NCBI GenBank assembly: GCA_048882505.1 | Contig: JBHLRO010000052.1 | Location: 1-7,675, forward strand | From: Candidatus Thorarchaeota archaeon | GTDB taxonomy: Archaea > Asgardarchaeota > Heimdallarchaeia > Hodarchaeales > Hodarchaeaceae | Length of the DNA stretch: 7,675 bases | Direction: 5' to 3' | In this document: positions 1-7,675 of the stretch, piece after piece | How the letters are laid out: each line of letters opens with the position of its first letter | Position numbering within the stretch: position 1 is the first letter of the stretch | The notes under the pieces: model-generated | The model's input: the letters and a program-made list of their open reading frames with translations, nothing else | What the model was told of the DNA's origin: nothing | The model's database searches: none | Made by a program: the position numbers and the translations under genes

Positions 1-327
1 ACCGTCATTTTCACGGTGGTTTGCGTGGTTATAAGTTACAATAACTATCCAATCCCTGAAGGCGATCTTTATGAAATTGAAAAAGCATTTGTATCCCTTG
101 AGGATGATATTTTGGATTTTAATTCGAGCATAGGCGAGGCAAAACCCACAACGGAGCTAACGCTGATCACTGGTGATTTCAACCTTGCACCACTTGAAGC
201 GGCCAGGGTAAAGTTTCACACCTCATTTGACCTCAACGGGCTAGTCACAGTGTATATCGGAGTGATCGCAAATGGTCCAACTGGTGTTCAGAGATGGGAT
301 AAGTACACGACCATAGAATCTCATTAA
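1..327 (+). CDS. 5'-truncated hypothetical protein, probably membrane-anchored
   Basis: Frame 1 is open from base 1 (TVIFTVVCVVISY..., hydrophobic) to TAA at 325-327. The track start at 16 is probably internal. No family recognised. Confidence 0.6.
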   Translation, partial: TVIFTVVCVVISYNNYPIPEGDLYEIEKAFVSLEDDILDFNSSIGEAKPTTELTLITGDFNLAPLEAARVKFHTSFDLNGLVTVYIGVIANGPTGVQRWDKYTTIESH

Positions 328-432
328 ATCAGCGAACCTGGGCTTCAGGCATATATAATCACTATGGAGCCGAGATCAAAGGTGAAAAGGACTTAGGTAT
401 TTTTGGATCCATTTTATCCATACAGCGCTTGA

Positions 433-465
433 AAACGAGTAGCCCAATCGTCAGATAGGATTAGG
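433..465 (+). repeat. Directional intergenic repeat, copy A (core CCAATCGTCAGA at 444-455)
   Basis: Ungapped match of 28/33 nt to copy D (7409-7441). Confidence 0.85.
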
Positions 466-521
466 TTAGGAAGGAAATTAGAATCTAAGGATGTTTTGTG
501 TGGTGGATTCGACAGTATCGT

Positions 522-529
522 TTTATAAA
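522..529 (+). promoter_or_regulatory. Putative archaeal TATA box for the 560..1870 gene
   Basis: TTTATAAA ends 30 nt upstream of ATG 560, the spacing expected for a short-leader archaeal transcript. No clear BRE. Confidence 0.45.
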
Positions 530-559
530 GACTCTGGCAATGGGATCTAATGAGGCCCA

Positions 560-1870
560 ATGTTATTCAAAAAAACTCATAGAAGGAACTACAAAAGGAT
601 TTTCAACTTTTTATTGGAACTCACACTCCTTTTGAATGTTATGATTCCTTTCCATTATGTCGCAGCCCCGATTAATGACGGGAACTCGGAAATCCAGCTG
701 GAGGCAGGAATTGATGAGGGGTTTTTGAATATTACAAGTCAAACCGCGTACAGATACGTTTGGATTAATGTCAAAGGGACTCAGATTTTATTTTTAGCGA
801 TGATTGCGTTTGACGGGCCTTCCCCTGTTCAGGTATTGATCACCGAACATTATTATTCTCAAAACAACAGTATCGAGATTTTCATGGGGAATCAGCTCAA
901 TTATATCGAATTATACCACGATAATGTCACTAAAGATGGGATTCCTACCGGTAATTATTCCAGTAGTGGTAGGCATGACGAAATATCACATTATTTGATT
1001 TTCAACGCTTCCCGATCAATTCAAATCTTTGATGTACAAAAAACCGAGAGTGCTAACGGGTTTACCTATGCGTGGGGTCTTCGTTACACCGATCTTCACG
1101 CGTTACTAGTAAAATCAGCATCCCAACCGATTCAAGAGATTTTCGACATAAATGTCTCATATGTCCAGTTTGATTACAAGTACGAGATCGATTTAAATCA
1201 GAATCAGACCATTTTAAAGTCGTCGTTTCAATTGGGTACTTTTCAAGGGCCTGATGGTTTGTTTTTCGACAACACCAGTCTTTCGCTGCTTTATTCATCA
1301 TTTAGTCATGTTTCAAATGTGTCTTCGGTTTACATTAATGGGAGTAGGTTATTCACATCCCAGAATACGAACCAATCATTTGTGATGGAGGACGTAGCCC
1401 AAGAAGTAAATCAGCAAGAAGTTTGGATTAATCGATTTAAAAGCAATTACACAGTTATTAAGCCGAATCTCACGAAAAGTTATCCCACGGTGACGGCATC
1501 TGCACCCATGGCCACTATTGATCTCAATATGCGCAGCTCGGGGTATTTAGGTGTTATGCAGCTATCGGATTACTTAGCTTCCCTTTTTCCCCCCTTGTTT
1601 ACAGAATTAAAATCGATTGCCTTGGACGAAATTTTTTCTCTCGAAAAGAGCCTAGTTCGCTATAGAATCTGTTACCCCGAATGGGGTGGTCATGAACTTA
1701 CCCATGATCCTTGGTTAATTGCACAGATTACGCCCAAGGACGCATTATTGCCGAGACCACCTAGTGATAACCTTCAAATAGCCATCATAGGTCTTTTTAT
1801 TATGGGTTTGATTTCCCTAAGTGTTGCAATCGTAAGATGGAAGGATTTAATAGAAAAACAAAGGTTTTAA
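560..1870 (+). CDS. Cell-surface glycoprotein with N-terminal signal/anchor and C-terminal TM anchor
   Basis: 436 aa. Basic N-terminus followed by a hydrophobic segment, a beta-rich body, 13 N-X-S/T sequons counted by hand, and a C-terminal TM (IAIIGLFIMGLISLSVAIV) followed by RWK. Confidence 0.8.
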   Translation: MLFKKTHRRNYKRIFNFLLELTLLLNVMIPFHYVAAPINDGNSEIQLEAGIDEGFLNITSQTAYRYVWINVKGTQILFLAMIAFDGPSPVQVLITEHYYSQNNSIEIFMGNQLNYIELYHDNVTKDGIPTGNYSSSGRHDEISHYLIFNASRSIQIFDVQKTESANGFTYAWGLRYTDLHALLVKSASQPIQEIFDINVSYVQFDYKYEIDLNQNQTILKSSFQLGTFQGPDGLFFDNTSLSLLYSSFSHVSNVSSVYINGSRLFTSQNTNQSFVMEDVAQEVNQQEVWINRFKSNYTVIKPNLTKSYPTVTASAPMATIDLNMRSSGYLGVMQLSDYLASLFPPLFTELKSIALDEIFSLEKSLVRYRICYPEWGGHELTHDPWLIAQITPKDALLPRPPSDNLQIAIIGLFIMGLISLSVAIVRWKDLIEKQRF

Positions 1871-1949
1871 GCATGATAAAAATTCCATTTACTGAATCGA
1901 TATCCAGTTGGAACAAAGAAAGCACTGCTTAAGTTGAAACTAGGTCGGT

Positions 1950-3611
1950 TTGTGTCACCCCTTGGAAAACGTGGATCGTTCTTCTTACTCGGGTCAAACT
2001 TCTGACCAACAGCTGGATCTACACGGATCAACTCTCCAAGTCTATTGGTACATATTAACCCAGCGAAAAGCTGCCTTTTTTTATCAAGATATTCAAAAAG
2101 TTATGGGATTTTCCAGTAAAAGCTCCGCCATTTATCAATTAGAGAAGCTATGTGAACTTGAGGTTCTTCAAAAAACAGGAAATGGATATGTAATCGTGTC
2201 CAGGCCCAAACCGCGGGCTCTTCAGTCATATTTCTTTATAAATTTTATACTAATACCCAAAGCTTTCATATATGGTGTTATGCTTTCAATAATCAATTTT
2301 TCAGTTTTTCTGCTGTCCCTAAATGGTTTAGATTTTCTTACTATTCTTTTGGCCAGTATTCCAAATATGGGGGCCATAATGCTGTTTTTTAGTGAAGCGA
2401 TACTTGTTTGGAAGAATCGGCCTAAACCACCTCACACAAAAAGCATATTACAGAGTCTTAGTATGAATTTTAAAAAAAGGAATAACAGCTCTAGATCAGC
2501 AAAAAAAAATCAAGTAAAAAAATCGAGCATGACCAAAACCACGACATTCACCCGATTTCTATCACAGAGAATCCCGATATCACGAACCACAAAGCGATTT
2601 CTTCTTGCTATGGTGATAATCCTTTTCCTAACTGGCCAAATTGTCCTGATTGGAACTTTGACAGGTTTTTTTGAGGGAAGATTTACAGCCCGAATAACCA
2701 CAAATACCCAAATTGAATTCCCTGACCCCTTGCCTATTCAATTACGCCCGACTGGATATGACATACAAGGATCGTCTTTATACGCCCTCGGACACTTTAC
2801 AAATGGAACAACTGGAAGATTTTTATTTCATTTTGAGTTTAATAGTGATTTAACTACTTTGGAGGCTTTTTACAGCTATAAATTCCCCTCTCACCTTCCA
2901 ATTATGGGGATCGGTCTTGCTTTTTACAATGCTTCCTATTGGGCGCTGGCAGAGGTGGAAAATCAAACCATGCCTCAACCACTCTATTGTTTCACAAAGG
3001 ACATGTCTTCCATTCAGAATTATTCCCTTGGGGTTCCCCCGATAGTACATAATATGAATTTAAGGTTCAGTAGAAGAGATATTGTGATTTGGAATGGTTC
3101 GCTGTGGATCTTAGAGTGGTGGTTAAAACCTGGCGATGACCGATTCCGTAGTAATGTAAGCATTTACTCGATGAAAAATTTTGCACGCGTGAAAACGTTT
3201 TTTGTCCCGATTAAGGCGGAGGAATTTTCCTTTGATTCCCAGGGACAGCTGTGGCTCTGTGAATTTGATCATTATCCGGAGACTTACGCTGCTTTCATGG
3301 CTATAGCGCCTGATGACGGCACCATATTGCGCTCGATTCGACCTCTTACATTCCCTTCTTTTTTTCCATTAAATCATGATAGAGATTCCTTTTTTTCTTA
3401 TTATCCCATTCTATTTAATGATTCTTTTTTGGTACCAATTGCAGACGACCTTATAACCGAGTTATGGGGTTTTCAAATCATTTCTTATGAATTGGACCCC
3501 TCATCAAGGATTACTGATTTCTTGGGGCTGCTTCTTATCACCGTTGGTCTTGAGGGAGGGGGACTTACCTTCTTATGGTATGTTTCTTCGAAACGAAAAA
3601 GATTGAAATGA
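1950..3611 (+). CDS. Membrane-bound winged-helix transcription regulator fused to a large extracellular, probably beta-propeller-like domain
   Basis: 553 aa from TTG; the true start may be a few codons later. N-terminal wHTH-like segment (LHGSTLQVYWYIL...DIQKVMGFSSKSSAIYQLEKLCELEVLQKTGNGYVI), two TM helices, a K/R-rich linker, a third TM, a repeat-like beta-rich domain with NGT/NAS/NQT/NYS/NGS/NVS/NDS sequons, a C-terminal TM and a basic tail. Confidence 0.75.
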   Translation: MCHPLENVDRSSYSGQTSDQQLDLHGSTLQVYWYILTQRKAAFFYQDIQKVMGFSSKSSAIYQLEKLCELEVLQKTGNGYVIVSRPKPRALQSYFFINFILIPKAFIYGVMLSIINFSVFLLSLNGLDFLTILLASIPNMGAIMLFFSEAILVWKNRPKPPHTKSILQSLSMNFKKRNNSSRSAKKNQVKKSSMTKTTTFTRFLSQRIPISRTTKRFLLAMVIILFLTGQIVLIGTLTGFFEGRFTARITTNTQIEFPDPLPIQLRPTGYDIQGSSLYALGHFTNGTTGRFLFHFEFNSDLTTLEAFYSYKFPSHLPIMGIGLAFYNASYWALAEVENQTMPQPLYCFTKDMSSIQNYSLGVPPIVHNMNLRFSRRDIVIWNGSLWILEWWLKPGDDRFRSNVSIYSMKNFARVKTFFVPIKAEEFSFDSQGQLWLCEFDHYPETYAAFMAIAPDDGTILRSIRPLTFPSFFPLNHDRDSFFSYYPILFNDSFLVPIADDLITELWGFQIISYELDPSSRITDFLGLLLITVGLEGGGLTFLWYVSSKRKRLK

Positions 3612-3689
3612 ATTTGCGTTAATCAGCATTCTTTTCGGATTTTTAATGTTCTGGACGCTTCATCAATTCAACAAGCCCGTTTTCCTCTC

Positions 3690-3917
3690 CATTATCAATT
3701 GAAAGGATATCTTTTGCGTTAGAACGAGGTAGGTGGAATTGGATTCATCTTGATGCAAAAAACGGTATATGTGTAATTTTGGGGGCTGATCACGCAACCT
3801 GCGTATCGGGAGCGAATGCGCAGGAAACTCGAACTCTATCAGCAGTTCCAGATTAATCTGGTCTCACTCTATCACGGCGATTTAGACAAGATGGACAAGA
3901 TTTTCCAAACAAGGTAG
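3690..3917 (+). pseudogene. Degraded PD-(D/E)XK/Vsr-like nuclease-domain gene fragment
   Basis: One frame reads FILMQKTVYV*FWGLITQPAYRERMRRKLELYQQFQINLVSLYHGDLDKMDKIFQTR*. This resembles the D-F-x-L...Y(I/V)E(F/Y)WG...Y..R...K..LY motif, with TAA (3774-3776) in place of the Glu codon. The preceding 'ELD' needs a 1-nt frameshift near 3745. The 5' boundary is uncertain. Confidence 0.55.
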
Positions 3918-4188
3918 AACCGGTAAATAGAAAGGAACTATCCTTCCGTGAAATATAAGAGGATAAAAGAAGAGTTGTGGAAAATCAGAGGGCTACAAGA
4001 TAAACGGAGCGGGGTGGTGCCCGTTAAGAGGTTTTGGCTTGCCTAGAAAAGTTATCTACGGGTCGGTACACGTGTTCTCTCTACTTTTTGGGTTACAAAC
4101 TCATTCAACGAGAACAGACTTTTAAATCGTATCTTTCAGGAGACTGTCAATTTGCCACGATTGATGGAATGAGTGAGATGAGGGATTA

Positions 4189-4923
4189 ATGGTTAGCTTT
4201 GATGTGGATATATATTCGGAAGAAGCGACAATCGTCTTCTGGGGATTTATCGGTGTTGGCCTAGTTCTTTTTTTTCTCGGTGTTTTCGCTCCAATCCTCT
4301 TGTTCATTGGTCTTCCTCTATTGCTAAGCGGGTTATGGAATCTGCTGCGGTTGGAATCGGAAAGAAGCAAGATCGTCAATAAATATGCGCTCCAAGCACC
4401 TGGACAGAAAAAGGCGAAAACGCCGAGGTTTACACGAGACTTACAGAAAGGACTGAAAGAATACGAAGAGGAAAACTATGCTACGGCAGCAAGGATCCTC
4501 ACACGGGTTATCGAAAATCCAAACACACCAATGAAACACAAAATGATTGCAAATTCGTTGGTGGCCCGCTGTCTGGCCCAAAGAGAGAAGTGGGCGGCTG
4601 CCCGCCTAGCCTCTGATGATTTTTTTAAAACCGCTCTCCTTCTCGGCATAAATCCGCCATATTTGGACTATATAGCGAGGGTTACTATTTATCTGAACCT
4701 TGGAATAGTTAAAGAAGCCTATTCTACGTTGCAGATCGCGATCAATTACCATGGAGCCAAAAGGGAATTACGTAGATTACAGCAAATCCTGATACCGTTA
4801 ATATCGGATGCAGCTGGAGACTTACCGATGGTTTGTCCTAAATGTGGAACGCAATATGAAAAGGGGAAGGTACCTACGTTCTGTTTTGTATGCAATCAAC
4901 TATTTCTGCAGGAACAAATGTGA
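4189..4923 (+). CDS. Membrane protein with 2 TM helices, TPR-like helical repeats and a C-terminal zinc ribbon
   Basis: 244 aa. Hydrophobic hairpin at the N-terminus, TPR-like helices (GLKEYEEENYATAARIL; YLNLGIVKEAYSTLQIAI) and CPKCG...CFVC at the C-terminus. Confidence 0.8.
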   Translation: MVSFDVDIYSEEATIVFWGFIGVGLVLFFLGVFAPILLFIGLPLLLSGLWNLLRLESERSKIVNKYALQAPGQKKAKTPRFTRDLQKGLKEYEEENYATAARILTRVIENPNTPMKHKMIANSLVARCLAQREKWAAARLASDDFFKTALLLGINPPYLDYIARVTIYLNLGIVKEAYSTLQIAINYHGAKRELRRLQQILIPLISDAAGDLPMVCPKCGTQYEKGKVPTFCFVCNQLFLQEQM

Positions 4924-4991
4924 TTGGGCGTTTACGAAGTATGGATTAATGTGCCGAGAGGTATTATAAGGGAGTTACCCCAACTCACATA

Positions 4992-5026
4992 GAAACGAGC
5001 GATCCAAAGGTCAGGTGGTATGAGGA
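4992..5026 (+). repeat. Directional intergenic repeat, degenerate copy E
   Basis: GAAACGAGCGATCCAAAGGTCAGGTGGTATGAGGA aligns ungapped at 26/35 with copy D (7408-7442) and sits at the equivalent position before the duplicated gene. Confidence 0.7.
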
Positions 5027-5049
5027 GAATAAAAAGCAATCGAAGGTGT

Positions 5050-5256
5050 GTGGGAAAAGGGAGCGATCTGGTGTCTGGTACCGCTGATCTGATTGAGGGT
5101 AAGAGTGAAGTAAGGTGGGATTAAATTGGCTGTTCAAAAAGAAAATTTGAGGAGGTGGGATTTCAAAGCCATCCTGGGGGTAGGCCTGACTATGGGAGCA
5201 TTTGTGATCCTTGTACTCCCAACACAGGGAGTGGGCAGGTTCGACCTGTTAGGATT
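5050..5256 (+). repeat. Long direct repeat, copy 1 (leader plus 5' part of the zinc-finger gene)
   Basis: 207 bp ungapped alignment to 7469-7675 (offset 2419) with 13 mismatches, about 94% identity. Confidence 0.95.
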
Positions 5257-5464
5257 TCTCATTCGTGCCGGAATCGGCTTGGTTACGCTGATCCTAGGGA
5301 ACTATTTACTCATCACACATGCGCCCTTCCTGCGTGTGGAACAAGGATGGTGGAAACCAGCAGAAATCTGGATCTGTCGGAAATGTGGATTTGGGAACAA
5401 AAGAACCAGAACCCATTGTGTCAAGTGTGGCGTGGAATTTCAAGCTGTCAATCGTAAGAGGTAA
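5126..5464 (+). CDS. Small 2-TM membrane protein with a C-terminal RanBP2-type zinc finger
   Basis: TTG start preceded by SD-like AAGGTGG. Two hydrophobic segments. WICRKCGFGNKRTRTHCVKC exactly matches W-x-C-x2-C-x3-N-x6-C-x2-C. Four of 7 coding differences versus the second copy are synonymous in this frame. Confidence 0.85.
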   Translation: MAVQKENLRRWDFKAILGVGLTMGAFVILVLPTQGVGRFDLLGFLIRAGIGLVTLILGNYLLITHAPFLRVEQGWWKPAEIWICRKCGFGNKRTRTHCVKCGVEFQAVNRKR

Positions 5465-5478
5465 TAAAGATAAAACAG

Positions 5479-5520
5479 CCGTGTCGAGAGGAGCAATCCA
5501 ATCGTCAGATAGTGTTAGGA
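5479..5520 (+). repeat. Directional intergenic repeat, copy B (core at 5498-5509)
   Basis: 29/30 identical to 7413-7442, and 37/42 identical over 5479-5520 versus 7401-7442. Confidence 0.9.
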
Positions 5521-5632
5521 GGTAAAAAAAGAATAGCAAAGGATGGATAGAGCGGAAAGAAGAAGATAAAAACCAAAACTTTTGTTATAATTGTGAAGCA
5601 AACGGGGAATTTAAGGAGGAAAGTGACAGAAT

Positions 5633-6121
5633 ATGCACACAATCAGCGAACCTGTTTTTAAAAAAGAAAAAGAACTCGAAAAAACAATCGGCAAAGCAAT
5701 CACATTCATCTTATCCCAAAACGCAAATATTGTTGACTTTTTTGCTTTTCATGGAAGATTCGATTTGTGCGTGCTCATTCATAATAACAGAAAAGTTACA
5801 TATACCAGATTTATCGAAGTTAAGCATTTTTCAAGGGCAAATTCGCGAATAGGGCTAAATGGTGCTCAAGTAGATTTACTCATTCACAATTCCGAAGATC
5901 TACTGTGGTTAAATAAGCATATCACATGGATTTTTGGAGACAGTACCAAAGCTAAAGGAAGTAACCGCTTTCAAATGCTGAATAACGTCCAGGCAAAAGG
6001 TTGTGTGTATAATAAAGTCAGGAGAGGAAAACAGAATAATTTTTCTTTAAAAAAAGTTATGGAGGCTCCTTTATTTTGGAATGAGCTCCTGAAAGAATTG
6101 AACAGATTCCTTGTCGAATAG
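5633..6121 (+). CDS. Stand-alone PD-(D/E)XK superfamily nuclease-like protein
   Basis: 162 aa with an N-terminal helix Glu (EKELEK), strand Asp (RFDLCV) and E-x-K (FIEVK) in canonical order. AGGAGG lies upstream at 5614-5619. Confidence 0.65.
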   Translation: MHTISEPVFKKEKELEKTIGKAITFILSQNANIVDFFAFHGRFDLCVLIHNNRKVTYTRFIEVKHFSRANSRIGLNGAQVDLLIHNSEDLLWLNKHITWIFGDSTKAKGSNRFQMLNNVQAKGCVYNKVRRGKQNNFSLKKVMEAPLFWNELLKELNRFLVE

Positions 6122-6122
6122 G

Positions 6123-6129
6123 TTTTTTT
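6123..6129 (+). terminator. Putative archaeal oligo(T) terminator
   Basis: T7 tract 2 nt after the nuclease stop codon. Confidence 0.4.
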
Positions 6130-6332
6130 CCATAAAGTATCTTGATAATCCTTAGCTATTATCTTCGAATCTTCCCCGATATAGGATTTCTTACGATCGA
6201 TTATCAGTATACGTAACTATTGCTGTGAGAAGATAGGGCAATAAACGACAACTGCACCTTCTTTTTTATGATATTTCCTATAATTTCATGATTTTACAAA
6301 ATAATTTAAGAAAACCATGCGAGTACCTTTAT

Positions 6333-6347
6333 AGTCCAATCGTCAGA
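6333..6347 (+). repeat. Directional intergenic repeat, short copy C
   Basis: AGTCCAATCGTCAGA is 15/15 identical to 7417-7431. The flanks diverge on both sides. Confidence 0.8.
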
Positions 6348-6405
6348 ATGATACTGAATCGACCCTATCAATACACATAAATACATGGATAGTATAACAG
6401 CAACC

Positions 6406-6630
6406 ATGGCACATAAAACGATCACCATTTCTGAAGAGGCTTATAATCTCTTAAAAGCGAATAAAAGGGAAAATGAATCCTTTACCGAAGTTATTAAGAG
6501 AATTCTAACTCAGAAAAGGAAAAAAGAAGAGTTAATTGAATGGCTATCGAGTAAAGAAGATTTATCAGACCTAGCTGATTCCGTGGAATCAGTATTTGAT
6601 GAAAGAAAGGAGATAAATCTCAGAATTTAG
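6406..6630 (+). CDS. vapB: VapB-type antitoxin (DUF217/PF02697-like archaeal family)
   Basis: MAHKTITISEEAYNLLKANKRENESFTEVIKRIL fits the KTITIS.EAY..L...K...ESFS.VI.RL family pattern and lies directly upstream of a PIN gene. ATG 6406 is preferred over the track start at 6385. Confidence 0.85.
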   Translation: MAHKTITISEEAYNLLKANKRENESFTEVIKRILTQKRKKEELIEWLSSKEDLSDLADSVESVFDERKEINLRI

Positions 6631-6646
6631 ATTTCAGGTGGCAGCT

Positions 6647-7033
6647 ATGATTTTTGATACGGATTACCTCATAGAAATTCTAAGAAATGACAAGGAAACA
6701 ATGAAACATCTAAAAGGGTTACTCAAACAGCCTAATGAATTATTTATAACACACGTAACGCTCTGGGAGTTATATCAAGGTGTGTATAAATCTTCAAGAA
6801 TAGAATATAATCTAAGGCAAACAGAAGAACTCATACAATTTTTCACAATAATCCCATTTAATCAAGCAATTGCTAGAAGATTTGGCTTTTTGATGAATGA
6901 GCTTAGAAACAAAGGAACTCCAATCGGTGTCATGGATACGTTAATAGCAAGCATTGCATTGGAGGAAGATCTCCCTCTAGTCACGAAAAATCGGTCCCAC
7001 TTCGAGAAAGCGGGTATTAGAATAGCTGAGTAA
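6647..7033 (+). CDS. vapC: VapC PIN-domain ribonuclease toxin
   Basis: PIN acidic motifs IFDTD, TLWEL, MDTLIA and LVTKNRSHF. SD-like AGGTG at 6636-6640 favours ATG 6647 over GTG 6638. Confidence 0.92.
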   Translation: MIFDTDYLIEILRNDKETMKHLKGLLKQPNELFITHVTLWELYQGVYKSSRIEYNLRQTEELIQFFTIIPFNQAIARRFGFLMNELRNKGTPIGVMDTLIASIALEEDLPLVTKNRSHFEKAGIRIAE

Positions 7034-7079
7034 AATATCAAATCGCAGTCGGTTTAATGTTTCTTAAGTCAAGAAAGAC

Positions 7080-7404
7080 GTGTTGGATCTTTGAAAGGAA
7101 GGTGCCCTCAGTACGAGAGGAACGGGGTGTCGGCGCCTCTACTCTACCGGTTGTCCGGGTGGGCATTGCCGGGCAGGCACGCGCCACGGGATAAGCGCTG
7201 AAAGCATCTAAGCACGAACCCCACCTTGAAAAGAAAGATCCACTCTGCTTGTATCTGGAAAGACACAGGGGCTGGTGACGGCAACTGTGGGCAAGTAGAC
7301 GAGCGCTGGGGTAGAAGACCCCGTTGATAGAACGGCAGCGTACGCGTGGAGGCTTCGGCCGACATGTTTAACTGGCCGTCCCTAATCGCGCAAGGGCTGA
7401 CCGC
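7080..7404 (+). rRNA. 23S rRNA 3'-terminal segment only (domain VI, about E. coli 2625-2900), with no upstream 23S sequence in the window
   Basis: Sarcin-ricin loop AGTACGAGAGGAAC at 7110-7123, H97 GATAAGCGCTGAAAGCATCTAAGC at 7190-7213, H94 GGATCTTT (7085-7092) pairing with AAAGATCC (7234-7241), H100 GGGGTAGAAGACCCC, GTTGATAG, a cUUCGg hairpin, and CTAATCGCGCAAGGGCTGACC resembling a 23S 3' end. The ends are approximate. Confidence 0.93.
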
Positions 7405-7442
7405 GTTGAAATGAGCAGTCCAATCGTCAGATAGTGTTAGGA
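7401..7442 (+). repeat. Directional intergenic repeat, copy D (core at 7420-7431), abutting the 23S 3' end
   Basis: Reference copy for the alignments with A, B, C and E. Confidence 0.9.
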
Positions 7443-7468
7443 TGGAAAAGAATGGTAAAAAGGAAAGC

Positions 7469-7675
7469 GTGGGAAAAAGGAGCGGTCTGATGTCTGGGAT
7501 CGCTGATCTGATTGAGGATAAGAGTGAAGTAAGGTGGGATTAAATTGGATGTTGAAAAAGAAAATTTGAGGAGGTGGGATTTCAAAGCAATCCTGGGTGT
7601 AGGTCTGACTATGGGAGCATTTGTGATCCTTGTACTCCCAACACATGGAGTGGGCAGGTTCGACCTATTAGGATT
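7469..7675 (+). repeat. Long direct repeat, copy 2 (runs to the window end)
   Basis: About 94% identical to 5050-5256. Confidence 0.95.
7545..7675 (+). CDS. 3'-truncated paralog of the 5126..5464 TM/RanBP2-type zinc-finger gene
   Basis: TTG at 7545 gives MDVEKENLRRWDFKAILGVGLTMGAFVILVLPTHGVGRFDLLG..., open to the window edge. It is absent from the ORF track because it has no stop codon in the window. Confidence 0.85.
   Translation, partial: MDVEKENLRRWDFKAILGVGLTMGAFVILVLPTHGVGRFDLLG

Follow-up and report, generated by a model that had tools for sequence, protein, structure and literature searches.

Copies of a 23S pre-rRNA processing-stem strand punctuate an accessory-gene array in Hodarchaeota

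The window analyzed here, a stretch of 7,675 nt from a Hodarchaeota (Heimdall-group Asgard) metagenome-assembled genome (MAG; G000), carries co-oriented genes and a piece of 23S rRNA separated by copies of a repeat, which we call the tail repeat. Its features, with H1 and H2 denoting strands of the stem helices discussed below, are:

433..520, + strand: tail-repeat copy 1, with core at 444-455, H1-strand TAGGATTAGG at 456-465 and a degenerate block 2 at 505-520
560..4923, + strand: cassette 1 cargo, three ORFs at 560-1870 (436 aa), 1950-3611 (553 aa) and 4189-4923 (244 aa)
4992..5077, + strand: degenerate tail-repeat copy, with block 1 CCAAAGGTCAGG at 5004-5015 and block 2 GATCTGGTGTCTG at 5065-5077
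5126..5464, + strand: small RanBP-type zinc ribbon protein (Pfam PF00641, E 2.8e-6)
5486..5520, + strand: block-1-only tail-repeat copy, with core at 5498-5509 and H1-strand at 5510-5520, without block 2
5633..6121, + strand: 162-aa ORF of no known family
6332..6347, + strand: left-half copy, TAGTCCAATCGTCAGA alone, with similarity ending directly after the AGA bulge position
6385..7033, + strand: toxin-antitoxin pair, vapB (6385-6630) and vapC/PIN (6638-7033) (PF02697, 8.6e-14; PF01850, 8.2e-15)
7079..7405, + strand: spare 23S rRNA domain VI through the 3' end (Rfam RF02540, model 2721-2973 of 2987, 222.8 bits)
7406..7496, + strand: full tail-repeat copy, the 3' strand of the 23S processing stem, with H2-strand at 7413-7421, central helix (T)CGTC at 7424-7428, AGA bulge at 7429-7431, H1-strand at 7432-7443 and block 2 at 7484-7496
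7545..7675, + strand: second zinc-ribbon paralog, start only, truncated by the contig end, with ribosome-binding site GGTGGGATT at 7533-7541

The 12-mer CCAATCGTCAGA matches exactly at 444, 5498, 6336 and 7420, with a degenerate copy at 5004. All five copies lie between genes on the plus strand, and a rescan thus bore out the preliminary description of this DNA, as did the recomputed distances from core to next start codon: 116 (444 to 560), 122 (5004 to 5126), 135 (5498 to 5633) and 125 nt (7420 to 7545). When up to two mismatches were allowed, there were 7 matches versus 0.51 expected, and none of 200 shuffles gave 7 or more. The repeat is longer than the ~35 bp first assigned to it. A 52-nt family is recognizable at 425-476, 4985-5036 (65%, degenerate), 5479-5530 and 7401-7452, and a second conserved block (block 2; GGTCTGATGTCTG at 7484-7496, with a variant at 5065-5077) trails block 1 by ~53 nt; the entire unit measures ~95 nt and reaches ~130 nt in relatives, and tail copies span ~95-170 nt. 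In an alignment of the copies, CGTCAGA and block 2 are the best-conserved parts.

The genes between the copies are of mixed character. No Pfam family was matched at threshold by the ORFs of cassette 1, and the 244-aa ORF had only a sub-threshold HemY_N match. The zinc-ribbon protein, whose PF00641 score (26.9 bits) is marginally below the curated cut-off of 27, belongs by family clustering to a five-member paralog family on the G000 array contigs; the sequence from 7469 to 7675, which includes the start of the second paralog, is 94% identical to 5050-5256. The 162-aa ORF, originally called a nuclease gene, has no Pfam match at E ≤ 0.01. The vapBC pair also occurs in two related genomes (G012:C54, 85%; G004:C230, 72%), there without motif or rRNA piece.

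The spare domain VI retains an intact sarcin-ricin loop (7110-7123), and its 5' edge is a fixed joint, CGTGTTGGATCT, which is also found with unrelated upstream DNA in C45, G007 (two copies compared) and G002. Of 21 other genomes belonging to the genus, 12 have spare copies of domain VI. The fragment had been counted as cassette cargo, but it runs continuously into the motif; since the motif begins at the 23S 3' end, the piece is not cargo. Two other roles for it were rejected. It is not a decoy that mimics the VapC target through its sarcin-ricin loop, because the vapBC orthologs in G012 and G004 lack the rRNA piece and motif and because other domain VI copies follow unrelated genes. Nor does it reflect a split or intron-bearing 23S at the domain V/VI boundary, because the 23S is contiguous across that point in G004:C44 and G007:C8 and because one spare copy has a mutated sarcin-ricin loop. 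A C/D-box sRNA or other known RNA family was considered and rejected: Rfam at E ≤ 1 gave only the LSU fragment and a sub-threshold hammerhead match.

The repeat unit, whose identity the preliminary description had left unrecognized, is one strand, the 3' one, of the 23S pre-rRNA processing stem and begins at the 23S 3' end. The 23S fragment in the window ends where the motif starts, and the unit directly follows the native 23S in both G004:C44 (model 1423-2973, then unit) and G007:C8 (model 2545-2987, then unit). An array adjoining native 23S is assembled in these two genomes and not in G000. A complete 23S in the G000 bin (C57) differs in sequence.

The unit pairs over ~95 nt with the sequence flanking the 23S gene at its 5' end on G000:C38 (at about 2100-2130), and over longer flanks the duplex reaches -117.6 kcal/mol. 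This 5' strand is single-copy, and no further copies of it were found elsewhere. In the predicted cofold, helices of 12, 5 and 9 bp follow one another, the first two separated by the 3-nt AGA bulge and the last two by an internal loop, and the H1 helix co-varies between genomes (TCCTAATACTA with TAGTGTTAGGA in G000, TCCTTAAGCTA with TGGCTTAAGGA in G007). The full copy at 7406..7496 cofolds with the C38 flank at -84.1 kcal/mol (z -8.2). Duplexes with the 23S 5' flank were also predicted for the degenerate copy at 4992..5077 (-72.4 kcal/mol, z -5.9), copy 1 (-50.1 kcal/mol, z -3.1) and the block-1-only copy (-48.0 kcal/mol, z -4.0); the half copy at 6332..6347 paired no better than shuffles (z -1.5). 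Overall, pairing with the 5' flank is far stronger than in shuffles for 17 of 29 copies (z ≤ -5).

Within this stem, the 12-mer contains both the CGTC central helix and the 3-nt AGA bulge of a bulge-helix-bulge (BHB)-like site; the AGA lies at 453-455 in copy 1 and at 5507-5509 in the block-1-only copy. On the 5' side, G000 shows a 4x2 internal loop and G007 a bulge of 2-3 nt by hand pairing; with its predicted 3' AGA bulge and 4-5-bp helix and a looped 5' side in G000, the motif is therefore bulge-helix-loop-like. Archaeal pre-rRNA stems containing a BHB are cut by the splicing endonuclease EndA, yielding circular pre-23S. From the predicted fold, the CGTC helix and AGA bulge are expected to form the 3' half-site where the splicing endonuclease would cut. 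The unit resembles the archaeal 23S BHB stem in its position directly 3' of 23S, its ~95-nt pairing with the 5' flank and its predicted 4-5-bp central helix beside a 3-nt bulge. It differs in that one 5' strand faces ~25 copies of the 3' strand, the copies extend over tens of kb between unrelated genes, and the 5' side in G000 is an internal loop rather than a clean 3-nt bulge. Processing stems and circular 23S RNA have been reported across archaea, Asgard included (PMC12918454, PMC7038931, PMC7714728).

The copies are confined to co-oriented arrays. The G000 genome holds ~25 copies on six small linked contigs plus C20; with up to two mismatches allowed, all 19 copies fall on C20, C45, C47, C48, C52, C59 and C81 (C59 joins C52 through a 77-nt overlap), and a reversed control pattern had no match in this genome. 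Elsewhere in the genus, 11-15 copies, all in one orientation, extend over 33-44 kb: 15 of 15 lie on the same strand along 44 kb of G007:C8 and 11 of 11 along 33 kb of G011:C3, and G010:C12 has 15 block-2 copies within 40 kb, again on a single strand. Metagenome loci with true block-1 copies were co-oriented in every case. The pattern that would have pointed to a general regulatory site, scattering in front of housekeeping genes, was not seen. Rfam scans of loci L007-L012 were blank although another tool found a 23S fragment in L012, and these blanks were set aside. CP070695 was rejected as a closed reference because it is scaffolded, has 100-N gaps next to the clusters and yielded no 23S. Viral or plasmid carriers were also rejected: no motif-bearing contig was found in the IMG/VR viral collection, where the seven pattern matches are attributable to chance because all lack block 1.

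All of the genomes are short-read MAGs, with arrays lying at contig ends or gaps. An artefact of assembly or binning, by which rRNA-like repeats were wrongly joined to unrelated contigs, might be suspected from the small contigs, the fragmented 23S region and the divergent 23S on C57. We consider this very improbable: the same architecture recurs in independent assemblies from different studies and samples, including contigs of 54 kb and 525 kb, and the junctions are spanned by contigs of the source run. Three DNA metagenome runs of a single study, available as contigs, yielded no informative joints.

Array cargo is almost wholly different between species, with a few common cassettes at different places, and includes small GTPases, WD40, Kelch, TPR and surface proteins, transporters and toxin-antitoxin pairs (vapBC in the window, AbiE in G007). 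G007 and G011 have near-identical cassette genes (97.5% protein identity) that occupy different positions in their arrays. The DNA flanking the copies reassorts at the motif. The region from 433 to 3226 is 84% identical to part of G016:C147, with homology that begins at the motif copy at 433 and unrelated DNA upstream. The copy itself is ~64% identical between the two genomes, versus ~95% for the adjacent leader and gene start, and its G016 ortholog has lost CGTC and the H1 strand while retaining leader and gene. Likewise, the zinc-ribbon cassette is common to C52 and C47, and 5035-5520 is 92% identical to C47:5329-5814, homology stopping at the end of block 1. Directly behind 23S in G004, two ~170-nt tail repeats enclose a single cassette of 3.7 kb with three ORFs, among them uncharacterized ones of 227 and 403 aa. 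The preliminary description proposed recombination or insertion sites of an undescribed cassette-accumulating system; comparison among species is in keeping with this and supports it in part, given the co-oriented arrays, the roughly half of intervening genes that point the other way, the variable cargo and the reassorting flanks. No recombinase was linked to the arrays.

We therefore favor, with a probability of roughly 60%, the reading that the motif is the core of the 23S-stem 3' strand and that spare tails mark the junctions of an accessory-gene cassette array grown behind 23S by recombination. Alternatively, the arrays may have formed without mobility, as debris of local rDNA-tail rearrangements (partial duplications, unequal crossing-over or illegitimate insertions) in which paralogs were duplicated together with their leaders. 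The paralog families in the arrays (five zinc-ribbon genes in G000 and a 15-member Ras-like GTPase family spread across G002, G007, G011 and G041), the ragged rather than sharp left edges of the copies and the failure to find a recombinase are all consistent with such an origin. However, duplication alone could not have produced the cargo, most of which is unique and unrelated. The unique cargo between two repeats in G004, the different neighbors of the same cassette in G000 and G016, the displaced near-identical genes of G007 and G011, and the constant 5' joint of long copies in many species despite unrelated upstream DNA also make this explanation unlikely.

If the arrays did grow by recombination, a cassette would exit as a circle through recombination between its two flanking tail repeats, some of which are extended by the whole of domain VI, and would re-enter at a tail repeat in Campbell style. 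Such entry would always leave direct, co-oriented repeats and an rRNA gene that keeps a working tail, and internal copies could later decay as scars, a reading in line with the low identity of copy 433 between G000 and G016 beside a well-conserved leader. The enzyme would act in trans. Among 56 array or flanking proteins scanned, no recombinase was found. PF00589 matched once in G000 (C5:211534-212040) and between one and three times in each of four relatives, never on array contigs: a conserved Xer-type tyrosine recombinase is encoded once in every one of the five genomes, far from the arrays, and G007 and G011 have two more matches each, outside the array contigs. Serine recombinases were absent from four array-bearing genomes, TnpB showed no linkage to the arrays, and neither a circular form nor an empty site was seen. 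A site-specific recombinase working on the 12-23-bp core, for which the lone Xer-type enzyme is the only conserved candidate, and plain homologous recombination between 100-170-nt repeats appear about equally probable.

The arrays share features with several known systems. Like tRNA/tmRNA 3'-end islands, including tandem arrays, they target the 3' end of a structural RNA gene, have direct repeats that are displaced 3' pieces of the target with the intact gene at one end, and combine co-oriented copies with variable cargo that includes toxin-antitoxin pairs. They depart from such islands in targeting 23S rRNA instead of a tRNA and in having no integrase at the island edges. Their units are small, at ~0.5-13 kb with frequently one to three genes each, and their repeats, at ~95-450 nt, are long. 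Vibrio VCRs are near-identical attC repeats of sedentary chromosomal integrons, and such integrons likewise line up small cassettes in long arrays, with a species-specific repeat between cassettes and content that varies between species and includes toxin-antitoxin cassettes. In contrast to integrons, the arrays have no IntI beside them and no attC hairpin, their repeat lies 5' of genes of mixed orientation, and their anchor is an rRNA gene rather than attI. The motif had already been judged not to be attC, and the units indeed fail to fold as single-stranded DNA hairpins (five units, MFE -1.7 to -5.4 kcal/mol, z -0.55 to +1.78); their RNA folds are weak and inconsistent. We found no description of an integron-like layout behind 23S in the literature searched. 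Finally, IMEX, which exploit Xer at dif (e.g., the CTX/TLC arrays of Vibrio), also consist of units without their own recombinase in tandem at one site, and the only tyrosine recombinase of G000 is of the Xer type, conserved across the five genomes searched and at most a candidate for such a role here. Unlike at dif, the 11-6-11 layout is lacking, in agreement with the earlier reading, and the 23-bp core shows only weak dyad symmetry (TCC...GGA) by sequence reading.

The tail copies might instead act at the RNA level, as 5' leaders that pair with the 23S 5' flank or its excised leader and are maintained by selection rather than left as scars, with the splicing endonuclease processing, regulating or trans-splicing cassette mRNAs. 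The 17 strongly pairing copies, the conservation of CGTCAGA and block 2, and the co-oriented gene with a ribosome-binding site ~115-135 nt downstream of most copies would fit such a role. Approximately three quarters of copies precede a co-oriented gene at a fairly constant distance, which fits a leader role as well. On the other hand, about half of the array genes face away (in G007, about half of ORFs are on the strand opposite the copies), some copies precede a convergent gene, and half copies and copies without block 2 exist. Furthermore, H2-strand substitutions keep or break pairing about equally (hand count on the copy alignment), and the G016 ortholog of copy 433 retains its leader and gene without CGTC and the H1 strand. 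We regard an RNA-level role as quite unlikely to account for the copies in general. For those retaining block 2 and a ribosome-binding site, a shared leader, the alternative raised in the preliminary description, may apply.

Returning to recombination at spare tails, a more specific version is possible but doubtful: a dedicated gene-capture system without an integrase, docking on half of the 23S stem and functionally analogous to an integron on an rRNA gene. In its boldest form, the tRNA/rRNA splicing machinery would still recognize the half-sites, and would either cleave cassette transcripts at the AGA bulge or join them to the rRNA leader.

The Hodarchaeales belong to the archaea known to be most closely related to eukaryotes, and little has been established, to our knowledge, about how they acquire accessory genes. 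Here, a hypervariable region of 30-45 kb is physically tied to the only recognizable 23S rRNA gene and punctuated by copies of an RNA-processing signal. The tail repeats account for the failure of rRNA regions and their neighborhoods to assemble in MAGs of this group. Should the repeats be sites of recombination, they would represent a new route by which cassette arrays form with no resident integrase; should they also act as RNA signals, rRNA maturation would be linked to the expression of acquired genes.

The window is one entire 7,675-nt contig, C52, of the MAG G000 (83 contigs, 4.3 Mb). An archaeal 23S rRNA has its 3' end at window positions 7081-7391 (Rfam RF02540, model positions 2721-2973 of 2987, 222.8 bits), and the repeated motif at 7420 starts where this rRNA piece stops. 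Alignment of all genomic copies showed that the full unit is bipartite and longer than the 12-mer CCAATCGTCAGA of the preliminary description. Block 1 reads GAGCAGTCC-AAT-CGTC-AGA-TAG(G/T)(A/G)TTAGGA; a purine-rich spacer of ~40 nt separates it from block 2, GGTCTGATGTCTG (window 7484-7496). Over its whole length the unit is complementary to the flank that lies 5' of the 23S gene (contig C38; duplex energy -117.6 kcal/mol), and cofolding ~100 nt per side gave -84.1 kcal/mol versus ~-39 kcal/mol for shuffles (z -8.2).

Predicted elements of the stem, in pairing order
7432-7443, + strand: 12-bp helix (cofold)
7429-7431, + strand: 3-nt bulge, AGA (cofold)
7424-7428, + strand: 5-bp helix (cofold)
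Between the 5-bp and 9-bp helices: internal loop (cofold)
7413-7421, + strand: 9-bp helix (cofold)
At block 2, farther out: 14-bp helix

This predicted layout matches archaeal rRNA processing stems that contain a bulge-helix-bulge-like site, a type documented across archaea, Asgard lineages included (PMC12918454, PMC7038931, PMC7714728), so that the 12-mer would span one helix end, the central helix and the bulge. The outer helix differs on both strands between G000 and its congener G007, with pairing kept (TCCTAATACTA with TAGTGTTAGGA versus TCCTTAAGCTA with TGGCTTAAGGA). The native position of the unit is directly behind the 23S gene, as two relatives show: in G004 it immediately follows a contiguous 23S (C44, model 1423-2973), and in G007 a 23S within which contig C8 terminates (model 2545-2987). 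The 5' strand of the stem has one copy in the G000 genome, where the native 23S (C38) breaks at model position 2078 and its join to the array contigs is unassembled. The break falls at the identical model position in two independent assemblies (G000:C38:1 and G016:C9:72465), and the stretch 2078-2720 is absent from most genomes of the genus, which points to a repeat, an intron or a polymorphism at this place. The sole complete 23S in the G000 bin (C57:307-3242) differs, sharing 76% identity with the window fragment over 145 nt and lacking a tail motif behind it; it probably belongs to a different organism binned with G000 (contamination 3.7%) or to a very divergent second operon.

Within the window, the four exact occurrences of the 12-mer and the degenerate copy were recovered as reported, as were the distances of 116, 122, 135 and 125 nt from core to next start codon. 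Allowing up to two mismatches, CCAATCGTCAGA has seven matches in the window versus 0.51 expected, a number reached in 0 of 200 shuffles.

Tail-repeat copies in the window
425-476, + strand: 52-nt family member, exact 12-mer at 444
4985-5036: 52-nt family member, degenerate
5479-5530, + strand: 52-nt family member, exact 12-mer at 5498
6336, + strand: exact 12-mer, copy reduced to 16 nt
7401-7452, + strand: 52-nt family member, exact 12-mer at 7420

In the copy alignment, half copies end directly after CGTCAGA and right-only copies begin at CC(A/T)ATCG, so the 12-mer is the segment that all copies share. Positions 6332-6347 and 7416-7431 have 15 nt in common (AGTCCAATCGTCAGA) and enclose vapBC plus a 23S domain VI piece.

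All 19 G000 copies within two mismatches of a 23-nt pattern (reversed control, 0) are confined to contigs C20, C45, C47, C48, C52, C59 and C81, a distribution that rules out a genome-wide regulatory site. A 77-nt overlap joins C59 to C52, and the short motif contigs are thus pieces of one repeat-tangled region. Relatives have their own variant, CCTATCGTCAG(G/A)T(G/A)GCTT(C/A)AGGA, in strictly co-oriented arrays.

Arrays in other genomes of the genus
G007:C8: 15 of 15 copies on one strand, span 44 kb
G011:C3: 11 of 11 copies on one strand, span 33 kb
G011:C46: 6 of 6 copies on one strand, span ~9 kb
G010:C12: 15 block-2 copies on one strand, 40 kb, reaching the contig end

True block-1 copies also occur in eight metagenome loci from unrelated assemblies, co-oriented within every locus, and pattern matches in named records are to Candidatus Hodarchaeota or Heimdallarchaeota MAGs. 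The G000-form pattern had no match in 20 genomes outside the genus (same order and class), which for a species-specific pattern does not imply absence. Every genome used is a short-read MAG; that the array pattern is an assembly artefact is unlikely, since the same is found in independent assemblies and on long contigs. Counted on a crude map of longest-ORF calls, about half of the ORFs within the G007 array are oriented against the repeats, whereas the first gene behind a repeat shares its orientation in roughly three quarters of cases. The G007:C8 units fall into two subtypes, one with the H2-strand (AAGTAGTCC; the motif strand of the 9-bp helix) and one in which its place is taken by an A/T-rich insert (AAGATTTTTCCAAAAA) that would be unable to pair with the 5' flank.

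The segments between repeats show cassette-like behavior. Almost no genes are common to the arrays of different species, and the few that are form single-gene segments at differing array positions, with at most 97.5% protein identity. An ortholog of window 433-3226 in G016:C147 (84%) has unrelated DNA upstream, homology beginning at the tail repeat, and the match between C52:5035-5520 and C47:5329-5814 (92%) stops at the final base of block 1. The simplest case of a single inserted cassette is in G004, where 3.7 kb with three ORFs, flanked by two ~170-nt tail repeats, lies directly behind the 23S. Orthologs of vapBC (window 6385-7033), with 85% nt identity in G012:C54 and 72% in G004:C230, have no repeat alongside; their surroundings are quite different, which argues that the pair moves as its own small module. 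Window 7079-7405 (327 nt), 99% identical to G000:C45:1805-2131, is a free-standing spare domain VI whose sarcin-ricin loop is intact. Five domain VI copies from G000, G007 and G002 share the same starting nucleotides, CGTGTTGGATCT, with unrelated upstream DNA, and this edge recurs across the genus. The loop is mutated in one G007 copy (C8:46360-46671), which shows decay in at least a subset of copies. Of the 21 other genomes of the genus, 12 have domain VI pieces; G007:C8 carries three (the contig-end one part of the native 23S), and G012 has eleven fragments.

Among 56 array proteins scanned from G000, G004, G007, G010 and G011, none was a recombinase or transposase; the cargo included Ras-type GTPases, NosD beta-helix proteins, ABC transporters, WD40, Kelch, FG-GAP and TPR proteins, peptidases, VapBC and AbiE, besides many unknowns. 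One conserved tyrosine recombinase of Xer type, distant from the arrays, was present in all five genomes searched, and G007 and G011 each have two additional PF00589 matches, also off array contigs. Serine recombinases were absent from G000, G002, G010 and G011, and TnpB showed no linkage to arrays and was absent from G011. The commonest cargo of relatives is Ras/Roc-type small GTPase genes (~165-200 aa; G007:C8 and G010:C12 arrays), a family of 15 members over four genomes whose P-loop region looks degenerate in some. A RanBP-type zinc-ribbon small-protein family has at least five copies on array contigs (window 5126-5464 and 7545-7675; C45, C47, C48), every one following a tail repeat with an identical ribosome-binding site, GGTGGGATT. 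No Pfam family matches the 162-aa ORF at 5633-6121, which the preliminary description took for a nuclease; a D...E-x-K-like pattern seen by eye makes a restriction-endonuclease-like fold possible. Within a 553-aa ORF, a weak hammerhead HH9-like Rfam match (window 2342-2425, - strand; E 0.2, 20.7 bits versus a threshold of 52) is most likely due to chance.

The preliminary description had set the motif apart from attC, and this stands: units do not fold as ssDNA (MFE -1.7 to -5.4 kcal/mol, z -0.55 to +1.78) and their RNA folds are weak and inconsistent, which excludes an attC-type site. The spare copies may act at the RNA level: pairing with the 5' flank at z <= -5 persists in 17 of 29 copies, and block 2 and a ribosome-binding site are retained in many. 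However, H2-strand substitutions keep and break pairing about equally (hand count on the copy alignment), some copies face convergent genes, and the 433 copy is ~64% identical between G000 and G016, where CGTC and the outer helix strand are lost, while the neighboring leader and gene start are ~95% identical; all this argues for decay of the internal copies as scars.

Among known systems, tandem islands at tRNA/tmRNA genes, chromosomal integrons with uniform attC sites and Xer-exploiting elements come closest, but their defining enzymes or sites were tested for and not found here, and cassette arrays that have an rRNA processing stem as their anchor were not described in the literature searched. 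A cassette cycle of integration and excision is proposed. Unique cargo between long direct repeats suggests that the inserted DNA already bore a tail copy: a circle carrying such a copy would integrate, Campbell-type, at a tail repeat, and recombination between two flanking repeats would excise it. Recombination might proceed through a site-specific enzyme that works at the core, toward which the fixed domain VI joint and 12-nt minimal core lean, or through homologous recombination between repeats, toward which the long repeats, ragged left edges and missing recombinase lean. Such a cycle would yield co-orientation and growth from the 23S end, and would preserve a working rRNA tail.

Follow-up and report, generated by a model that had tools for sequence, protein, structure and literature searches.

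How does the last domain of a 23S rRNA come to stand by itself, behind a toxin gene, at the end of an archaeal contig? The window (the whole stretch of DNA that was analysed, 7,675 bp, which is the entire contig C52) belongs to G000, a draft MAG of 83 contigs and 4.32 Mb that is 94.6% complete with 3.7% contamination; positions in this and other genomes are given below as genome:contig. In a cmscan search, positions 2721-2973 of the archaeal LSU rRNA model RF02540 aligned to window positions 7081-7391 with 222.8 bits (E 2e-67) against a gathering score of 50, which identifies archaeal LSU rRNA by both sequence and secondary structure. The same search of all 7,675 bp returned no other rRNA, and the 7 kb 5' of the match is free of it. 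The sequence-only reading had described a free-standing domain VI at this place, and that description stands, as helices H94 to H101 are all present. Domains I to V, which a functional complete 23S gene would carry contiguous with domain VI, are replaced upstream by vapBC. The features of the window, all on the + strand, are as follows.

433-472, +: partial copy of the trailer repeat (part of box A; nhmmer E 9e-7)
4992-5077, +: trailer-repeat copy without domain VI, 5' of a zinc-ribbon gene (iterative nhmmer E 4e-11; alignment)
5126-5464, +: gene for a small membrane protein with a C-terminal zinc ribbon (PF00641, E 2.8e-6, 26.9 bits)
5486-5543, +: partial copy of the trailer repeat (part of box A; nhmmer E 4e-8)
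6385-6630, +: VapB antitoxin gene (PF02697, E 9e-14)
6638-7033, +: VapC (PIN) toxin gene (PF01850, E 8e-15)
7077-7391, +: free-standing 23S rRNA domain VI copy, H94-H101 with an intact SRL and an H98-type insertion at 7243-7298 (RF02540)
7392-7417, +: 23S 3'-terminal stretch past the Rfam match, conserved in most free copies as well as in the genuine genes of G004 and G007
7418-7497, +: 23S 3' trailer, with box A at 7418-7442, a purine-rich spacer and box B at 7479-7497
7545-7675, +: start of a second zinc-ribbon membrane protein gene, cut by the contig end (from its translation)

The copy retains a nearly perfect fold. The H94 stem (GGAUCUUU/AAAGAUCC plus one U-A pair) and the SRL (AGUACGAGAGGAAC) are intact, as had been read from the letters, and 98 of the 99 consensus pairs of a 15-copy alignment are canonical, the sole exception being C·A at 7196/7214. 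This is one of two mismatches previously listed; the other, between A7141 and C7178, lies outside the predicted consensus, and its first position is invariant and its second nearly invariant in all copies, including those within genuine 23S genes. The pairs 7142/7177 and 7148/7171, which had been singled out as flipped yet paired, are C-G in the window and G-C in most congeners and are thus true compensatory flips. The H98-type insertion of roughly 55 nt is likewise present in the genuine 23S of the genus. Homology among the copies does not stop where the Rfam match ends: it crosses the 23S terminus and takes in roughly 100 nt of 3' flank, in the window via the processing-stem trailer to about position 7497. 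The stretch 7392-7417 would pair with the 5' end in an intact 23S (H1 region). At the other end, the copy had been thought to start at the domain V/VI boundary. The break is indeed close to it, but in the sister copies on C45, in G007 (copy a) and in G010 homology extends about 20 nt further 5', into H93, so that the break lies near the boundary and not exactly on it.

The vapC stop codon lies 43 nt upstream of the domain VI copy on the same strand. The nearest solved relatives of this VapC are initiator-tRNA-specific (tRNA-fMet-specific) VapC proteins, and the VapBC module of the window is found in G002 and G012 at 85-87% identity without a domain VI after it. The PF00641 match of the zinc-ribbon protein falls just under Pfam's 27-bit cut-off; window 7469-7675 repeats 5050-5256, including the start of this gene, at 93.7% identity. 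Members of the family recur right after trailer repeats, in the window and at C47:5420-5758, C45:940-1215 and C45:1353-1673, and in G007 a zinc-ribbon protein also lies 3' of the genuine 23S trailer, its similarity to the window protein being weak and limited to the 27-aa ribbon alone. The ORFs at 560-1870 and 1950-3611 (436 and 553 aa) matched no Pfam or PADLOC family. Within the longer of them, a weak hammerhead HH9 match on the - strand (2342-2425; 20.7 bits against a gathering score of 52, E 0.2) lacks the catalytic core in its alignment and is probably due to chance. PADLOC found no match among the window proteins and one weak HEAT-repeat-type match, to a WD40 protein on the neighbouring contig C59, and a defence-island reading was dropped on this result. 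An independently assembled Logan contig is 100% identical to window 5386-6815 and stops short of the junction between VapC and domain VI. This short contig came from an identity look-up of VapB; look-ups of VapC (from two possible starts) and of two antisense ORFs inside domain VI copies returned nothing, and nor did exact-pattern scans for junction, lineage and domain V-VI patterns in sets of genome and metagenome contigs from which near relatives may be missing. Part of the cassette is contained in sequencing run SRR30758835.

Which 23S is the organism's own? Besides the window copy, the G000 bin has a complete gene on C57, a 5' part covering model 1-2078 at a contig end of C38 and, on C45, another fragment of domain VI. 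The C57 gene (307-3242) has no megablast match to the 23S of G016, G004 or G007 and shares at most about 72% identity with any of 150 Asgard genomes sampled, which rules it out as the main 23S of the organism; C57 is probably a foreign, mis-binned contig from another archaeon. The C38 23S shares 97.9% identity with its counterpart in G016 and 81-84% with those of G004 and G007. With C57 set aside as foreign, the organism's own 23S is of the C38 type with its 3' third unassembled. No further domain IV-V sequence was found in the G000 bin, model 2079-2987 of its own 23S being missing from the assembly. The sequence-only reading had proposed a whole-genome search for a main 23S locus, but this check misleads here, since the only complete 23S is foreign and the organism's own ends at a contig end. 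The same break at model 2078 recurs in G016. The smallest contig of the G000 bin is 2.5 kb, and a short, repeat-bounded 23S piece would probably have been filtered from it. Because the 3' part of its own 23S is absent, we infer the contiguity of domains V and VI in G000 from congeners. The C52 domain VI is 79% identical to the genuine copy of G007, and the 5' parts of the two species' 23S are 81% identical; this similar divergence indicates that the window copy is of the organism's own type. The 23S of the genus aligns to the Rfam model in pieces, with a break at model 1422/1423 (C38, G016:C9, G007:C9), and about 120 bases at G000:C38:187-306 are left unaligned between model 1783 and 1893; the unaligned stretches of the C38 gene may be expansion segments or small inserts.

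The window copy has a twin in its own genome and relatives across the genus. C52:7075-7449 and C45:2134-1762 are 97% identical over 375 bp and 99% in the core (domain VI at C45:1810-2133), and the DNA upstream of the twin is unrelated to that on C52. The twin-bearing contig also contains a run of 100 N, a scaffold gap, within an ABC-transporter gene cluster at C45:5160-5259. Of 21 congeneric genomes, 14 contain domain VI as a free-standing unit, often in more than one copy: G012 gave 13 matches, G007:C8 and G001:C65 bear three copies each, and G013:C70 bears two. Nearly all copies start at the identical base and span model 2721-2973. Genomes sampled outside the genus but within the class gave, with one exception, at most one match, in keeping with an ordinary 23S; in G031 and G037 two neighbouring pieces were matched on the same contig. 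Elsewhere the copies follow genes for an HTH regulator, AbiEi or a beta-helix protein, or genes on the opposite strand, and in G013 and G001 an unrelated second PIN pair lies 20 nt upstream of a domain VI copy. A 44-nt scrap of domain VI between trailer repeats on G001:C65 (12679-12722 of the reverse complement, forward 2344-2387), 100% identical to part of a G013 copy, is an extremely truncated relic.

Two congeners reveal the normal junction. In G004:C44 the 23S is contiguous across model 1423-2973. On G007:C8, copy c, nearest the contig end, is preceded by genuine domain V of the same type as the 23S on G004:C44 and is therefore the real 23S 3' end; copies b and a lie 7.3 and 26 kb 3' of it on the same strand. 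With domains V and VI contiguous in both genomes, the junction in the genus is normal and the free copies are extras. The "single-contig" genomes G009, G015 and G006 contain no 23S and thus offer no closed reference.

The sequence that follows the 23S terminus ties the copies to a larger repeat family. Boxes A and B are also found in the trailers of genuine 23S genes. An antisense match to the trailer abuts the 23S 5' end at C38:2099-2179, and the C38 leader and C52 trailer are predicted to form a duplex of about 110 nt at -103 kcal/mol, compared with -73 ± 6 for shuffles. This pairing, together with the position of the antisense match, identifies the flank as the 3' strand of the pre-23S processing stem. 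Iterative nhmmer searches recovered 29 trailer copies in G000, each either by itself or preceded by a few tens of bases from the 23S end. Nearly all of them lie on six small contigs (C45, C47, C48, C52, C59 and C81) that are joined by 77-mer overlaps. The repeat variants are genome-specific, and arrays in relatives were located with genome-specific trailer queries: 22 co-oriented copies over 47 kb on G007:C8, of which the first is the genuine trailer; 14 in the last 40 kb of the 525-kb contig G010:C12; 10 on G013:C70; 7 on G001:C65; 3 on G018:C162; and 2 on G004:C44. The repeats are co-oriented and spaced every 1-6 kb, with a cargo of small GTPases, TA modules, transporters and surface proteins between them, and adjacency of the array to the genuine 23S is resolved in G007 and partly in G004. 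Repeat units in G007 start at several depths: some include all of domain VI, others roughly the last 35 or the last 15 nt of the 23S, and others the trailer only, which makes the domain VI copies the longest units of a single repeat family. Some domain VI copies have short T-rich palindromic hairpins (TTTCTTAGAAGAAA-like and AATTTTnnnAAAATT-like) inserted in conserved loops, and in many trailer copies such hairpins stand in for the stretches that would pair with the 23S 5' end; sites include L026 (G001:C65, 3491-3829), L018 (G003:C192, 1501-1847) and the trailer copies of L021 and L022 (G007:C8). These hairpins could be terminators or structural substitutes.

How the copies evolve can be read from their relation to the resident 23S. 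In a maximum-likelihood tree the copies cluster by genome and not by type: G007 copies a and b group with the genuine copy of that genome (support 100/98) on branches of 0.095 and 0.039, compared with 0.012 for the genuine copy. Broken pairs number none in the genuine G007 copy, five and seven in its free copies and 0-9 in free copies overall, and G007 copy b has a mutated SRL (AUUACAAGAG) and a 7-nt deletion. Double changes affect 38 of 99 pairs across the copy set; this covariation is for the most part inherited from the 23S of each host. A block consisting of the 3' end of AbiEi, domain VI and the trailer is colinear between G018:C162 and the region of G007 copy b, at a uniform 78.7% identity over 764 nt, so the junction is older than the split between the G018 and G007 lineages. 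Copy b is nevertheless 93% identical to the genuine copy of its own genome and 78% identical to its G018 orthologue, and this combination of an old junction with host-like sequence argues for gene conversion from the resident 23S. A block of 1.9 kb, made up of a 325-aa gene, VapBC and domain VI, is 94.9% identical between G001 and G013 and has trailer repeats at both bounds; the blocks next to it differ between the two genomes, which indicates that blocks are exchanged or lost between trailer repeats. Some free copies in old contexts are intact (one broken pair in G018, none in G013 b or G002). Gene conversion accounts for them, and selection on the RNA would do so as well. The common 5' limit of the domain VI copies would be explained only if they descended from one event.

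From this comparison of sequences, we consider it likely that window 7077-7497 arose by a recent, partial duplication of the 3' end of the organism's own 23S gene, lies within a genus-wide trailer-repeat array and is not part of a split gene. The duplicate would comprise domain VI, the end of the 23S and the trailer that supplies one strand of the pre-23S processing stem. The repeat family would derive from the 23S 3' end, with accessory regions that start at the genuine 23S trailer where this is resolved (G007); most repeat units retain the trailer alone and a minority, including the window copy, the whole of domain VI. The resident 23S would periodically overwrite the copies by gene conversion, and they would otherwise drift under relaxed constraint. 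Spread within the array may proceed by homologous recombination or unequal crossing-over between trailer repeats. The window copy would be dispensable for ribosome building, and its transcription, if any, would probably be as the 3' tail of a vapBC transcript. The earlier suggestion of a captured extra domain VI was right in that the copy is extra, and wrong in its source, which appears to be the organism's own 23S and not a foreign one. Retroposition of pre-rRNA 3' ends, which would give a shared 3' end and variable 5' truncation, ranks low as a mechanism, the copies being co-oriented and clustered with no reverse transcriptase seen. A box-B-like motif 5' of domain VI copies, considered as a secondary recombination site, proved inconsistent between copies by eye.

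It is also conceivable, if rather doubtful, that the recurring junction of 23S 3' end and trailer, in an array of at least 40 kb of exchangeable accessory blocks, represents an undescribed genome-plasticity system. The domain VI copy would then be its longest form or a by-product of it, the recombination behind the array would be neither that of an integron nor that of an integrase-driven island, and the 20-30 trailer copies, complementary to one pre-23S leader, might link rRNA processing with the array. The literature searched contained no published precedent for the arrangement, which is not proof of novelty.

Among the alternatives to a partial duplicate, we regard as unlikely a duplication of attachment sites, in which elements insert at the 23S V/VI boundary or in the trailer and carry or displace the 23S 3' end, like tRNA-targeting islands. 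The sequence-only reading had proposed a form of this, a 3' end displaced by an island, and its geometry holds: on G007:C8 direct repeats of the 23S 3' end (the genuine end and two copies, in the same orientation) flank accessory DNA 3' of the genuine gene. TA modules (VapBC, AbiE) lie beside several copies, the domain VI copies have their 5' limit in common, cassette content varies between related genomes, and mobile elements inserted beside the 16S gene have been published for Heimdallarchaeum (PMC8813620). What fails is the machinery. According to Pfam scans of ORFs between and beside the copies, none of the array contigs encodes an integrase, a transposase or another recombinase, and no element ends were seen. 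The one high-scoring tyrosine recombinase per genome (PF00589, six genomes) is single-copy, about 300 aa long, located elsewhere and presumably XerA. The cargo consists of ordinary cellular genes, the repeat units start at several depths instead of at a single core site, and the orthologous junction persists between species while its domain VI follows the host sequence. A functional stand-alone RNA, acting as an SRL decoy or substrate mimic for VapC, as a sponge for ribosomal proteins or translation factors that bind domain VI, or as a 3' module stabilising vapBC mRNA, is less probable still. The almost perfect fold with its intact SRL, the start 43 nt past the VapC stop on the same strand, the unrelated PIN pair 20 nt before a copy in G013 and G001, the local hairpins that substitute for stretches needing the 23S 5' end and the cleavage of the SRL by some VapC toxins (PMC5175351) would all suit such a role. 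The linkage to vapBC is not conserved, however, as the modules of G002 and G012 lack a downstream domain VI; the nearest characterised VapC relatives cut initiator tRNA and not the SRL, other copies follow unrelated genes, and copies decay, one of them in the SRL itself.

We give very little credence to a genomically split 23S, in which the main gene would stop at domain V and domain VI would be supplied in trans from the window, perhaps joined or docked via trailer-leader pairing. This was the first origin that the sequence-only reading put forward, and it draws on an own-type 23S contig with nothing past model 2078, on the lack of any other own-type domain V-VI in the assembly and on a native trailer able to pair with the 23S leader. 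Yet the break at model 2078 is a contig end that recurs in G016, and no complementary intervening sequences for trans-splicing were seen. A split gene would have a main gene lacking the piece and a piece that is unique. Domains V and VI are instead contiguous in congeners (G004:C44 across model 1423-2973 and G007:C8 copy c), which holds for the genus while the junction of G000 itself is unassembled; G000 has two near-identical copies, and relatives have many decaying ones. A comparison of domain VI sequences and a survey of related genomes had been proposed to settle the matter, and the twin at 97-99% and the copies in 14 of 21 congeners both speak against a split gene. The misjoining of a repeated rRNA segment to a non-rRNA contig is just as improbable. 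A draft MAG of 83 contigs, broken at repeats and with 77-mer overlaps between contigs, invites such a suspicion, and the VapC-domain VI junction of the window was not found in the other assemblies searched. Nevertheless, the junction has no shared sequence that could mislead a de Bruijn assembler, equivalent junctions with different flanks occur on C45 and in about ten other independently assembled genomes, and two of these junctions are conserved across species, at 95% identity in G001 and G013 and at 79% in G007 and G018.

In these Asgard MAGs, 23S pieces that stand alone are real parts of the genome and need not be chimeras, and they are no evidence for split rRNA genes. They help to explain why rRNA loci and their surroundings assemble poorly in this group. 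Binning based on rRNA can be misled, as the foreign 23S contig C57 in the G000 bin exemplifies. In a genus of archaea close to eukaryotes, tens of kilobases of variable accessory genes are punctuated by 23S trailer copies and anchored at the 23S where this is resolved. Only one lineage-type 23S was found per assembly, so the gene is apparently single, and exchange between copies and the 23S could affect rRNA evolution under these conditions. The genus offers an unusual and testable case of an rRNA gene whose 3' end seeds a repeat family and exchanges sequence with its copies.

Integrons and integrase-less attC clusters (CALINs) have been reported to be enriched in Asgard archaea (Ghaly et al. 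2022, PMC9668308), and the arrays resemble them in their length, in the short co-oriented repeats between small accessory blocks and in their TA cassettes. The repeat here, however, is a copy of the 23S trailer. In a search of 22 genomes for the integron integrase (TIGR02249), the best match reached 186 bits against a cut-off of 265, and none lay on array contigs; this best match in the genus is partial, within a 776-aa ORF at G001:C77:8755-9382. When ten repeat strands were folded as DNA, their z-scores against shuffles were +0.1 to +1.5, so that they form no attC-type single-stranded hairpins, and 73 array ORFs lie on the repeat strand versus 59 on the opposite one, so the genes are not co-oriented. 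The integrase below cut-off, the lack of hairpins and the mixed gene orientation rule out an integron or CALIN. Aloposons are a misfit as well, since they integrate at tRNA genes and carry giant genes (PMC8813620). The pairing of a PIN-domain toxin gene with an SRL-bearing RNA brings to mind VapC20 and VapC26 of Mycobacterium tuberculosis, which cleave the 23S SRL (PMC5175351), but the VapC of the window is closest to initiator-tRNA-specific VapC proteins and its orthologues have no adjacent domain VI. The islands and proviruses that duplicate tRNA and tmRNA 3' ends are similar in that direct 3' repeats bracket accessory DNA 3' of an intact gene and that TA cargo is common. The arrays differ from these in having no integrase or element boundaries and a repeat of hundreds of bases with several 5' limits, and the orthologous junction with host-specific sequence points to gene conversion and not to repeated integration.

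Naturally fragmented LSU rRNAs, such as the chloroplast 4.5S rRNA and the kinetoplastid and Euglena fragments, consist of pieces that are the only copy and are incorporated in ribosomes. They have in common with the window a discrete 3'-terminal LSU piece apart from the body of the molecule, whereas here congeners have a contiguous gene and the detached pieces are redundant and decaying. Fungal rRNA pseudogenes are reported as partial rRNA duplicates kept similar by concerted evolution (PMC5555474). They match the copies in that an extra incomplete rRNA gene lies near a functional one and is either homogenised with it or decays. The copies in this genus differ in that they stem from an apparently single 23S gene, consist of a constant terminal module of domain VI and trailer, and sit in a co-oriented array of 20-30 trailer repeats amid accessory genes.
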